NCBI GenBank assembly: GCA_963666145.1 | Contig: OY762614.1 | Span: 2,969,617-3,033,616, forward strand | Source: an uncultured Desulfobacter sp. | GTDB taxonomy: Bacteria; Desulfobacterota; Desulfobacteria; Desulfobacterales; Desulfobacteraceae | DNA length: 64,000 nt | Direction: 5' to 3' | Shown here: positions 1 to 64,000 of the stretch, piece after piece | How the letters are laid out: every line of letters begins with the position of its first letter | Numbering within the stretch: the first letter of the stretch is position 1 | Program-made: the position numbers and the translations under genes | Notes under the pieces: generated by a model | Told to the model about the DNA's origin: nothing | Databases searched by the model: none | What the model saw: the letters and a program-made list of their open reading frames with translations, nothing else

Positions 1-1820
1 TCGCCGTTTACTTCAAGGAACAGATCGCCGGCCAGATCAGTGGCGTCAAAGGATACGGTGTCGCCCTGGGTGATCTTGTCGTAGTCAGCCGGGTTTTTGA
101 AGGTCATGGGAACGATACCGAAGTTAACCAGGTTGGCCACATGGATACGGGCAAAAGATTTAACGATAACCGCGCGGATACCAAGCCATCTCGGGCAAAG
201 AGCGGCATGCTCACGGGAACTTCCCTGACCGTAGTTTTCAGCACCAACGATGATGCCTTCTCCGCCTGCGTCTCTGTGAGCTACAGCGCGTTCTGCGAAG
301 GTGCCGTCAACCAGTCTGTAAGTAGCCTGCATTGCGTATTCTTTAACATTGGAGCGCAAGGGCAGGTATACGCCGGCAGGCTGAATGTCGTCAGTACTGA
401 TGTTGTCGCCAAGTTTCAGCAGAACTTCGCCTTTTACAACGTCAGGCAGCGGAGAGAACTCAGGCAGAGCCATGATGTTGGGACCGCGAACAACGCCTTC
501 GGACTTGTCGGCTTTATCCGGCATGATGAAGGAATCGGTGTCGATAACCGGCGGAATAACGTTGATGGCGATGTCTTTTGCTTCAGGAACGGTGATAACA
601 CCGGTCAGAGCACTGGCAGCAGCAACAAGCGGGCTGATCAGATGACATTGGGCATCGTCCGTACCGGAACGTTTCGGGAAGTTACGGTTGAAGGTTCTCA
701 GTGTGATGCCTTCGCTTGGGGGGGAACCGCCCTGGCCGATACAAGCGCCGCAACCATTTTCCATGATTCTGACGCCTGATTCGAACATCATTTTGATGTA
801 ACCGGCATCAGCCAGCTGCATGGCAACGGATCTGGAACCCGGATAGAGCATGGTGTCAACTTTAACGCGTTTACCTTTAAGGGTTTCGGCGAAAGTAGCG
901 ATGTTTTCAAAGGAACTGTTGGTACAGGAACCAATGCACACCTGATGAATTTTAGTTCCGGCATGATCTTTAACTTTTTCAACATTACCCGGAGAAGGAT
1001 AGATGGCGATCAGCGGTTCAATTTCAGACAGGTTGATGTTGATTTCAGCGTCGTAGGAAGCGCCTTCGTCAGCGGACATTTCGGTGTAGTCACCGCCGCG
1101 GCCGCGGCTTTCCAGGAAGGCTTTGGTGTTTGCATCACTGGGGAAGATAGAGGTGGTGGCACCCATTTCAGCACCCATGTTGGTGATGGTGGCACGTTCT
1201 GTTAGGGACAGGGTGGCAACGCCGGGGCCACAATATTCAAAGATAATGCCCTTGCCGCCTTTTACGGAGACAATTTCAAGCATCTTTAAGATAACGTCCA
1301 TGGCCATGCAGTTTTTGGCCAGCTGGCCGGTCAGGTAAACTTTGGTCACCTTGGGCATGGGCATGGTGTACATACCGGTAGCCATTGCCAGAGCAACGTC
1401 ATATCCGCCTGCACCCATGAAGATCGCACTACAACCACCGGCATTAACGGTATGGCTGTCAGCGCCAACACCTGTCATACCAGGTTTAACGAAGTTTTCC
1501 ATGTTGGTGAAATGGCAGATACCTGTGCCGGGGGGAGAAAAGATGATGCCGAGTTTTGCGGCAACAGTTCTCAGGTATTGATGATCATCTGGGTTTCTGA
1601 AACCGGATTGAAGCATACTATGATCAACAAAGTTCACAGCAAGGGGCTTTACCTTATCAACGCCCATGGCTTCCAGCTGAAGCATACACATGGTACCGGT
1701 GGCATCCTGGGTGAAAGCTTCATCGATCTTAATTTTGATCAATTCCCCGGGTGCCGGCAATGCAGCAGGCTCAACCAGGTGATCCTTGAGGATCTTATGT
1801 GTTAAACTTAAAGCGCTCAT
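1..1820 (-). CDS. acnA: Aconitate hydratase (single-chain, Aquifex/mitochondrial-like type); 3' end runs off the window
   Basis: Hand translation from ATG at 1820 (RBS GAGAGG): MSALSLTHKILKDHL...TQDATGTM...VDH...GTGICH...GADSHT...GAGG; near the window start KSFARIHVANLVNFGIVP (aconitase swivel domain), same frame. Absent from the ORF track because no stop codon lies inside the window. Confidence 0.92.
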   Translation of the reverse strand, partial: MSALSLTHKILKDHLVEPAALPAPGELIKIKIDEAFTQDATGTMCMLQLEAMGVDKVKPLAVNFVDHSMLQSGFRNPDDHQYLRTVAAKLGIIFSPPGTGICHFTNMENFVKPGMTGVGADSHTVNAGGCSAIFMGAGGYDVALAMATGMYTMPMPKVTKVYLTGQLAKNCMAMDVILKMLEIVSVKGGKGIIFEYCGPGVATLSLTERATITNMGAEMGATTSIFPSDANTKAFLESRGRGGDYTEMSADEGASYDAEININLSEIEPLIAIYPSPGNVEKVKDHAGTKIHQVCIGSCTNSSFENIATFAETLKGKRVKVDTMLYPGSRSVAMQLADAGYIKMMFESGVRIMENGCGACIGQGGSPPSEGITLRTFNRNFPKRSGTDDAQCHLISPLVAAASALTGVITVPEAKDIAINVIPPVIDTDSFIMPDKADKSEGVVRGPNIMALPEFSPLPDVVKGEVLLKLGDNISTDDIQPAGVYLPLRSNVKEYAMQATYRLVDGTFAERAVAHRDAGGEGIIVGAENYGQGSSREHAALCPRWLGIRAVIVKSFARIHVANLVNFGIVPMTFKNPADYDKITQGDTVSFDATDLAGDLFLEVNG

Positions 1821-1952
1821 TTTACCTCTCTTCGTTTATGGTTATGATCAATGCCCCGATCCAAACAGCATTAAAAACGTGAAATATGCTTTCATTTCTG
1901 TCCAACCGAGGATTTAAATCTTTAGTCTCCGGTAGTACGCCACTCATGCTTT

Positions 1953-1978
1953 TAGGATAGGAAGATGCGTTTTGTCAA
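1953..1978 (-). promoter_or_regulatory. Putative aconitase promoter: TTGACAAA-N7-TTCCTATCCTA
   Basis: -35 hexamer TTGACA about 155 bp upstream of the start; same 26-bp architecture as 28882-28907 upstream of aclB. Confidence 0.55.
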
Positions 1979-2071
1979 GAAATATTAAATATGTTAAAGA
2001 TTGTTATTGTTTTTTGTAAAAAAATATGAATTCGCGACTGAAACGCCATGGTGTTTTTGATTGATTTCGTG

Positions 2072-2728
2072 TTATTTGGGGTATGCCATAAGCAGACGAT
2101 TTTTGGGTGTGATCTCACCGGGAATTTTTTTAGTCATCACTGTATATCCCTGGCAGGCCAGCTTGATAGCCCTTGTGGCATCCACGGCCAGGGGGCCGTC
2201 CATCCAACCGTCAAGCCCGCCTGTGTCACAACGTTCAAGATCATGGCAGCACGGCAGTACCGCAAGTTTTGCCCTGGCCGCCACAGCTTTTTCAATCACC
2301 GTATCAGTCAGCGTGCCGCAGGCATGTACAGAGACGACAATATCCCGGGAAGAGAGTGCCACCTGCTCAAGGGGCATCCGGTTAAAACAAATTTTATCCT
2401 TTAACCGGGGCCATCTCTCGATCAAATTTTGGGAGAGCACCGCTGCATTTTCCGGGATATGGGTATCAACGGCCAAGGCATTTTCAGAGGTATCATCTAA
2501 TAGTAGTAAGATATGGGATACCAGCCCGTGACCGCATGCCAGATCAACGATCCTGCCGCCACGAAAATGCCGTCTGATGCGCTTTGCCACCTCCCATGCT
2601 TCGTAAAGTTCCTTTCTGGGCAGCGTTTGGGACCGGCATACCGCACGTGCAATTTTATCAAACAGGGTATCCTTGGGAAACAACGCCTGCTGATGTATGG
2701 TGAGCCTGTTTTTTGAGGATTTTTTCAT
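2072..2728 (-). CDS. SAM-dependent methyltransferase (Methyltransf_32-like)
   Basis: Motif I VDLACGHG and VSVHACGTLTD; start moved to MKKSSK at 2728 because the upstream in-frame extension looks non-coding. Confidence 0.8.
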   Translation of the reverse strand: MKKSSKNRLTIHQQALFPKDTLFDKIARAVCRSQTLPRKELYEAWEVAKRIRRHFRGGRIVDLACGHGLVSHILLLLDDTSENALAVDTHIPENAAVLSQNLIERWPRLKDKICFNRMPLEQVALSSRDIVVSVHACGTLTDTVIEKAVAARAKLAVLPCCHDLERCDTGGLDGWMDGPLAVDATRAIKLACQGYTVMTKKIPGEITPKNRLLMAYPK

Positions 2729-2982
2729 ATTAAGACGCACAATACAAAGATAGATGTAAAAACACAAGGGCGCCGAACAGCATGTTTTTCCATGAAACCG
2801 GGTCGGCCAATGATTATTCTTGAATGAATTCCGGAAAGACGATAAATTTATATAGACATGGTTCCAGTCTACGACAGATTTTGAAAAAGCGGTTGCTGTT
2901 CTCGCAACTTTACCGTTGATCACTGTGATTGCTTTTTTTAATGATTGATCACCAGCCCCACCCCCATCGGATAAGGAGCGGC

Positions 2983-4203
2983 ATGGCTGAAAAAACAGAT
3001 CCCAAAAAACCGGAAGCCAACAGTCACGGCAAGGGCGGTCCCCAAATTGAGACAGGGGCTTTGCGCCTGCTGGGAAATGACGAGGTCTATGTCAGCCTTT
3101 TCAAGGAAAATTGTGCTGTCATGCTCATGGTTGATCCTGACAATTTAAATATCATTGACGCCAACCAAGCCGCCCTCCTTTTTTACGGCTGGACCCATGA
3201 GCAAATCATCCGGAAAAAGGCAACAGATATTAACAATATTAACGAAAGCGTACTGGTCCCGAAAATCAGGGAGGCCATGCATAAAAAAAACTCTCATTTT
3301 TTTACCAGCCACTGCATGGCCAATGGGACTATCCGGGATGTTGAAGTTTATGCAAGCCCCATTATTTTAAACGGGGAAAAACGTATCCATGCCATTATCC
3401 ATGATACCACCGAACGTAAAAAAGCAGCCAAGGCCCTTGCCCGGTCTGAACAGAAACTTGCCGAACAGGCCATACGCACAAATCATCTTGCCTCTCTGGG
3501 TGAACTTGCAGCCGGCGTGGCCCATGAGATTAACAATCCTGTGACCGGCATTATCAGTCTGGCAGAAGTCCTTATGGATAAATTTGCAGAAGATGAAAGG
3601 GAAAGAAAAATCCCTGAAATGATTATCCACGAAGGTGAGCGGATCAGCAAAATCGTAAAAAATCTGCTCTCCTTTGCCAAAGACAGAGACGATGATTTCA
3701 GGCCGGTCTGCGTAAAGGATGTGCTCAAACTGTCGGTCTCCCTTATGGAAAGACAGATTTTAAAGGACGGCATACATTTATCCATTCATCTTCCCCAACA
3801 GCCTTTGAGCGTCAATGGCCGAAGCCATGAACTCCAGCAGGTATTCATGAATATCATCAGCAATGGCCGTTATGCCATCAATGCCAGATACCCGGATCCG
3901 GATGAAAACAAAATATTTGAAATCCATGGAAAAATCCTGAAAATCCAAAAACAAGAGTATGTCCGGTTAATCTTCTTTGACAGGGGATCCGGCATTCCCT
4001 CTCCGCTTCTGGACAAAATAACAGCCCCGTTTTTTTCAACAAAACCCCATGACCAGGGAACAGGGCTTGGCTTGTCCATCAGCCATGGAATTATAGACAG
4101 CCACGGGGGAAGGCTTTGGTTTGAAAGCCTGGAAAACGAGTACACAAAGGTGATGGTTGATCTGCCCCTGAACATGGGCCGGCCTTTGGACGAAAGCATA
4201 TGA
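2983..4203 (+). CDS. PAS-domain sensor histidine kinase (NtrB-like)
   Basis: RBS AAGGAG before ATG 2983; PAS region, H-box LAAGVAHEINNP, N-box NIISNGRYA, G2 box GTGLGLSI. Confidence 0.92.
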   Translation: MAEKTDPKKPEANSHGKGGPQIETGALRLLGNDEVYVSLFKENCAVMLMVDPDNLNIIDANQAALLFYGWTHEQIIRKKATDINNINESVLVPKIREAMHKKNSHFFTSHCMANGTIRDVEVYASPIILNGEKRIHAIIHDTTERKKAAKALARSEQKLAEQAIRTNHLASLGELAAGVAHEINNPVTGIISLAEVLMDKFAEDERERKIPEMIIHEGERISKIVKNLLSFAKDRDDDFRPVCVKDVLKLSVSLMERQILKDGIHLSIHLPQQPLSVNGRSHELQQVFMNIISNGRYAINARYPDPDENKIFEIHGKILKIQKQEYVRLIFFDRGSGIPSPLLDKITAPFFSTKPHDQGTGLGLSISHGIIDSHGGRLWFESLENEYTKVMVDLPLNMGRPLDESI

Positions 4204-5915
4204 ACGACAGTATACTCATTGTTGACGATGAAAAAAGCATCCGTCTGGGCTTTGAAATGATCCTTTCAGATGCCGGGTATGAGGTATTGACCGCCGACGG
4301 ATATGACCAGGCCCTTGAAATTGTGTCCGGGCATACCCCGGACCTGATTATTTCAGACATTCTTCTGGGCGGAAAAACCGGCATTGATCTTTTAAGCGAG
4401 TTGAAAAAAAAAGAGTTAAACACGCCCGTGATCATGATCACAGGAGAGCCCAACATCGACACCTCAACCGAAGCGGTGAGGCTGGGCGCCTTTGACTACA
4501 TCTCTAAGCCCATAAGAAAAAAGGCCTTGCTCAGAATCGTTCACAACAGCCTGAGGCATAAACACCTTCTGGATAAAAAGACAAAACTGGAAGAGGAAAA
4601 CATCAAGGTCCGCCAGAATATGGAGGCCATATTCACAAGCCTTGAAGACGGGGTGATCTGCGTGGATAAAGAACTGGTTGTCCTGGAAGCCAATGCGGCA
4701 GTGGAAAAAATCTGCAGATTACCCGTTCAAAAAATTATGGGTAAAAACTTTGAAACCCTTGAAACCGCCTGTAACCAGTCCTGCATCAAGGTTTTAAGGA
4801 AGACCCTTGAAACCAATAAAAGCGTGAGGCAAATCCATGCAGAATGCAATTTTCCGGGCGCATCCTCCCAGATCGTTCAATTGACGGCAAACCCCCTCAA
4901 AATCCCGGGAGGGACATCCAACGGCGCTGTCCTTGTGGCCAGGAACATCACCCGGTTGAAAAATCTTGAGCAGGCCCTGAGCGAACAAAATAAATTTCAC
5001 AAAATGGTGGGCAAAAGCCATGGGATGAAACATGTATTCACCCTGGTGGAAGATCTGGCCGAGCTGGACACCACCGTATTGATTACCGGAGAAACCGGTA
5101 CCGGAAAGGAATTGGTGGCCCATGCCGTTCATCACAACAGCCTGAGAAAAGACAAGCCCTTTATTAAGGTCAACTGCAGCGCCTTGTCCGACAACCTGCT
5201 TGAAAGTGAATTGTTCGGCCATGTCAAAGGGGCATTCACAGGGGCGGTCAAAGATAAAAAAGGCCGGTTTGAGATGGCGGACCAGGGCAGTCTTTTCCTT
5301 GATGAACTTGGCGATATCTCTCCATTGACCCAGCTCAAACTGCTGCGGGTACTCCAGGAAAAAGAGTTTGAACGGGTGGGGGACTCCACCCCGTTGAGGG
5401 TGGATGTCCGGATCATTGCCGCTACAAACTGTGATCTGAAAGAAAAGGTGGCCCAGGGAGAATTCAGGGAAGACCTCTTCTACAGGGTTAATGTGGTCAA
5501 TATACAGGTGCCGGCCTTAAGACAGAGGCGTGAGGATATTCCGCTTTTAACGGAACATTTTTTATCCCGGTTTAACATCCGGTTCAAAAAACAGGTCAAT
5601 GCCGTATCCAGCGAGGTGATGAATGCCTTTATGAATTATTCCTGGCCGGGAAACATAAGAGAGCTTGAGCATGCCCTAGAGCATGGATTTGTCCTGACCC
5701 GGGAAGGCACAATATCATTTGAGCACCTGCCCCTGGAAATAAAGAAAGGGTTTGCACCCCTGCCCGATTCACAGAACCCCTCCTTTTCAAAACAGGCCCT
5801 GGTTGCCGCACTTGAAAAAACAATGTGGAACAAATCCAGGGCCGCCCGGCTTCTGGGAATCTCCCGGCGGACCATTTATCGAAGAATCGCCGAGTATAAG
5901 ATTACGCCCCCTTGA
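4200..5915 (+). CDS. Sigma54-dependent response regulator (REC-PAS-AAA+-HTH, NtrC family)
   Basis: REC (VDDE, DILL, KP), PAS, Walker A GETGTGKE, GAFTGA, LFLDE, WPGNIREL, C-terminal Fis-type HTH; 4-bp overlap with the kinase. Confidence 0.95.
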   Translation: MNDSILIVDDEKSIRLGFEMILSDAGYEVLTADGYDQALEIVSGHTPDLIISDILLGGKTGIDLLSELKKKELNTPVIMITGEPNIDTSTEAVRLGAFDYISKPIRKKALLRIVHNSLRHKHLLDKKTKLEEENIKVRQNMEAIFTSLEDGVICVDKELVVLEANAAVEKICRLPVQKIMGKNFETLETACNQSCIKVLRKTLETNKSVRQIHAECNFPGASSQIVQLTANPLKIPGGTSNGAVLVARNITRLKNLEQALSEQNKFHKMVGKSHGMKHVFTLVEDLAELDTTVLITGETGTGKELVAHAVHHNSLRKDKPFIKVNCSALSDNLLESELFGHVKGAFTGAVKDKKGRFEMADQGSLFLDELGDISPLTQLKLLRVLQEKEFERVGDSTPLRVDVRIIAATNCDLKEKVAQGEFREDLFYRVNVVNIQVPALRQRREDIPLLTEHFLSRFNIRFKKQVNAVSSEVMNAFMNYSWPGNIRELEHALEHGFVLTREGTISFEHLPLEIKKGFAPLPDSQNPSFSKQALVAALEKTMWNKSRAARLLGISRRTIYRRIAEYKITPP

Positions 5916-5923
5916 CCTGCTAC

Positions 5924-5968
5924 TGTGCCTGGCACACAGTGTGCCAGACACAACGTGTGCCTGGCACA
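5924..5968. repeat. Three 13-bp palindromes TGTGCC-W-GRCACA at an exact 16-bp period (candidate enhancer sites)
   Basis: 5924 TGTGCCTGGCACA, 5940 TGTGCCAGACACA, 5956 TGTGCCTGGCACA, read directly. Confidence 0.85.
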
Positions 5969-6027
5969 GTTTATATGTGAGTTTGCCCCCCCCCCTTCCT
6001 ATTCCGAATATATTGATTTTTTAAGTC

Positions 6028-6040
6028 TAAAACCTTGATA
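6028..6040 (-). promoter_or_regulatory. IHF-binding site
   Basis: Reverse strand TATCAAGGTTTTA is an exact match to WATCAANNNNTTR, in an AT-rich context. Confidence 0.5.
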
Positions 6041-6080
6041 ATACAGTTTATTTGGGCGTTTGAGCTTTTTTTATAATCCC

Positions 6081-6097
6081 TTGGCCCGATAATTGAA
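6081..6097 (+). promoter_or_regulatory. Candidate sigma54 promoter TTGGCCCGATAATTGAA (GG-N10-GA, variant -12)
   Basis: -24 TGGC is present and -12 reads TTGA instead of TTGC; lies about 115 bp downstream of the palindromes. Confidence 0.35.
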
Positions 6098-6151
6098 TTG
6101 TTGCATTCCCGAATTTGAAACAAAAGATAAAAATAAAAAATTGAGACTCCC

Positions 6152-6523
6152 ATGGCAAAAATTCTAATAGTTGATGATGAAGAAAGTATCCGTTTTACCT
6201 TCTCCCTCATACTGACGGGTGCAGGCCACGAGGTGTTTAAAGCTGAAAGTAAATCCGAGGCAATGGCAATTCTCGATTCAACAGAAATTGATGTGGCAAT
6301 TGTAGACATGTTTCTGGGCTCCCATAACGGTATGGATCTCATCAAATATGTACACATGGCTCATGGTTCCTGCACCCCCCTCCTGATGTCTTCATACCCC
6401 TTGCCCGCGCCCCGGAAGTTAAACGCTCATTTTTTTGCATTTGTGCAAAAGCCGGTAAAAAAACTCGCCCTCTGCAACGCCGTTGAGGGTGCAATAGCCA
6501 GTAAAAGCCTTAACAGGTGTTAA
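6152..6523 (+). CDS. Single-domain response regulator (CheY-like)
   Basis: VDDEE, phospho-Asp in IVDMF, S/T position, KP; no output domain. Confidence 0.9.
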   Translation: MAKILIVDDEESIRFTFSLILTGAGHEVFKAESKSEAMAILDSTEIDVAIVDMFLGSHNGMDLIKYVHMAHGSCTPLLMSSYPLPAPRKLNAHFFAFVQKPVKKLALCNAVEGAIASKSLNRC

Positions 6524-6551
6524 AAAGTTAAGATAAGGAATCGAATAGATA

Positions 6552-7028
6552 ATGCAGCAGACAACTGATAATACAGGAAAGTATTTAATCTTCAGCCTAT
6601 CGGATGAGTCCTATGGAATCAGCATCCAAAACGTCAAGGAGATTATCGGCATGATGCCCATCACCTCCATTCCCAAAACCGGAGAATGGATTAAGGGGGT
6701 TATCAACCTCAGGGGAAAAATCATTCCTATCATTGATCTGAGAATCAAATTTTCCATGGAGCCCATCCCTTATTCAGACCGAACCTGCATCATTATCGTT
6801 GAAATCGGGTTAGGCAAGGGAACCGCTCAGACCGGCATTGTTGTGGATGGCGTATCTGAAGTACTCCATATCAAAGACGAATGTATAGACCCTCCGCCGT
6901 CATTTGGAACCCGGATAAATACCGACACCATTCTGGGAATGGCCAAAATGAAAAACGGGGTTAAAATTCTTCTCAACATAGATCAGGTGGGGCCCCGGGA
7001 AGTTTGGGCCCTTGGGAACGCTGCCTGA
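6552..7028 (+). CDS. cheW: Chemotaxis coupling protein CheW
   Basis: YLIFSLSDESYGI...VKEII...GVINLRGKIIPIIDLR...GIVVDGVSEV. Confidence 0.95.
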   Translation: MQQTTDNTGKYLIFSLSDESYGISIQNVKEIIGMMPITSIPKTGEWIKGVINLRGKIIPIIDLRIKFSMEPIPYSDRTCIIIVEIGLGKGTAQTGIVVDGVSEVLHIKDECIDPPPSFGTRINTDTILGMAKMKNGVKILLNIDQVGPREVWALGNAA

Positions 7029-7163
7029 CGCATAATATATAACAGCCATGGGCTGATCGGATATATCAGCTGCCGGGCTCAGCCCACAGCGAAAGTTGAC
7101 AGATCTGTGTCGGTTACACAGATTTCTCTTATAAAAAAATTAGACGAAAAAAGGGAAACACCA

Positions 7164-9023
7164 ATGAAATTCAGTCTTAAAAATAAATTTATCATACCCA
7201 CCGTAACCACTGCGGTCATCTGCCTGGGAGCCATATCATTATTTTCATACTTGAAAGCCAGTCAGGCATTGAAAAACGTTATATCCTCCGAAGTTAAATA
7301 TGTATCCTCGTCCATCTCAAAACAGGTGAGCCAGTGGATCTTTGAACGGGAAAGCGATATTTCACAGCTTGCACAGGAAGACCTGTTTAACAAAGCGATC
7401 TCATCTCTGGGGCCGGACGAAGTCAAGGCCGCTGATTCCCGCCTCAACCAAATCAAAAAAAGCAGTGCCCTGTTTGATAATATCCACCTGGCCGGTCCGG
7501 ATGGGATGGTTATGGCATCTTCGGATACCGGCCTTGTCGGATCACTGAATCTCTCCACCAGAGAATACTTTAAAGATGCCCTTACAGGAACACTTTCCCT
7601 GTCCCAGGTTATTAAGAGCAAGACCACGGGCCAGCCTGTTTTCTGCATTGCAGCACCGGTAAGGCAGGGAAATAAAATCCATGGGGTCCTTGTGGGTGTC
7701 ATCAATATGAACCACTTCACAGCCCAGTTTATTGACACGGAAAAAGTGGGCCAAAACGGCTACGTCTATATGGTGAACAAGTCAGGCGTCGTACTGGCCT
7801 ATCCGGATAAATCAAAAATATTATCCCTGGATGTGAGCCAGTATGAATTTGGCCGCAACCTTCTGTCTCAGCAGGACGGGCTTATGGAATACAAATTTAA
7901 GGGTGTGGATAAAATCGTTGGATTCGCAAAAGAAAAAACCACCAACTGGATTATTGCATCCACAGCAGATAAATCCGAACTCTTTGCACCGGTCATTGCC
8001 CTGCGGAATATCAGCATCACCATTGCCATTGTCAGCATCATACTCATTGGCTCCATAATCTTGCTTGTAACCCGCTCCATTGTGGGCCCCCTCAACCGGA
8101 TCATTGAGGGCATGAACGAGGCCGGCAATCAGGTGGCTGCCGCATCAACCCAGGTGGCCATGGCCAGTCAGTCTCTGGCTGAAGGTGCATCAGAACAGGC
8201 AGCCTCTGTCGAAGAGACCTCTGCCTCCATGGAGGAGATGGCCTCCATGACCCAAAGCATGGCTGGAAATGCAAACCAGGCAGATCTTCTTTCAAAAGAA
8301 TCACATGGGATTGTTACCCGGGCCAATGAATCCATGGAGGCGCTCACTCGGTCCATGTCCGATATCTCAACGGCCAGTGAAGAGACCTCAAAAATTATTA
8401 AAACCATTGATGAAATCGCCTTCCAAACCAATTTGCTGGCCCTTAATGCCGCAGTTGAAGCAGCCCGGGCCGGGGAAGCAGGCGCAGGATTTGCCGTCGT
8501 GGCCGATGAGGTTAGAAACCTTGCCATGCGGGCAGCTGAGGCGGCAAAAGATACGGAAAAGCTCATTGCCGGGACCATGGAAAAAGTAAGCAATGGTTCT
8601 GCACTGGTAGCCACGACCAATGAGGCCTTTGTGGCGGTTGATTTAAGCACATCCAAGGTCGGGGAGCTTGTCATGGAAATGTCCCAGGCGTCCAGGGAGC
8701 AGTCCGCAGGCATCTCCCAAGTCAATGTCGCCATCGCGGAAATCGACAAGGTGGTGCAGCATAATGCTGCCAACGCAGAAGAATCCGCATCCGCAGCCGA
8801 AGAGATGAATGCCCAGGCCGAGCAGCTCAGAGATTATGTAAACGATCTTCACGCCCTGATTACAGGGGAGGATACCCGGTTACAGACTTCTCACCCCTCC
8901 CGCCAGATCATGGGAAGATCATCCCGGGGCCAGAAAAAAATTGCAACTTCGCAGGCTCGGGAAATCAGGTCGGATCAGATGCTTGACTTTGATGAAGACG
9001 GTTTTAAGGATTTTGCTGCCTGA
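7164..9023 (+). CDS. Methyl-accepting chemotaxis protein with a dCache-like sensor
   Basis: Two TM segments, Cache-like STREYF and YVYMVNKSG, signalling hairpin [34 protein letters not shown]; start set at MKFSLK. Confidence 0.95.
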
Positions 9024-9044
9024 TCCTTGCTAAACTATTCAAGA

Positions 9045-9074
9045 GGCGGGCTTTAGTCTGCCCCTGTTTTTTTT
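9045..9074 (+). terminator. Rho-independent terminator after the MCP
   Basis: GGCGGGC-TTTA-GTCTGCC stem followed by T8. Confidence 0.6.
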
Positions 9075-9112
9075 CGGGGCCCGTGCATTTACAAAACAAT
9101 GCACGGGCCCCG
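9075..9112. repeat. Perfect 15-bp inverted repeat
   Basis: CGGGGCCCGTGCATT-N8-AATGCACGGGCCCCG. Confidence 0.8.
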
Positions 9113-9276
9113 GAGTATATTTACTTGATTTCAATTAGAAAGAGCCCGGCCTTAGGCCAAGCATCAACGTCTTGAAAAAAACTATCCCAATATGATAATT
9201 TAATCGACCATAAAAATATGCTTGCATCCCCAATTTACGGTGCAGGCATTTGCTTTTTAAAATAAGGATTTAATTT

Positions 9277-10371
9277 ATGCCGCTGCTCAAAGAACGTCGG
9301 AAAACCCGACAGATAAAGGTGGGAGTACAACCTGTGGGCTCCGGGGCACAGGTTTCGGTTCAGTCCATGACCAACACCCAGACCCAAGATGTGTACGCTA
9401 CCGTAAATCAAATATTGTCCCTGGAAAAGGCCGGATGCGAAATTGTCCGGGCAGCCGTGCCGGATATGGAAGCGGCTAAGGCCCTAAAAGAAATTAAAGC
9501 GCAGATTCACATCCCTTTGATTGCTGATATTCATTTTGACTGGCGTCTGGCCATTGCTTCTGCTGAATCCGGCGTGGATGGACTGCGGATCAATCCGGGT
9601 AACATCGGCACGATCGACAAAATAAAAGCCGTGGTGGACTGTGCCAAGGCGCACGACCTTCCCATCCGCATCGGGGTAAACGGCGGATCTTTGGAAAAAG
9701 AGATTGAAAAGCAATACGGTGTGACAGCCCGGGGCATGGTGGAAAGTGCCTTGGCCAATATCCGGATTTTAGAAGATTTGGGGTTTTACGATATCAAGGT
9801 CTCCTTGAAAGCGTCGGATGTGGAACGTACCGTGGAGGCCTACCGACTGCTTGCTCCGTTGACAGATGTTCCCTTTCATGTGGGCGTTACCGAGGCGGGC
9901 GGCCTGTATGCCGGCATCACCAAATCCGCCATCGGCATCGGTATGCTGCTCTCCGAAGGGATCGGGGACACCATCCGGGTCTCTTTGACCCGGGACCCGG
10001 TGGAAGAGATCCGTACCGGATTTGAGATTTTACGGGCATTGGGCCTGCGCCACCGGGGGCCGGAGCTGATTTCCTGTCCCACCTGCGGGCGGTGTAAAAT
10101 AAATTTGTTTAAAATTGCCGAACAGGTAGAAAAAGCTTTACTTGAGCGCACAGCACGGATTAAAGTTGCTATTATGGGATGCGTAGTGAATGGTCCGGGC
10201 GAAGCCAAAGAGGCGGACATCGGTATTGCCGGTGGTGACGGCACGGGAATTTTGTTTAAAAAGGGTAAAGTTGTCCGTAAAATCGACCAAACGTGTCTTG
10301 TGGATGAATTGATTAAAGAGATTGACGCAATGACGTTAAATTCGGAGGAAGTAAATGGGAAAGAAAGTTAA
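9277..10371 (+). CDS. ispG: (E)-4-hydroxy-3-methylbut-2-enyl-diphosphate synthase
   Basis: VQSMTNT, ADIHFD, RINPGNIG, IRIGVNGGSL, CPTCGR, GCVVNGPGEA. Confidence 0.98.
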   Translation: MPLLKERRKTRQIKVGVQPVGSGAQVSVQSMTNTQTQDVYATVNQILSLEKAGCEIVRAAVPDMEAAKALKEIKAQIHIPLIADIHFDWRLAIASAESGVDGLRINPGNIGTIDKIKAVVDCAKAHDLPIRIGVNGGSLEKEIEKQYGVTARGMVESALANIRILEDLGFYDIKVSLKASDVERTVEAYRLLAPLTDVPFHVGVTEAGGLYAGITKSAIGIGMLLSEGIGDTIRVSLTRDPVEEIRTGFEILRALGLRHRGPELISCPTCGRCKINLFKIAEQVEKALLERTARIKVAIMGCVVNGPGEAKEADIGIAGGDGTGILFKKGKVVRKIDQTCLVDELIKEIDAMTLNSEEVNGKES

Positions 10372-11860
10372 GACTGCCATCACCCCCACAAGGGAAGAAG
10401 ATTATCCCCAGTGGTACCAGGAGGTGGTAAAAGCCTCGGACATGTCGGAAAATTCGCCGGTCCGCGGATGTATGGTGATTAAACCCTGGGGATTTGCCAT
10501 CTGGGAGAACATCCAGCGCCAGATGGATGCCATGTTCAAGGAAACCGGGGTAAAAAACGCCTATTTCCCATTATTTATTCCCCTAAGCTATCTTGAAAAA
10601 GAGGCCGAGCATGTGGAAGGCTTTGCCAAAGAGTGTGCTGTTGTCACCCATCACAAATTGGAAAAGGGCGAAAACGGCCGGCTTGTGCCGGCCGGAGAAC
10701 TGGCTGAGCCGTTGATTGTCCGGCCCACTTCCGAAACCATTATCGGCGAGTCCATGTCCAAATGGACTTCATCCTACCGGGATTTGCCCATTCTTTTGAA
10801 TCAGTGGGCCAATGTGGTGCGCTGGGAAATGCGTACACGTATGTTTCTGCGAACCAGCGAGTTTTTATGGCAGGAAGGGCATACGGCCCATGCCACCAAA
10901 GAGGAGGCCATGGACCGTACCCTCCAGATGCTGGATATTTACGCCAAGTTTGTTGAAGAACGGCTGGCCATGCCGGTTGTTAAAGGCCGCAAAAGTGAAT
11001 CCGAACGGTTCCCCGGGGCCGATGACACCACCTGTATTGAGGCCATGATGCAGGATAAAAGGGCACTCCAGGCCGGGACTTCTCATTTTCTCGGTCAGAA
11101 TTTTGCCAAAGGCTCCAACATCAAATTTCAGGGTGAATCGGGCCAGGAAGAATATGCCTGGACCACCTCCTGGGGAACATCCACCCGGATGATCGGCGGC
11201 ATGATCATGGTGCACTCCGATGATGACGGTTTGGTGGTCCCGCCCCGCATTGCCCCTGCCCATGTGGTGATCCTGCCCATTGTCAAGAAGGGTGATGACA
11301 ATTCTGGTGTTCTGGAAAGCGCAGACGCCCTTAAAGCTGAGTTGAAACAGAAAACCTTCCACGGACTGCCCGTGGAAGTAGAGGTTGACAGCCGGGACAT
11401 CGGCGGTGCCAGGGGCTGGGAGTGGGTGAAAAAAGGGATTCCTGTGCGTGTGGAGCTTGGGCCCCGGGACATTGAAAATAACAGTGTGTTCATGGCCCGC
11501 AGGGATACGGGGGAGAAAAAAGGCATTAATAGAGACGATTTTATAAATACCATCGCAGACATCCTGGATGACATCCAGAATAACCTGTTCCAGCGCGCCC
11601 TGGCCTTCCGGGAGGAAAATACCGTTTCCATTGATGAAAAAGACAAATTCTACGATCTGTATAAAAAAGCAAAAGGGTATAACAACGGTGCATTTGTCAT
11701 GGCTCACTGGTGCGGATCTGGCGAGTGTGAAGAAAAAATAAAACAGGATTTGTCCGTCACCATCCGGTGCATTCCCTTTGACAGTCCTGATGAAGCGGGC
11801 ACCTGTATTTGCTGTGGTGCAAAAAGTGAACGACGGGTCCTGTTTGCAAAGGCATATTAA
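10355..11860 (+). CDS. proS: Prolyl-tRNA synthetase (archaeal/eukaryotic-type)
   Basis: VRPTSET, QWANVVRWE, FLRTSEFLWQEGHT, QAGTSHFLGQNF, SWGTSTR, C-terminal Zn domain ending FAKAY; no INS editing domain. Confidence 0.97.
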   Translation: MGKKVKTAITPTREEDYPQWYQEVVKASDMSENSPVRGCMVIKPWGFAIWENIQRQMDAMFKETGVKNAYFPLFIPLSYLEKEAEHVEGFAKECAVVTHHKLEKGENGRLVPAGELAEPLIVRPTSETIIGESMSKWTSSYRDLPILLNQWANVVRWEMRTRMFLRTSEFLWQEGHTAHATKEEAMDRTLQMLDIYAKFVEERLAMPVVKGRKSESERFPGADDTTCIEAMMQDKRALQAGTSHFLGQNFAKGSNIKFQGESGQEEYAWTTSWGTSTRMIGGMIMVHSDDDGLVVPPRIAPAHVVILPIVKKGDDNSGVLESADALKAELKQKTFHGLPVEVEVDSRDIGGARGWEWVKKGIPVRVELGPRDIENNSVFMARRDTGEKKGINRDDFINTIADILDDIQNNLFQRALAFREENTVSIDEKDKFYDLYKKAKGYNNGAFVMAHWCGSGECEEKIKQDLSVTIRCIPFDSPDEAGTCICCGAKSERRVLFAKAY

Positions 11861-11902
11861 GCTTGGGAAAAAGCGGGACAACGTGAGAGCCGGTAGAAGA
11901 AA

Positions 11903-14062
11903 ATGATTCGAATCACCGACATATTGGACAAAATTTATGAATACAGTCCAGATGCGGACGTCTCGCTCATTGACCGGGCCTATATCTATTCTGCCCGGGT
12001 TCATGAAGGCCAGGTCCGGCTCTCGGGAGAACCTTATCTGTCCCATCCTTTGGAGGTGGCCAGTATTCTGGCCGACATGAAGCTGGACATGGAGAGCATT
12101 GCCGCAGCGCTTCTTCATGACGTCATTGAGGATACCCCTGCCACCAAAGAAGATATTACAGATATGTTCGGCCCCGGGGTGGCGCATATTGTGGAGGGCG
12201 TGACCAAGCTGTCCGCCCTGCATGCTGCCACCAAGGTTGCCCAGCAGGCAGAATCTTTGCGTAAAATGATTCTGGCCATGGCAGATGATATCCGGGTGGT
12301 GCTCATTAAATTGGCCGATCGTCTGCATAATATGCGGACCCTTAAATACCACAGAAAACCGGAAAAACAGGCGGCCATCGCCCAGGAAACCCTGGATATC
12401 TATGCCCCCATCGCCGCACGTCTGGGCATCTTCTGGATCAAGAACGAACTGGAAGAGATAGCCTTTTTTTACACCCTGAGGGAGGAGCACGATCGCATCC
12501 TGGCGTTGGTGGATAAAGCCAAGGACGAGCAGGAAGCCTATATCAACGAAGTTTCAACGGCCCTGCACTATAAAATGAACGAGATGGAACTGCCCTGCCA
12601 GATCAAGGGGCGGTTTAAATCCTTTTACTCCATTTACCAGAAAATGCTGTCCCAGGGCCTTGAGTTTGATGATGTGTATGACATCATAGCCTTTCGAATC
12701 ATTCTGGACACCGTTCCCCAGTGTTATGCGGCCATGGGCGCGGTCCACTCCATGTGGAAGCCGATCTATTATAAAATAAAGGACTATATCGGGAACCCTA
12801 AGCCCAATATGTACCAGTCCATCCATACCACGGTCATCGGACCCAAAGGCGAACGGGTGGAAATCCAGATCAGGACCCATGAGATGGACCGGGTGGCTGA
12901 ATCGGGCATTGCCGCCCATTGGTCATATAAGGAAGGCACCAAGATTGATGAAAATACCGGTGAATTGTTTGCCTGGATTCGCAATCTTGTGGAGAACCAG
13001 GAAAACCTCAAAGATCCGGATGAATTCCTTGAAAATGTGCGCATAGATCTCTATCCCGGTGAGATTTATGTGTTCACCCCGGCAGGTGAGATCAAAACCC
13101 TTCCCAAAAAGGCCACACCCGTTGACTTTGCCTACCGGATTCACACCGAGGTCGGGGCCCAGTGCACAGGTGCCCGGGTCAACGGCAAGCTTGTCCCCTT
13201 GTCCCATGAACTTCGCACCGGTGATACCATCGAAATTATGACCACCAAAGACCACGCCCCCAGCCGGGACTGGCTTAATTTCGTTAAAACCGTCAAGGCA
13301 AAGACAAAAATCAGGGCCTATATCAATGCCAGGGAAAAGGAGCGAAGCTATTCCCTCGGCCGGGAAATGTGTGAGAAAACATTCCGGAAGCGGAATCAGA
13401 ATTTTAATGCCCTGATCAAATCAGGTGATATCGGCCGGGTGGCGGACTCCTTGGGGTTTAAGGGCGTAGACGATTTGATCGCCCATGTGGGCTTCGGCCA
13501 AATGACGGCACTTCAGGTCCTTAATCGGGCTGTCCCCGAGATTGAAAAGGATTCAGATGAGACCGATGATACCGTTATTGAAAGAGCTGCTTCCAAGCCT
13601 TCGGAAAAACCGACCACCGGGGTTATTGTAAAAGGACTCAACGATATTCTGGTCAGGTTTTCAAAATGCTGCAATCCTTTGCCCGGAGACCCCATAATCG
13701 GATACATCACCCAGGGCCAAGGGGTCGCCATTCACAGGAAGAACTGCGTCAATGTTTTGAAAATGACCAGGGAGCGGATCATTGAAGTGGAATGGGCCAG
13801 TGGTATTAAAGAGTCGTATCCTGCCTCCATATGCATTAAAACAGACGATCGCCACGGTCTTCTGGCCGACATTGCGGCTGTGATTTCAAAGGCAGGTATC
13901 AATATTTTAAACGCGCACTCGGAAACATCGGACGAGGGCATCAGTGTTTTTTATTTCACCATTATGGTGGAAAGTTCCGGGCAGCTTAAAAAAGTCATGG
14001 CGGAACTTCGCCGGGTCAAAACCGTTAATGATGTTAAACGAGTCATCACCGCTGACAATTAG
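11903..14062 (+). CDS. relA: Bifunctional (p)ppGpp synthetase/hydrolase (RelA/SpoT)
   Basis: HD domain LLHDVIED, KLADRLHNMRT, synthetase YQSIHTTV and EIQIRT, TGS, zinc finger CCNPLPGD, ACT domain. Confidence 0.97.
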   Translation: MIRITDILDKIYEYSPDADVSLIDRAYIYSARVHEGQVRLSGEPYLSHPLEVASILADMKLDMESIAAALLHDVIEDTPATKEDITDMFGPGVAHIVEGVTKLSALHAATKVAQQAESLRKMILAMADDIRVVLIKLADRLHNMRTLKYHRKPEKQAAIAQETLDIYAPIAARLGIFWIKNELEEIAFFYTLREEHDRILALVDKAKDEQEAYINEVSTALHYKMNEMELPCQIKGRFKSFYSIYQKMLSQGLEFDDVYDIIAFRIILDTVPQCYAAMGAVHSMWKPIYYKIKDYIGNPKPNMYQSIHTTVIGPKGERVEIQIRTHEMDRVAESGIAAHWSYKEGTKIDENTGELFAWIRNLVENQENLKDPDEFLENVRIDLYPGEIYVFTPAGEIKTLPKKATPVDFAYRIHTEVGAQCTGARVNGKLVPLSHELRTGDTIEIMTTKDHAPSRDWLNFVKTVKAKTKIRAYINAREKERSYSLGREMCEKTFRKRNQNFNALIKSGDIGRVADSLGFKGVDDLIAHVGFGQMTALQVLNRAVPEIEKDSDETDDTVIERAASKPSEKPTTGVIVKGLNDILVRFSKCCNPLPGDPIIGYITQGQGVAIHRKNCVNVLKMTRERIIEVEWASGIKESYPASICIKTDDRHGLLADIAAVISKAGINILNAHSETSDEGISVFYFTIMVESSGQLKKVMAELRRVKTVNDVKRVITADN

Positions 14063-14470
14063 TCTTATGAGAGAAAACCTCTGCGGCGTTTGATGTGGGG
14101 TCGCTTTGGGAGCCGGCTGGCAAAATAAATAATATTCTTTATTCTTCATCATTTCCTAACCAAAGTTTTTAATAATTGAGTATACAACAAAGCATTTTTT
14201 ATTTATGGTCAAGATAGCCGGGATCAATTTGATACAATAAATGTTTTTGTTTACTGAAACGCCGCCCGGATGGTTAATCATTCGGTCGGAGCTGCCCGGT
14301 TTGAAGAATAACCTTTAACCTGGAATATTATGGTAAACGCGTTTAATTTACCAGCCCCCGCCAGAAGACCGGAAAAGAAAGGTCCGGTACCCCACCTTTT
14401 TGTCCTCGATCAGCATCTGAATCAAGTCCACCCTGATTTAAAAAAAAATTATTTTAATGCGGAGATTTGT

Positions 14471-15790
14471 ATGAAGAAAATCTTTATCCTGGATACCAAT
14501 GTCATCCTTCATGACAGCGGATGCATTCATCAATTCAAAGACAATGACATTTACATCCCCATAACCGTTATTGAGGAGCTGGATAAATTTAAAAAAGGGA
14601 ACAATGTCATTAATTGCAATGCCCGGGACTTTTTAAGAACCCTGGATGCATTGTCCAGTGATACGATGTTCAACGGCGGGGCACCCATTGATGACGGAAA
14701 AGGCCGTATTACCATCCGTCTGGATACAGCCCTGGATCCCATAATTGAAAACAACTTTAACGAAATTACGCCGGATATCAGGATCATAAACATTGCCTAT
14801 TCTATTGCCAAAGAAAACGATTTTAAGAGTGTGGTTTTCGTAACCAAAGATGTAAATTTGCGCCTGAAAGCCCGCTCCATAGGGTTGAAAACTGAGAATT
14901 ATAATTCCCAGTATGTTGAAAACATTTCCGAAATGTACACCGGTATGAAGGTGGTGAGTAATATCAGTTCCCGGGTGCTGGACGACCTGTACCAGAAACC
15001 CTATGAAACCAATACCCAGAGTCTGGGCGAAGATGTTTCCTTTTATGCCAATGAAAATGTGATTTTGAAAAACGGATCTAAATCCGCCCTGGCTTATTTT
15101 GACGGCGTCAGCCAATCTGTGAAACTGATTCAACCCAGGATCTGCTATGGCATTAAACCGCGGAATTCGGAGCAGACCTTTGCCCTGAATGCCATGCTTA
15201 ATCCGGATATTTCTCTGGTGACCATTTCCGGCAAGGCCGGCACCGGCAAAACATTGCTGGCCCTTGCTGCCGCCCTGGCTAAAAAGCAGTTCTATCGCCA
15301 GATTTTCATTGCCAGGCCTGTTGTTCCCTTAAGCAACAAAGATTTGGGGTTTCTTCCCGGGGATGTGGCGTCCAAGCTGGACCCCTATATGCAGCCCTTG
15401 TATGACAATCTGTCCGTGATTCAGAATCATTTTAACGAAAACGGGTCCAACGGAAAAAACATCAAGGAACTGATAGAAGAGGAAAAGATCGTTATCACAC
15501 CGATCTCATATATAAGGGGCCGCTCCATCGTACGTGTCTTTTTTATTGTGGATGAGGCTCAGAATTTAACACCCCACGAGGTGAAAACCATCATTACCCG
15601 AGCAGGGGAGGGCACAAAAATCATTTTCACAGGAGATATTTTCCAGATAGACCACCCCTACCTGGACACCCAGACCAACGGGCTTGCCTATATCATAGAA
15701 AAAATGAAAGGCCAGAATCTTTACGCCCACATCAACCTTGAGAAGGGTGAACGGTCTGAGTTGGCGGAATTGGCCTCAAAAATCCTATAG
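14471..15790 (+). CDS. PIN-PhoH fusion protein (PhoH2/YlaK-like)
   Basis: PIN ILDTNVILHD...VIEELD...D..I...TKDVNLR; PhoH GKAGTGKT, YIRGRS, DEAQN, GDIFQID; start after GGAG at 14471. Confidence 0.92.
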   Translation: MKKIFILDTNVILHDSGCIHQFKDNDIYIPITVIEELDKFKKGNNVINCNARDFLRTLDALSSDTMFNGGAPIDDGKGRITIRLDTALDPIIENNFNEITPDIRIINIAYSIAKENDFKSVVFVTKDVNLRLKARSIGLKTENYNSQYVENISEMYTGMKVVSNISSRVLDDLYQKPYETNTQSLGEDVSFYANENVILKNGSKSALAYFDGVSQSVKLIQPRICYGIKPRNSEQTFALNAMLNPDISLVTISGKAGTGKTLLALAAALAKKQFYRQIFIARPVVPLSNKDLGFLPGDVASKLDPYMQPLYDNLSVIQNHFNENGSNGKNIKELIEEEKIVITPISYIRGRSIVRVFFIVDEAQNLTPHEVKTIITRAGEGTKIIFTGDIFQIDHPYLDTQTNGLAYIIEKMKGQNLYAHINLEKGERSELAELASKIL

Positions 15791-15820
15791 GCAAGGCGCT
15801 TTCCTATTTTGAAACACCAA

Positions 15821-15850
15821 AATTCCGGCATGCTGACACATGCCGGAATT
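15821..15850. terminator. Hairpin/terminator downstream of phoH
   Basis: AATTCCGGCATG-N6-CATGCCGGAATT. Confidence 0.6.
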
Positions 15851-16051
15851 TAAAATTTCTACTTACAGGGAGGATATTTCCATCACCCCGATAGCAAATA
15901 TTTATTTAGCTCCTGTGCAGGAACTGTGTTTGGGCTAAAAGTTTTCCAGATGAAAAGCGTAGAAAAATTTGCAACCGGAGCAACCTATTAGGTTGTGAGG
16001 ATTGGAAATTTTTCTACAACGCCGCAGGTGGATGATTTCTCGTTCAAACAC

Positions 16052-16246
16052 TTAAGATGCTTTGGTTACTTTTCCTGCCTTGATGCAGGAGGTGCATACA
16101 TCAATTTTTCTGACGCAACCCGGCTTGATCACCGCACGAACTCTCTGGAGATTGGGATTGAAGCGCCTTTTATTTAGATTATGAGCATGGCTGACATTGT
16201 TGCCGACCATTGGCTTTTTCCCACAAACTGCACATTCTTTTGACAT
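16052..16246 (-). CDS. rpmB: 50S ribosomal protein L28 (Zn-ribbon type)
   Basis: [28 protein letters not shown]...CTSCIK. Confidence 0.97.
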
Positions 16247-16333
16247 ATTTATATACTCCTAATAAAATCGCTTTATCAAAATTAAAACCCGGAATAAATA
16301 TAACATATTAAAATAAAAGTAAAGGCTTTTTAT

Positions 16334-16999
16334 TTATTCGGAATCGGATTCGATTTCTTTGATGTGTTCAGACACCCCGGGAATTTTTTCAAGAGCAATC
16401 TGGCTTTGATCGGTCCCTGCATAATTTTCCACAATATACTGGTAGCGTTTCAGGGCCGCTTCGTATTTTTCTGTTTTGTTGTAAAAATTAGCGACATACA
16501 ATTCATGGCTGGCTATATTGTCAATGCAGGCATCAATGTTCGCCAGGGCTTTTTGGCTGTATTCATTTTCCGGAAACAACCGGATCAGTCTTTCAAATTC
16601 AGCCATTGCTTTTTCAGCCGGCGTGGCATCCCTGTCTATGGTGTCTATCTGATTGAACCAGCACATTGCAATCTGGTTGATAATGTAGGGCACCGCCTCA
16701 TTTTTGGGATGCATTTTCTCAAAGTTTTCATAGGCAGCAATGGCCTCAGGATATTCTTTGAGGTGGAAATGGGCATCGGCTATTTTCAATTCAGCCAAAA
16801 TGGCATATTGGCTGAACGGGTACCAGTCCTTCAGGTCAGTATACGCCTTAACCGCATCCTCATAGTCTTCATTCATAAATGAAGCAGCACCTTCGGCAGC
16901 CAGCTGCTGGGCGTTTTTGTTCATTTGATGGGTTTCTTCAAACAGGGAGCATCCTGACAGCAGAAGAAAAGCCATTCCTGCAATGAAAATTTTTTTCAT
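16334..16999 (-). CDS. bamD: Outer-membrane protein assembly factor BamD
   Basis: Lipobox LLSGC, TPR repeats, YPFSQY, DRDAT, HELYVANFY. Confidence 0.9.
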   Translation of the reverse strand: MKKIFIAGMAFLLLSGCSLFEETHQMNKNAQQLAAEGAASFMNEDYEDAVKAYTDLKDWYPFSQYAILAELKIADAHFHLKEYPEAIAAYENFEKMHPKNEAVPYIINQIAMCWFNQIDTIDRDATPAEKAMAEFERLIRLFPENEYSQKALANIDACIDNIASHELYVANFYNKTEKYEAALKRYQYIVENYAGTDQSQIALEKIPGVSEHIKEIESDSE

Positions 17000-17001
17000 G
17001 T

Positions 17002-17916
17002 TTAAGCGTTCTCTACATAGTGTTCTGCGCAGACTGCTGCTGTGGCACCATCTCCCACAGCCGTTGCAATTTGCCGCAAGGGCGTATCCCTGACATCGCC
17101 GATGGCGAATACACCGGGTACGTTGGTCTGCATTTTGGCGTCCACAAGGATAAAACCGCTTTCATCGGTTTTTACATCACCTTTTATAAATTCGGTGTTG
17201 GGCAGGATGCCGATCCAGATAAAGCAGCCGTTGGCCTCAATCGTCTTTTCATCGCCGGTTTTTAGATTTTTTACATTGACTTTTTCAACGCTGAAAAAAC
17301 CATCTATGCCGGTTACGACACTATCCCAGACGAACTCAATTTTATCGTTGGCAAATGCGCGCTCCTGGAGGATCTTGGTGGCCCGCAGTTCATCTCTGCG
17401 ATGAACCACATACACTTTCTTGGCAAATTTAGTAAGAAAAATGGATTCCTGGACGGCTGTATCTCCGCCGCCCACGGCCACGACCACTTTGTCCCGGAAA
17501 AAAGGTCCGTCACAGGTGGCGCAAAAGGAGATGCCCTTACCCATGAACTTATCCTCTCCAACCCCTAATTTTCTAGGCGATGCACCCGAGGCGATGATCA
17601 AAGATTTGGTTTTAATGCGTTTCCCTTTGAGAATAACCTCCTTGGTTGTTCCAGAGAGATCAAGGCCTTGAACCTCTGCGGTTTCAATCTCCAACCCCAG
17701 AGTCAGTGCCTGTTCTTTTATCTTCTCGGCCAGATCAAACCCGGAAATACCTTCGGGAAATCCGGGGTAATTTTCAATCCAGTCCGTGACCAGAATCTGT
17801 CCGCCGGGCACCGCTTTTTCGATCAGAAGGACATTCATTCTCGCCCGGGCTGCATACAGTCCTGCAGTCAGGCCGCCTGGTCCGGCACCGATGATCACCA
17901 GATCATATTCGCTCAT
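17002..17916 (-). CDS. trxB: Thioredoxin-disulfide reductase
   Basis: IIGAGPGG, CATCDG, VGGGDTA, HRRDELRA, GDVRD. Confidence 0.97.
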   Translation of the reverse strand: MSEYDLVIIGAGPGGLTAGLYAARARMNVLLIEKAVPGGQILVTDWIENYPGFPEGISGFDLAEKIKEQALTLGLEIETAEVQGLDLSGTTKEVILKGKRIKTKSLIIASGASPRKLGVGEDKFMGKGISFCATCDGPFFRDKVVVAVGGGDTAVQESIFLTKFAKKVYVVHRRDELRATKILQERAFANDKIEFVWDSVVTGIDGFFSVEKVNVKNLKTGDEKTIEANGCFIWIGILPNTEFIKGDVKTDESGFILVDAKMQTNVPGVFAIGDVRDTPLRQIATAVGDGATAAVCAEHYVENA

Positions 17917-17927
17917 TGGAAATCTCC

Positions 17928-18254
17928 TTAAAGAACGCTTTTGATTGCCTCTTCAAGTTTTTCCTTGGCCACCATGCCGGTAATTTGATTAACAACCGCT
18001 CCTCCCTTGAAAAAAATAAGGGTTGGAATGGCCTGAACATTGTGTTTGCTGGGGCTGATAGGGTTGTCGTCCACATTGACTTTGGCAATGGTGATTTGAT
18101 CTCCATATTCATCGGCCAATGCTTCAAGGGTCGGGCCAATGGCTTTGCAGGGACCGCACCACGGCGCCCAGAAATCGACCATAATCGGTTTGTCGGAAGT
18201 CTTTAACAGTTCGTCGAAATCTTCATCATTGAGGTGAATAATATTTTCCGCCAT
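17928..18254 (-). CDS. trxA: Thioredoxin
   Basis: DFWAPWCGPCK. Confidence 0.97.
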   Translation of the reverse strand: MAENIIHLNDEDFDELLKTSDKPIMVDFWAPWCGPCKAIGPTLEALADEYGDQITIAKVNVDDNPISPSKHNVQAIPTLIFFKGGAVVNQITGMVAKEKLEEAIKSVL

Positions 18255-18461
18255 AGCTAATTCCTATTTATGAGTTAAAATTGCCGTAAGTATAGGTTCA
18301 TAATCGGGTTTTGTCAATTTGGGGACGCCAAAAATCACCGGTCCATCTGAAAAGGGAGACACCCTGTCCAAGAGAAGGACAAAGCGTATCCCTGTATTGT
18401 GTTTGAACGAATTATCCCATCTGTTATTTGCAAAAGAATTAGCGATGGGTAAACTTAAAAA

Positions 18462-19037
18462 TTACCAGTTTTCACCAAGAACCTCGAAATGAGCCTGGGG
18501 ATGCGCACAGGCCGGGCACATTTCAACTGCTTCGGTGCCTTCATGCAGATAGCCGCAATTTCTGCAGCGCCAGGTGACAGGGGCATCTTTTTTGAACACC
18601 TTACCGGCTTCAATATTGGCCGCCAGGTCATTGTATCTTTTTTCATGCTGTTTTTCAGCAACAGACACCATGTCAAAAACCATGGCAATGGCATCAAAAC
18701 CCTCTTCTCTGGCAACGGTGGCAAAATCCGGATACATCTGGGACCACTCTTCGTTTTCTCCGGCAGCCGCAGCTTTCAGATTTTCCAGGGTGGTGCCGAT
18801 GACACCGGCAGGAAAAGAACTGGTGATCTCAACCTCGCCGCCTTCAAGAAATTTAAAGAAGCGTTTTGCATGCTCTTTTTCCTGGTTGGCTGTTTCGGTA
18901 AAAATGTCTGAAATCTGCACATATCCGTCTTTTTTTGCCTGACTTGCAAAATAGGTGTAGCGCATTCTTGCCTGGGACTCACCGGCAAAAGCGGTCATCA
19001 GATTTTTTTCTGTTTTGGTTCCTTTTAGACTTGCCAT
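18462..19037 (-). CDS. rbr: Rubrerythrin
   Basis: AFAGESQA, EKEHAKR, GENEE, EKQHE, rubredoxin-like CRNCGY...CPACAHP. Confidence 0.97.
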   Translation of the reverse strand: MASLKGTKTEKNLMTAFAGESQARMRYTYFASQAKKDGYVQISDIFTETANQEKEHAKRFFKFLEGGEVEITSSFPAGVIGTTLENLKAAAAGENEEWSQMYPDFATVAREEGFDAIAMVFDMVSVAEKQHEKRYNDLAANIEAGKVFKKDAPVTWRCRNCGYLHEGTEAVEMCPACAHPQAHFEVLGENW

Positions 19038-19099
19038 AATCGATTCTCCTTAAATCCTAAGATGTATTGTTTCCATGCGGTGCTTTGCCGCGACCAGAA

Positions 19100-19531
19100 T
19101 TATTGTTTGGGTTCAGTCGTTTTGCTGCGGCACTGATCACAATAACCTGAAAGGCAGATCCTTTTTCCGGTGATCAAAAAATTTTTTTCCATGTCCGGGG
19201 GCAGTTTTAAACTATCCAGGAGATCTGCCTGAAAATCAAATATATTGTGACAGGATACGCAGTAAAAATGGTGATGAACGTTTTGATTCGGATCAAACCG
19301 TCTGGGGTCGCCATGACCTTCCACAACATCAATCATATTGGCGCCTGCAAAGGTTAAAAGCGTCCGGTTTACTGTATCTATGCTGATATTGGGGAATTGT
19401 TTTTTTACCTCTTTGTGAATCTGTTCTGCGCTGGGGTGGGAAACAGAGGCTGTTAACACCTTGTATATTGCTGCCCTTTGCGGCGTAATTTTCAGCTTGT
19501 TTTCCTTGCATTTTTTGTAGAATAGATCCAA
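19100..19531 (-). CDS. perR: Fur-family peroxide regulator (PerR-like)
   Basis: KITPQR, HPSAE, RRFD, HHHFYCVSC, GYCDQC; lies directly upstream of rubrerythrin. Confidence 0.8.
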   Translation of the reverse strand: MDLFYKKCKENKLKITPQRAAIYKVLTASVSHPSAEQIHKEVKKQFPNISIDTVNRTLLTFAGANMIDVVEGHGDPRRFDPNQNVHHHFYCVSCHNIFDFQADLLDSLKLPPDMEKNFLITGKRICLSGYCDQCRSKTTEPKQ

Positions 19532-19553
19532 GTAAGCGACCTCTTTGCGTTAA

Positions 19554-19584
19554 ATTCTAAATAGGAATAAAACCTATTTAGAAT
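19554..19584. promoter_or_regulatory. Candidate PerR/Fur-family operator: 12-bp perfect inverted repeat
   Basis: ATTCTAAATAGG-N7-CCTATTTAGAAT, 23 bp upstream of the perR start and just downstream of a minus-strand TTGACT. Confidence 0.65.
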
Positions 19585-19603
19585 GGATAGTCAATAAAAA
19601 ATG

Positions 19604-19788
19604 CTGATTATAACGGATTTGGGGGAGGCCACTAATTCGGCTTTTTGGTCCTTCCCTATTTTCAGGCCTCTTGGTCATTACGCATGAATTCTTTGTCCTA
19701 TTTGGGGTCGCGATTCAGGGCAGGATTTAAAATAATCTACAATAAATTCAAATAGTTAAATATGGCCCCCCAAATCCGTTATAATCAG
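19604..19788. mobile_element. MITE (non-autonomous IS derivative), 185 bp
   Basis: 22-bp perfect TIR CTGATTATAACGGATTTGGGGG at both ends; 8-bp direct repeat AAAAAATG at 19596-19603 and 19789-19796; no transposase. Confidence 0.85.
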
Positions 19789-19948
19789 AAAAAATGTGTT
19801 GCTGCTATTGAAATAGACCTGTCCGGGCTTGATATATAAGTGCCATACACCTCGCCTTGTTTTAAAATCTGTGTAAAACCATTTCAAAAGTGTAAATTCA
19901 GCATAAAGAGAAGCGAGCATGAAAATAATTTCATAAGGATAACGAATC

Positions 19949-20986
19949 TCAGGCAAAATAGCCACGAATAAAAGCATTTAGCTCGTCATAGCTTATGTTC
20001 TCCACCCGGGCCTGCCCGATCTGCTCAAGGAAAACAAAAAAGAGGTGGTCACCCTGTTTTTTCTTATCCCTGGAAGCCGCTTCAATAATTTGCTCCGGCG
20101 GGAAGTCAAAGGCGACTGGAAGTCTCAGGCCTGAAAGCAACTCTTTGATTCGTTCCACATCCCCTTGATTGATGAATCCTTTTTGCTGGGAGAATTGTGC
20201 TGCCGCCACCATACCTGCCGCAACCGCACGGCCATGGCCGCTGGGGTTGAGTTTTTCAAATGCATGTCCGATGGTGTGCCCGAAGTTCAGCTTGCGGCGC
20301 TCTCCGGCCTCCCGTTCATCGGCCTGGACCACACGGGATTTGATGGCCACGGAATCGGCCACCATCCGGAAAACCGTTTCCCGGTCCAGGGCCAGGGCTT
20401 TGTTCCGGTTGTTTTCAATAAACTCTAAAAGAGCTCGGTCGTTGATCAGTCCATGTTTGACAATCTCGGCCAGGCCGTTGGAAATTTCCTTGTCCGGCAG
20501 GGTGGAGAGCATATCAATGTCACACAGCACAAACTGCGGTTGGCAGAATACCCCGACCATATTTTTAAAGGCATCCAGATTGACGCCGTTTTTGCCGCCA
20601 ACGCTGGCATCGACCTGGGAGAGAAGAGAGGTTGAAACAAATCCGAATCGGATGCCCCTTAGGAAGACAGATGCCGCAAATCCGGCAATGTCACAGACAA
20701 TACCGCCGCCGATGGCCAGTAAAAAACTTGACCTGTCGCACCCGGCTTTAATCATTTCCCGCAGGATGTATTCCACCGTCGCAAGGGTTTTGATTTTTTC
20801 CCCGGTACCGATGGTGATTACATGACCGGCCGGAAATGACGCCCTGTAATGTTTGAGGATGTTTTCATCGGTAACAATAACTACAGAACCCTGATCCGGC
20901 ATATAGCCTTTTACACTGGACAGGGTTGCTCCCACATGGATATCAGATCTGCTCTGCCGACCTTCAACCGTAAACGTTTTAATCAT
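19949..20986 (-). CDS. aroB: 3-dehydroquinate synthase
   Basis: GEKIKT, IGGGIVCDIAGF, QVDASVGGKNG, LNFGHTIGHAFE, HGRAVA. Confidence 0.96.
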   Translation of the reverse strand: MIKTFTVEGRQSRSDIHVGATLSSVKGYMPDQGSVVIVTDENILKHYRASFPAGHVITIGTGEKIKTLATVEYILREMIKAGCDRSSFLLAIGGGIVCDIAGFAASVFLRGIRFGFVSTSLLSQVDASVGGKNGVNLDAFKNMVGVFCQPQFVLCDIDMLSTLPDKEISNGLAEIVKHGLINDRALLEFIENNRNKALALDRETVFRMVADSVAIKSRVVQADEREAGERRKLNFGHTIGHAFEKLNPSGHGRAVAAGMVAAAQFSQQKGFINQGDVERIKELLSGLRLPVAFDFPPEQIIEAASRDKKKQGDHLFFVFLEQIGQARVENISYDELNAFIRGYFA

Positions 20987-21268
20987 ATTTTTTGCCTTGG
21001 GAAATGGTGTGGATGGTAATCATCTTTTTTCAGGTCAGGGAATGGAAAACTTAGACATCGCAAATCGCGCGAGGGCTTTTATGGTTTCCATGGTCCTTAA
21101 CTATTGTTTTGTTGCGTACTTTTTTATCAATATTCGATGGCTTGGGCAAACAAAAAAAGGATGCCCGTTTCAAGTGCGGTCTTTATTTTTATGTGTATAG
21201 ATAATTCAATTAATATTTGATTTTAACGGATCTTCAATATAAACTTCGACAAAATATTTTGGAGTCAT

Positions 21269-21919
21269 ATGCAGTTAAAAGTCCTCATAGCTGACGACCA
21301 TGCCATCATCCGGGAAGGATTGCGAAGCCTTCTGGAAAACAGGGGTATACAGGTGATGGATATTGCAAAAAACGGTAGAGAGGCCGTTGAAAAGGCCATT
21401 GCCCTTAAGCCGGATATTGTGATGATGGATATTTCCATGCCTGATCTTAACGGTGTGGAAGCCACAGCCAGAATCAGGGAAGAGCTCCCCCACACAAGGG
21501 TGATCGCCTTGTCTATGCATTCAAGCAAAAAAATTATTGATCAAATGTTTGATTCGGGCGCTTCGGGCTATATTCTTAAAGAGTCTGCCTTTGATGAGAT
21601 CTATGATGCTATCCAGGAAGTGCTTCGGACTAATTTTTATTTGACACCCGCCATTGCCAGGATGTGTACCGATGACAATGGCAGAGATCGCAGCGCACGA
21701 GAGGCACAGCCCCAATTCAATAAAATTTCCCGCAAGGAACGCGAAGTCCTGCAATTGATTGCCGAAGGCAAAAAAACCAGGGAAATTGCCGAAACAATGG
21801 GGGTCAGCATTAAGACTGTGGAAACCCATCGAAGAAATATTATGAAAAAACTCAATATTTTTTCAGTGGCCGGGTTAACAAAATATGCCATCCTTGAAGA
21901 CATTATCGCTTTGGAATAA
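21269..21919 (+). CDS. NarL/LuxR-family response regulator
   Basis: ADDH, MMDISMP, LSMH, LK; HTH SRKEREVLQLIAEG...TVETHRRNIMKKL. Confidence 0.95.
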   Translation: MQLKVLIADDHAIIREGLRSLLENRGIQVMDIAKNGREAVEKAIALKPDIVMMDISMPDLNGVEATARIREELPHTRVIALSMHSSKKIIDQMFDSGASGYILKESAFDEIYDAIQEVLRTNFYLTPAIARMCTDDNGRDRSAREAQPQFNKISRKEREVLQLIAEGKKTREIAETMGVSIKTVETHRRNIMKKLNIFSVAGLTKYAILEDIIALE

Positions 21920-21970
21920 TGAAAACACTGGAATAGGCTGACAGCACACAACGCACCAGGATACGGACTG

Positions 21971-23125
21971 ATGGAACATATTACTACTGCAACTCAGTTT
22001 GAAAAAACAGATGCCGTGGAGGCCCTTGCCAACGGAATTGCCCATGACGTCAACAATCTGCTGACCGCCATCAAGGGACATGCCTCCCTGATGCTGAACA
22101 ATGTTAACCCCACAGATCCGCTTTACGGCCACATTATTGAAATTTTGTCCAGCGTTGATAAGGGCTCCGATCTTGCCAACCAACTGCTGGGATTTGCCAT
22201 GGCCGATGAGGTCTATTTAACGCGTATGGATGCCAACAGGCTTGTGCGCTCGGTGGTGGAAACCCTTAACCTGAAAGGCAAGCGGATCATCCTGGATGTA
22301 AGCCTCGATCCCAAGCCCTTGATTATCAAAGGCGATCCTGAAAAAATTAAACAGGTGGTCACAGCTATCGTCAAAAATGGATTGCAGGCCATGCCTGCCG
22401 GGGGCAAACTTTCCGTGCGCACGGAAGCTGCCGCTATTTTAAACGGCACCGCAGACGACTTTGGGGTGGAATCCGGTTTTTTTTGTAAAATTACCATATC
22501 CGATACCGGCATCCGCATGGACAGCGCGACCCTGGAACGAATATTTAAAGCCTTTTATTCCCACAACCATAATCAGTTCCCTGAAAAAAAGGGACTGGGG
22601 CTTACCTTTGCAAAGAAAATCGTAAAACATCACCACGGCGTCATTGATGTATGGAGTTCTTTGAATGTCGGATCTTCGTTTTCCATAATCCTGCCCCTGG
22701 CAGAGCATAACCTCAACCACCTGGATGATATACCTTCCGCCCAGGATGAACTCAAGCTTGGTCATGAATGCGTGCTTTTGGTGGATGATGAAGAGCGTAT
22801 TCTCAACGTTGGAAAAACAATATGCAAAGCCTTGGGGTATACGGTTTTTACGGCGGATTCCGGTGAAAAGGCATTGAAACTATATACAGAAAAAAAGAAC
22901 GACATCAATGTTGTGGTTTTGGACATGATCATGCCGGGCATGGATGGGCTGGAGGTGTTCATGGCGTTGAAAAAAATCAACCCTAATATTAAGGTGTTGC
23001 TCTCCACAGGATATGCCATTGATGAAAATGCCCAGGAGATGCTTAGACAAGGTTGCAAAGGATATATTCTCAAGCCCTATTCCGTGGTGGATTTTTCACA
23101 TAAGTTAAGAGAGATTCTTGGGTGA
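21971..23125 (+). CDS. Hybrid histidine kinase (HisKA-HATPase-REC) lacking a sensor domain
   Basis: H-box GIAHDVNN at residue ~25, degenerate G boxes, intact C-terminal REC (VDDE, DMIMP, KP). Confidence 0.85.
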   Translation: MEHITTATQFEKTDAVEALANGIAHDVNNLLTAIKGHASLMLNNVNPTDPLYGHIIEILSSVDKGSDLANQLLGFAMADEVYLTRMDANRLVRSVVETLNLKGKRIILDVSLDPKPLIIKGDPEKIKQVVTAIVKNGLQAMPAGGKLSVRTEAAAILNGTADDFGVESGFFCKITISDTGIRMDSATLERIFKAFYSHNHNQFPEKKGLGLTFAKKIVKHHHGVIDVWSSLNVGSSFSIILPLAEHNLNHLDDIPSAQDELKLGHECVLLVDDEERILNVGKTICKALGYTVFTADSGEKALKLYTEKKNDINVVVLDMIMPGMDGLEVFMALKKINPNIKVLLSTGYAIDENAQEMLRQGCKGYILKPYSVVDFSHKLREILG

Positions 23126-23154
23126 CGCACCAAATGGTGAAACGCCATCACTCC

Positions 23155-23183
23155 TTGACACAATTTTCTTGATTTTCTATAGT
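23155..23183 (+). promoter_or_regulatory. Sigma70 promoter of minCDE
   Basis: TTGACA-N17-TATAGT. Confidence 0.7.
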
Positions 23184-23274
23184 CTTGTGAACATTCTAAA
23201 TCCATATTCTGGATGGCTTTTTTACGCCGGTCAGAAATGGTACGGATCAATCTCAACTTTGCATATGGATTTTA

Positions 23275-23964
23275 ATGATAAATTTTGATAACACCGCTCC
23301 TGTAAAGCTCAAAGGTGCCGGTGGCGGGTTGTGGATTACCATAGACCCTTCCCATCCGGAGTCTGAAATCATTGCTGAAATTGACAGGTTGTTGAAAAAA
23401 TTAAAACATCTGGCCATAAATGCGGATGTGATCCTCGATATCGGTGATGCCGATGGGCAAGAAGAACTGGTTGGCAGGATAAAATCACACCTGGAAAGCA
23501 ATTTCGAGCTTGGTACGATTTCAACCTCCCCCAAAAAACGATCTATTCCAACCGAACGTCGCCGCCAACGGGATCTGTCCAAGGGCTGGAACCATCATAA
23601 AAGTGATGTCCTTATGCTGCGGGGACGGGTGCGTTCCGGTCAGAAAATAAATGCCAGAAAGCATCTGGTTATTACAGGGGACGTGAACCCCGGAGCCGAA
23701 CTCACCGCAGGCGGCGATGTCATTGTGCTTGGCACCCTGGCAGGAAAAGTACATGCTGGATACCCGGAAAACGACGGAGCCATAGTATTTTCCCTGGTAT
23801 TTAACCCAAGTCTGGTAAAAATCGGACTGGTCACTGCCAGCGGCGCCGGCGAACCGGGCACCCAGGGGCCTGAATTTGCCTGTGTGGAGCAGGACGGGAT
23901 TGTGGTTAAAAATTATATGAAAGAAAATCCGTTCAAACGGATGCCCTGGCCGGAAGTGATTTAA
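23275..23964 (+). CDS. minC: Septum site-determining protein MinC
   Basis: Beta-helix VRSGQ...GDVNPGAEL.AGGDVIVLGTLAGKVHAG. Confidence 0.92.
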   Translation: MINFDNTAPVKLKGAGGGLWITIDPSHPESEIIAEIDRLLKKLKHLAINADVILDIGDADGQEELVGRIKSHLESNFELGTISTSPKKRSIPTERRRQRDLSKGWNHHKSDVLMLRGRVRSGQKINARKHLVITGDVNPGAELTAGGDVIVLGTLAGKVHAGYPENDGAIVFSLVFNPSLVKIGLVTASGAGEPGTQGPEFACVEQDGIVVKNYMKENPFKRMPWPEVI

Positions 23965-23995
23965 AGAAAAACAATCATAACTATTGAGGTGTAAC

Positions 23996-24790
23996 TTGGA
24001 AGGAAAAATTATTGTCGTAACATCTGGAAAGGGCGGCGTGGGTAAAACAACAGCGACCTCTTCCCTTGGCGCAGCACTGGCACTTGAAGGAAAACGGGTT
24101 GCCATTGTGGATATGGATATCGGACTGCGTAACCTTGATGTGGTCATGGGCCTGGAAAACCGGATTGTTTTTAATATTGTGGATGTGGTCCAGGGCCGGT
24201 GCAAGATTGACCAGGCCGCCATCCGGGACAGACGTATTGACAATCTTTTTCTGATTCCGGCCTCCCAAAGTGACAATAAAGATGTGCTGACACCGGAAGG
24301 GGTTGAGCGGGTGGCCAAGGAGCTGCGAACAAAATTTGATTATGTGATCATGGACTCTCCGGCCGGCATCGAAAGAGGGTTTGAAAATTCCGTTGCCGGT
24401 GCCAATGAAGCGGTTGTGGTCTGTACGCCGGATGTCTCCGCCGTCAGGGATGCCGATCGGGTTATCGGTCTTTTGTACGCCCGCTCCCTTGAACCTAAAC
24501 TCATTGTCAACCGTATTGAACCCGCCCGTGTGGAGCGTGGTGAAATGCTAAGTCATGAAGATGTACTGGATATATTGTCCATTGATCTGGTAGGCCTTGT
24601 GCCCATGGATGAAAAGGTGCTCATCTCCTCGAACACCGGTACACCCCTGGTGCTCCAGAACGATTCCATTGCCGGACAGGCCTTTCGACGGATTGCCAAA
24701 CGTCTGAATGGAGAGGATGTCCCCATTCAGACGCCGAATCGAAAAACCAGCGTATGGAGCAAACTGGGTAAAACTTTCGGGTTAAGATAA
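23996..24790 (+). CDS. minD: Septum site-determining ATPase MinD
   Basis: SGKGGVGKTT, DIGLRNLD, DSPAGIE, C-terminal amphipathic helix; TTG start after GAGGTG. Confidence 0.97.
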   Translation: MEGKIIVVTSGKGGVGKTTATSSLGAALALEGKRVAIVDMDIGLRNLDVVMGLENRIVFNIVDVVQGRCKIDQAAIRDRRIDNLFLIPASQSDNKDVLTPEGVERVAKELRTKFDYVIMDSPAGIERGFENSVAGANEAVVVCTPDVSAVRDADRVIGLLYARSLEPKLIVNRIEPARVERGEMLSHEDVLDILSIDLVGLVPMDEKVLISSNTGTPLVLQNDSIAGQAFRRIAKRLNGEDVPIQTPNRKTSVWSKLGKTFGLR

Positions 24791-24800
24791 GGAGAGTTGG

Positions 24801-25067
24801 ATGCTGCAAGAATTTTTGAGACGGTTCACAGGCCAGAAAAGAAGTAGTGACGAAGCAAAAAAGCGGCTTCAATTTTCTTTAATTTACGATAAGCTGGAAG
24901 TGAACGATACAACTTTGACAGATCTTCAGACGGATATCGTTAATGTGATATCAAAGTATTTTGAAATTGATAAAGAAGCATTGGAGCTTAAGGTCAAAAA
25001 TGATAAAGATGTCTCTGCTCTGGTGTTTAATACCCCCATTCTTCATGTAAAAAGAAAAGGGGCATAG
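24801..25067 (+). CDS. minE: Cell division topological specificity factor MinE
   Basis: SSDEAKKRLQ...LQTDIVNVISKYF; follows minD. Confidence 0.92.
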   Translation: MLQEFLRRFTGQKRSSDEAKKRLQFSLIYDKLEVNDTTLTDLQTDIVNVISKYFEIDKEALELKVKNDKDVSALVFNTPILHVKRKGA

Positions 25068-25101
25068 GCCTCGGATATTTGGGGTATGCCGATGATGAAA
25101 T

Positions 25102-25141
25102 AAAACCGACCGGAAACAAAGTATTGTTTCCGGTCGGTTTT
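25102..25141. terminator. Bidirectional terminator between minE and aspS
   Basis: AAAACCGACCGGAAACAA-N4-TTGTTTCCGGTCGGTTTT. Confidence 0.85.
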
Positions 25142-25172
25142 TTAATTCTAAATGCCGGGATTGGGATTGCCC

Positions 25173-26978
25173 CTACTCTATGGGCTTAACCGTTTTAATG
25201 GCCAGTTCCTGGAGCTGTGCAGGCGTCGCTTTTGAGGGCGCCTGGGTCATTAGGCATGTGGCCTTCTGGGTTTTGGGGAAGGCTATGACATTGCGGATGG
25301 AATCCTCATGGCAAAGCAGCATAACCAGACGATCCAGGCCAAAAGCCAAACCGCCGTGGGGCGGTGCACCAAAGGTCAGCGCTTCCAACAGGAATCCGAA
25401 CTTTTCTTTGGCTTCCTCTTCTCCGATACCTAAGCATTTGAGCACCCGCTGCTGCAGTTCGCTGTCATGGATACGGATACTGCCGCCACCGATCTCAATG
25501 CCGTTGAGAACCAGGTCATAGGCCCGGGAGTTGACTTCCAAAGGATTGGTTTCCAGTTTGTCCAGATCCGATTCCATGGGGGCCGTGAACGGATGATGCA
25601 GGGCCTGGTACCGTTTTTCCGTTTCATCATATTCAAACATGGGGAAATGGGTGATCCAGGTAAATTTGAACTCGTTGTCATCAATGAGCCCAAGCCTGCG
25701 TGCCAGCTCGTTTCTCAACTGCCCCAGCGCTTCATTGGTGACCTTGGGCTGGTCTGCCACAAAAAAGACAATATCACCGGGTTCAAGATCCAGGCGCTGT
25801 TTTAAGGCTTGTTTTTCATCATCAGAGAAAAATTTTGCAATGGGAGACTGCCACTGGTCTTCCTTTATTTTGATCCAGGCCAGGCCCTTGGCTCTGTAAA
25901 CGGCTGCAAATTCGGTAAGCTCATCAATCTGTTTTCTGGAAAAATCCCCACAGCCCTTGGCATTGATCGCCTTGACCAGCCCGCCGTTTTTAACCACAGA
26001 AGCAAACACCTTAAAATTCGCATTGGCCACAATGTCGGAGACATTTTTCAATTCCAGGCCAAACCTTAAGTCCGGGCGGTCTAAACCGAACCGGTCCATG
26101 GACTCGGCCCAGGTCATGCTGGGGAAGGGCTCGGAAAAGTCTATATCCAGCACATTTTTGAATATGGCCTTGATCAAATTTTCGGTAATTTCCATGACCT
26201 GGTATTCATCCACAAAGGAGAGCTCCATATCGATCTGGGTGAATTCGGGCTGACGGTCCGCCCGCAGGTCCTCGTCCCTGAAGCATTTTACGATCTGGTA
26301 ATAGCGGTCAAAGCCGGCAACCATCAAAAGCTGTTTGAACAGCTGGGGAGACTGGGGCAGGGCATAAAAGTCACCCTGATTGACCCGGGAGGGAACCAGG
26401 TAATCCCTGGCACCTTCGGGGGTGCTTTTGGTCAGAAACGGGGTTTCAATATCAATAAAGCCATTGGCATCCAGAAAATTTCGAACCGTCATGGTGGTTT
26501 TGTGGCGTGCCAGGATATTGTTTTTAAGCTGGGTGCGTCTTAAATCCAGATACCGGTACTGCAGGCGGATGGTTTCCGATGCATCCACCCGGTCTTCAAT
26601 CTGAAATGCCGGTGTTTTGGCTTTGGAAAAAATTCTCAACTCGTCAACAAGCACCTCTATGGCGCCTGTGGCCATCCTGGGGTTTACCATGTCGGCAGGT
26701 CTGCCCGACACCTTACCTTTGATGCCAAGGACAAATTCGCTTCTGATTTCCTGGGCTTTTGCATGGACAGCCTCGGCGACTGACGGATCAAAAACGACCT
26801 GGGTAATGCCTTCCCGGTCCCGAAGGTCCACAAAAATAACGCCGCCGTGGTCCCGGCGGTGCTGAACCCACCCCATGAGTACAACGTCCTGGCCGATATG
26901 GCTTTCTCCCAACTCAATGCAGGTGTGTGTGCGTTTCATATCTCCAAGTAAATCAGTCACTTTTATTTTAAACTCCAT
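25173..26978 (-). CDS. aspS: Aspartyl-tRNA synthetase (probably non-discriminating)
   Basis: RRDHGG (His at this site is associated with the non-discriminating type), PQSPQLFKQ, FRDEDLRADRQPEFTQ, PPHGGLAFGLDR. Confidence 0.97.
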   Translation of the reverse strand: MEFKIKVTDLLGDMKRTHTCIELGESHIGQDVVLMGWVQHRRDHGGVIFVDLRDREGITQVVFDPSVAEAVHAKAQEIRSEFVLGIKGKVSGRPADMVNPRMATGAIEVLVDELRIFSKAKTPAFQIEDRVDASETIRLQYRYLDLRRTQLKNNILARHKTTMTVRNFLDANGFIDIETPFLTKSTPEGARDYLVPSRVNQGDFYALPQSPQLFKQLLMVAGFDRYYQIVKCFRDEDLRADRQPEFTQIDMELSFVDEYQVMEITENLIKAIFKNVLDIDFSEPFPSMTWAESMDRFGLDRPDLRFGLELKNVSDIVANANFKVFASVVKNGGLVKAINAKGCGDFSRKQIDELTEFAAVYRAKGLAWIKIKEDQWQSPIAKFFSDDEKQALKQRLDLEPGDIVFFVADQPKVTNEALGQLRNELARRLGLIDDNEFKFTWITHFPMFEYDETEKRYQALHHPFTAPMESDLDKLETNPLEVNSRAYDLVLNGIEIGGGSIRIHDSELQQRVLKCLGIGEEEAKEKFGFLLEALTFGAPPHGGLAFGLDRLVMLLCHEDSIRNVIAFPKTQKATCLMTQAPSKATPAQLQELAIKTVKPIE

Positions 26979-26986
26979 AACTATAT

Positions 26987-28243
26987 TTAAATTTTAATTA
27001 ATTTTGCTAAATCATCCACCAGGCTATCCAGACCGATTTCAGCCTGATCCGTGGTCTCCATGTTTCGCAGCACAAGTTTTTTCTGGGCAATTTCATTGTC
27101 TCCGACAATGAGAACAAACGCGGCATTAAGCTTGTTTGCCCGTTTCATCAATGATTTCATGCTTTTTCCACGAAAATCCGTGTCTGTTCTAATGCCCATG
27201 GCATTGAGCCGGCAGGACCATTCAAAGGCATGGGCCTGGGCATCTTCACCCAGGCTGACAATAAAAAGGTCCGGACCTTTTTCATCAACCTGGTTGCCAA
27301 GCTGTTCCATCACTTCCACCAGGCGGTCAAATCCGATGGCAAATCCGATGGCCGGTGTCGAAGGACCGCCAAGCTCCTCCACCAGGCGGTCGTACCGCCC
27401 ACCGCCGGCAACGGCGGACTGGGCGCCAAGTGCTGTGGTCTGAAGTTCCCAGGCCGTACGGGTATAGTAATCAAGCCCGCGAACCAGGGTGTCGTCAACC
27501 ATGAAATCCACGCCCAGTTTTTCAAGGCTTCTTTTCACGGTTTCAAAATGGGTATGGCAGTCCGGGCACAGATGATCCACGGTGGCCGGCGAGCCTTCAA
27601 GGGCCTGTCTGCATGTTTCGACTTTACAGTCCAGAATCCTCAACGGATTTTTAACCAGCCTGCGTTTGCAGTTCTCGCACAGATTCTCTTTTCGTTCACC
27701 TAGAAAATCCAGCAGGGCTTTTTGAAAATCAGGGCGGCAGGTCGGACAGCCAAGGCTGTTGATATGGGCTGAGAGGCCTTCTAATCCAAGACGGTGCAGC
27801 AGTGTGTGCAAAAGAAAAATCAGTTCACTGTCAATATACGGGGAGTCTACCCCGAAAACCTCTGCGTCAATCTGGTAAAACTGGCGATAGCGTCCTTTTT
27901 GCGGACGCTCCCGGCGGAACATGGGCCCTGCCAGATAAAATTTGCGAACCGGTTCGGCCGCATACATTTTATGCTGGATGTACGCCCTGCAAATGGATGC
28001 TGTGGCCTCGGGCCGCAGCGTAAGCATCTCCCCTTTTCTGTCTTCAAAGGTATACATCTCCTTTTCAACAATATCGGTTGTTTCTCCGATGCTCCGGGCA
28101 AACAATGCTGTTTTTTCCACGATGGGGATACGGATTTCTTTGTATCCAAAGGACTCAAAAAGGGCTGCCGCTTCTTGTTCCACCTTTTGCCACAGAGCAA
28201 TTTGCTCTGGTAAAATATCTCTGAATCCGCGTATGGTCTGCAT
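26987..28243 (-). CDS. hisS: Histidyl-tRNA synthetase
   Basis: LRPEATA, FRRERPQKGRYRQF, VRGLDYYT, GGGRYD. Confidence 0.98.
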   Translation of the reverse strand: MQTIRGFRDILPEQIALWQKVEQEAAALFESFGYKEIRIPIVEKTALFARSIGETTDIVEKEMYTFEDRKGEMLTLRPEATASICRAYIQHKMYAAEPVRKFYLAGPMFRRERPQKGRYRQFYQIDAEVFGVDSPYIDSELIFLLHTLLHRLGLEGLSAHINSLGCPTCRPDFQKALLDFLGERKENLCENCKRRLVKNPLRILDCKVETCRQALEGSPATVDHLCPDCHTHFETVKRSLEKLGVDFMVDDTLVRGLDYYTRTAWELQTTALGAQSAVAGGGRYDRLVEELGGPSTPAIGFAIGFDRLVEVMEQLGNQVDEKGPDLFIVSLGEDAQAHAFEWSCRLNAMGIRTDTDFRGKSMKSLMKRANKLNAAFVLIVGDNEIAQKKLVLRNMETTDQAEIGLDSLVDDLAKLIKI

Positions 28244-28881
28244 GGGTTTTATATCTTTAGTCTTATGTTGTTCATTTCCAAAAAATACACAGCCGATCTA
28301 TATAGTTTAAAATCAGGGTCTTAGTCAACATATAATAAAAAGGTTCGGATATTTATCACCAAAGCGAATGTGGCAACGGAGCCCCTTGTTGTTTTTCAAA
28401 GTGTTGACGTGAGACGTTTGGCGCAAAATTATTCGGAAAATTCGTCTGTGTGCTCTTTTTAATTTATTGTTAAAAATGTTAAAAAAAATAAAATTTTTCG
28501 TTGCGCTTGCCGAATCGAGCAGTTATAGTACCCGGGACATCAAAAAAGATACCAGCAATGGATGCAATAAATATGTCACAAGGTATACGATCATTCAAGT
28601 ACGAAGAAGAAAAAGAATTAACCATTCCTATCTCCCTGGCAGACCTGCCTGTGTATTTTGATTTTGTCAGAGTTATTGCTTTGAGCCTTACCAATGCCAT
28701 ATTTGCGACGGTATTAAAGATGCCAACCGCAGCGAGAAAAAATAATGACATTAAATAATAGTTCTTTAAAACTAACAAGCTGTGTGTTTCAGAAAAGGTT
28801 GAAACCCCATGGCTGCCACCTGTTCATTTTTGTATGGAAGCATATTAAATTTTGGCGGTGAATTTTGACTGTACTATCCTA

Positions 28882-28911
28882 TTGACAAATTGGAAGTTCC
28901 TATCCTATATA
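28882..28911 (+). promoter_or_regulatory. Putative aclBA promoter: TTGACAAA-N7-TTCCTATCCTA(TATA)
   Basis: TTGACA-N18-TATATA; shares 19 of 26 positions with the aconitase upstream motif. Confidence 0.6.
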
Positions 28912-29231
28912 GACTTAACTTGTTAATAGATGTTAAGAGATATTTAAAAAATTGTTTAAATTTATTCAAACCCCAAAAGAAAGGAGGGCTTGGTAGAGAA
29001 AAGTTTAGGGGGGGAACTTTAAACCTTCTTGCGACGAGAAGGAGCAACTGACGATGCCCTTAAAGCAATATTCAAACCAAAATGGCATTGCAGCAAGGCT
29101 AAGTTAGGTGTTTAGAACGACATTTTGTTCTACCAAGAGGGCAGAATGTTCAAATTAAAGTCTGTTGGTAATATCGAATGAATTGAGAAGTTTTTTTGAA
29201 TTAAATTCACTACAATTATCAGGGAGGAAAA

Positions 29232-30461
29232 ATGCAACTAACTGGATTAAAATACGGAAAGCAATTGATGGACACGGTTGATTTCCCCGTAGCAGAGACC
29301 CTGACAGAAAATGCTACCAAAGAACAGATTGAAGCGCTGATCAAAAAAGGCGGAAAAGTTGTTGTTAAACCGTCTTTCATGGGCAGTGCCGGTAAAAAAG
29401 GCAAAGCCGGACTGGTAAAAATTGTCGACAACTATGCAGACGCCAACCAAGCCAGAAAAGACCTTTGTTTTGCCGAATATAAGCAAGGCAATACGACACA
29501 TAAAGCAAACGGTTGCACATTTGAAGAATTTGTAGCCTCCGATGCAGAAATTTATGTAAGTATTACAACTTCTACCATCACCAGAACCCCGACCATGCTG
29601 TTGATTGTTGAAGGTGGTGTTGAAGTTGAAGAACTGCCTGCTGACAAAAAAGCCATCGTTCCCTTTAACCCCAATGAAGGCCTCAGAGGCTATCATATCA
29701 ATGACGCATTGATTAAACTGGGATGCCCGAAACCTTTCATCAGCCCGCTGGTACAGCAGCTTCCCAAACTGTGGGATCTTTATAACAATTATGGTCTGAC
29801 CATGATTGAGCTTAACCCCATTCGTATGAAAAAAGGCAAACGCCCCCTTCCGGTTGCATGTGACGTTAAAGCCGCATTTGACCAGGACGATCCCGCACAT
29901 ACCCGTATCAAATTCCCGAAAGAAGTATTTGCTACCGAACTGACTGATTTCGAAACTGAAATCAACCAGCTGAGAACCTATCAGGGACAGAGCGACGTTG
30001 TGGAACTGAACCCCAACGGAACCATCCTGCCCTTCATGTTCGGTGGTGGTGCCAACAGTGCTGCCACTGAGGTTCTGGGTGACAAAGCGATGTTCTCATC
30101 CGACTTTGGTGGAAACCCGCCCTATGCAAAGATGAAAGAAATAGCAAGCATTTGTTACAGACACTTCCTGAAAAATGCCAATATTGTTCAGATTATTGGT
30201 GGTAAAGCCAACAACACCGATATTTTCGTTACCATCAAAGCAATGCTGGACGCCTTGAGAGAAAACATTGCACTGAATCCTGATGTTCAGGTTGTAATCG
30301 GTCGTGGTGGTCCAAACGTTGTGCAGGGAATGATTTATGCCCGTGACCTTCTTGACAGTATGAAAGTTCCTTATAAAATGTTCGGTTTCGACAGTAGTAT
30401 GATTGGCGTATTGAATTACACCATGGAACTGGATAACTGGATTATAGCAAATAAAAAATAA
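29232..30461 (+). CDS. aclB: ATP-citrate lyase, ATP-grasp/citrate-binding (beta) subunit
   Basis: SCS-beta-like ATP-grasp (VVVKP...GKKGKAGLV, IELNP), DFGGNP, GGKANNTD (ACL ANFT-like loop), GRGGPN; strong RBS GGAGG. Confidence 0.85.
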   Translation: MQLTGLKYGKQLMDTVDFPVAETLTENATKEQIEALIKKGGKVVVKPSFMGSAGKKGKAGLVKIVDNYADANQARKDLCFAEYKQGNTTHKANGCTFEEFVASDAEIYVSITTSTITRTPTMLLIVEGGVEVEELPADKKAIVPFNPNEGLRGYHINDALIKLGCPKPFISPLVQQLPKLWDLYNNYGLTMIELNPIRMKKGKRPLPVACDVKAAFDQDDPAHTRIKFPKEVFATELTDFETEINQLRTYQGQSDVVELNPNGTILPFMFGGGANSAATEVLGDKAMFSSDFGGNPPYAKMKEIASICYRHFLKNANIVQIIGGKANNTDIFVTIKAMLDALRENIALNPDVQVVIGRGGPNVVQGMIYARDLLDSMKVPYKMFGFDSSMIGVLNYTMELDNWIIANKK

Positions 30462-30570
30462 TTTAATTGCTTAATCAGGACAAAGGTCAAAGGTAATCTG
30501 AAGATTTAACTATAAATCAAAAGCATTTTAGCAAATTAACCAGAAAATAAATCATTTTATTGGAGACGCT

Positions 30571-33291
30571 ATGAGCCAAAGTAATCCCTTCCCCTACTAC
30601 GTGGGAGTAAATAATCTACAAGAAATAGCAAATAAAGAGACCCGGTGCGTCGTGATGAACATTCTGGGTGGTGAAAGTAAAGGCGTAACCCCCACATCAC
30701 ATGAATTCTCCGGCGGTAACATTGTTGCTGGTGTTCAATACGGCAAATCCGGTGGAAAACTGGAAACCAAAATCGGTGATATTCCTGCATACGGCAGTAT
30801 TAAAGAAATCGTTGACGCCGGCATCAAATTTGATACAGGCGTTATCTACCTGCCCCCCACAGCTGTTGCAGCTGCTGCAGCCGAACTGATTGCCCAGAAC
30901 CCCGATCTGACCAAAATCGTTATCCTGACTGAAAAAGTTGGTGTTAAAGATGCAGCGTTCATCCGAGCCATCGCCCAGGAAAACAAAATTGACGTATTCG
31001 GCGGCAATTGCCTCGGTATTGGTAACTCCTGGGATCAGGTTCGTGTTGGTGGCGCCTTGGGCGGCAACAACCCCGGTGAATCCCTTGTAAAAGGTTCCGT
31101 TGCTGTTTTCAGTAACTCCGGTAACTTCAGTACCACCATCCCCGAGTACCTGAAAACTGCTGGTTTCGGTACATCCACTGTACTGAGCTCCGGTAAAGAC
31201 CTTTATATCCACTTTGCCTTCCCCGAATTCCTCTACTGCGCAGAAAATGATCCCCGCACCAAAGCGATCTTCTGCTACATTGAGCCCGGCGGATATTATG
31301 AAAAACTGGCTCTTGACTGGATTGCCGACGGCACCATCAAGCTGACCAAACCCATCGTAGCTTGCGTTACCGGTCGCTGGAAAGCAAACCTGAGCCGCGC
31401 GGTTGGTCATGCCGGCGCCATCGCTGGTGGCGGTGACGATGCCCTTGCAAAAGAGAAATGGTTTGATTCATACTTTGGCGTGGATATGTTCAACCCTGAA
31501 AGCCCCAAAGCTGGCAAAAAGGGTGTCAGAATTGAATCCATCCAGGATGCCCCGACAGCTATGGCTGCCGTTTACAAAGAGATTGGTGAAGGCACCGACT
31601 TTGAACCGTTTGGTGATCTGAGCCTGAAACCCTGGTTTGTAAACGAGCAGGGTCTGGATTTACCGGCAAAATTGCACATGGAAGCCGTTGAAGCCATGGC
31701 TCCCTACAACGAAGCCATCAAAAAACTTGGCAACCAGGTAGGCGCCCAGCTGACCAGAGAAGTTATGCGCAACAAGTCAGGCGCCAGCCGCATGAACCCG
31801 AAAACCGACGTTACTGAAGTTCACGGCGTTCCGGTTCTCGATCTTGTTGTTAAGAAGTTTGCTCTTTCCAACTTCTTTGCTGTATCTTCTGTAATGCCCG
31901 ATGAGAAATATCTTCCCCTGGCAAACGCCATCCTGAACTATTTCACAGCTCTGGGTTCACAGTACATGGACATCACAGCCCGTGCCCGTGCTAACGGCGC
32001 TCTGCCCAACGCATACCTCGGTGCTGCAGTTCTGACATCCGGTCAGTGTAAACTGTACCAGGATATGACAGAAATGACCAAGAAGATGATCGAACTCTTC
32101 TATGTTGATATCTATGGCGATGCTTCTCCCAACGAAGCACTTGCTGCTGAAAAAGCAAACCAGAAGATTATGCCCCAGGGCGAAACCACTGCAAAAGAAG
32201 CAGAAGTCGCAGCATTTTTTGGCGACCTGTTGAAAAAAGAAGGCCTGGAAACAGTCTTCACCCAGTATGCCCAGAAATATGCGGCAGCAAACAGCGATGT
32301 AAACAAACTGAGCCTGCTTCTGGCTGCCATGTCCTTAAGCGTTATCTGGACTCCGCTTGTTGACAGACAGATGACTGTTGAAACCGCTTACGAAATTGCC
32401 ACCTACCTGGCATGTAACGGTGTTCTGGTTGGCTGCTGCGCTCCCCAGTATGAAATAAACGATTTCTACAAATCACTGTCATCACTTAGCGATGTGTCCA
32501 TCCTGAATACTGATTTTGCAACAACCGTATTCAAACTGCTGTTCAACCGTGAACCGGTTGATAGAGAACAGTTTGCCATCAACGGTCTGCTCAACCTGCT
32601 GATGTCCAACGGCCCCGGCACTATTTCTGCCAAGGGTTCCAAGGAATCCGTATCCGGTGGTAACCCCATCGCTACATGCTACTCCGGCTGGATGAACAAC
32701 ACCGGTCGTGACCATGGCGGCAACGGTTTTGAAGCCATCAAGTTCCTCAAAGACGCCTTCGGCGAATTTGACCCGTACCTGGAACCCGATGATGCAAAAC
32801 GCGATGCCATCATGAAAGACCTGGCACAGGCGACTGCAAACAAATATCTGGAAACCAAACAGACAGCAAAACGCGAAGGTATCATGAACTACTTCAAGGT
32901 TCCTTGCGTAAACCATCCTGTATTCAAAGGGAAACCTGTCAACTACGATCCGCGTGAAGTTTTCATGGACAAACTGTTCACTGAAAGAAACGAGATCAAC
33001 CACTTCCAGGTATTCTATCATCACCTGGTTAAAGCGATGTTTGAAGTTGGCGCCACCAAGAACGTATTCTGCGTTAACATTGACGGCGTTATTGCAACCA
33101 TCTCTCTTGACCTTCTGTGGAAAGACGTAAACAGCGGAAAAATCGACGCCAAAGCTATGCAGGACATCGCTTTCATGATGTTCCTCCTTGGCCGTATGGT
33201 AGGTTGCTCTGCTGAAATTGCTGACCACAAATCTCGTGGTAACATCATGGATTGCCGTACTCCTGCAAGCCAGGTTGAATTTGTTGGCTAA
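30571..33291 (+). CDS. aclA: ATP-citrate lyase alpha subunit, long (906 aa) form
   Basis: SCS-alpha-like CoA-binding/ligase part with the phospho-His motif GHAGA, then citrate-synthase-like modules with NGPG, DHGG, VNHP, DPR, NIDG. Confidence 0.85.
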   Translation: MSQSNPFPYYVGVNNLQEIANKETRCVVMNILGGESKGVTPTSHEFSGGNIVAGVQYGKSGGKLETKIGDIPAYGSIKEIVDAGIKFDTGVIYLPPTAVAAAAAELIAQNPDLTKIVILTEKVGVKDAAFIRAIAQENKIDVFGGNCLGIGNSWDQVRVGGALGGNNPGESLVKGSVAVFSNSGNFSTTIPEYLKTAGFGTSTVLSSGKDLYIHFAFPEFLYCAENDPRTKAIFCYIEPGGYYEKLALDWIADGTIKLTKPIVACVTGRWKANLSRAVGHAGAIAGGGDDALAKEKWFDSYFGVDMFNPESPKAGKKGVRIESIQDAPTAMAAVYKEIGEGTDFEPFGDLSLKPWFVNEQGLDLPAKLHMEAVEAMAPYNEAIKKLGNQVGAQLTREVMRNKSGASRMNPKTDVTEVHGVPVLDLVVKKFALSNFFAVSSVMPDEKYLPLANAILNYFTALGSQYMDITARARANGALPNAYLGAAVLTSGQCKLYQDMTEMTKKMIELFYVDIYGDASPNEALAAEKANQKIMPQGETTAKEAEVAAFFGDLLKKEGLETVFTQYAQKYAAANSDVNKLSLLLAAMSLSVIWTPLVDRQMTVETAYEIATYLACNGVLVGCCAPQYEINDFYKSLSSLSDVSILNTDFATTVFKLLFNREPVDREQFAINGLLNLLMSNGPGTISAKGSKESVSGGNPIATCYSGWMNNTGRDHGGNGFEAIKFLKDAFGEFDPYLEPDDAKRDAIMKDLAQATANKYLETKQTAKREGIMNYFKVPCVNHPVFKGKPVNYDPREVFMDKLFTERNEINHFQVFYHHLVKAMFEVGATKNVFCVNIDGVIATISLDLLWKDVNSGKIDAKAMQDIAFMMFLLGRMVGCSAEIADHKSRGNIMDCRTPASQVEFVG

Positions 33292-33341
33292 GAGTCAATC
33301 ACGATAAATAATAAAATTAATTTTAATTTTATTATATAATC

Positions 33342-33381
33342 AAAAAACTGAGCAAGGTGTTAAAACCTTGCTCAGTTTTTT
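33342..33381 (+). terminator. Rho-independent terminator of aclBA
   Basis: AAAAAACTGAGCAAGG-N8-CCTTGCTCAGTTTTTT. Confidence 0.9.
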
Positions 33382-33551
33382 TATTTTCTGCAATCATCTT
33401 TCTACAGTCACTTCGGCTTTTTTTCTGCTGCCATATATAATTTCCTGAGGCAGTTTTTCCTTTTGTTGTGGGGATATGGATAGTTTTAAGTGGAATATCC
33501 TGCATGGTTCTGCTATCAATAATTAGATGAATTTCAAAGAAATTATTAATT

Positions 33552-33567
33552 TGTTTCACATGAAACT
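33552..33567. other. parS-like site TGTTTCACATGAAACT
   Basis: 2 mismatches to TGTTTCACGTGAAACA. Confidence 0.6.
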
Positions 33568-33625
33568 GTAAACAGTCCACAACTAAAATATTCGTATGAT
33601 TTCATAAGAGAAAAGGAACGGTTTT

Positions 33626-34138
33626 GTGAAGGGGTATGTTCAGGTATACACCGGTAATGGTAAGGGGAAAACAACCGCAAGTATTGGGCTTGCTGTCAGA
33701 GCCGCCGGGGCCGGGCTCAAGGTGTTCATTGTTCAGTTTATGAAACAGGGAATGTATTCTGAAATAAAAGCACTTAATACAATAGATAATATTTTTGTGG
33801 AGCAATATGGCGCCGGGCAATTTGTAAAGGGGAAACCATCTGACGCAGAGATTGCTAAATGCCGACAGGGGTATGATCGATTGTGCCAAATAATTGAAGA
33901 TGGAAAACATGATCTTGTTATCGCTGAGGAGGCGAATATTGCCTGTTTTTGCGGCTTGCTTTCCGAGCAGGATCTGTTGCATCTGATCGATATAAAACCT
34001 GATCATATCGAGCTTGTGATGACAGGGCGGGGTGCTCCCACCGTAGTTGTGGATAGAGCCGATCTTGTAACGGAAATGACGGAGATAAAACATTATTATC
34101 AGCAAGGAGTCGCAGCCAGGGTTGGCATTGAAAAATGA
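33626..34138 (+). CDS. cobO: Cob(I)yrinic acid a,c-diamide adenosyltransferase
   Basis: QVYTGNGKGKTTAS, VQFMK, MTGRGAP, ADLVTEM.EIKHYY. Confidence 0.92.
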   Translation: MKGYVQVYTGNGKGKTTASIGLAVRAAGAGLKVFIVQFMKQGMYSEIKALNTIDNIFVEQYGAGQFVKGKPSDAEIAKCRQGYDRLCQIIEDGKHDLVIAEEANIACFCGLLSEQDLLHLIDIKPDHIELVMTGRGAPTVVVDRADLVTEMTEIKHYYQQGVAARVGIEK

Positions 34139-36170
34139 CATAAAAAAAATCAATGCGGGGCAGGTGGAAAAAATTCCGACATTGGCAGATCTCGCATTAA
34201 AGTATGGTACGATTTCTAAGGATCAGCATGCTCATTTGTTAAAGTTATTTGCTTTTAAACATGAGCGGGTTGGGTTTGAGGAACTGTTGCGTGATGAAGG
34301 GATGGCCACGGAGTATCAACTGGAATTACTTATGTTGATAAGGGAATATCGAATTGTACGCAAAAGCGGCGAAGAATTCGGTAAGATTGCAGTTGAAAAA
34401 GGCCTTGCGACCAAGGTTGATATTAACCAGGCATTGGCATTACAGAAAGATGAATTTAAAAAGTCCCGACATAAAAAACTTATCGGGGACATTCTTGTTG
34501 AAAACAGAATCTTAACGGTAAAACAAAAAGACCTGATACTTAAAGAGCAGGATTTGTTTAATCGAAAAGATTCTGACCCAATTAATGGAAAAAGCAAATC
34601 ACATGAAACAGAGGAAGAGAGCAGGGGCGGAGACGATGAAAAACAATCAGAAATAAGTGTTGTTGCAAGTTCAGATCATTTGTCGGCTTGGGTGGAAATA
34701 CACCGTTTTGTTGAAACCAGCATCACATTAAACCATGTGAAAGATGCTGTTATGAATGCTGGTATTGTTAATGGTGTTTACCCTGATGCTTTTATTCAAT
34801 GCTTTCTTGATGCGGGTGTTGATAAATTTCCTGTTGCCTGGGTGGATTGTAATGATGTGTTGGCCCAGCAATGCCGTCTTGCTGTCTATGTCGAAGAAGA
34901 AAACGGAAAATCCATTGAGAAAAAAAAAGGTGAAGTCCTTGCCGAACTATCCCGTGTCGCGAACACCGTTCAAATTCAAAATTTGTACGGAGAGCCTATA
35001 ACCGTTTCAGCCGAAAATGATCTGGTCGTCTCTTGCGGCGAACATACCAGATGGTCCAGGGACAAGTTAAAAATTCTTGCCGTAACTTCAGGACGCCCCG
35101 CATTTTCATTTACCCGAAATATGTTCATTCATCCAGTGGTGAATATCCTGGAAGATGCTGATTATCGTTTCGGTCCCATTGAGCCCTACGCTGATTTGTC
35201 AGTGTCCGGAAAAATTACCGGTGCGTATTCAATAACCGCAGGCAATATTAAAGCCGAGGAAATCCGGGGGGCAAATATAGATGCTTTGGGCGATGTTCAT
35301 GCACTGGTTGGTATTACGGAAGCAACGATCCGTACCCAGGGAGATGTGTATGCCCGCTACATTCATAACAGTACAATAGAAACCTTTGGTAATGTATATG
35401 TGGAAAATGAGATCATTGATACGCGGATCAGGTGCAGCGGAAAAATTGAAAGTCCAAAATGCCGGGTGATCTCGTCGAAAATTTATGCCAAGGGGGGGGG
35501 GCTTTTTTTAGGGGTGGGAAGTGATCGATCTAGACCAACGACGGTTGTTGCCGGATCAGAACACCATATCGTTGCCCTTGTTCAAAAAGTATTGGGGAAA
35601 ATGAATACGGTTCTTGGTAAATTAGAGGCACTTGAAGAAGAAAAGCGCGATCATGAATTTCAGGCTGAAAAAATTTTTAAGAAAATGATTGAACTTAAAA
35701 CCTTTCATGACAAGTCAAAGAAAAAAAAGGATACCTTGTTATCTGAACTTGAAAAAAAAAAGAAAGATATAAATAATAAAATTTTGACCAACATTCAAAA
35801 ATTGGTTTCAAGCTATGATAGACGAATGAATAGTTCTCTTGCATCGTTGAAATCGATGAATGTTTCAAAAAAAGCGCATGATTCAAGTGTGGTTGAACTG
35901 GATACAAAAATTACCATTGCGAAGGCCCAGGCAGAAAAAGAGATCCGTTCACATGAAAAAATCCTTTTTGCATATATGGAAAAATCAAAAGAAACCGCCG
36001 GCGTTCCGATGATTGAGATCAAAGGGCGTGCATATGCCGGCACCATGCTGGGTGGTGTTTATCGAATTTGTGCCTTAATGGACGATAAAACCGGTTTTAA
36101 GGTTGAAGAAGTTGTGCGTCAAAATCAAACTACTGAATTAAAATTTACGCCGCCCTTGCCGACATCATGA
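34122..36170 (+). CDS. FapA (DUF342) family protein with N-terminal MshEN-like repeats
   Basis: Beta-helical G-rich repeats (GDVHA..GI..A.I...GDVYARYI.NS.I...GNVYV), long coiled coil, C-terminal beta domain; N-terminal [FI]GxxxVxxG/R...Q repeats. Confidence 0.7.
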   Translation: MALKNDIKKINAGQVEKIPTLADLALKYGTISKDQHAHLLKLFAFKHERVGFEELLRDEGMATEYQLELLMLIREYRIVRKSGEEFGKIAVEKGLATKVDINQALALQKDEFKKSRHKKLIGDILVENRILTVKQKDLILKEQDLFNRKDSDPINGKSKSHETEEESRGGDDEKQSEISVVASSDHLSAWVEIHRFVETSITLNHVKDAVMNAGIVNGVYPDAFIQCFLDAGVDKFPVAWVDCNDVLAQQCRLAVYVEEENGKSIEKKKGEVLAELSRVANTVQIQNLYGEPITVSAENDLVVSCGEHTRWSRDKLKILAVTSGRPAFSFTRNMFIHPVVNILEDADYRFGPIEPYADLSVSGKITGAYSITAGNIKAEEIRGANIDALGDVHALVGITEATIRTQGDVYARYIHNSTIETFGNVYVENEIIDTRIRCSGKIESPKCRVISSKIYAKGGGLFLGVGSDRSRPTTVVAGSEHHIVALVQKVLGKMNTVLGKLEALEEEKRDHEFQAEKIFKKMIELKTFHDKSKKKKDTLLSELEKKKKDINNKILTNIQKLVSSYDRRMNSSLASLKSMNVSKKAHDSSVVELDTKITIAKAQAEKEIRSHEKILFAYMEKSKETAGVPMIEIKGRAYAGTMLGGVYRICALMDDKTGFKVEEVVRQNQTTELKFTPPLPTS

Positions 36171-36770
36171 GGATTTCAGATTGATATGAAATAAAGAAGC
36201 GTGGACTGCCCCTGAGGGTAAAAGCTTACTTTTTATCAGATGTACCTGGTCAACAGAAATTTTTAAGCGGTCTGTTTTTATTCCAATCGCTTTTTTTATC
36301 AGGCTTGGTTTTGAGCAATGGCGCACCCGGGATAGGGTGATGTGCGGTGAGAATCTTTTTTCTTTTGCAAGCTTGAGGTCTTTATTTAGTCTTGACTCTA
36401 TATCCTGCTGTAAAGTGAATAATTCCTGATTTGGTTTGTCCGGTCCAACCCAGATTATTTTGGGATGGTGTGCATCGGGAAAAACGCCAAGACGGTTAAA
36501 GGAAATATCAAAACTTGCCTTACCCGTAACCGCTTCAGAAAGTATTGATTTCATGTCGGGTAGTGTCTGTTCGGGGATTTCACCGAGAAATTTTAAAGTG
36601 AGATGAAAGTTGTCTGCCGCGGGCCATCCTGCATGGATGCCTGTGGCGCGAATATCGGTTTGGATTCGACGTAGTTGTGATTTGATCTGTTCGTCAAGAA
36701 GAATGGCAACAAAACACCTGATTTTTGCATTCACGTTTTGATTTTTATGAAAATTCAAGCGTCTCTCCAA
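36165..36770 (-). CDS. thpR: RNA 2',3'-cyclic phosphodiesterase (2H family)
   Basis: RCFVAI, FHLTLKFLG, FSPHITLSR. Confidence 0.92.
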   Translation of the reverse strand: MERRLNFHKNQNVNAKIRCFVAILLDEQIKSQLRRIQTDIRATGIHAGWPAADNFHLTLKFLGEIPEQTLPDMKSILSEAVTGKASFDISFNRLGVFPDAHHPKIIWVGPDKPNQELFTLQQDIESRLNKDLKLAKEKRFSPHITLSRVRHCSKPSLIKKAIGIKTDRLKISVDQVHLIKSKLLPSGAVHASLFHINLKSS

Positions 36771-36772
36771 AA

Positions 36773-36788
36773 TGTTTCATGTGAAACA
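36773..36788. other. parS-like site TGTTTCATGTGAAACA
   Basis: 1 mismatch to the parS consensus. Confidence 0.7.
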
Positions 36789-36849
36789 AAATCTGTGTAA
36801 CAATCACTAACCGATGTTAATTTGTTTGAAAATCACAAATAATATAAGC

Positions 36850-37908
36850 CTAAAAGATGCGGGCATGAACCTTATCTATTTCCAGAGTGTCCACGCGTTC
36901 AATGGTAAAAGAGGTTTCTGGGTATTTTCGGGACAGCCGTTCGAGATTGGTTTTACGATCACCCTGAAGCCGGGATAAAGATCTCGGGTTGACTTGAAGC
37001 ACAATGCTTGTTTGTTCATTTGAGGTGCCAACACTTTTCCAACGACCTATAGCCGCATCAATATTATCACATGCCTGATCAAACATGAGAGCAGATAAAA
37101 CCAGATGGCCAAAGGCGGGGTGCCATGGCCCTGCAAGCATCTGTCTGGTATCTTCCATCATTTCTGTGGCCTGCAGTCCAATGCGTGCCACAGATACGCC
37201 TGCCCGCCTAAAAATTGTGACCATCTTTTTTGTCTGATCAACAGCCTGGTCAAGACTTAATGGTACGTAGCGTCCCGATTGGTACCAGTGAGCGAGTTTA
37301 GATCCGTGCAGCACCAGAAGTGGATAGATCCTGGCAAGATCCGGCTTGAGCTCTGCAAGCATTTGTGCTGTAAGAACGGATCCAGCATCGTCGTCTCCAG
37401 GTAGTCCAATCATCACCTGTATCCCGGTTTTAAGGTCGTTCTCCTTGAGTAAAGCAAGGGCGTTTCGTGTGTCTTCGCTGGTATGCCCCCTTTCTGCCAG
37501 GGCAAGCACACGATCATCCATGGATTGAACGCCTAACTCTACCGTATCAAGACCAAAGGGCCGGACAAGGTCTATGGTCTGGGGGGTGACGGTATCCGGC
37601 CGTGTGGAGCAACGAATGCCATGGATTTGTCCACGCCGGATCCACGGTTGTACCGCCTCTAATAGTCCAAGTATCCGCGATGTTTCAAGGCCAAGAAAAT
37701 TGCCTCCAAAAAAGGCCAGCTCAACCCGGGAACGATTTTTTTTAAATTGAAGATACGTTTGGATAACGTCATCAAGTCGGGATGTTTCATGTGAAATCGT
37801 CTGAACTTTCGAGGTCTGGTTCGCGATCAGGCGTTGGTTGCAGAAAATACATAGATGGGGACAGCCTTGGTGGGGAATAAAGAACGGAATTACCAGGGGC
37901 GGAGACAT
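36850..37908 (-). CDS. Radical SAM protein (Elp3/YhcC/HemN-like, rnc-associated type)
   Basis: GCPHLCIFCNQ (CxxxCxxC), FFGGNF, STRPD, ELGVQS, MIGLPGD, RIYP. Confidence 0.9.
   Translation of the reverse strand: MSPPLVIPFFIPHQGCPHLCIFCNQRLIANQTSKVQTISHETSRLDDVIQTYLQFKKNRSRVELAFFGGNFLGLETSRILGLLEAVQPWIRRGQIHGIRCSTRPDTVTPQTIDLVRPFGLDTVELGVQSMDDRVLALAERGHTSEDTRNALALLKENDLKTGIQVMIGLPGDDDAGSVLTAQMLAELKPDLARIYPLLVLHGSKLAHWYQSGRYVPLSLDQAVDQTKKMVTIFRRAGVSVARIGLQATEMMEDTRQMLAGPWHPAFGHLVLSALMFDQACDNIDAAIGRWKSVGTSNEQTSIVLQVNPRSLSRLQGDRKTNLERLSRKYPETSFTIERVDTLEIDKVHARIF
37783..37798. other. parS-like site TGTTTCATGTGAAATC (inside a CDS)
   Basis: 3 mismatches; same TTTCATGTGAAA core. Confidence 0.45.
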
Positions 37909-37914
37909 GACGGC

Positions 37915-39474
37915 TTAATCAAGATTGCGATGCAACATTGCCAGTGCTTTTCTGGCAGCATCTTGTTCAGCCGCTTTTTTGGTTTTTCCGGTACCCGTTG
38001 TGGTAATCGTATCCAGGTTCAGGCAGATTTCAAATGTTTTGTCATGGTCCGGACCCTTTTCCTGGGCAAGGGTGTAATATGGGGTTTTGCCAAAATGTTC
38101 CTGGGTAAATTCCTGGAGGCCGCTTTTGTAGTCTATAAAATCAGATGAGGCCAGAACTTGGTGTACGGGTTCGTCAAAAATGCGGTTCACCATGGTTTGA
38201 GCCCTGTCAAATCCGGCATCCAAGTATACCGCAGCCACCACGGCCTCAAAGGCATCTGACAGAATCGAATTTTTGTCACTGCCGCCCGAAAGCGCTTCGC
38301 CCTTTCCGAGTTTGATAAACCGCCCTAAATCAATGCTGCGTGCAATGTGCGCAAGGCCTGTTTCACTGACAAGATTCGAGCGCAGCCTGGAAAGATCGCC
38401 CTCATTTTTCATGGGATCTTTTTCCATGAGCAGATGCCCTACGCAGAGGCCTAAAACCGCATCGCCCAGGAACTCAAGACGTTCATTGTCTGAATCACAG
38501 GTGTTCTGATTTTCATTCAGATAGGAACGGTGGCACAGGGCGTTAAATAAAAAGGTCCGAGATTTAAACCGGTAATCAATATGTTGTTCCAGCAGATCCA
38601 AACGGGGATTTGCCTGGGCTTCCTGCAGTCGGTCACTTAATGCTTTGAAAACGGACATCGGTACATTCAGATCGCCTCTGCCACGGCCAAGATCCACACC
38701 TTTGTTAAATATGCCGTGAAAGTCGGTGCCCCCTGTTGCCACCAAACCTTTGCTGTTCACTATGTCAGACAGATGTTTTCTAAAGGCTGAATCATGTCCG
38801 GCATAGTAAACTTCAATGCCTGCAAGCCCGTCTTTGACCAGCATATTAACAAAGGTGTCCAGGTCATTGGGGTGCTGAAAATCAATAATCCCGGGATGGG
38901 CCAGGACCGGTAGGCCTCCTGCGTCAAGAATCAACCGGATAGCCTCTTTGCAGGATATTTTAAATTTTTCAACGTAGGCGGGTTTATTTTTGCCCAGGTA
39001 AAGGTCAAAGGCTTTGCGGAAATCAGATACGTAGCCTTTTTCCACGAGCAGTTCGGCAATATGGGGACGACCTGTCTGGCGGGCGCCAAAACGGTTTTTT
39101 ACCTCATCCAGGGTAATGTCAAATCCCAGATCATTGAGCTTTTCAATGATCCGGGGATTTCGGTTGGCCCTGGCCTCCGCCGCACATGACAAGGCATTAT
39201 TCAAACCACAGTCATAAACAGAGAATCCATATCCAAGCATATGAATGCTGCCCAGGGATTTGAATTCAGGCGGGGGTTCACAGGAAATCTCGACGCCGGT
39301 TATAAATTCAACCGGGTATGAATGAACGATATCTTTTATTTCCAGAATTCCGGCAATGGTATCGTGGTCAGTCAGTGCAACTGCCTCAATGCCGATATCT
39401 CTGGCCAAGTCAAGAATCTGTCTGGGCGTCAGGGAGCCGTCCGAGGCAGTGGAATGTGTGTGAAGATCAATCAA
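37915..39474 (-). CDS. rnc: PHP-domain (YciV/RNase AM-like) fused to ribonuclease III
   Basis: N-terminal DLHTHS, TDHDT, GVEIS, HMLGY, LAHP, GIEVY, GGTDFHG; C-terminal ALCHRSY, ERLEFLGDAVL, DAFEAVVAAVYLD and dsRBD (YKSGLQE...GPDHDKTF...KKAAEQDAA). Confidence 0.93.
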   Translation of the reverse strand: MIDLHTHSTASDGSLTPRQILDLARDIGIEAVALTDHDTIAGILEIKDIVHSYPVEFITGVEISCEPPPEFKSLGSIHMLGYGFSVYDCGLNNALSCAAEARANRNPRIIEKLNDLGFDITLDEVKNRFGARQTGRPHIAELLVEKGYVSDFRKAFDLYLGKNKPAYVEKFKISCKEAIRLILDAGGLPVLAHPGIIDFQHPNDLDTFVNMLVKDGLAGIEVYYAGHDSAFRKHLSDIVNSKGLVATGGTDFHGIFNKGVDLGRGRGDLNVPMSVFKALSDRLQEAQANPRLDLLEQHIDYRFKSRTFLFNALCHRSYLNENQNTCDSDNERLEFLGDAVLGLCVGHLLMEKDPMKNEGDLSRLRSNLVSETGLAHIARSIDLGRFIKLGKGEALSGGSDKNSILSDAFEAVVAAVYLDAGFDRAQTMVNRIFDEPVHQVLASSDFIDYKSGLQEFTQEHFGKTPYYTLAQEKGPDHDKTFEICLNLDTITTTGTGKTKKAAEQDAARKALAMLHRNLD

Positions 39475-39502
39475 AACCTGCTGTAAAGCCTATGAAGGAC
39501 AA

Positions 39503-39865
39503 TTAAATTCCCAGAGCCTTCTCCATACTTTCTTCTCGGGTTTTGCACTTGATGCATTGGGTTGTCACCGGCCGGGCCTTGAGTCTGGCGATGGAAATAT
39601 CTTCTTCGCAGGTTTCACAATGGCCAAAGGTGCCGTTTTCAATGCGTTCCAATGCGTTCTTAATTTTTTTGATTAATTTGTGTTCTCGGTCCCGGATGCG
39701 CAGTTCAAAACTTCTGTCCGCCTCATGGGAGGCCCGGTCCGTGGGGTCTGCAAAATTCTCTTTGGGCTGGGTCATGCCTGTGACGGTTGTGTCGGCATGG
39801 GAAAGCAACTCATTGAGCCGTTCAGTCAACAACGCTTTAAAAAATTCCAGATCTTCTTGTTTCAT
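39503..39865 (-). CDS. dksA: RNA polymerase-binding protein DksA
   Basis: DPTDRA coiled-coil tip; CETC...ARL.ARP....CIKC zinc finger. Confidence 0.95.
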   Translation of the reverse strand: MKQEDLEFFKALLTERLNELLSHADTTVTGMTQPKENFADPTDRASHEADRSFELRIRDREHKLIKKIKNALERIENGTFGHCETCEEDISIARLKARPVTTQCIKCKTREESMEKALGI

Positions 39866-39992
39866 AGTGTTGTCCTTCTCTTAAAGTAGATATTGCGCGA
39901 CACTAAAAAGTTCATTATTATATTTCTGTAAGTTATTACTGTAAAGCTTTTTTGTCAATATTCGGGTATTTGTTTATTGTGCCTGATCGAAA

Positions 39993-41006
39993 TCAGCAGA
40001 TTCTGGGCAACTGTTCGCCGGTCAGCATATCCACAATCCGGGTGCCGCCGATAATCGTCTCCAGAATCACCCTGCCCGGGTCCTGATCGGTAATTTCTCC
40101 AACAATCACAGCGTCTTTTCCGAACTCATCCCGGCGAATTATATCCAGCACCTGATCGGCATACGCTTCGGGTACAATGGCGATCAGCTTACCTTCATTG
40201 GCCAGGTACAGGGGGTCAAAACCCAAAAGCTCGCAAATGCCCTGTACCGGTCCGCGCACAGGCAGACGATCTTCAAAAAGCCGGATGCCCACCGATGACT
40301 GGACGGCAATTTCGTTAAGCGTGGTTCCAAGCCCGCCACGGGTGGGGTCCCGCAGCACATGGACCTGGCAGCCTGATTCAAGCACCGCTTTGACCATATG
40401 ATTTAAGGGCGCGGAATCGCTTTTAACATCAGAATCAAATTTCAGTCCTTCGCGTTCGCTCAAAATGGTGACCCCGTGATCGGCAATGGTTCCTGAAACA
40501 ATGACTTTGTCGCCGGGTCGCGCCTCGCTTCCCGATACATTGACGCCTTCGGGCATAAGACCTATCCCGGAGGTGTTGATGAATATCTTGTCAACCTTTC
40601 CCCGGGGCACCACCTTGGTATCTCCGGTAACGATCCGTACCCCGGCTTTTTTGGCGGCGGCGGCCATGGATTGAAGAATCTGTTTAAGATCGGTCACTTT
40701 CATGCCTTCTTCAATGATAAGTCCCACAGATATGTACAGGGGGGTTGCCCCGCACATGGCCACATCATTGACGGTTCCGTTCACGGCAAGCTCGCCGATA
40801 TTTCCGCCGGGAAAGAAAATGGGGTCCACGGTATAAGAATCCGTTGAAAATGCCATCCGGCCTGCAGGCACGTCAAAAACAGCACCGTCATCTTGTTTTG
40901 CCAATAGTCCGTTGTCGAACAAAGGCAAAATCATTTCCGAAAACATGGTGTGGGACACCTTGCCCCCGGCACCGTGATCCAGAAGAATTGTATCATTATC
41001 GTTCAT
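39993..41006 (-). CDS. hypE: Hydrogenase maturation protein HypE
   Basis: HGAGG, STDSYTVDPIFFPGG, RDPTRGG, C-terminal LPRIC. Confidence 0.98.
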   Translation of the reverse strand: MNDNDTILLDHGAGGKVSHTMFSEMILPLFDNGLLAKQDDGAVFDVPAGRMAFSTDSYTVDPIFFPGGNIGELAVNGTVNDVAMCGATPLYISVGLIIEEGMKVTDLKQILQSMAAAAKKAGVRIVTGDTKVVPRGKVDKIFINTSGIGLMPEGVNVSGSEARPGDKVIVSGTIADHGVTILSEREGLKFDSDVKSDSAPLNHMVKAVLESGCQVHVLRDPTRGGLGTTLNEIAVQSSVGIRLFEDRLPVRGPVQGICELLGFDPLYLANEGKLIAIVPEAYADQVLDIIRRDEFGKDAVIVGEITDQDPGRVILETIIGGTRIVDMLTGEQLPRIC

Positions 41007-41026
41007 TGTGTTATCCTTGTATTTTA

Positions 41027-42112
41027 TCAGCTATATTTATAGAAAGCGGCGCAGGCCCCTTCGCTGGAAACCATGCAGGGACCCACCGGATGCATGGGGG
41101 CGCAGGCTTTTTTGTATAGTCGGCACTGGTCCGGGCGCTTGAGTCCCATTAAAATGCGGCCGCAGTCGCATCCGGCAGGCTCGGGGGTATCCGGAACCGA
41201 CATGTCAAATTTTTTGGCCGCGTCAAATTCATCGAACGATTCTTTGAGCACCATGCCTGAATCGGGAATATTGCCAATCCCCCGCCAGATGGCATCGGCC
41301 TTTTTAAACACCTGATCCATGATTTCCCGGGCTTTGGGGTTGCCGGCATCTGCCACGGCACGGGGATAGGCGTTAACCAGTTCAGGCTTATTTGATTCAT
41401 TCTGTTCGACCAGTTTAAGCACCGCCTTGAGAATGTCCACGGGCTCAAATCCTGTAACCACCGCCGGAATCCGGTATTTTTCAAAGGTCGGGGCAAAGGC
41501 GCCGAGTCCTGTGATGACTGATACGTGACCGGGCAGAATAAATCCGTCGATCTCCACGCCATCGGTTTCCATGAGCGCGGCCAACGCAGGCGGCGTTAGT
41601 TTGTTTGCCGTATAAATGCTGAAATTCTTCAATCCTTGAGCCTTGGCCGTTAACACCGCCCCGGCAATGGTGGGGATGGTGGTCTCAAATCCCACTGCGC
41701 AAAACACCACCTCTTTATCCGGGTTTTCCTTGGCAACTGCCAGGGCATCGAAAATGGAATATACCATACGAACATCGGCCCCTTTGGCCTTTTCCGCAGA
41801 CAAGCTGGCGCCGGACCCCGGCACCTTCATCAAATCGCCAAAGGTGGTCAAAATTACATCCGGCCTGCGTGCCAGCATTACATAGGCGTCAATATCCTTT
41901 TGAGCCGTCACGCACACCGGACACCCCGGTCCTGACAAAAGGGTGATGGTGTCGGGCAACACAGACCGAATGCCGTAACGAAAAATGGCCATGGTATGGG
42001 TGCCGCACACCTCCATTAACCGCAACGGTCGGGTGCTTTCTTCACGAATCCGGGCCACCAGGGCCTTTGAAATTTCAGGATCTTTAAATTCCTGATTATA
42101 TGTCAAACTCAT
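41027..42112 (-). CDS. hypD: Hydrogenase maturation protein HypD
   Basis: EVCGTHT, GPGCPVC, GFETT, PGHVS, GPCMVSSEGAC. Confidence 0.98.
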   Translation of the reverse strand: MSLTYNQEFKDPEISKALVARIREESTRPLRLMEVCGTHTMAIFRYGIRSVLPDTITLLSGPGCPVCVTAQKDIDAYVMLARRPDVILTTFGDLMKVPGSGASLSAEKAKGADVRMVYSIFDALAVAKENPDKEVVFCAVGFETTIPTIAGAVLTAKAQGLKNFSIYTANKLTPPALAALMETDGVEIDGFILPGHVSVITGLGAFAPTFEKYRIPAVVTGFEPVDILKAVLKLVEQNESNKPELVNAYPRAVADAGNPKAREIMDQVFKKADAIWRGIGNIPDSGMVLKESFDEFDAAKKFDMSVPDTPEPAGCDCGRILMGLKRPDQCRLYKKACAPMHPVGPCMVSSEGACAAFYKYS

Positions 42113-42163
42113 GGATTACCTTTAATGTTTGATGTGGTTAAGCCTGGAGTGGAAAAACGCGGA

Positions 42164-44515
42164 TCACCCCTTGGCTTTTGTTGGTTGTTGCAAGGCAGCC
42201 GCCGCCATGGCCTGACCCAGGGCAATACCTCCGTCCCCGCAGGGAACAATGCTGTGGGTATAGGCCTTTAAGCCCTTTGCTTTAAGCATGTGACTGATCT
42301 GGGAGAAAATCGTATCATTATTAAATACCCCGCCGGAAAGCACAACGCGGTCAAGGCCGGTTTCCTGACTGACCTTTGCGACGGCCTCCGCCATCATACA
42401 AGATAGTGTCAGATGAAACCGGGCTGCAATTTTGCCCAGGGGTACGCCTTTTCTGAGGTCCTCCACCATCTGTCTCACCCCGGAAGCGATGCTTATAATC
42501 CGGCAACCGTCATCCCCTGGTGTGATGTCAAATGCGTAAGCCGTGTTTGCCGATACGTTTGGATCTGCCGCCGCTTCCAGGGCTATGGCGGCCTGGCTGT
42601 CGTAGGAAATTTCATGGCAGATCATTAACAAGGCGGACACAGCATCAAACAGACGGCCTGTGCTGGATGTCAACGGGCTGTTTATCTGCCGGTCCATCAT
42701 CTGAATCAAAAATGCAAGCTTGGATTTGTCCAGAGATCGGACAAAGGGGATATCCAGTTCCATGATTTCTGATCCGAATACCTTGTATAACAGGGCAACC
42801 GCCATGCGCCAGGGCGACGTCACCGCCGCATCCCCGCCCGGCATAGGCAGGTAGTTCAGATGGGCCCGGCGTTCAAACCCCGCATAGGTACAGGTCAGAA
42901 CTTCACCTCCCCAGATATGGCCGTCCGTACCCAGGCCGGTACCGTCCAACGTCAGGGCAAGCACCTCGCCGTCCAGGTTATTTTCCGCCATACACGACAG
43001 GGCGTGGGCATGGTGGTGCTGGACCCCTATGAGGGGCAGTCCTTGCTCTCCAAGCTTTTTTGCAAACTGTGTGGAAAAATATCCCGGGTGAAGGTCGTGG
43101 GCCACACACCCCGGCCGGATATCCAGGATTTTCTGCATATGGGTGATGGTTTCTTGGTAAAAATTCCGGACCTGAATTGATTCAAGATCTCCGATGTGGG
43201 GGCTTAAAAAGGCGTACCTATCCCGGGTCAAACAGATGGTTGATTTCATACCGGCACCGCAGCCAAGGATGTTGGCAAGTTTTTCATCTTTCGGCGGGGT
43301 GATATCCACAGGCAGTGGGGCATACCCCCTGGACCGGCGCAGAAACCGCAATTTTTCCTGCTGGATTCTGGCAATGGAGTCATCGGCTCTGAAGTAGATA
43401 TCCCTGTCGTGGAGCAGAAAATAATCGGCAATATGGGAAAAGGCATCCAGGGCGTCGGCATTGTCAATGGACAGCGGTTCGCCGGACCGGTTTCCCGAAG
43501 TCATGATCAGGATATCAGGGCCTTTGTCCAAGAGCAGATAGTGCAACGGCGTGTAGGGCAGCATGATGCCCAGACACAGATTGCCCGGTGCCAGATTCTC
43601 GGCCAGTCCCATGCCTTCAGATTGGGCAGGATCCTTTTTTTTCAACAATACAATGGGCCGGTGATAGGATAAAAGCAGCTCTTTTTCAGCGGAACCCATG
43701 TGAACATGGTCAAACAGGGGTGAATCCCAGGCCGCCATCAGGGCAAAGGGTTTATGCGGTCGGTTTTTTCTGTGCCGCAGCAGATCCACCGCTGCTGAAT
43801 TGGCCGCATCCACAGCCAGGTGAAACCCGCCAAGCCCCTTGACCGCAACGATTTTTCCCTGCCCGAGCATTCGGGCCGCAATAACTATGGCCTGGACCGG
43901 ATCATTGCCGTCCACCCGTTTGCCCGTATTATCCGTCAAAAACACCTGGGGGCCGCAAACCGGGCAGGCATTGGGCTGGGCATGAAATCGCCGGTTTAAC
44001 GGGTCTTCATACTCCTTGAGGCAGTCCGGGCACATGGTAAAGGATTTCATGGATGTTTTGGGCCGGTCATAGGGAATATCCTGGATAATGGTGTATCTTG
44101 GCCCGCAATTGGTGCAATTAATAAAGGGATATTCAAACCGGCGATCCGCCGGGTCCTGCATCTCTTTGAGGCAATCGGGACACACCCCGACATCCGGGGA
44201 TATCAAGGCGGATCGGATCCGGGCCGCCCGGCTTTTAACGATCGTAAAATCCGTCAGATCCAAAGGGGGCGTATTTGTTGCAACAATCTGTGAAATTTGT
44301 GACAACGGCGGTTTTTTTTCAGGAATGTCCAGGAGAAACGCATCCATATCCGCTGGTGCCCCCTGGACGAAAAGCGCCACACCCGAAGCGGTATTGGAGA
44401 CATGGCCGCAAAGATGATGCCGATGGGCCAACCCAAATAAAAAAGGGCGGAATCCAACACCCTGGACCACCCCTGATATACTAACCTTTTTTGCCGACAG
44501 ACCCGAAGAACCCAT
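42164..44515 (-). CDS. hypF: Carbamoyltransferase HypF
   Basis: GVVQGVGFRP, CTNCGPR, RRFHAQP..CPVCGP, KGLGGFHL, QHHHAH, GDGGIALGQ. Confidence 0.98.
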   Translation of the reverse strand: MGSSGLSAKKVSISGVVQGVGFRPFLFGLAHRHHLCGHVSNTASGVALFVQGAPADMDAFLLDIPEKKPPLSQISQIVATNTPPLDLTDFTIVKSRAARIRSALISPDVGVCPDCLKEMQDPADRRFEYPFINCTNCGPRYTIIQDIPYDRPKTSMKSFTMCPDCLKEYEDPLNRRFHAQPNACPVCGPQVFLTDNTGKRVDGNDPVQAIVIAARMLGQGKIVAVKGLGGFHLAVDAANSAAVDLLRHRKNRPHKPFALMAAWDSPLFDHVHMGSAEKELLLSYHRPIVLLKKKDPAQSEGMGLAENLAPGNLCLGIMLPYTPLHYLLLDKGPDILIMTSGNRSGEPLSIDNADALDAFSHIADYFLLHDRDIYFRADDSIARIQQEKLRFLRRSRGYAPLPVDITPPKDEKLANILGCGAGMKSTICLTRDRYAFLSPHIGDLESIQVRNFYQETITHMQKILDIRPGCVAHDLHPGYFSTQFAKKLGEQGLPLIGVQHHHAHALSCMAENNLDGEVLALTLDGTGLGTDGHIWGGEVLTCTYAGFERRAHLNYLPMPGGDAAVTSPWRMAVALLYKVFGSEIMELDIPFVRSLDKSKLAFLIQMMDRQINSPLTSSTGRLFDAVSALLMICHEISYDSQAAIALEAAADPNVSANTAYAFDITPGDDGCRIISIASGVRQMVEDLRKGVPLGKIAARFHLTLSCMMAEAVAKVSQETGLDRVVLSGGVFNNDTIFSQISHMLKAKGLKAYTHSIVPCGDGGIALGQAMAAAALQQPTKAKG

Positions 44516-44523
44516 TTAAAATG

Positions 44524-44754
44524 TCAGGCCTGGCCGCCACCCAGTTCAAGTATCTTGCGCATGTCTGCAATGGTTTGCAAGGCCGCTTCTTCATCCACCT
44601 TTGAAATGGCAAATCCGGCATGGATAATAACATAATCCCCAATCCCGGCATCTTCGAGGAGCATCAGACTGGCCTCCCGGACCACTCCGTCCACTTCCAC
44701 CTTTGCCAGGGCATCGTTGATTTCAATAATTTTTGAAGGTACAGCTAAACACAT
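44524..44754 (-). CDS. hypC: Hydrogenase chaperone HypC
   Basis: MCLAVP...GDYVIIHAGFAI. Confidence 0.98.
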   Translation of the reverse strand: MCLAVPSKIIEINDALAKVEVDGVVREASLMLLEDAGIGDYVIIHAGFAISKVDEEAALQTIADMRKILELGGGQA

Positions 44755-44996
44755 AGGTTTTAATTTCCATCCTCTTGTTTTTATTTTAAATCATTAAAGC
44801 CAGTATATCATTAAGTCGCCTTGTGAACAAACCCAATTCGTTTTATTTAAGCACGGCGTGTTATGAATATTGCCGACCGGGGGAAGATGAATTTAGAAAT
44901 ATATTCAACACTATCATTATTGCCGTGAAAAGTCTTTAAACTTCAACGGCGCTTTACGCAAAATTTTTAGACGCGGTTTATGCAAAGTCGGGTACG

Positions 44997-45281
44997 CTAC
45001 CAATTGAGAAGTTCGTTTATCTCCTCTTCGGTGAGCAGGTTTGTAAGATCTTGCCTCCGGCGGTCCCCGTTCTTTCTTCGTTCCTGCTTTCTGCGGTCAA
45101 CGCCGAGGCGTGCGTTGGTAATTGAGCGCAACCATTCAAAAAAGGAGCGTCGCTGTTTACTTGAGCTGTTGCGAAAATCATGTCGACGTTCAGCCCCGCA
45201 GCGTCTGTCTTTGTTACTGCGCCGGTTGTGATTGTTTTGGCGCCGGTCATGGGGATATGGGATTTTGGGCGGGCTCGTCAT
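44997..45281 (-). CDS. Small Arg-rich hypothetical protein with [DE]RR repeats and a C-terminal LTEEEINELL motif
   Basis: Patterned, non-random sequence; occupies an otherwise empty gap on the same strand as the hyp genes. Confidence 0.7.
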   Translation of the reverse strand: MTSPPKIPYPHDRRQNNHNRRSNKDRRCGAERRHDFRNSSSKQRRSFFEWLRSITNARLGVDRRKQERRKNGDRRRQDLTNLLTEEEINELLNW

Positions 45282-45491
45282 GTCTCACATTACTCTCTTT
45301 TTTATCTGCCTTTTTCTTATCGGGGCCGGGGCCTTTCCTGGGACAATGTTTTGTAAACCGGCTGCACTATAGTCCCGGCTGATTTTTCCCGAGACTTCAA
45401 TAGGACAGGAATTTACTTTTTGTCAACCCAAATATAAAACACGTCCAGAAGATTGTGATCCCGGCACCATTCTGATATATCCTGATTTATC

Positions 45492-46778
45492 ATGGCATAT
45501 ATTAATAAACAGATGCTCACGGCTGTTGTGGCTGATGAACACGGAAATATTTTTGAATTGGATGGATATGCAGCGGCAGGCATGTCCGGAGATGAGTTTT
45601 TCATTTTGACAAAATCCGGGACCTGTCCCATGCCCCACGGCAGTGAACTGATGATGCTGCCGGACAGAGCCCCCATTGTGTTCAACCTGGTCTCCGACCA
45701 GTTTGAAATTCTTGACACCAATCCGTTTGAGCCTGACCAGCGCATTTATCCGGTTGGGGTGTTCAACTCCCCGGGGTACGTGAATCAGCATTTTTGTGCC
45801 TACGATGACACCGGAATAGAGACGCCCCTGCCCCTGTTTTCCTATGGTGCCGTGGGGTTTGGAAAAAATGATTTCAGATCGGCCGCCCTTCAGGTGGATG
45901 ACGAACCCCGGCAGGATCTGCGGTTGATGCCCATTGACCAGGTTCAAAAAGGGGTCGATAAATTCAGAAAAAAATATCCGGCCAACCGGCTGATGCGCCA
46001 CCTGGAAAAATGTGCCCTGGAGTACGGGTGTCCTGCCGGTAAAAATTTTTTTCTGGGTCGGTATGAAGCCCCCCTGCCGACCTCCGTGGTCTGTAACGCC
46101 CGGTGCCTTGGATGCATTTCCCTTCAAACGGAAAATAATTTGTGCGCCTGCCAGGACAGAATCGCGTTTATCCCCGATCCCGAAGAGATCGCAGGTGTTG
46201 CCCTGGAACATATCCTGAAAGTGGAAAAGGCTGTGGTCAGTTTCGGCCAGGGGTGTGAGGGGGAACCGTTAACCTCGGCGGATGCCATTGAACAGGCCAT
46301 TGTTTTGATTCGGGAAAAAACCGATCAGGGCACCATTAACCTGAACACCAATGCAAGTTTACCCGACCGGGTGGAACGGTTGTGCAACGCAGGGCTCGAC
46401 AGCATGCGCGTGAGTATGAATTCGGTACGCAAGGAATGTTACACCACCTATTTTCGTCCCAGGTCTTATTCTTTTGAAGATGTGGTGGACAGTATAAAAA
46501 GAGCCAGGGCAAAGGGCCGTTTTGTGGCAATCAATTACCTGAACTGCCCGGGTTTTACCGATTGCCAAATGGAAAAGCAGGCGCTTATGGATTTTATCCG
46601 GGAAACGGACATCAACATGATCCAGTGGCGCAATCTTAATTTTGATCCCCGGAACTATATCCGCATCATGGAAAATGCCGCACCCGGCGGTGCCCCCACC
46701 GGCATGGCAAACCTCATAAAAGACCTAAGCCAAGTATTTCCCCATCTCATCCACGGCTATTTCAATCCACCCCGATAA
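45492..46778 (+). CDS. Radical SAM protein of unknown function
   Basis: CNARCLGC, SFGQGCEGEP, NLNTNA, RVSMNS. Confidence 0.9.
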   Translation: MAYINKQMLTAVVADEHGNIFELDGYAAAGMSGDEFFILTKSGTCPMPHGSELMMLPDRAPIVFNLVSDQFEILDTNPFEPDQRIYPVGVFNSPGYVNQHFCAYDDTGIETPLPLFSYGAVGFGKNDFRSAALQVDDEPRQDLRLMPIDQVQKGVDKFRKKYPANRLMRHLEKCALEYGCPAGKNFFLGRYEAPLPTSVVCNARCLGCISLQTENNLCACQDRIAFIPDPEEIAGVALEHILKVEKAVVSFGQGCEGEPLTSADAIEQAIVLIREKTDQGTINLNTNASLPDRVERLCNAGLDSMRVSMNSVRKECYTTYFRPRSYSFEDVVDSIKRARAKGRFVAINYLNCPGFTDCQMEKQALMDFIRETDINMIQWRNLNFDPRNYIRIMENAAPGGAPTGMANLIKDLSQVFPHLIHGYFNPPR

Positions 46779-46860
46779 TATTATTGAAAAACCTTGCTCG
46801 ATTTGATTTAATCCATAGTTTATTATTGAACGGTAGTTAACTTGTTAAGGAAAGGGCAGC

Positions 46861-47544
46861 ATGTTACCCGATATCAGCGGCATCATTATAATAGCCGGTA
46901 ATTACGGCAGCGGCAAAAGTGAGACGGCTGTTAACCTGGCAGCCGTGTCCCGGCGTGCGGGGAAAAGTGTCAAGATAACGGATCTGGATCTGGTCAACCC
47001 CTATTTCAGAAGCCGGGACGCCCAAAAGCCCCTGGAGGAGCTGGGTGTGGAAGTGGTCTTGCCCGACAAAAAATACATGCATGCGGACCTGCCGATTCTA
47101 ACCCCGGGCGTGGCCGGCATGATTAGAAATCCGGCCCAGGTGACCATTTTGGATGCCGGCGGCGATGATGCCGGCGTAAGGGTGCTTGCGGCCCTGGCTG
47201 ACGTGCTTGAAAAAGGTGCCGTCAAATTGCTCCAGGTGATCAATCCCTTGCGTCCCGAAACCTGCGATGTTCAAGGTTGTCTTAGAATCAAGGCCAAAAT
47301 TGAAGCTGCCGCAAAATTGCCCGTCGCAGGCTTGATTTCCAATGCCAATCTCCTTGACGAAACCACCGTGGAAATTATCTATGACGGCTACAATCTGGTG
47401 CGCCGGGTATCCGAAGCCACCGGCCTTAATATTGAATTTATAACAGCGTCCACCAGGCTTTTGCCCCAACTTGAAACGGAACGGATCACCTGCCCCATCC
47501 TGCCCATTGACCGGTTGCTGGCACCGCCCTGGACACGCACTTAA
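46861..47544 (+). CDS. P-loop NTPase (CobQ/MinD/ParA-like) preceding the oxidoreductase operon
   Basis: GNYGSGKSE, DLDLVNPYFRSR, DAGGDD, INPLRP. Confidence 0.85.
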   Translation: MLPDISGIIIIAGNYGSGKSETAVNLAAVSRRAGKSVKITDLDLVNPYFRSRDAQKPLEELGVEVVLPDKKYMHADLPILTPGVAGMIRNPAQVTILDAGGDDAGVRVLAALADVLEKGAVKLLQVINPLRPETCDVQGCLRIKAKIEAAAKLPVAGLISNANLLDETTVEIIYDGYNLVRRVSEATGLNIEFITASTRLLPQLETERITCPILPIDRLLAPPWTRT

Positions 47545-47565
47545 CACCAAGGAGTACTACGTACA

Positions 47566-47784
47566 ATGGCCTATAAACACATTATTGATGTCGAAAGGTG
47601 CAAAGGATGCGGTCTTTGTGTGCATTTCTGCCCCAAAGACGTGCTTGAGATCTCCGATAAAGTTAATGCAAAAGGGCATTTCCCGGTCTTCCAGGCCAGA
47701 CCAGAGGACTGCATTTATTGCGCCATCTGCTGCACCATGTGTCCGGATGTGGCGATTAGTATAGTTGAAGAGCAGAATGCATAA
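47566..47784 (+). CDS. 2[4Fe-4S] ferredoxin (delta) subunit of a 2-oxoacid:ferredoxin oxidoreductase
   Basis: CKGCGLCVHFCP and CIYCAICCTMCPD. Confidence 0.95.
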   Translation: MAYKHIIDVERCKGCGLCVHFCPKDVLEISDKVNAKGHFPVFQARPEDCIYCAICCTMCPDVAISIVEEQNA

Positions 47785-47817
47785 TCATTTATTTTAAGGA
47801 CAGAAGGACAAGATACA

Positions 47818-48888
47818 ATGGCTAAAGTCTTAATGAAAGGCAATGAAGCAATCGGCGAAGCTGCCATCAGGGCAGGCTGTTTAAACTATTTTGCATACCC
47901 TATCACGCCCCAGTCGGAAGTCGCCGAATACCTGAGCAAACGCCTGCCCGAAGTGGGCGGTGTGTTCCTCCAGGGCGAAAGTGAAGTGGCCGTAGGATAT
48001 ATGATTTTTGGTGCTTCGGGTGCCGGAGAGCGTGTCATGACCACATCATCGTCTCCCGGCATCAGTCTGATGAGCGAAGCAATTTCCTATATTGCCGGGG
48101 CGGAATGTCCGGCCGTATTTGTCAATATCATGAGAGGCGGTCCCGGATTGGGCGGGATTCTTCCGTCCCAGGGCGATTATTTCCAGGCAACCAAGGGCGG
48201 TGGCCACGGTGATTATCATCTGATGGTCCTGGCACCGGACGGCGTTCAGGAAGCTGTCGAAATGACCATGCAGGCATTTACCCTGGCTGAGAAATACAGA
48301 AATCCTGTCATGATCATGGGTGACGGCATGATCGGCCAGATGATGGAACCTGTTGAATTCTCCGATAATTTGAAAACCGAACCCTCCAACAAGGATGCCT
48401 GGGCCTCCAACGGCATGTCCACCCGGAAAAGCGACAAACCGAACCTGGTGAAATCCCTGTTCCTGGACCCCACTGAACTGAACCAGCACAACCTGAACCT
48501 CAAAGCCAAATACACCCAGATGAAAAAAGAGGATGTTCAGTACGAATTGTACAATGCAGACGGGGACTATCAGGTGCTGCTGGCAAGCTACGGCACCATG
48601 AGCCGGGTATGCCGCACCGCCATTGACATGCTCAAGGCCGAAGGCATTGAGGCGGCCATGTTCCGGCCCAAGACCTTGTTTCCCTTTCCGGAAAAACAGG
48701 TCTATGATGCCGCTGTCAAAGAGAGCTGTAAATGCGTTATCAGCATTGAAATGAGCATGGGCCAGATGGTGGAAGATGTCCAGCGTTGCGTCATGGGCAA
48801 AAAGCCGGTGGAGTTTTACGGGGAGTGCGGCGGAGAAATTCCGTCACCTGAAAAAATCATCGAAATCGTAAAAGAGCTGATCGGGTAA
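47818..48888 (+). CDS. vorB: 2-oxoacid:ferredoxin oxidoreductase alpha-type subunit (VorB-like)
   Basis: MKGNEAIGEAA, YPITPQSE, QGESEV, SSSPG, RGGPGLG. Confidence 0.85.
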   Translation: MAKVLMKGNEAIGEAAIRAGCLNYFAYPITPQSEVAEYLSKRLPEVGGVFLQGESEVAVGYMIFGASGAGERVMTTSSSPGISLMSEAISYIAGAECPAVFVNIMRGGPGLGGILPSQGDYFQATKGGGHGDYHLMVLAPDGVQEAVEMTMQAFTLAEKYRNPVMIMGDGMIGQMMEPVEFSDNLKTEPSNKDAWASNGMSTRKSDKPNLVKSLFLDPTELNQHNLNLKAKYTQMKKEDVQYELYNADGDYQVLLASYGTMSRVCRTAIDMLKAEGIEAAMFRPKTLFPFPEKQVYDAAVKESCKCVISIEMSMGQMVEDVQRCVMGKKPVEFYGECGGEIPSPEKIIEIVKELIG

Positions 48889-48910
48889 GGCGCCGGTCAA
48901 GGAGAAAATA

Positions 48911-49657
48911 ATGGGAAAAACATTTTCTAAGCCAGAGGCGTTGACAGACAATTATACCCACTATTGTCCCGGCTGCACCCACGGCATTGTCCACCGGCTG
49001 GTGGCCGAGGCCATCGACGAACTGGGCATCCGGGAAAAGACTGTGGGTATCGCCCCTGTGGGGTGCGCCGTCATGATCTACAACTACATTGACTGTGATT
49101 TTCAGGAAGCCGCCCACGGCAGGGCGCCTGCCATGGCAACCGGCATCAAACGGGTTCGTCCGGATCTGATGGTCTTCACCTACCAGGGCGACGGCGACCT
49201 TGCCAGCATCGGTTTCGGTGAAATCATGCATGCCGCCAACCGCGGGGAGAAATTTACCGTCATTTTCATCAACAATGCCATTTACGGCATGACCGGCGGC
49301 CAGATGGCTCCCACCACCATGCCGGGCCAGCGTGCCACCACGGCACCGGCCGGCCGTGATACGGCCCAGACCGGCATGCCCCTGCGCATGGCCAATCTGA
49401 TGAGTGAAATTGTGACCCCGGGGTATGTGACCCGCCAGGCGGTGCTCAAACCCCAGATGGTCAACAAATGTAAAAAGGCGATTAAAAAGGCATTCCAGTA
49501 CCAGATGGACAATACCTGTTTCAGCTTTGTGGAGGTGGTCTCCACCTGTCCCACCAACTGGGGCATGACACCCATCAACGCATTGAAATGGGCCGAAGAA
49601 ACCTTGCTGCCTTACTATGAACTGGGCGATTACAAAACCCCTGAAGACGCCAATTAA
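48911..49657 (+). CDS. 2-oxoacid:ferredoxin oxidoreductase beta (TPP-binding) subunit
   Basis: YCPGCTHG, HGRAPA, YQGDGD...NNAIYGMTGGQ, STCPTNW. Confidence 0.95.
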   Translation: MGKTFSKPEALTDNYTHYCPGCTHGIVHRLVAEAIDELGIREKTVGIAPVGCAVMIYNYIDCDFQEAAHGRAPAMATGIKRVRPDLMVFTYQGDGDLASIGFGEIMHAANRGEKFTVIFINNAIYGMTGGQMAPTTMPGQRATTAPAGRDTAQTGMPLRMANLMSEIVTPGYVTRQAVLKPQMVNKCKKAIKKAFQYQMDNTCFSFVEVVSTCPTNWGMTPINALKWAEETLLPYYELGDYKTPEDAN

Positions 49658-49671
49658 ATTGGGAGAGACCC

Positions 49672-50208
49672 ATGCAGACAGAAATTAAATTTGCAGGATT
49701 CGGCGGCCAGGGCATTCTTCTCAGTGCCAAGCTGCTGGCCTATGCCGCAATGAAGCAGGGATCCCAGGTTGCCTGGATTCCTTCCTACGGACCTGAAATG
49801 CGGGGCGGCACCGCATATTGCACCGTGGTGATCAGTGATAAACTCATTGGATCACCCATTATAAAAAATCCCACCCATCTTGTGGCCATGAACCGGCCCT
49901 CCCTGGAAAAATTTGACGACACCATCAAACCCGGCGGGATCGTATTTATAAATTCATCATTGATCCCGGTCAGAAGCCAGCGCAAGGATGTGGTCGAACT
50001 GCTGGTCCCGGCCAATGATATTGCCATTGAGGCAGGATCCGTCAGGGCTGCCAACATTGTTGCCCTGGCCGCATTTGCCGCCAAAAGCAAACTGGTGGAT
50101 CTGGATCTTTTGAAAAAATGCGTCAAGGAAGAATTTGCCGCCAAGGCAAAAATTATTCCCTTGAATATGGATGCGTTTGACAGGGGTGTGGCTGCCGCCC
50201 AGGCATAG
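49672..50208 (+). CDS. 2-oxoacid:ferredoxin oxidoreductase gamma subunit
   Basis: AGFGGQG, PSYGPEMRGGTA, ANIVAL. Confidence 0.95.
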   Translation: MQTEIKFAGFGGQGILLSAKLLAYAAMKQGSQVAWIPSYGPEMRGGTAYCTVVISDKLIGSPIIKNPTHLVAMNRPSLEKFDDTIKPGGIVFINSSLIPVRSQRKDVVELLVPANDIAIEAGSVRAANIVALAAFAAKSKLVDLDLLKKCVKEEFAAKAKIIPLNMDAFDRGVAAAQA

Positions 50209-50231
50209 CCGTAACTTCCCTTACAAATATC

Positions 50232-50270
50232 AAAGGCGGGAAAAATGCTGCATACGTTTTTCCCGCCTTT
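50232..50270. terminator. Bidirectional terminator between the vor operon and btuB
   Basis: AAAGGCGGGAAAAA-N11-TTTTTCCCGCCTTT. Confidence 0.85.
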
Positions 50271-50290
50271 GTTTATGGATAAATAAAATT

Positions 50291-52186
50291 TTAGAAACTT
50301 AATTTCACCCCGGCATAGCCCGAAAGTTCTGCGGTCCCATAACCGGCTGCCTCTTCATATGTTTCATCAAAAAGATTTTCTATCCGGCCAAAGAGCTTCA
50401 CATTTTTGCAGACCTGATAGGACGCTGCCAGGTTGACCAGGGTATAGGCCCCCAGTTTTTTGGACGTATCATCCCGCTCACCAACATAGACGGCATTGAG
50501 ATTGATCTGCAGATTTTCAATGGGATAAAAATTCAGATCTGCGCTCCCTTTATGGAACGGCCGCCGGTAAAGCTGCTCGCCGCTCGTATCGACATCGGTA
50601 TAGGTGTATCCCAACTGCATATTAAAATGATCGCAGGGATACCAGGAGATGCTTGACTCGATGCCCTGGGTTTTGACACCTGAAACATTATAATATCCCA
50701 CGGCATCATCCGCATCATTATAGTCAATGAGGTTGTCAATATCATTCCAGAACCAGGACACGGCGATCACCAATTGTTTGTTGAACAGCGGCTGCTCAAT
50801 GCCGATGTCATACCCGATGCTCTCTTCGGGCTCCAGGTCTTTGTTTCCCACGACATAATATCCCCAGCTGCCGTAATCAATGTCCGGACCATACAGTTGA
50901 TACAGGGAGGGGGCCTTAAATCCTGTTCCCACAGAGCCTTTGATCTGGGTGCCGGTGGTGCTGATGGTATAGGTCGGGGCCACACGCCAGGTGGTTATCC
51001 CGCCAAACGCATCATGGTCATCGTGGCGGATACCCACCGCGGCGGCAAAATTTCCTGCTACAAACTGCTCCTGCAAATAAATCGCATTATTGGTCGCCCT
51101 TTTTTCCAAAGAATTGTCTTCATAGGTTTCCGTTTCTGTTTCAACGCCGGCAACAATGGTGTTGTGTTCATCCAATAGAAACGTATTCTGGATGTCAAAT
51201 TTTCGGATTGTCCCTTTGAAATCATATTCGCCGCCGTATTCCAGGTCCGTCTCCCGGTCAACGCCCGAGTATGATCCGCCAACAGTCATCTGCCAGCGGT
51301 CTTCCAGAAAATGGAACACACCTTCAAGACGTCCTGTTGTTTCATCGGTGTCCAGGGTGTCAAAGTTATCGATCAATGATTTTGAGTTCCCGTGGTGATC
51401 GTATCCAAACCCGTCCGAGTCCTGCTGGGACGTTGACAGATGAAGATTAAAATTAAGATCCAGAATCTCACTGGGCGCGGCGTTAATCTTTAATGCCGCA
51501 CTTTTATTTTCATATCCGTCGTCTTCACTGTTTCCATCTGCTTTCCGGGCAACGGACAACCCATCTGTTTTTGTTCCGGACACGGTAAACGAAGTGGTGA
51601 TATAATCATTGCCGAACGAGCCGCCAGCCACGCCGCGCTGGGTATTGTAAGAGCCGGCTTCAAGGGAAATAAAACCTGTTGGCTGTTTTTGTCCCTTTTT
51701 AGTAATGATGTTGATCACACCGCCGATGGCATCGGAACCATAGAGAACACTTTGGGGACCCCGGACAACTTCGATCCGTTCAATATTATCGGTTGTCAGG
51801 TTCCGCAGGTCTGCATTCCCTCCCGTCTGGGTGGCATCCCGAAATTCAACACCGTCAACCAGCACCAGGGTGTGTCTGTTTTCGGTGCCACGCATATACA
51901 CGGAAACCGTTCCGCCCATGGGGCCGGTCTGGACAACATTGACGCCCGGCACACTGCGCAGAACATCGATGACCTGAGTCTGCTGCCTGGCTTCGATCTC
52001 TTCAGACGTAATGACCGTCACCGAACTCCCCAGTTGTGAACTGCGGGTAGGGGTTCTTGTTGCACTGACCACGATCTCTTCTAAAACATCTGTCTCTTCT
52101 GTTGATGGGTTTGCAGCCAATGCGTTCAGGGGCGCTAAATAAAAAACAAAAATCAACACAGATAGTTGTACCACACGATTTTGCAT
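50291..52186 (-). CDS. btuB: TonB-dependent cobalamin receptor
   Basis: Signal peptide, TonB box EIVVSATR, plug IERIEVVRGPQSVLYGSDAIGGVINI, terminal F; downstream of a B12 riboswitch; start at MQNRVV after GGAGAG. Confidence 0.9.
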   Translation of the reverse strand: MQNRVVQLSVLIFVFYLAPLNALAANPSTEETDVLEEIVVSATRTPTRSSQLGSSVTVITSEEIEARQQTQVIDVLRSVPGVNVVQTGPMGGTVSVYMRGTENRHTLVLVDGVEFRDATQTGGNADLRNLTTDNIERIEVVRGPQSVLYGSDAIGGVINIITKKGQKQPTGFISLEAGSYNTQRGVAGGSFGNDYITTSFTVSGTKTDGLSVARKADGNSEDDGYENKSAALKINAAPSEILDLNFNLHLSTSQQDSDGFGYDHHGNSKSLIDNFDTLDTDETTGRLEGVFHFLEDRWQMTVGGSYSGVDRETDLEYGGEYDFKGTIRKFDIQNTFLLDEHNTIVAGVETETETYEDNSLEKRATNNAIYLQEQFVAGNFAAAVGIRHDDHDAFGGITTWRVAPTYTISTTGTQIKGSVGTGFKAPSLYQLYGPDIDYGSWGYYVVGNKDLEPEESIGYDIGIEQPLFNKQLVIAVSWFWNDIDNLIDYNDADDAVGYYNVSGVKTQGIESSISWYPCDHFNMQLGYTYTDVDTSGEQLYRRPFHKGSADLNFYPIENLQINLNAVYVGERDDTSKKLGAYTLVNLAASYQVCKNVKLFGRIENLFDETYEEAAGYGTAELSGYAGVKLSF

Positions 52187-52213
52187 AGTCGCGCTCTCTC
52201 CTTGCAATCGTCC

Positions 52214-52256
52214 GGGCATAAAAAACCCGGACCAAAAAAATTTTAATCCGGGATTT
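52214..52256 (-). terminator. Expression-platform terminator of the B12 riboswitch
   Basis: Minus strand CCCGGA...TCCGGG followed by T6, between the aptamer and the btuB start. Confidence 0.6.
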
Positions 52257-52315
52257 CCCAAACTATCTCAGAATTTTCCTGCCTACCCAATCCTCGAGGT
52301 CATCGGCATCTTATC

Positions 52316-52500
52316 CAGGCAGGTCTTCTGACTTCCGGGGCGTGTTGTCTCTGCCCCTTCCCGGTCCAGTGGACCAGTGGTTCATGCAGAGACGCCTATT
52401 TTCCGGTTACAGCGGCGGGTCCGTTCCTGAGTTTCACAGGATTCCCTTTTGGCTGTTTTCATTAAAGCAGCCATTGTGCTTTCACGCACACCTGAACTAT
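52316..52500 (-). ncRNA. Cobalamin (AdoCbl) riboswitch
   Basis: Minus strand AGGT...AAGGGAATCCTGTGAAACTCAGGAACGGACCCGCCGCTGTAA...CCACTG...GGGAAGG...AGTCAGAAGACCTGCC, the canonical B12-box elements. Confidence 0.95.
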
Positions 52501-52518
52501 TGTTTTATGTTTAATGTG

Positions 52519-53673
52519 TTACGGTTTTCTCTTATCCTTTAGCACGGCATTGGAAATGACAATGCGCTGGATCTCGCTGGTGCCTTCGTAGATGGTAAAT
52601 ACCCGGGCGTCCCTGTAGAATCGTTCCACCGGGTAATCTTTGGTAAATCCGTATCCCCCGTGGATCTGTATGGCCTGGGCCGTGATTTCCTGAACCATTT
52701 CAGAGGCAAAGAGTTTGGCCATGGAGGCCTCCCGGGTGAATTTTTCTCCCCGGTCCTTCATGGATGCCGCCGAAAGAATCAGCTGCCGGGCCGCCTCAAT
52801 CTTTGTGGCCATATCCGCAAATTGAAAACGAATGGCCTGGTGTTTGATGATGGGCGCGCCGAACTGCTTGCGTTTTTTTGCATACTTGACTGCGGCATCA
52901 AAGGCGGCCTGGGCCACACCAAGGGATTGGGCCGCAATACCGATCCTGCCGCTGTCCAGACCGGACATGGCGATTTTAAAGCCGTCGCCCTCCTTGCCCA
53001 GAATATTGGCAGCCGGTACCCGGCAATTTTCAAAAATCAGATCCGTGGTGTCCGAAGCCCGCAGCCCCATCTTATCTTCATGGTGCCCCACGACCAGCCC
53101 GGGTGTTGTCTTGGGGACAATAAAACAGGAGATGCCTTTATGTCCCTTGGTTTCGTCGGTTTTGGCCGTGACAAGAACCACGGAACTGTTTTCCCCGGAC
53201 GTGATAAACCGCTTGGTGCCGTCGATCACATATTCATCGCCGTCCTTGACGGCTGTGGTGGTCTGGCTCACCGGATCGGACCCGGCATCGGGTTCGGTCA
53301 GGGCAAAGGCCCCGATAATCTCCCCGGATGCCAGGGGCACAAGAAATTCCTGCTTCTGTTTTTTTGTGCCGAATTTATTGAGCGATTCGCACACAATGGA
53401 ATTCTGGACCGACATCACCACCGAGGTGGAGGCACAGGAATATGCGATCTCAGACAGGGCCAGCACATAGGATACCGCATCCGCAGCTTCCCCGCCGAAC
53501 TCTTCGGGAACCATCATCCCCATCAGCCCAAGCTCCCCCATCTGTTTGAAATTCTCTGCGGGGAACTCCCGGGTTTGATCCCGTTCCGCAGCGGTGGGGG
53601 CGACGACCTTGCGTGAAAATTCACGCACCATATTCTGGATCATCACCTGTTCATCGGTTAACTTGAATAACAT
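52519..53673 (-). CDS. Acyl-CoA dehydrogenase (short/branched-chain type)
   Basis: FALTEPDAGSD, GTKRFITSG, KMGLRASDT, GRIGIAAQ, QIHGGYG, IYEGTSEIQR. Confidence 0.95.
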   Translation of the reverse strand: MLFKLTDEQVMIQNMVREFSRKVVAPTAAERDQTREFPAENFKQMGELGLMGMMVPEEFGGEAADAVSYVLALSEIAYSCASTSVVMSVQNSIVCESLNKFGTKKQKQEFLVPLASGEIIGAFALTEPDAGSDPVSQTTTAVKDGDEYVIDGTKRFITSGENSSVVLVTAKTDETKGHKGISCFIVPKTTPGLVVGHHEDKMGLRASDTTDLIFENCRVPAANILGKEGDGFKIAMSGLDSGRIGIAAQSLGVAQAAFDAAVKYAKKRKQFGAPIIKHQAIRFQFADMATKIEAARQLILSAASMKDRGEKFTREASMAKLFASEMVQEITAQAIQIHGGYGFTKDYPVERFYRDARVFTIYEGTSEIQRIVISNAVLKDKRKP

Positions 53674-53702
53674 GGTATCTCCTTTGTTTTAAAAAAACGG
53701 AT

Positions 53703-54248
53703 CTAAGGCGCATAGACCACCACAATCAGTTCGGCATCGTGATCGCCGATATTGCGCAGGTCATGCTTGATCCCTGAATTAAAATGAAGGGATTCCCCTG
53801 TTTTCAAGACATTGATATGGTCCCCCACCTGAATTTCAACTTCACCGTCCAGCACATAGGCAAACTCCTCGCCCTCGTGCTGAAACCCAACCCCTTCATG
53901 GCTGGCACCGGCTTCTACAACGATGCGAAACGCCTTTAAGTGGTTGTTTTCAGCCCCGGGTGACAACGGAGTATACGCATAATTGTCCGTGCGCTTGGTA
54001 TAGGCATCGGCCCGGGCTTCTGATGAATCTTCCGACTCATTGAGCAAAAATCCGGAAGAGAGTTGAAGGGTGCGTGAAAGCTGGAGCAGCGTTCCAACAG
54101 ACGGCCGCTGCTCTCCGCTCTCGATTTTCTTGATAACTTCTTTTGACAGCCCGGTCTCATTGGCCATGGCATCCAGGCTGAGTTTTTTGTCCAGCCTGGC
54201 ACGCTTGATCCGGACGCCTACATGGGTAATTTCTTTCTTTTTAGTCAT
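53703..54248 (-). CDS. XRE-family HTH-cupin transcriptional regulator
   Basis: VGVRIKRAR...IESGEQRPS HTH; cupin HEGEEFAYVLDGEV...FNSGIKH; the start may lie up to 36 nt further upstream. Confidence 0.92.
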   Translation of the reverse strand: MTKKKEITHVGVRIKRARLDKKLSLDAMANETGLSKEVIKKIESGEQRPSVGTLLQLSRTLQLSSGFLLNESEDSSEARADAYTKRTDNYAYTPLSPGAENNHLKAFRIVVEAGASHEGVGFQHEGEEFAYVLDGEVEIQVGDHINVLKTGESLHFNSGIKHDLRNIGDHDAELIVVVYAP

Positions 54249-54338
54249 ACGATCTCCAATAGTTTGAGGGTGATCAAACTCCATCTTTGACTGAGCGCTC
54301 GTTCAGCGCCGGTGGACTAAAAAATACATCCGGTTAAT

Positions 54339-55403
54339 TTACTCTACAACTTCAATCCAGCCTTCGGTATCTTCAGCTTTTCCGTACTGAATGTCAGTTA
54401 CGGCATTATAAAATTTCATGCATGTTTCACCGGGATTGCCGTCGCCGATATGAATGACTCTATCTTTATAGCGCAGCTCTCCCACAGGGGAAACAACCGC
54501 AGCGGTTCCGGATCCGAACATTTCCTGCAGGGTGCCGTTGTCGGCCGCGGCAATGACCTCATCAATGCTGATCCTGCGCTCGCTGACCTTTATGCCCCAT
54601 TTTTTTGCCAGTTCAATCACTGAAAAACGGGTAATACCGGGCAGGATACTGCCGTTGAGCATCGGGGTAACCAGTTCGTCATTGATCAGAAAGAAAATAT
54701 TCATGGCCCCGACTTCTTCGATATATTTAAGCTCAATACCATCCAGCCACAATACCTGGTTATATCCTTCTTTTTTGGCTTTTTCCCCGGCCAGAAGACT
54801 GGCGGCATAGTTCCCTGGGGTTTTGAACTCACCGACCCCGCCGCGAACGGCCCGGACATGGTCTTCACAGACCCAGATTTTTACAGGCTGCAGGCCCTGG
54901 GCATAGTATGATCCCACAGGCGAGAGGATGATGAAAAACTTGTATGTATAGGAGGCCCGGACACCCAGGAACGGGTCGGTGGCCACGATGGTGGGCCGGA
55001 TGTACAAAGAGGTCCCGGGGGTTTCTGGAATCCAGGCTTCTTCAATTTTGAGCAGTTGTTTCAGTGCATCCATGACAAAATCGATGTTAATTTCAGGAAT
55101 GCAAAGGCCCTGGCTGGAGCGGTTCATGCGGGCAAAATTATCCCGGGCCCGGTAAAGCTGAATTTTTCCGTCTTTAGTTTTATAGGCTTTCAGGCCTTCG
55201 AACACCGCCTGCCCGTAATGCAGCACCATGCTTGCCGGCGACATGGTAAAATCGCCGTAGGGTTCAATGCGGGCATTGACCCATCCCTTGTCCTTTTCAT
55301 AATCCATGACAAACATATGATCGGTAAATACCGTACCAAATCCCAGGTCTTCATCCTTGGGGCGGGTGCCTGGTTCAGATACCCGGGTAACTTTAACCTC
55401 CAT
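54339..55403 (-). CDS. ilvE: Branched-chain amino acid aminotransferase
   Basis: FGTVFTDHM, LHYGQAVFEGLKAY, LYIRP, KTPGNYAASL, EEVGAMN, GSILPGITR, GSGTAAVV; RBS GGAGG. Confidence 0.97.
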   Translation of the reverse strand: MEVKVTRVSEPGTRPKDEDLGFGTVFTDHMFVMDYEKDKGWVNARIEPYGDFTMSPASMVLHYGQAVFEGLKAYKTKDGKIQLYRARDNFARMNRSSQGLCIPEINIDFVMDALKQLLKIEEAWIPETPGTSLYIRPTIVATDPFLGVRASYTYKFFIILSPVGSYYAQGLQPVKIWVCEDHVRAVRGGVGEFKTPGNYAASLLAGEKAKKEGYNQVLWLDGIELKYIEEVGAMNIFFLINDELVTPMLNGSILPGITRFSVIELAKKWGIKVSERRISIDEVIAAADNGTLQEMFGSGTAAVVSPVGELRYKDRVIHIGDGNPGETCMKFYNAVTDIQYGKAEDTEGWIEVVE

Positions 55404-55573
55404 TGCGCCTCCGTTCTCAATTGGTGTTAACTTGTCATTTAACCGGCCAAGCTTATACCTTATTCTATAGGGTAGGTTTCCCACTATGCCGGTTAAGCCG
55501 CTCATAGCAAAGCAGCCCATACATTTAGCAAATTGTCATATTAGGACAATAATAAATTGAAAGCAAAGAGATT

Positions 55574-56545
55574 TTAAAGGTTTATTTCAAGTCCGTCATA
55601 GGCTGTGAACACTTCCAGATTCTGGGCCCCCGGCCAGGGGCAAAGTCGGGCATATTTTTGGGCATCCATGGCATGCTGCTCCAGTTTTTCATCGCAGGAT
55701 GCAGGATCATTGTGGAACAGGCAAAGCCGTTTTACATCCGACCTGAGAGCAAGTTCAATGCCTGTCATACTGCTTGAGTGCCCCCAGTCTTTTTTGCAGG
55801 TTAATGTGTCTGCAAATTTGTACTGGGCATCAAACACAACCAGATCGGCATTGCTAAAAAACTGAACAAACGGGTAGTCATCCTGGTCAACATCGTCATG
55901 ATGCTCTGAATCTGTTGAATAGACAAAGGCTTTATTTTTTTGTTCAAACCTGAATCCAAAGGAGTCTCCAGGATGGCTCTGTTTAATTCCTTCTATTGAA
56001 AACCCGCCTATTTCATAGGTTTGATCAAGTTCCAGCACGTTAAACCTGATATCTGCACCCATGGCAGACAGGGGAACGGGAAAATTGGCGGCGTTCTGCT
56101 GAAAGGTCATGGATTCTTCAATTTTGTCATGATATCCGTAAAAGTTAATGGTAGATCCTTGCATATAAGCCGGTATAAAAAAAGGAAACCCGTTGATGTG
56201 ATCCCAGTGAAGGTGGGAAAGAAAAATGTGAATGGAAAAAGTTTGCGGCCCGTCCCGGTTCATGGCTGCCGCAAGGGATGTCCCAAGATCCCGTATCCCG
56301 GTTCCGCTGTCGCAGACGATGATTTGCTTTTTGTCTTCCCCCTTAACCTGAACACAGGATGTGTTTGAGCCGAAGGTTCCCCGGATTGAAAAGGGCAGGC
56401 TTTTTATAAACTGCTTGATCTTTTTTTCCGATGAAAGATTATGGGACCCTGTTCTCTCCAATGCTCTGGCAAGTTTATGTTCGATGTCACGCGAAGAAAA
56501 TGAAATAGGGATTGACCCCCTGCTGCCCCAGAATTTGATATTCAA
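55574..56545 (-). CDS. Metallo-beta-lactamase-fold hydrolase
   Basis: FWGSRGS, NTSCV, DSGTGI, SHLHWDH, STDSEH, DAQY, WGHSS, LFHND. Confidence 0.9.
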   Translation of the reverse strand: MNIKFWGSRGSIPISFSSRDIEHKLARALERTGSHNLSSEKKIKQFIKSLPFSIRGTFGSNTSCVQVKGEDKKQIIVCDSGTGIRDLGTSLAAAMNRDGPQTFSIHIFLSHLHWDHINGFPFFIPAYMQGSTINFYGYHDKIEESMTFQQNAANFPVPLSAMGADIRFNVLELDQTYEIGGFSIEGIKQSHPGDSFGFRFEQKNKAFVYSTDSEHHDDVDQDDYPFVQFFSNADLVVFDAQYKFADTLTCKKDWGHSSSMTGIELALRSDVKRLCLFHNDPASCDEKLEQHAMDAQKYARLCPWPGAQNLEVFTAYDGLEINL

Positions 56546-56819
56546 AGTTATTGGCCTCCCGGTTTATGAGTTTGCTTCGGGATAGAATTATTAGATATAA
56601 CTAAACGTTTTAGCAGATAGTTGCAAGCAGTTTGAACTGGCGGGGTAGGTGATCTCATGTTAAAAATAATCGTAATTCTCATTATTGAATAAATTGTGAA
56701 CGAAAAATTGGCGTACTGCTTAATTGTGGATAGGAATTAGAGAATATACTCAATTTTTTGTGACAACGTATTGCCGTCAGCGGACGTAGATGGGCGGCTT
56801 AAGAGAATAGGAGAGATCC

Positions 56820-57485
56820 ATGCCTAAACGATTGTCGGATATACCCAAACAGAATCGTCCCCGGGAAAAAATGCTGGAAAACGGCCCGGAATTATTAAGC
56901 GATGATGAATTGGTGGCGATTTTACTGGGTTCCGGTACCAAAGGTCATGATGTCATGACCGTGGCTGCCCGCATTGTCCGGTTGGTGGATGCCCATAAGG
57001 GCCTGCCGGATTTGAGGGATCTGCAGCAACTGGAAGGCGTGGGGCCGGCCAAAGCCATGCTGGTTGCGGCGGCCCTGGAGTTTGCCCGGCGCCGCATTCA
57101 CCCGGAAGGTCTTAAAATCACAACGCCCCTGGATGTCTTGCCCCTGATCCGCCATTATGGAGACCGGAAACAGGAACACTTTTTATGCATTTCCCTGAAT
57201 GGGGCCAATGAGGTGATCACCCATCGGGTGGTTTCCATTGGCCTGGTGAATCAAACCCAGGTTCATCCCCGGGAGGTCTTTGCCGATCCCATCACCGACC
57301 GGGCTTCGGCGGTGATTCTGGCCCACAACCATCCGTCCGGAGACATGACCCCCAGTGAAGCTGATAAAAAGGTTACCCGCCGGCTTCAAGAGGCCGGCAA
57401 CACGTTGGGCATTACGGTTCTGGATCATATTATTTTCAGCCCTAAAGGACATTACAGCTTTTTGGAAAATGGCTGTTTGATGTGA
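56820..57485 (+). CDS. radC: RadC/JAB-domain protein
   Basis: RPREKM, HhH GVGPAKA, VHPREVF, AHNHPSGD..PS..D. Confidence 0.95.
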   Translation: MPKRLSDIPKQNRPREKMLENGPELLSDDELVAILLGSGTKGHDVMTVAARIVRLVDAHKGLPDLRDLQQLEGVGPAKAMLVAAALEFARRRIHPEGLKITTPLDVLPLIRHYGDRKQEHFLCISLNGANEVITHRVVSIGLVNQTQVHPREVFADPITDRASAVILAHNHPSGDMTPSEADKKVTRRLQEAGNTLGITVLDHIIFSPKGHYSFLENGCLM

Positions 57486-57486
57486 A

Positions 57487-59505
57487 TCAGTCAAACAGCT
57501 TATTCACGGCCGCCATAACTTTGTCCTCATCCGCCGGATGGGGAATGGTGATCTGGTCTCCATTGGGGTTTTTAGCATTATAGGCCATGGCCACCTCTCT
57601 GGCATTGGGATTTCCGGCCCAGTTTCTCCGGGCCACGCCGCCCATGACGTCCCAGAGCATGGCGGATCTGATGATTGAATCCACACGCTTGCTGCCGTCC
57701 AGCACCAGGCCGAATCCGCCGTTGACGGCCTTGCCGATGCCGGTGCCCCCGCCGTTGTGCAGGGCCACCATGGTCATCCCCCGGGCGGCATTGCCGGCAA
57801 AGCAGTGGGTGGCCATGTCGGCGCACACATTGGAACCGTCATGGATGTTTGCGGTTTCCCTGAACGGGGAATCCGTGCCGCCGGGGTCATGGTGGTCCCG
57901 GCCCAGCATGATGGGGGCGGACACTTCTCCGGTTCTGACCATGTCATTGAATTTCAGGGCAATGGATACCCTGCCTGGGGCATCCTGGTATAGAATCCTG
58001 GCCTGGGAGCCCACCACCAGTTTGTTGTGCCGGGCATCCTTGATCCACACGTAATTGTCCCGGTCGTAAGATCGGCGGTTGGGGTCAATGCAGGACATGG
58101 CTGCGGCATCGGTCTTGTTTAAGTCTTCGGGGTCACCGGAAAGGCATACCCAGCGGAAAGGCCCGTAGCCGTAATCGAAAATGTGCCCCATGATATCTTC
58201 AAAATAGGAGGGATAGACAAATCCGTTCTTTGCATCCACGCCGTTTTTAGACACTTCGGTGACGCCGGCATCAAATATCGCTTTTAAAAAGGCATTGCCA
58301 TAGTCAAAGAAATAGGTGCCTTTGGCTGCAAGTTTTTTGATTAGTTCATAGTGTTGCTTCAGGCTCTCATCCACCAGACGTTTGAACCTTGTCCTGTCGT
58401 TGGCCAGAAGTTGGGTGCGTTCAGCGAAACTTAAGCCCACCGGGCAATACCCGCCGTCATACACCACATGGCATGAGGTCTGATCGGACAACAGATCCAC
58501 CTTCAAATCTTTTTTGATCAGAAAAGCCAACAGGTCCACGATGTTGCCGTGGTAGGCAATGGAGGTGTTCTCCTTTGCTTTTACGGCGGCCTTGGCTGCT
58601 TGGTAAATTTTTTCGAGGTCATCGAACACCACATCCACCCACCCCTGCTCATGCCTGGTTTTGACCCTGGACTTGTCCACCTCTGCAATGATACATGTCG
58701 CCCCGGCAATTTTAGCCGCCTTGGGCTGGGCTCCGCTCATACCGCCTAAACCGGATGACACAAAGAGCAGCCCTGCCAGATCTCCGTCCGCCGGAACCCC
58801 GCACCGCTGACGTCCGGCGTTGAGCAGTGTGTTGTAGGTGCCGTGAACAATCCCCTGGGGACCGATGTACATCCAGCCGCCCGCCGTCATCTGGCCGTAG
58901 GAAGAAACCCCCATCTGCGCGGCAATCTCCCAGTCTTCCGGGTTGTCGTAAAGTCCCACCATCAGTCCGTTGGTGATGATCACTCTGGGGTTGTCCGGTG
59001 CCGAGGCAAAGAGCCCCAGAGGGTGGCCGGACTGCATCACCAGGGTCTGGTGGTCGGTGAGTGCTTCCAGGTATCGTTTGATCAGTTGATACTGCATCCA
59101 GTTCTGGCACACGGACCCGGTTTCCCCGTAGGTCACCAGTTCGTAAGGATACAGGGCCACATCAAAATCAAGGTTGTTGTCGATCATCACTTGGACGGCT
59201 TTACCGGCCACACAATTTCCCTTGTATTCATGGATGGGCTTTGCCTTGATATCTCCTTGGGGGCGAAATCGGTAGCCGTAAATCCGGCCCCGGGTTTGCA
59301 GTTCTTCTAAAAATTCAGGAATAAGATCGTCATGAAGCGTTGCCGGGATATAGCGAAGGGCATTTTTAAGGGCCACAACGGTCTGGAACCGGGTCAGGCG
59401 AAAACCTCTGTCCGGTGCCCTGCGGATGTCCGGGCGAAATTGTGGTTCAGCAGGCAGGGTCTCGGGCAGGCAGATGGTCATGGCCGGGGCAGACGGATTG
59501 CTCAT
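57487..59505 (-). CDS. hutU: Urocanate hydratase, long (eukaryote-like) type
   Basis: RRAPDR, YPYELVTYG, QMTAGGW.YIGPQGIVHGT, GLGGMSGAQ, DQTSCH, GRDHHD, HNGGGTGIG; 672 aa. Confidence 0.96.
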   Translation of the reverse strand: MSNPSAPAMTICLPETLPAEPQFRPDIRRAPDRGFRLTRFQTVVALKNALRYIPATLHDDLIPEFLEELQTRGRIYGYRFRPQGDIKAKPIHEYKGNCVAGKAVQVMIDNNLDFDVALYPYELVTYGETGSVCQNWMQYQLIKRYLEALTDHQTLVMQSGHPLGLFASAPDNPRVIITNGLMVGLYDNPEDWEIAAQMGVSSYGQMTAGGWMYIGPQGIVHGTYNTLLNAGRQRCGVPADGDLAGLLFVSSGLGGMSGAQPKAAKIAGATCIIAEVDKSRVKTRHEQGWVDVVFDDLEKIYQAAKAAVKAKENTSIAYHGNIVDLLAFLIKKDLKVDLLSDQTSCHVVYDGGYCPVGLSFAERTQLLANDRTRFKRLVDESLKQHYELIKKLAAKGTYFFDYGNAFLKAIFDAGVTEVSKNGVDAKNGFVYPSYFEDIMGHIFDYGYGPFRWVCLSGDPEDLNKTDAAAMSCIDPNRRSYDRDNYVWIKDARHNKLVVGSQARILYQDAPGRVSIALKFNDMVRTGEVSAPIMLGRDHHDPGGTDSPFRETANIHDGSNVCADMATHCFAGNAARGMTMVALHNGGGTGIGKAVNGGFGLVLDGSKRVDSIIRSAMLWDVMGGVARRNWAGNPNAREVAMAYNAKNPNGDQITIPHPADEDKVMAAVNKLFD

Positions 59506-59790
59506 AGCGTTTCTCCTTCGTGCGGTCCGGCAGGAAATGACGCCTGCCGAAGGGATTTGATTGGCTTGAATATATAAAATTTATCCTCTGGAAAAATAGA
59601 TGTCAACGTCTAACCTGCCCCATATTCCCTTAAATTTTCCGTGTGCCGTTAATAATCTTTTTGACAATGTATTTGAATTCATGACAGTTAAGGGATGTGA
59701 ATTTTCAGATCCCGGCCGATGCGGGTATTTGTAACCGGTTTTTTTTTTGCGCCTGTGATTTTTTTTGAAAGAATTAAGGAAACGCACATC

Positions 59791-61308
59791 ATGAATAAAA
59801 CCCATCAACTGACTGTATTTGATTTTTTCCACAGAAACGCCCGGATGAACGGGAGTGGATGCGCCCTATATTATAATGGTGAAACCCGAACCCATTCAGA
59901 ACTGTTTGACGATGCCTGCCGATTGACCTGCGGCATGGCCCGGCTCAATCTGGCTCCCGGTACCCGGGTGGCCGTGGTTGCCAAAAACCATCCGGCATTT
60001 TTTCACCTGTTTGCCGCGGCTTCCGCCTTAAACTTGTGTCTTGTGCTCGTGAACCGGCGGCTGGGTGAAGATGAACTGGCCTACGCCCTTGATGACACCA
60101 CACCCCACATGGTCATTTATGATGACGAAATGAAAGATAAAATCGGACCGCTGATCCGGGAGCGAAGCAGTATTGTCCACAGTTTCAACCTGGCGGACAA
60201 TTTTTCTTCCCTCTATGCCGCTGATTCCCAGGGAGCCATTGATCTGTCCGACGATTCCGACCCGGACCTTGCCTACATTATTATTCACACCGCAGCCGTC
60301 CAGGGAAAACCCCGGGGGGCGGTCCTCAGCCAGACAAACCTTGTCCTGGCCAACCTTCAGCTGATGCATGCCTATGGCCTGGACCAGACGAAAACCTATT
60401 TGAATATTTTACCTTTGTTTCACATCATGGGCGTCAATATCGGACTTGCCACACTCATGGCCGGCGGAAAGAATGTGATTCTGGAACAATTTTCCCCCCA
60501 GGCCGCCTTCGACCTGATCCTGGAACAAAATGTCTCCATCTTTGGGTCTTTTCCCCCGATTCTGGGCCGCATCCTGGAATGTGTCCAGTCCCAGTCGACA
60601 GCTCCGGATCTGTCCAGTCTTGAAATTGTCTCGGGCCTTGAAAGCCCGGAAACTGCCGAACTATGGGAAAAGTTGACCGGATCAAAGTTCTGGATCATGT
60701 ACGGCCAGACTGAAACGTCGGGGCTGATCACCTTTTCTCCTATGTTTGAGGCACCCGGATCTGCGGGCCGGGTATCGCCCCTGGTCAGAATGATCGTTGC
60801 CGATGATCTGGACCATGCCCTGCCGCCGGGCAGCACCGGCGAGATCCTTGTCAAGGGGCCTCTGGTGTTCAAGGGGTATTGGAATGCCGACGCCCTGAAT
60901 GCATTTACATTCAGAAACGGCTGGCACCACACCGGTGATATGGGGCAGCTGGATGAAAACGGCTACCTTTATTTTAAAGGGCGAAAGCCGGAAAAAGAGT
61001 TGATCAAGCCCGGCGGGGAGAATGTGTTCCCCGCAGAAGTGGAGGCGGCCCTTGTCAGTCATGAATTCGTGGATAAAGCATGTGTATTCGGTGTGCCGGA
61101 TGCAGAATTTGGAGAGGCCGTCAAGGCCGTGTGCACCCTGAAAGCCGGCTGCACCGTTGAAGAAAAAACGTTGATTGCCTTTACCGGTAGCCTGATTGCC
61201 GGTTTCAAAAAACCAAAATCCATTGTGTTTGTGGATCAATTGCCCCTGACTGCCGCAGGAGAGATAGACCGTTTTGCAATTAAAGAAAAATATACCCACG
61301 GGGAATAG
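59791..61308 (+). CDS. Acyl-CoA synthetase (AMP-forming, long-chain/CaiC-like)
   Basis: Variant P-loop HTAAVQGKPRG, YGQTE, HTGDMG, KPGGENVFPAEVE, LTAAGEI; RBS AAGGA. Confidence 0.9.
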   Translation: MNKTHQLTVFDFFHRNARMNGSGCALYYNGETRTHSELFDDACRLTCGMARLNLAPGTRVAVVAKNHPAFFHLFAAASALNLCLVLVNRRLGEDELAYALDDTTPHMVIYDDEMKDKIGPLIRERSSIVHSFNLADNFSSLYAADSQGAIDLSDDSDPDLAYIIIHTAAVQGKPRGAVLSQTNLVLANLQLMHAYGLDQTKTYLNILPLFHIMGVNIGLATLMAGGKNVILEQFSPQAAFDLILEQNVSIFGSFPPILGRILECVQSQSTAPDLSSLEIVSGLESPETAELWEKLTGSKFWIMYGQTETSGLITFSPMFEAPGSAGRVSPLVRMIVADDLDHALPPGSTGEILVKGPLVFKGYWNADALNAFTFRNGWHHTGDMGQLDENGYLYFKGRKPEKELIKPGGENVFPAEVEAALVSHEFVDKACVFGVPDAEFGEAVKAVCTLKAGCTVEEKTLIAFTGSLIAGFKKPKSIVFVDQLPLTAAGEIDRFAIKEKYTHGE

Positions 61309-61435
61309 TTATTATCCACGGCAAATTCGGCACAGCCTTTGTCGGCACAGTGTTTGCCCACAAAGATTGTGCCGTTTAACCGCCCATAGGTTTGTATTCT
61401 TCCTTTTCTATTGTTAAATAATGGTTACTTCTTTA

Positions 61436-61464
61436 TTGACCAACATAAAAGTTATCTGTATAAA
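61436..61464 (+). promoter_or_regulatory. Sigma70 promoter of feoAB
   Basis: TTGACC-N17-TATAAA. Confidence 0.6.
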
Positions 61465-61531
61465 ACTTATTCGCACTAACGCTAAAAAGCATCACATGCC
61501 AGATTGTGAATAATTAAGAGGAGTTTTTTTA

Positions 61532-61765
61532 ATGAGCGTTATCAACCTGAGACAAATGAAGAAAAATCAAACCGGGGTTATTACGTCGGTAAAAGCCCAG
61601 GGCGAGATGGGCCGCCGTATACGGGACATGGGTATTGTCCCGGGAAAGGAGATCACCATCCAGGGCCGTGCTCCGCTTTATGACCCGGTGGCATTGCGGA
61701 TTATGGGGTTCACATTGACCCTGAGAAACAACGAAGCCGACTATATTCAGGTGGAGGTAGAGTAA
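61532..61765 (+). CDS. feoA: Ferrous iron transport protein A
   Basis: RRIRDMGIVPG...APLYDPV...LRNNEA. Confidence 0.96.
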   Translation: MSVINLRQMKKNQTGVITSVKAQGEMGRRIRDMGIVPGKEITIQGRAPLYDPVALRIMGFTLTLRNNEADYIQVEVE

Positions 61766-61766
61766 C

Positions 61767-63974
61767 ATGAGTGTCGCCATTGCCCTTGCAGGAAATCCAA
61801 ATGCCGGGAAAACAACCCTTTTCAACGAATTGACAGGTGCCCGCCAGCAGGTGGGAAACTATCCCGGGGTAACCGTTGAAAAAAAACAGGGCACCTGCGT
61901 TTCTGAAGCCGGTACCTTTGAAATCATAGATTTGCCGGGCACCTATTCCCTGACGGCCTATTCTTTGGAAGAGGTGGTTGCAAGGGACTACCTGGTCAAT
62001 GAAAAACCGGCCATGGTCGTTAATATTCTGGATGCCTCAAATTTGGAGCGCAACCTCTACCTGTCCGTGCAGTTCATGGAGATGGGTATTCCGGTGTGTT
62101 TAGCTCTGAACATGATGGATGTGGCCCAAAAAAGAGGAATAGAGATCGATCTTGACAAACTGTCCGAACTTTTAGGCGTTCCTGTGGTGCCCATGGTGGC
62201 CAGGACCGGTAAAGGCAAAGAAGCACTGCTGGCCCAGGTCGCAAAGGGGATTAACAAACCGGCCACGCCTCTGATGATTTCCTACGGCCAGGACATTGAC
62301 AAAGCCCTGGATGAGATGGAAAAGGTTATTGAGGAAAAACAGTTTTTAACCGACGTCTATTCGGCCCGTTGGGTGGGACTTAAATATTTAGAAAATGATA
62401 CCCAGATTCTTGAGCTCGGCACCACCCGGGACAAAGAAACCGCCGATCAACTTATGGCCATTGGGGAAAAACTCCAGCGTCATATGTCCGCAACCCTCGA
62501 TATCCATCCCGAAGGCATGATCGCTGATCAGCGGTACGGTTTTATCAACTCGGTACTCAAGCAGAATGTGATCCGGTTCGCATTTGACCGCAACCGGCTC
62601 CAGCGTTCTGATCAGATTGATAAGGTCCTGACCAACCGCTTTCTAGGTCCGTTGATCATGGTGGGGGTGCTTGCCGCCCTGTATCAGTTTACTTTTACCT
62701 ACAGTGCCTTGCCGGTGGAGTGGATTGAAGGGCTCTTTGGATGGATCAGCGGGGTGATGGAGGCTGTTTTGCCCGACGGACTTCTCAAATCCATGATTAT
62801 TTCGGGTATCATTGACGGTGTGGGCGGTGTCATGGGGTTTGTGCCCCTGATTATGTTCATGTTTCTGGGCATCTCATTTATTGAGGACTCAGGATATCTG
62901 GCCAGGATGGCCTTTATGCTGGACCGGGTTTTCCGGATATTCGGGCTTCACGGCAGTTCGGTCATGGCGTTTATCGTTTCCGGGGGCATTGCCGGCGGAT
63001 GTGCCGTGCCCGGCGTTATGGCGGCCCGGACACTGAAGTCTCCCAGGGAACGGCTGGCCACCCTTTTAACGGTGCCGTTCATGAACTGCGGTGCCAAACT
63101 GCCGGTGTATGCCCTGCTGGTGGCCGCCTTTTTTCCACATAAACAGGCCACGATCATGGTTGTTTTGACGCTGATTTCCTGGGTCGGCGCCCTACTGGTG
63201 GCAAAACTGTTAAGAACCACAGTGATCCGGGGTGAATCCACCCCCTTTGTCATGGAACTTCCCCCCTATCGTTTTCCCACCCTCAAGGGGCTTTGGATCC
63301 ACACCTGGGAGCGGACCTGGCAATATATGAAAAAAGCCGGCACCGTCATCCTGGGAATTTCCATTCTGCTTTGGGCCATGATGACTTTTCCCGGACTGGA
63401 TGACAAAACTTCGGCTCAATTTGAATCCCGGCGCACCGCCATTACCGATTCGGCTCCGGCGGACGTTTTATATGAACTTAAGGTTGCCGATGAAGGCGCT
63501 GAGCTTTCCCCCGGGGCCAGGGAGGTTCAGAGTGCCCTGGCCGCTATTGACGGAGAGGCTGCCATGACCCGGCTGGAAAATTCCATTGCCGGCAGAATGG
63601 GCAAAGGTCTTGAAAAAATTTCTTACCTGGCCGGATTTGACTGGCGGACCAATATCGCTCTGGTGGGCGGGTTTGCTGCCAAGGAAGTGGTGGTCTCTAC
63701 GCTGGGAACAGCATATTCCCTTGGGGATGTGGACCCTGAAAGTACAGACTCTTTGGCGCAAAGACTTGCCAAATCTCCGGGCTGGGGGCCTGTAACCGCC
63801 TTTGCCCTGATGATTTTTACGGTGTTTTACGCGCCTTGTTTTGTCACTGTTGTCTGCATTGCCCGGGAAACCGGATCTTGGAAATGGGCTGCGTTTTCTG
63901 TCGGGTTTAACACGGCTTTGGCTTTTGCGCTGTCTGTGGTGACCTATCAGGTAGGTTCTCTCATAGTTAATTAA
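61767..63974 (+). CDS. feoB: Ferrous iron transport protein B
   Basis: GNPNAGKT, GNYPGVTV, DLPG, NMMD, Gate domains CAVPG, PFMNCGAKLPVY, YAPC. Confidence 0.98.
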   Translation: MSVAIALAGNPNAGKTTLFNELTGARQQVGNYPGVTVEKKQGTCVSEAGTFEIIDLPGTYSLTAYSLEEVVARDYLVNEKPAMVVNILDASNLERNLYLSVQFMEMGIPVCLALNMMDVAQKRGIEIDLDKLSELLGVPVVPMVARTGKGKEALLAQVAKGINKPATPLMISYGQDIDKALDEMEKVIEEKQFLTDVYSARWVGLKYLENDTQILELGTTRDKETADQLMAIGEKLQRHMSATLDIHPEGMIADQRYGFINSVLKQNVIRFAFDRNRLQRSDQIDKVLTNRFLGPLIMVGVLAALYQFTFTYSALPVEWIEGLFGWISGVMEAVLPDGLLKSMIISGIIDGVGGVMGFVPLIMFMFLGISFIEDSGYLARMAFMLDRVFRIFGLHGSSVMAFIVSGGIAGGCAVPGVMAARTLKSPRERLATLLTVPFMNCGAKLPVYALLVAAFFPHKQATIMVVLTLISWVGALLVAKLLRTTVIRGESTPFVMELPPYRFPTLKGLWIHTWERTWQYMKKAGTVILGISILLWAMMTFPGLDDKTSAQFESRRTAITDSAPADVLYELKVADEGAELSPGAREVQSALAAIDGEAAMTRLENSIAGRMGKGLEKISYLAGFDWRTNIALVGGFAAKEVVVSTLGTAYSLGDVDPESTDSLAQRLAKSPGWGPVTAFALMIFTVFYAPCFVTVVCIARETGSWKWAAFSVGFNTALAFALSVVTYQVGSLIVN

Positions 63975-63984
63975 GGAGGAGACA

Positions 63985-64000
63985 ATGGGAAACATTATAG
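63985..64000 (+). CDS. 5' fragment of a small gene after feoB (possibly the FeoB-associated Cys-rich protein)
   Basis: Strong RBS AAGGAGGAG then ATG GGA AAC ATT ATA; truncated by the window end, so identity is inferred from position only. Confidence 0.5.

What the first reader, a model, noticed from the sequence alone, without database searches (positions are those of the whole stretch)
37915..39474. PHP (RNase AM/YciV-like) domain fused in frame to RNase III
Seen: a single 519-aa ORF with a complete PHP metal-binding set (HTH, DHD, E, H, H, E, DFH) followed by a complete RNase III (ERLEFLGD, DAFEA) and dsRBD. The junction (LSDRLQEAQANPRLDLLEQ, about 38590-38640) has no stop codon and no internal RBS plus start, so an assembly artefact seems unlikely. 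Established: in E. coli the PHP protein YciV/TrpH (RNase AM) is a 5'-3' exonuclease that trims rRNA 5' ends left by RNase III and other endonucleases. Inference: a two-in-one rRNA maturation enzyme that cuts the processing stem and trims the product; because RNase III dimerises, two exonuclease heads would flank the cut. I know of no characterised example.
Basis: partly seen in the sequence, partly recalled or inferred. Interest (0 to 1): 0.8.

Follow-up and report, generated by a model that had tools for sequence, protein, structure and literature searches.

The report
PHP exonuclease fused to RNase III
This Desulfobacter-type sulfate reducer really does make one protein that joins an RNase AM-like RNA-end-trimming enzyme to its only RNase III, but a 2020 paper already noted this fusion with the same ribosomal-RNA idea, and its activity is still untested.

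Summary
Window 37915-39474 (minus strand, TTG start) is one 519-aa ORF. It holds a complete COG0613/TrpH-YciV-type PHP phosphoesterase (residues 1-~272), a short helical linker, and a full class-1 RNase III with dsRBD. All catalytic residues of both enzymes are invariant in 39 fused homologues. It is the genome's only RNase III and its closest RNase AM homologue.

The fusion is not an artefact. All 16 sampled genomes of the family have it, as do members of at least 8 other families of the order (Desulfobacter, Desulfobacula, Desulfotignum, Desulfamplus, Desulfatibacillum).

In 121 of 146 genomes of the order the PHP gene lies directly upstream of rnc, inside a conserved dksA-PHP-rnc-radical-SAM operon. 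In 74 genomes from the rest of the phylum the two genes are never adjacent. Fusion needs only the loss of one stop codon.

Jain 2020 (NAR 48:5616) already stated both the fusion and the idea in one sentence. A housekeeping role as pAp phosphatase or nanoRNase is not excluded. Verdict: real, already noted, uncharacterised, moderate interest.

The parts
37915..39474 (-). Whole fused gene: PHP-RNase III, 519 aa, TTG start at 39474-39472, TAA stop at 37917-37915
   Evidence: Single open frame. It is the only RNase III in the 6.32-Mb genome.
38659..39474 (-). PHP (COG0613, TrpH/YciV/Cv1693-type) phosphoesterase domain, residues 1-272. Trinuclear metal site: H5 H7 D12 H37 E62 H78 H193 D251 H253. 5'-phosphate pocket: R102 R105 R136 H138.
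   Evidence: NCBIfam NF041577 175.6 bits and NF047791 154.8 bits over residues 2-264. PDB sequence matches to 3e0f, 9etk, 2yb1 and 7ug9, with the ligands aligned. These residues are invariant in 39 fused homologues. The AF2 model matches 9etk (TM 0.78) and 7ug9 (TM 0.86).
38602..38658 (-). Junction, residues 273-291: the C-terminal helix of the PHP protein (273-287), then a turn of about 4 residues (NPRL) leading into the first RNase III helix (292-299)
   Evidence: AF2 secondary structure and pLDDT of 87-93 across the junction. Only residues about 284-290 vary within the family. In split relatives, the stop codon and the rnc ATG lie at this position.
38146..38601 (-). RNase III catalytic domain, residues 292-443. 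Signature NERLEFLGD. Acidic residues E331 E334 D338 E358 D407 E410.
   Evidence: PF14622 128.6 bits and TIGR02191 238.9 bits, above the cut-off. Residues invariant. PDB 1o0w E = 2.3e-48. Foldseek matches to 7r97 and 2ez6.
37927..38130 (-). dsRNA-binding domain, residues 449-516
   Evidence: PF00035 56.6 bits. An alpha-beta-beta-beta-alpha fold in the AF2 model.
39503..39865 (-). dksA, first gene of the operon. Its stop lies 28 nt before the TTG of the fusion.
   Evidence: TIGR02420 140.3 bits against a cut-off of 115.5. Present directly upstream of PHP in 40 of 40 related loci.
39917..39945 (-). Near-consensus sigma-70-type promoter (TTTACA-17-TATAAT, 11 of 12) upstream of dksA
   Evidence: This is a consensus scan only. 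No terminator-like site of weight lies between dksA and the fusion.
36850..37908 (-). ELP3/MnmL-like radical SAM gene without a GNAT domain (Radical_SAM + Radical_SAM_C). Its ATG lies 6 nt after the rnc stop.
   Evidence: Present directly downstream of rnc in 34 of 40 related loci.
36165..36770 (-). ThpR/LigT RNA 2',3'-cyclic phosphodiesterase, next gene on the same strand
   Evidence: TIGR02258 138.2 bits against a cut-off of 65.7. Not found in the 1.5-kb flanks of the related loci, so operon membership is uncertain.

Best explanation
The gene encodes a bifunctional ribonuclease. Its C-terminal half is an ordinary, catalytically complete class-1 RNase III with a dsRBD. RNase III dimerises and cuts double-stranded RNA, above all the long leader-trailer helices that flank 16S and 23S rRNA, leaving 5'-monophosphate ends. 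Its N-terminal half is a complete COG0613 PHP phosphoesterase of the RNase AM/TrpH/Cv1693 type, with a trinuclear metal centre and a 5'-phosphate pocket.

The inferred mechanism is as follows. The PHP half takes the 5'-monophosphorylated products of the RNase III cut. These are either the few residual nucleotides on pre-rRNA 5' ends or the short fragments of excised spacer. It removes nucleotides in the 5'-to-3' direction. Because the linker is very short and helical, each RNase III dimer would carry two exonuclease heads held close to the cleavage valley.

The fusion arose from a tightly coupled gene pair, PHP directly upstream of rnc. That pair is a hallmark of the order Desulfobacterales and sits in a dksA-PHP-rnc-radical-SAM operon. 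Fusion required only the loss of one stop codon.

Shown here: the gene structure, the domain identities, the intact active sites, the conservation, the synteny and the existence of RNase III substrates. Inferred, not shown: the exonuclease activity, the hand-over of substrates and the role in rRNA maturation.
For: The ORF and its domains:
- ORF and domain matches.
- All metal ligands, the phosphate-pocket arginines and the six RNase III acidic residues are invariant in 39 fused proteins at 58-90% identity.
- These residues align with the ligands of Cv1693, including R99, R102 and R134, and with RNase AM.
- The AF2 model has pLDDT 86.7 and pTM 0.79, with a confident helical junction. Foldseek matches the PHP half to V. 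cholerae RNase AM 9etk (TM 0.78), E. coli RNase AM 7ug9 (0.86) and Cv1693 (0.78). It matches the other half to RNase III-dsRNA complexes.

Place in the genome:
- It is the sole RNase III.
- It is the best RNase AM homologue in the genome. The only other candidate is a more distant paralog.

Linkage across genomes:
- In 121 of 146 genomes of the order that have RNase III, PHP lies immediately upstream of rnc on the same strand.
- In 74 genomes of other orders of the phylum, both genes exist but are never adjacent.
- True single-ORF fusions were verified in 13 of 146 genomes, in 8 families, and in 16 of 16 genomes of the window's own family.
- In 15 more genomes the two genes share one reading frame and are separated by 1-3 stop codons, 11 by exactly one.
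- The operon partners are conserved: dksA in 40 of 40 loci and the radical SAM gene in 34 of 40.

Substrates:
- The genome's 23S genes are flanked by a near-perfect duplex of about 170 nt (dG -163 kcal/mol) that runs into the mature ends. The 16S flanks also pair (dG -81).

Established knowledge:
- E. coli RNase AM trims the 5' ends of 23S, 16S and 5S rRNA downstream of the RNase III cut, and it acts on 5'-phosphorylated RNA (PMC7261194, citing Ghodge & Raushel 2015).
Against: - No enzymatic or in vivo data exist for any member of the fusion family.
- The PHP domain falls below the curated cut-offs of both RNase RNM (154.8 against 375 bits) and the pAp phosphatase (175.6 against 400 bits). It scores slightly better for the phosphatase.
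- Characterised RNase AM enzymes prefer pAp and very short single-stranded 5'-P oligonucleotides (PMC11528712). The 5' end left by RNase III is still base-paired.
- In about 90% of genomes of the order the two proteins are separate, so covalent coupling is not required.
- The genome also has RNase J, another 5'-3' exonuclease.
- The genome has no CysQ or Orn above cut-off, so the PHP domain may be needed for housekeeping chemistry.
- The AF2 model is a monomer. The geometry of the dimer was not modelled.
Confidence: 0.6

Rival explanations
1. Housekeeping PHP enzyme. The N-terminal domain is mainly the cell's 3',5'-bisphosphonucleotide (pAp) phosphatase and/or its nanoRNase (diribonuclease). 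It sits next to, or fused to, rnc only because both are constitutive RNA-metabolism genes in one operon. There is no direct hand-over of RNase III products.
For: - The best NCBIfam score is to the pAp phosphatase equivalog (175.6 bits), above the RNase RNM score of 154.8.
- Cv1693 (2yb1) is as close as RNase AM in both sequence and fold.
- The genome has no CysQ above cut-off (98.6 against 228.8 bits) and no Orn.
- Only a weak NrnA-like DHHA1 hit was found.
- RNase AM orthologues can replace Orn as a diribonuclease (PMC11528712).
- Most genomes of the order keep the two genes separate.
Against: - An order-wide (121 of 146), tightly coupled PHP-rnc pair with several fusions is hard to explain without a shared pathway.
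- The pair is embedded with dksA, not with sulfur-assimilation or CoA genes.
- Elsewhere in the phylum the same PHP orthologue is unlinked to rnc. The linkage is therefore a derived, retained trait.
- The two roles are not mutually exclusive.
Confidence: 0.25
2. Dual products. The fused ORF also yields a free RNase III by internal initiation at ATG M273 or TTG L292. If so, the fusion protein is only part of the RNase III pool, and the covalent link matters little.
For: In-frame start-capable codons lie at M273 and L292, just where rnc starts in split relatives.
Against: - There is no Shine-Dalgarno-like sequence at a workable distance from either codon.
- The junction is a confidently predicted continuous helix-turn-helix.
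- Fusion is fixed in 16 of 16 genomes of the family.
Confidence: 0.08
3. Artefact or decaying gene. The single ORF would be an assembly or frameshift error joining two genes, or one of the two domains would be catalytically dead.
For: The two genes are separate in most relatives, sometimes parted by only one stop codon. A single sequencing error could therefore mimic a fusion.
Against: - The same 519-aa architecture is found in more than 120 independent clusters, including complete genomes of Desulfobacter hydrogenophilus, D. postgatei and Desulfobacula toluolica.
- It is present in 16 of 16 family genomes.
- Logan contigs match the junction exactly.
- Every catalytic residue of both domains is invariant.
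Confidence: 0.01

Closest known systems
'RNase AM paralog fused to RNase III' in delta-proteobacteria, mentioned by Jain 2020 (Nucleic Acids Res 48:5616, PMC7261194, Discussion)
   Same: This is the same protein family: an N-terminal YciV/TrpH-type PHP domain joined to a full RNase III in Desulfobacterales. The functional idea is also the same, namely several rRNA-processing steps in one enzyme.
   Different: The paper gives one sentence, with no data, distribution or characterisation.
- Fusion is fixed in the Desulfobacter family (16 of 16 sampled genomes).
- The PHP-rnc adjacency is order-wide.
- The pair lies in a dksA-PHP-rnc-rSAM operon.
- Fusion arises by loss of a stop codon.
- The junction is short and structured.
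E. coli / V. cholerae RNase AM (YciV/TrpH; PDB 7UG9, 9ETK)
   Same: It has the same PHP fold, metal ligands and 5'-phosphate pocket. RNase AM is a 5'-3' exonuclease on 5'-P RNA that finishes the 5' ends of 23S, 16S and 5S rRNA after RNase III.
   Different: - Identity is only about 30%.
- The score is below the RNase RNM equivalog cut-off (154.8 against 375 bits).
- RNase AM is a stand-alone protein whose gene is not linked to rnc in E. coli.
- The activity of the fused domain is untested.
Cv1693 of Chromobacterium violaceum (PDB 2YB1/2YB4), a 3',5'-nucleotide bisphosphate (pAp) phosphatase of COG0613
   Same: The sequence and fold distances are the same as to RNase AM (104 bits; TM 0.78). R99, R102 and R134 of its AMP 5'-phosphate site align with R102, R105 and R136 here.
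   Different: - The score is below the NF041577 cut-off (175.6 against 400 bits).
- Cv1693 is stand-alone and acts on mononucleotides and very short oligonucleotides.
- Nothing links it to RNase III.
Bacterial class-1 RNase III (E. coli Rnc, A. aeolicus and T. maritima RNase III; PDB 7R97, 2EZ6, 1O0W)
   Same: The C-terminal 225 residues are a typical member. They score above the TIGR02191 cut-off and carry the signature motif, all the catalytic acids and a dsRBD.
   Different: It carries a 290-residue N-terminal enzyme domain. Its operon context is dksA-PHP-rnc-rSAM, not rnc-era-recO.

Membership tests
Class-1 bacterial RNase III (TIGR02191) | Whole-domain HMM score above the curated equivalog cut-off | tested here: met
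   238.9 bits against a cut-off of 166.25, residues 295-512
Class-1 bacterial RNase III (TIGR02191) | Signature motif ERLEFLGD and the catalytic acidic residues (E. coli E38, E41, D45, E65, D114, E117) | tested here: met
   NERLEFLGD at 330-338. E331, E334, D338, E358, D407 and E410 are invariant in 39 homologues. They were aligned to 1o0w, 3n3w and 2a11. The E. coli numbering is from memory.
Class-1 bacterial RNase III (TIGR02191) | Single C-terminal dsRBD | tested here: met
   PF00035 56.6 bits at residues 449-514. The fold is seen in the AF2 model.
Class-1 bacterial RNase III (TIGR02191) | Homodimeric, Mg-dependent dsRNA cleavage leaving 5'-P ends and 2-nt 3' overhangs | not testable with these tools
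   This is biochemistry. Only a monomer model could be made.
RNase AM / RNase RNM (NF047791; E. coli YciV) | Equivalog HMM score above the curated cut-off | tested here: not met
   154.8 bits against a cut-off of 375. It is a homologue, not a demonstrated orthologue.
RNase AM / RNase RNM (NF047791; E. coli YciV) | PHP fold with a complete trinuclear metal site and a 5'-phosphate-binding pocket | tested here: met
   H5, H7, D12, H37, E62, H78, H193, D251, H253, R102, R105, R136 and H138 are invariant. They align to 9etk, 7ug9 and 2yb1. TM is 0.78-0.86.
RNase AM / RNase RNM (NF047791; E. coli YciV) | 5'-3' exoribonuclease activity on 5'-monophosphorylated RNA, and rRNA 5'-end maturation in vivo | not testable with these tools
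No publication on the fused protein was found.
3',5'-nucleoside bisphosphate phosphatase, PHP type (NF041577; Cv1693) | Equivalog HMM score above the curated cut-off | tested here: not met
   175.6 bits against a cut-off of 400
PHP-RNase III fusion family of Desulfobacterales (Jain 2020 mention) | One ORF with an N-terminal COG0613 PHP domain followed by RNase III and a dsRBD, in a Desulfobacterales genome | tested here: met
   Identity is 87-91% to the Desulfobacter hydrogenophilus and D. postgatei proteins of identical length. 16 of 16 genomes of the family have it.

The most novel reading that the evidence does not exclude
In Desulfobacterales, RNase III and the COG0613 PHP enzyme form an obligate two-enzyme machine. 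The link is covalent in Desulfobacteraceae and several other families, and non-covalent but translationally coupled in the rest. The machine would hand 5'-monophosphate ends made by RNase III directly to a 5'-3' exonuclease.

The whole module is expressed from a DksA-headed operon, together with an ELP3-like radical SAM enzyme, as a lineage-specific ribosome-biogenesis unit. If so, the fused protein would be a ready-made system for seeing how endonucleolytic and exonucleolytic rRNA maturation are physically coupled. It might also carry out the removal of the first nucleotides after the RNase III cut, a step that Jain 2020 left unassigned in E. coli.
Probability: 0.3. Interest if true: 0.55.

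Novelty: already known. Interest (0 to 1): 0.3.

Why it matters
A natural fusion is strong genomic evidence that two enzymes act in one pathway. Here it supports the view that RNase AM-type PHP exonucleases are the dedicated partners of RNase III in rRNA 5'-end maturation. So far that role has been shown only in E. coli.

The fused 57-kDa protein would be a convenient object for biochemistry and structural work on coupled endo- and exonucleolytic processing. The order-wide dksA-PHP-rnc-rSAM operon also points to an uncharacterised radical SAM enzyme as a further candidate ribosome or RNA maturation factor.

As a discovery its value is limited. The fusion and the hypothesis were already published in one sentence, the proteins are annotated in public databases, and nothing here tests activity.

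Tried and rejected
1. An apparent second fusion, RNase III + radical SAM in a 550-aa frame in G123 (L033). It is an artefact. A run of N between the two genes is read as X.

2. A 670-aa open frame around rnc in G171. It is a chance open frame in a very GC-rich genome, and the real gene starts at an internal ATG. The 'open_frame_aa' values of G087, G109, G118, G092 and G127 are likewise overlapping frames, not fusions.

3. Reverse-order (RNase III then PHP) fusions, suspected from two-stretch hits P0129, P0166, P0231 and P0136. These are tandem RNase III duplications, not PHP fusions.

4. Counting independent fusion events on a tree. The best tree needs 7 changes, but deep nodes are unresolved and the AU test does not reject a single fused clade (p = 0.34). 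The argument for several events therefore rests on two things: both states occur within GTDB families f6 and f73, and the linkers are unrelated. It is not proven.

5. The genome-contig scan with the fusion alignment. It was swamped by the universal NERLEFLGD motif and added only three named loci: Desulfamplus and Desulfatibacillum (fused), and Desulfatitalea (split by one stop).

6. Literature searches for a characterised PHP-RNase III protein found nothing beyond Jain 2020.

7. RNA evidence. Only two short exact-match contigs turned up, in a rhizosphere metatranscriptome. That is too little to say anything about the transcript's structure.

Full report
**1. The observation**

The ORF listing and translate show one ORF on the minus strand, 37915..39474, encoding 519 aa with a TTG start. 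The open frame extends only five codons upstream of the TTG (524-aa frame). Homologues begin at the same position with M-I-D-L-H, so the start is sound.

Pfam finds PHP (residues 3-125), Ribonucleas_3_3 (308-432), Ribonuclease_3 and dsrm (449-514). NCBIfam puts residues 295-512 above the RNase III equivalog cut-off (TIGR02191, 238.9 against 166.25 bits). It matches residues 2-264 to the two COG0613 equivalogs, the PHP-type pAp phosphatase (NF041577, 175.6 bits, cut-off 400) and RNase RNM, which is RNase AM (NF047791, 154.8 bits, cut-off 375). Both are below cut-off.

Two in-frame start-capable codons lie nearby (ATG M273, TTG L292), but neither has a usable Shine-Dalgarno sequence.

**2. It is real**

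A search of 5.8 billion proteins returned more than 120 clusters with the same four Pfam domains and nearly the same length, at 58-91% identity. They include proteins from complete genomes of Desulfobacter hydrogenophilus, D. postgatei and Desulfobacula toluolica, annotated simply as 'ribonuclease III'. Logan contigs of three public runs reproduce the junction with no differences and no indels in the ORF.

In an alignment of 39 fused proteins, these residues are invariant:
- the nine PHP metal ligands (H5, H7, D12, H37, E62, H78, H193, D251, H253);
- the phosphate-pocket residues (R102, R105, R136, H138);
- the six RNase III acidic residues (E331, E334, D338, E358, D407, E410).

The PHP residues align with the ligands of Cv1693 and with its R99, R102 and R134, and with V. 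cholerae and E. coli RNase AM.

An AlphaFold2 model built on that alignment has mean pLDDT 86.7 and pTM 0.79. The junction is confident (pLDDT 87-93): a helix at 273-287, a four-residue turn, then a helix at 292-299. Foldseek matches the N-terminal half to V. cholerae RNase AM (9etk, TM 0.78), Cv1693 (2yb1, 0.78), BAD_1165 (3e0f, 0.77) and E. coli RNase AM (7ug9, 0.86). It matches the C-terminal half to RNase III-dsRNA complexes (7r97, 2ez6, 2nug). No PDB entry holds both domains.

**3. Place in the genome**

The genome is one contig of 6.32 Mb.
- It has a single RNase III, the fusion.
- The fused PHP domain is its best RNase AM homologue. A second PHP paralog (C1:5379816-5380634) is much more distant from RNase AM and Cv1693, at 56 against 111 bits to 9etk.
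- RNase J is present.
- No CysQ and no Orn reach their cut-offs.
- Only a weak NrnA-like DHHA1 hit exists.

The fusion lies in a same-strand string. DksA (39503-39865) ends 28 nt before the TTG. An ELP3/MnmL-like radical SAM gene (36850-37908) begins 6 nt after the rnc stop. ThpR (36165-36770) follows. A near-consensus sigma-70 promoter lies upstream of dksA at 39945-39917.

**4. Distribution**

I searched 151 genomes of the same GTDB order, both with the protein and with PF14622.
- 146 genomes have RNase III, always in one copy.
- In 121 of them the PHP gene lies immediately upstream on the same strand. The distance from the PHP start to the RNase III domain start is 889-1279 nt, against 921 nt here.
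- Most of the remainder are fragmented assemblies with the two genes on different contigs.

ORF-level inspection of 40 loci sorted them as follows.
- 12 loci are true single-ORF fusions. With the window's genome that makes 13 of 146, in 8 GTDB families.
- 15 genomes have the two genes in the same frame, separated by one to three stop codons (11 by exactly one). In these, rnc has its own ATG 2-20 codons later.
- The rest overlap or lie within about 150 nt of each other.

A further sample shows the fusion in 16 of 16 genomes of the window's own family. Three of these carry an insertion of about 30-40 aa in the PHP domain, which was verified as a single ORF in a Desulfamplus MAG. Both states occur inside families f6 and f73.

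In 74 genomes from about 50 other families of the phylum, the PHP orthologue (41-46% identity) and rnc both exist but are never adjacent.

In a library of 1.84 billion representatives at 50% identity, only about five clusters have this architecture.

The linkers of different families are unrelated in sequence and length. That fits several independent stop-codon losses. However, the tree of the concatenated domains is unresolved at depth, and an AU test does not reject a single fused clade.

dksA precedes PHP in 40 of 40 loci, and the radical SAM gene follows rnc in 34 of 40.

**5. Substrates**

The genome has six rRNA operons. In the one examined:
- 23S is flanked by a near-perfect leader-trailer duplex of about 170 nt (dG -163 kcal/mol) that runs into the mature termini;
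- the 16S flanks also pair (dG -81).

These are classical RNase III substrates. Cleaving them would leave 5'-monophosphate ends a few nucleotides from the mature 5' ends, plus many short 5'-P spacer fragments.

**6. What is known**

Jain 2020 showed that E. coli RNase AM (YciV), a 5'-3' exonuclease, matures the 5' ends of 5S, 23S and 16S rRNA downstream of RNase III.

RNase AM also prefers pAp and very short oligonucleotides, and can act as a diribonuclease (PMC11528712). No paper characterising the fused protein was found.

Earlier agents of this scan reached the same verdict on orthologues in other genomes. I read those notes only after reaching my own conclusion.

**7. Interpretation**

Best-supported reading (about 0.6): the protein is a bifunctional enzyme in which RNase III makes the cut, and the tethered PHP domain removes nucleotides from the resulting 5'-monophosphate ends or spacer fragments. 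The structure, conservation and synteny are shown here. The activity and the hand-over of substrates are inferred.

Main rival (about 0.25, and not exclusive): the PHP domain is chiefly the cell's pAp phosphatase or nanoRNase. This is supported by its slightly better phosphatase score and by the absence of CysQ and Orn. It is weakened by the order-specific, tightly retained linkage to rnc and dksA.

The artefact and dead-domain readings are refuted.

**8. Verdict**

The fusion is already known in the sense that it has been mentioned and annotated, but it has never been characterised.

- fusion is fixed in the Desulfobacter family;
- the PHP-rnc adjacency is order-wide (83% of genomes);
- the adjacency is absent elsewhere in the phylum;
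- fusion arises by the loss of one stop codon;
- the pair lies in a conserved dksA-PHP-rnc-rSAM operon;
- the junction is short and structured.

Interest: 0.3.

Noticed in passing
window 36850-39945 (minus strand): dksA, the PHP::rnc fusion and an ELP3/MnmL-like radical SAM gene (Radical_SAM + Radical_SAM_C, no GNAT domain) form a tight string behind a near-consensus sigma-70 promoter. Across 40 loci of the order, dksA is present in 40 and the radical SAM gene in 34. The radical SAM protein is below every NCBIfam cut-off, so it is an uncharacterised candidate RNA or ribosome maturation factor.
   Followed up: partly
window 36165-36770 (minus strand): A ThpR/LigT RNA 2',3'-cyclic phosphodiesterase gene lies directly downstream of the radical SAM gene on the same strand. 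It is another RNA-end-processing enzyme in the neighbourhood. It was not seen in the short flanks of the related loci.
   Followed up: partly
own genome C1:2825200-2832400 (L138), outside the window: The rRNA operon has no tRNA in the 408-nt 16S-23S spacer, and tRNA-Ile(GAT) lies after 5S. 23S is flanked by an unusually long, near-perfect leader-trailer duplex of about 170 nt (dG -163 kcal/mol). The genome has six rRNA operons.
   Followed up: partly
P0239 (representative protein library, no genomic context): A 509-aa protein joins a MazG nucleotide pyrophosphohydrolase domain to RNase III and a dsRBD. It is another phosphohydrolase-RNase III fusion, unrelated to the PHP one.
   Followed up: no
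P0129, P0166, P0231, P0136 (representative protein library): These are proteins of 480-605 aa with two or three tandem RNase III domains (with dsRBDs) in one chain, a Dicer/Drosha-like intramolecular arrangement. Their organisms are unknown.
   Followed up: no
G230, G239, G248 (genus g3 of the window's family); L046 1470-3159 (Desulfamplus sp. MAG): In one genus, the fused protein carries an extra 30-40 residues inserted in the PHP domain, at about residue 200 of the window protein.
   Followed up: partly
L033 (G123:C41), 2400-4050: The apparent 550-aa RNase III + radical SAM open frame is produced by a run of N between the two genes. It is an assembly gap, not a fusion.
   Followed up: yes
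own genome C1:5379816-5380634 (L003 1483-2412): A second, divergent COG0613-like PHP paralog of 309 aa lies here. It is 32% identical to the fused domain, with about 92 bits to NF041577 and 56 bits to 9etk. Orthologues of it exist across the phylum. Its function is unknown.
   Followed up: partly
P0268 (representative protein library): A 494-aa protein joins a HAD-family hydrolase domain to a COG0613-type PHP domain.
   Followed up: no

What the first reader, a model, noticed from the sequence alone, without database searches (positions are those of the whole stretch)
44997..45281. 94-aa protein combining [DE]RR repeats with a FliM-like CheY-binding peptide
Seen: DRRQ, NRRS, DRRCGAERR, QRRS and DRRKQERRKNGDRRR, followed by a C-terminal LLTEEEINELL. 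Established: the FliM N-terminal LSQAEIDALL helix binds CheY-P, and RxxxR motifs bind c-di-GMP in PilZ proteins. Inference: a small disordered adaptor that sequesters or scaffolds a phosphorylated receiver domain, perhaps under c-di-GMP or RNA control; in effect a stand-alone motor-switch mimic. Standard annotation would call it hypothetical.
Basis: partly seen in the sequence, partly recalled or inferred. Interest (0 to 1): 0.65.

Follow-up and report, generated by a model that had tools for sequence, protein, structure and literature searches.

The report
Unnamed arginine-rich small protein family
This is a real, conserved gene for a 94-residue, mostly unstructured, arginine-rich protein that ends in a short acidic helix; it belongs to an unannotated family of sulfate-reducing Desulfobacterota whose function is unknown, and nothing tested here links it to CheY or c-di-GMP beyond motif resemblance.

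Summary
Window 44997-45281 (-) encodes a 94-aa protein (pI 11.4, 20 Arg) with five [DE]RR units among eight RR pairs, ending in LLTEEEINELLNW.

It is a real gene. dN/dS is 0.04-0.29 among same-genus orthologues, and antisense frames are closed in most relatives. It has no Pfam, NCBIfam, PDB, phage, plasmid or defence match.

It founds a stand-alone family: 364 proteins, 105 clusters at 50% identity. Members carry Desulfobacula, Desulfotignum, Desulfopila and Desulfobulbaceae names. Presence is patchy, always single-copy and monocistronic, with no conserved neighbours.

Invariant features are ERRxDxR, an amphipathic helix (WLRS...RL), GVDRRK, and, 18-19 residues later, the terminal helix L[ST]xEE[IL]xDLL (130/141 members). 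AlphaFold shows only two short helices.

The tail is conserved, but its FliM likeness is generic: a tail profile ranks the genome's own FliM 146th, and the Asp of the FliM Ile-Asp pair is not kept. The CheY at 6152-6523 does not co-occur. The published c-di-GMP peptide motifs of CleD are not met (0/212).

Best guess (about 0.3): a disordered adaptor whose Arg modules bind a guanine-rich anion and whose tail docks a partner. An RNA-binding role is equally likely. Earlier notes of this scan describe similar DRR small proteins on other DNA.

The parts
44997..45281 (-). CDS of the 94-aa Arg-rich protein (stop codon 44997-44999)
   Evidence: ORF list and translation; purifying selection with dN/dS 0.04-0.29; homologues; antisense frames closed in most orthologues.
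45171..45248 (-). N-terminal RR array, residues 12-37: DRR-x4-NRR-x3-DRR-x3-ERRHDFR
   Evidence: R27, E31, R32, R33, D35 and R37 are invariant and R13, R14, R20, R21, R26 are at least 90% conserved in 122 sequences. ERRxDxR is present in 196 of 212 members.
45087..45143 (-). Amphipathic helix plus invariant core, residues 47-65: FEWLRSITNARLGVDRRK
   Evidence: AlphaFold helix 47-58 or 47-55. W50, R52, S53, L59 are at least 90% conserved; R58, G60, V61, D62, R63, R64, K65 are invariant. Hydrophobic moment 1.02.
45048..45098 (-). Second RR array, residues 62-78: DRRKQERRKNGDRRRQD (DRR-x9-RRxxD in this protein)
   Evidence: R69, R74 and R75 are invariant and R68 is at least 90% conserved. Local alignment to the CleD CSP1 peptide scores 38, shuffle p about 0.005-0.01. 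The final Asp is not conserved in the family.
45000..45038 (-). C-terminal acidic capped amphipathic helix, residues 82-94: LLTEEEINELLNW
   Evidence: AlphaFold helix 85-92, pLDDT about 80. L83, E87, L91 are invariant. The motif is in 130 of 141 members, 1-2 aa from the C-terminus and 18-19 aa after the core. It is the only acidic segment, net -4.
45397..45436 (-). Conserved sigma-70-type promoter block: TATATT (45431-45436), then TTGACA (45421-45426), 18 nt, TATTGA (45397-45402). This implies a 5' UTR of about 110 nt
   Evidence: The block is nearly invariant in 7 same-genus orthologous loci. It is kept even where an IS sits immediately upstream. The consensus scan lists ATCACA-17-TATATT at 45459-45431. 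No sigma-28 or sigma-54 consensus is shared across the 14 upstream regions scanned.

Best explanation
The gene encodes an intrinsically disordered, strongly basic small protein that I read as a two-module adaptor.

Module 1 is the set of Arg-rich segments: four [DEN]RR units ending in the invariant ERRHDxR, and the invariant GVDRRK followed by two further RR units. I propose that it clamps a guanine-containing anionic ligand and folds on binding. The most likely ligand is an intercalated c-di-GMP dimer, as the DRR and RRxxD peptide of Caulobacter CleD binds. RNA is the main alternative.

Module 2 is the terminal acidic helix LLTxEEIxDLL, set at a fixed 18-19 residues after the core. I propose that it is a docking peptide for a partner protein. 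The only known receptors for peptides of this type are the alpha4-beta5-alpha5 face of CheY-like receivers and the MinD-like ATPase FlhG. In the free state the acidic tail may lie back on the basic region, so that ligand binding would release it.

Shown here: the gene is real; the family exists; the invariant residues, fixed spacing, predicted disorder, stand-alone architecture and own promoter are as described. Inferred: the ligand, the partner and the coupling between them.
For: - The gene is under purifying selection.
- The family has 364 proteins, all small and stand-alone, with the conserved region at the C-terminal end.
- The acidic residue before each RR is conserved, as are ERRxDxR (196/212) and GVDRRK. 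This argues for specific recognition rather than bulk charge.
- D-R-R triads are direct guanine contacts in the CSP1:c-di-GMP NMR structure, and that peptide is unfolded until ligand binds (PMC7382256).
- Residues 48-77 align to CSP1 (EWxxxx..xGxDRR...G.R.R) with score 38, shuffle p about 0.005-0.01.
- AlphaFold gives only two helices, with pTM 0.24-0.26, from either 40 or 122 sequences.
- The tail is conserved in 130 of 141 members, at the extreme C-terminus and at fixed spacing.
- The tail matches 7 of 10 positions of the LSQxEIDxLL motif. That motif binds CheY-P and Cle proteins (PMC5677366) and FlhG (10.1101/2022.04.21.489128).
- The accessory, patchy distribution fits a signalling accessory rather than a core function: 12 of 101 family genomes and 8 of 21 genus genomes examined.
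- A canonical PilZ gene lies directly upstream in the Desulfopila clade.
Against: - No binding was or could be tested.
- The published ARR and CSP motifs are not met by the family: [YF]xGP[DE][RK]R 0/212, DRR-x11-[RK]RxxD 0/212, relaxed version 24/212.
- The alignment to CSP1 was chosen after the fact and is only marginally significant.
- The tail's FliM likeness is generic: FliM ranks 146th against the tail profile, and the Asp after Ile is not conserved.
- No che, fla, GGDEF or EAL neighbour recurs across independent contexts.
- The PilZ adjacency is a single synteny block seen in related genomes.
- The CheY at 6152-6523 does not co-occur.
- A net charge of +12 would equally suit RNA or DNA binding.
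Confidence: 0.3

Rival explanations
1. It is a small RNA-, ribosome- or DNA-binding basic protein. The Arg-rich segments bind nucleic acid, as arginine-rich motifs do. The acidic C-terminal helix is an auto-inhibitory or partner-recruiting tail, as in SSB or HMGB-type proteins.
For: - pI 11.4, net charge +12, predicted disorder, and charge segregation with a single acidic tail.
- [DE]RR-rich linkers and other small DRR ORFs occur elsewhere in the genome.
- In two same-genus genomes that lack the gene, the same hypC-rSAM slot holds a cspA-like cold-shock gene. This is suggestive at most.
- The family fails the published c-di-GMP peptide motifs.
Against: - Distribution is patchy and accessory even within one genus, which is unusual for a ribosome or nucleoid component.
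- The strictly conserved acidic residue in front of each RR, and the invariant GVDRRK, are not typical of non-specific nucleic-acid binders.
- No neighbouring RNA-metabolism genes recur.
- No Rfam element lies nearby.
Confidence: 0.3
2. This is the first reader's model taken literally: a stand-alone FliM or CheZ-tail mimic that sequesters or scaffolds phosphorylated CheY. The Arg-rich part serves only as a spacer or localiser.
For: - The tail LLTEEEINELLN lines up with the genome's FliM N-terminus EILSQDEVDSLLD, identical or conservative at 12 of 12 positions.
- From my own knowledge, it also resembles the C-terminal CheY-binding peptide of CheZ, including its C-terminal location.
- The Glu matching FliM E9/E10 is invariant in 156 of 156 tails.
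- All 12 carrier genomes of the family sample have FliM.
Against: - The tail profile does not single out FliM: rank 146 of 646.
- The conserved Ile-Asp pair of FliM is I-x-D here.
- 86 of 101 sampled genomes have FliM anyway.
- There is no che or fla neighbourhood and no sigma-28 promoter.
- The CheY at 6152-6523 is absent from most carrier genomes.
- The Arg-rich regions are the most conserved part of the protein, which is hard to explain as a spacer.
Confidence: 0.1
3. The tail is an EIDAL-type peptide for the MinD-like ATPase FlhG (or another ParA/MinD ATPase), so the protein modulates flagellar number or placement rather than chemotaxis.
For: The FliM N-terminal EIDAL motif is necessary and sufficient for FlhG binding in polar flagellates (10.1101/2022.04.21.489128). 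The tail shares E-I-x-x-L-L with it. All carrier genomes have FliM.
Against: There is no flhF or flhG neighbourhood. The motif mismatch is the same as for CheY. The ParA-like P-loop gene at 46861-47544 is near the gene only in the window's own clade.
Confidence: 0.05
4. It is a precursor peptide (RiPP) for the divergently transcribed radical-SAM enzyme at 45492-46778, or an otherwise spurious or non-functional ORF.
For: The small ORF lies head-to-head with a radical-SAM gene in the window.
Against: - The radical-SAM gene is present in 21 of 25 genus genomes, whereas the small gene is in 8.
- In other genera the small gene has entirely different neighbours.
- An IS separates the two genes in G508 and G076 without loss of the small gene.
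- There are no conserved Cys, Ser or Thr core residues.
- Strong purifying selection over the full length rules out a spurious ORF.
Confidence: 0.03

Closest known systems
[quoted passage not shown]
   Same: - Short, linear, intrinsically unfolded Arg-rich sequence built on D-R-R.
- x-G-x-D-R-R preceded by a Trp-containing hydrophobic stretch: EWVEAVAYVGPDRRR in CleD against EWLRSITNARLGVDRRK here.
- In this protein, a second RRxxD 9 residues later.
- Local alignment score 38, shuffle p about 0.005-0.01.
- A functional link of the known peptide to the FliM N-terminal motif.
   Different: - The family lacks the tandem [YF]xGP[DE][RK]R units (0/212) and the DRR-x11-[RK]RxxD spacing (0/212).
- It has no stacking aromatic residues.
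- It is stand-alone, not a C-terminal extension of a receiver domain.
- It carries about six [DE]RR units rather than two.
- Its taxa are Desulfobacterota rather than Alphaproteobacteria.
- c-di-GMP binding is untested.
FliM N-terminal CheY-P/FlhG-binding peptide (LSQxEIDxLL, 'EIDAL' motif)
   Same: A capped amphipathic helix L-[ST]-x-x-E-[IL]-x-x-L-L at a protein terminus next to a disordered region. The Glu is invariant. It is one of only two terminal occurrences of the strict pattern in this genome.
   Different: It lies at the C-terminus of a stand-alone protein, not the N-terminus of FliM. The Asp after Ile is variable and the family's Asp is one position later. The family prefers Thr and Ile/Leu where FliM here has Ser and Val. 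The tail profile ranks FliM 146th.
CheZ C-terminal CheY-binding peptide (from my own knowledge, not checked with a tool)
   Same: A C-terminal location and an acidic amphipathic helix ending in D-L-L after a flexible linker.
   Different: There is no CheZ helical hairpin or catalytic Gln, and no Pfam hit.
PilZ N-terminal RxxxR c-di-GMP switch
   Same: RRxxxR follows the core in this protein (R63 R64 K Q E R68).
   Different: There is no PilZ beta-barrel, no D/NxSxxG and no PF07238 hit. RRxxxR is present in only 86 of 212 members.
Arginine-rich motif (ARM) RNA-binding peptides, and basic proteins with acidic auto-inhibitory tails such as SSB (from my own knowledge)
   Same: A disordered, Arg-dense sequence that may fold on binding, with a separate acidic C-terminal peptide.
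   Different: A conserved acidic residue precedes each RR. No RNA target or RNA-related neighbourhood was found.

Membership tests
Cle-type ARR / CSP c-di-GMP-binding peptide | Tandem [Y/F]xGP[D/E][R/K]R units (PMC5677366) | tested here: not met
   0 of 212 family members match; only the relaxed G-x-[DE]-[RK]-R is shared (212/212).
Cle-type ARR / CSP c-di-GMP-binding peptide | DRR-x11-(R/K)RxxD linear motif (PMC7382256) | tested here: not met
   Strict motif 0/212; relaxed [DE]RR-x9-13-[RK]RxxD 24/212. The window protein has DRR-x9-RRxxD, but the last Asp is not conserved.
Cle-type ARR / CSP c-di-GMP-binding peptide | C-terminal extension of a CheY-like receiver domain | tested here: not met
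   All 105 representative clusters are 41-181-aa stand-alone proteins with no other domain, apart from one weak 279-aa repeat hit (P0141), which is probably spurious.
Cle-type ARR / CSP c-di-GMP-binding peptide | Binds an intercalated c-di-GMP dimer with sub-micromolar Kd | not testable with these tools
   Needs ITC, MST, DRaCALA or NMR.
FliM N-terminal CheY-binding motif (LSQxEIDxLL) | Sequence pattern L-[ST]-x-x-E-[ILV]-x-x-L-L | tested here: met
   130 of 141 members match. In this genome the strict pattern occurs 5 times, at a terminus only in FliM and in this protein.
FliM N-terminal CheY-binding motif (LSQxEIDxLL) | Conserved Ile-Asp pair (its mutation abolishes CheY and Cle binding, PMC5677366) | tested here: not met
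   The position after Ile/Leu is A, S, N, E, R or K; the Asp (112 of 156) is one residue later.
FliM N-terminal CheY-binding motif (LSQxEIDxLL) | Part of a FliM (PF02154) protein or genomic linkage to che/fla genes | tested here: not met
   No Pfam hit; no che or fla neighbours in about ten contexts; no shared sigma-28 promoter.
FliM N-terminal CheY-binding motif (LSQxEIDxLL) | Binds phosphorylated CheY at the alpha4-beta5-alpha5 face | not testable with these tools
   No multimer prediction or binding assay was available. The CheY at 6152-6523 does not co-occur.
PilZ domain | RxxxR plus D/NxSxxG on a beta-barrel (PF07238) | tested here: not met
   No PF07238 hit; no strands in the AlphaFold models; RRxxxR in 86 of 212 members only.

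The most novel reading that the evidence does not exclude
The protein is a 'split Cle' system. It would be a free-standing c-di-GMP-binding arginine peptide that uses its FliM/CheZ-like C-terminal helix to dock on an ordinary CheY-type receiver. It would either make that receiver c-di-GMP-responsive in trans or sequester CheY-P when c-di-GMP rises. This would couple second-messenger level to chemotaxis output through a 94-residue disordered protein.
Probability: 0.08. Interest if true: 0.8.

Novelty: new variant of a known kind. Interest (0 to 1): 0.42.

Why it matters
Only one short linear peptide type is known to bind c-di-GMP, the Cle ARR, and it is known almost only as an appendage of CheY-like proteins in Alphaproteobacteria. 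A free-standing, naturally occurring Arg-rich mini-receptor with its own docking helix would be a new way to wire a second messenger, or RNA, to a partner protein. It would also be a natural counterpart of the engineered c-di-GMP-sequestering peptides.

Even without that, the work defines an unannotated family of about 360 members with sharply conserved residues. Current annotation calls these proteins 'hypothetical', and they are small enough to be missed or mis-started. The practical limit is that all functional statements are inference. The family is also narrow, confined to Desulfobacterota, and accessory.

Tried and rejected
- **Family and structure libraries:** Pfam, NCBIfam, PHROGs and PADLOC gave no hit. 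A profile search of PDB sequences found only a non-significant match to 1ihn (E 0.19).
- **Structure prediction:** AlphaFold2 with 40 and with 122 sequences gave no fold, only two helices, with pTM 0.24-0.26. Fold search was therefore not run.
- **Riboswitch or known RNA in the long 5' UTR:** none was found in the window or in nine related loci.
- **Promoter type:** no sigma-28 or sigma-54 consensus is shared among the 14 upstream regions. The one CCGATAA in the window is not conserved.
- **Conserved neighbourhood:** none exists beyond local synteny.
- **RiPP precursor of the adjacent radical-SAM enzyme:** rejected on distribution.
- **Mobile origin:** no plasmid or phage match.
- **Antisense ORF 44980-45231 (+) as the real gene:** rejected, because antisense frames are closed in most orthologues.
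- **FliM co-occurrence:** uninformative, 12 of 12 carriers against 86 of 101 overall.
- **CheY 6152-6523 as partner:** no co-occurrence. Only 43 of about 150 candidates per genome were scored, so this is a weak negative.
- **Literature:** searches for the family or for DRR small proteins found nothing specific.

Full report
**1. The observation**

The minus-strand ORF 44997-45281 reads MTSPPKIPYPHDRRQNNHNRRSNKDRRCGAERRHDFRNSSSKQRRSFFEWLRSITNARLGVDRRKQERRKNGDRRRQDLTNLLTEEEINELLNW. The protein has 94 aa, 20 Arg, pI 11.4 and net charge about +12. Its only acidic stretch is the last 13 residues.

It has the densest [DE]RR array of any six-frame ORF of at least 50 aa in the 6.3-Mb genome. The pattern L[ST].[EDQA]E[ILV][DNSEAT].LL occurs five times in 5.07 million ORF residues. 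Only two of these lie at a protein terminus: this C-terminus and the N-terminus of the genome's FliM, MSEILSQDEVDSLLDG.

**2. It is a real gene**

- A single-sequence search found 40 homologues. A profile search found 364. An exhaustive profile search found 105 clusters at 50% identity.
- Among five same-genus orthologues, differences concentrate at third codon positions, for example 8/9/31. dN/dS is 0.04-0.29.
- The sense frame is open in all 18 loci examined, while the antisense frames contain stops in most. The overlapping plus-strand ORF 44980-45231 is therefore an artefact of the Arg codons.

**3. Anatomy of the family**

Apart from one weak 279-aa repeat hit (P0141), all members are small, 41-181 aa. 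The longer ones look like over-extended starts. The conserved region is always at the C-terminal end, and no other domain is ever attached.

In an alignment of 122 sequences:
- Invariant positions are R27, E31, R32, R33, D35, R37, R58, G60, V61, D62, R63, R64, K65, R69, R74, R75, L83, E87 and L91.
- Positions R13, R14, R20, R21, R26, W50, R52, S53, L59, R68 and L92 are at least 90% conserved.

The consensus is ERRK-x3-RR-x3-DRR-x3-ERRxDxR ... WLRSxTNARLGVDRRKxERR-x3-DRRQ-x4-SLLTxEEIxDLLS.

The terminal helix motif is present in 130 of 141 members. It lies 1-2 residues from the C-terminus in 110 of them. It starts 18 or 19 residues after GVDRR in 99 of them.

AlphaFold2 with 40 or 122 sequences predicts only two helices, 47-58 and 85-92, in an otherwise extended chain. 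Mean pLDDT is 65-67 and pTM 0.24-0.26. Both helices are amphipathic. The protein is best described as intrinsically disordered with two pre-formed helices.

**4. Distribution and context**

- Source names on homologues are Desulfopila, Desulfobacula, Desulfotignum, Desulfobulbaceae and Desulfobacterales.
- In whole genomes the gene was found in 12 of 101 sampled genomes of the window's family, always as a single copy.
- It was found in 8 of 21 genomes of the genus examined: G000, G508, G091, G082, G076, G500, G501 and G070.
- It gave one clear hit among 400 other genomes of the phylum.
- There is no plasmid, phage, PHROG or PADLOC match.

In the window's own clade the gene lies between hypC-hypF-hypD-hypE (44754 downward) and a divergent radical-SAM plus P-loop pair (45492-47544). 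In G070 and in other genera the neighbours are entirely different. In the Desulfopila clade a canonical PilZ gene (RRFQRR ... DISVKG) sits directly upstream. That is one synteny block seen in three related genomes.

The gene is always monocistronic, with intergenic gaps of about 200-500 bp.

A sigma-70-type block is nearly invariant in seven same-genus loci: TATATT, then TTGACA-18 nt-TATTGA, at 45397-45436 on the minus strand. It is kept where an IS has been inserted immediately upstream. It implies a 5' UTR of about 110 nt. That UTR holds no Rfam element. No sigma-28 or sigma-54 motif is shared across genera.

**5. Testing the FliM/CheY reading**

The window's tail aligns with the genome's FliM peptide at every position, either identically or conservatively (LLTEEEINELLN against ILSQDEVDSLLD). 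The Glu equivalent to the functionally important FliM E9/E10 is invariant in 156 of 156 tails. This motif is the docking site for CheY-P and Cle proteins (PMC5677366) and for FlhG (10.1101/2022.04.21.489128).

The likeness is nevertheless generic:
- An HMM of the 156 distinct family tails, searched against all ORFs of the genome, scores itself 16.4 bits. The next hits score 9 bits or less and are unrelated internal helices, including an XRE-type HTH.
- FliM ranks 146th of 646 hits, at 1.2 bits.
- The family has Thr, Ile/Leu and x-Asp where FliM of this bacterial family invariably has Ser, Val and Asp-Ser. The Ile-Asp pair, whose mutation abolishes CheY and Cle binding in Caulobacter, is not kept.
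- S/T-x-x-E is also the ordinary helix N-capping box (my own knowledge).
- All 12 carrier genomes have FliM, but so do 86 of 101 sampled genomes.
- The CheY at 6152-6523 has an orthologue in only one other carrier, G091.

The tail is therefore a conserved terminal helix of the type that receivers bind. Nothing singles out CheY as its partner.

**6. Testing the c-di-GMP reading**

Earlier notes of this scan on other genomes (e1-782610, e1-3772709, e1-4944190) pointed to the CleD Arg-rich peptide. I read the two papers.
- CSP1 binds an intercalated c-di-GMP dimer through DRR-x11-(R/K)RxxD plus two tyrosines, and is unfolded without ligand (PMC7382256).
- The natural ARR is a tandem [Y/F]xGP[D/E][R/K]R (PMC5677366).

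The window protein aligns to CSP1 over residues 48-77 (EWLRSITNARLGVDRRK-QERRKNGDRRRQ against EWVEAV--AYVGPDRRRFNSADYKGPRKRK). The score is 38, against 23.5 +/- 4.4 for shuffles, p about 0.005-0.01. The protein contains DRR-x9-RRxxD.

Across the family, however, the strict CSP motif occurs 0 times in 212, a relaxed version 24 times in 212, and the ARR unit 0 times in 212. Only G-x-D-R-R is universal. A PilZ-like RRxxxR follows the core in 86 of 212, and there is no PilZ fold.

The family is therefore not a member of the ARR family. The argument that it works like one rests on three points: the conserved acidic-Arg-Arg triads, which are direct guanine contacts in CSP1; the disorder; and the marginal alignment.

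**7. Most likely mechanism**

I commit, at about 0.3, to a two-module adaptor.
- The Arg-rich segments bind a guanine-rich anion and fold on it. c-di-GMP is the first candidate and RNA the second.
- The terminal acidic helix, at fixed distance from the core, docks a partner protein.
- The charge segregation suggests the tail may mask the basic region until ligand binds.

The anatomy, conservation, disorder and autonomy of the gene are shown. The ligand, the partner and the coupling are inferred.

An RNA or nucleic-acid-binding small protein with an acidic regulatory tail is about equally likely (0.3). A pure CheY-P sponge (0.1), an FlhG ligand (0.05) and a RiPP precursor or spurious ORF (0.03) are less likely. 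The remaining probability goes to functions not considered here.

**8. Novelty and verdict**

The family is unannotated and I found no description of it in the literature I could search. If the main model holds, it is a new variant of a known kind: a free-standing relative, in function, of the Cle ARR peptide. Functional evidence is nil, and the family is narrow and accessory, so interest is moderate (0.42). The most novel reading not excluded is a 'split Cle' protein that couples c-di-GMP to a CheY in trans (probability about 0.08).

Noticed in passing
L058 (G045) 793-1501 and L060 (G087) 2784-3449; equivalent to window 44755-45491: In two more distant species of the same genus that lack the small gene, the same hypC / radical-SAM intergenic slot holds a cspA-like cold-shock protein gene ([30 protein letters not shown]...).
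   Followed up: partly
L064 (G508) 199-1332 and L019 (G076) 7341-8462: Two different transposase genes of about 375 aa sit between the radical-SAM gene and the small gene's promoter block, in two genomes independently. From the sequence they look ISAs1-like (...IDAMG.QKKIAE...HWGIEN.LHWVLD..FRED). The conserved TATATT/TTGACA block is retained right at the junction.
   Followed up: partly
G000:C1 about 5158391 (-), 5158742 (-), 4571775 (+): Three paralogous small ORFs form a second DRR family (...YDRRKSVRDGVIV[ST]LSFKKDRRKxPDRR...). Two of them are adjacent. Two further Arg-rich mini-ORFs lie at 305647 (+) and 3771917 (+). None was characterised.
   Followed up: no
G000:C1 about 2415981 (-) and 2084952 (+): Two chemotaxis-type proteins (352 aa and an ORF of 1098 aa or more) carry DRR-x-DRR ... 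DRR linkers immediately before what looks like a CheW-like domain (...AINIA[IV]V...YGLVVD..HDSEEI).
   Followed up: no
L027 (G037) 8962-9288; protein P0088: One genus has a variant in which the frame changes right after GVDRRKR, so the second RR array and the C-terminal helix are lost. The same altered C-terminus is seen in a second source, so it is inherited. It may be a pseudogene or a tail-less form.
   Followed up: no
window 45279-45293 (-): In the window (and G508) the upstream in-frame ATG is followed directly by TGA (ATG TGA GAC ATG). Close relatives read ATG/GTG TTA GAC ATG (MLDM...). The start has therefore moved three codons downstream, or the second ATG is the true start in all of them.
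   Followed up: partly
window 45492-47544 (+): A 428-aa radical-SAM protein with an unassigned N-terminal region of about 190 aa is paired with a 227-aa ParA/CbiA-like P-loop protein. The pair is conserved through the genus (21 of 25 genomes) upstream of a three-subunit 2-oxoacid:ferredoxin oxidoreductase. Its function was not examined.
   Followed up: no
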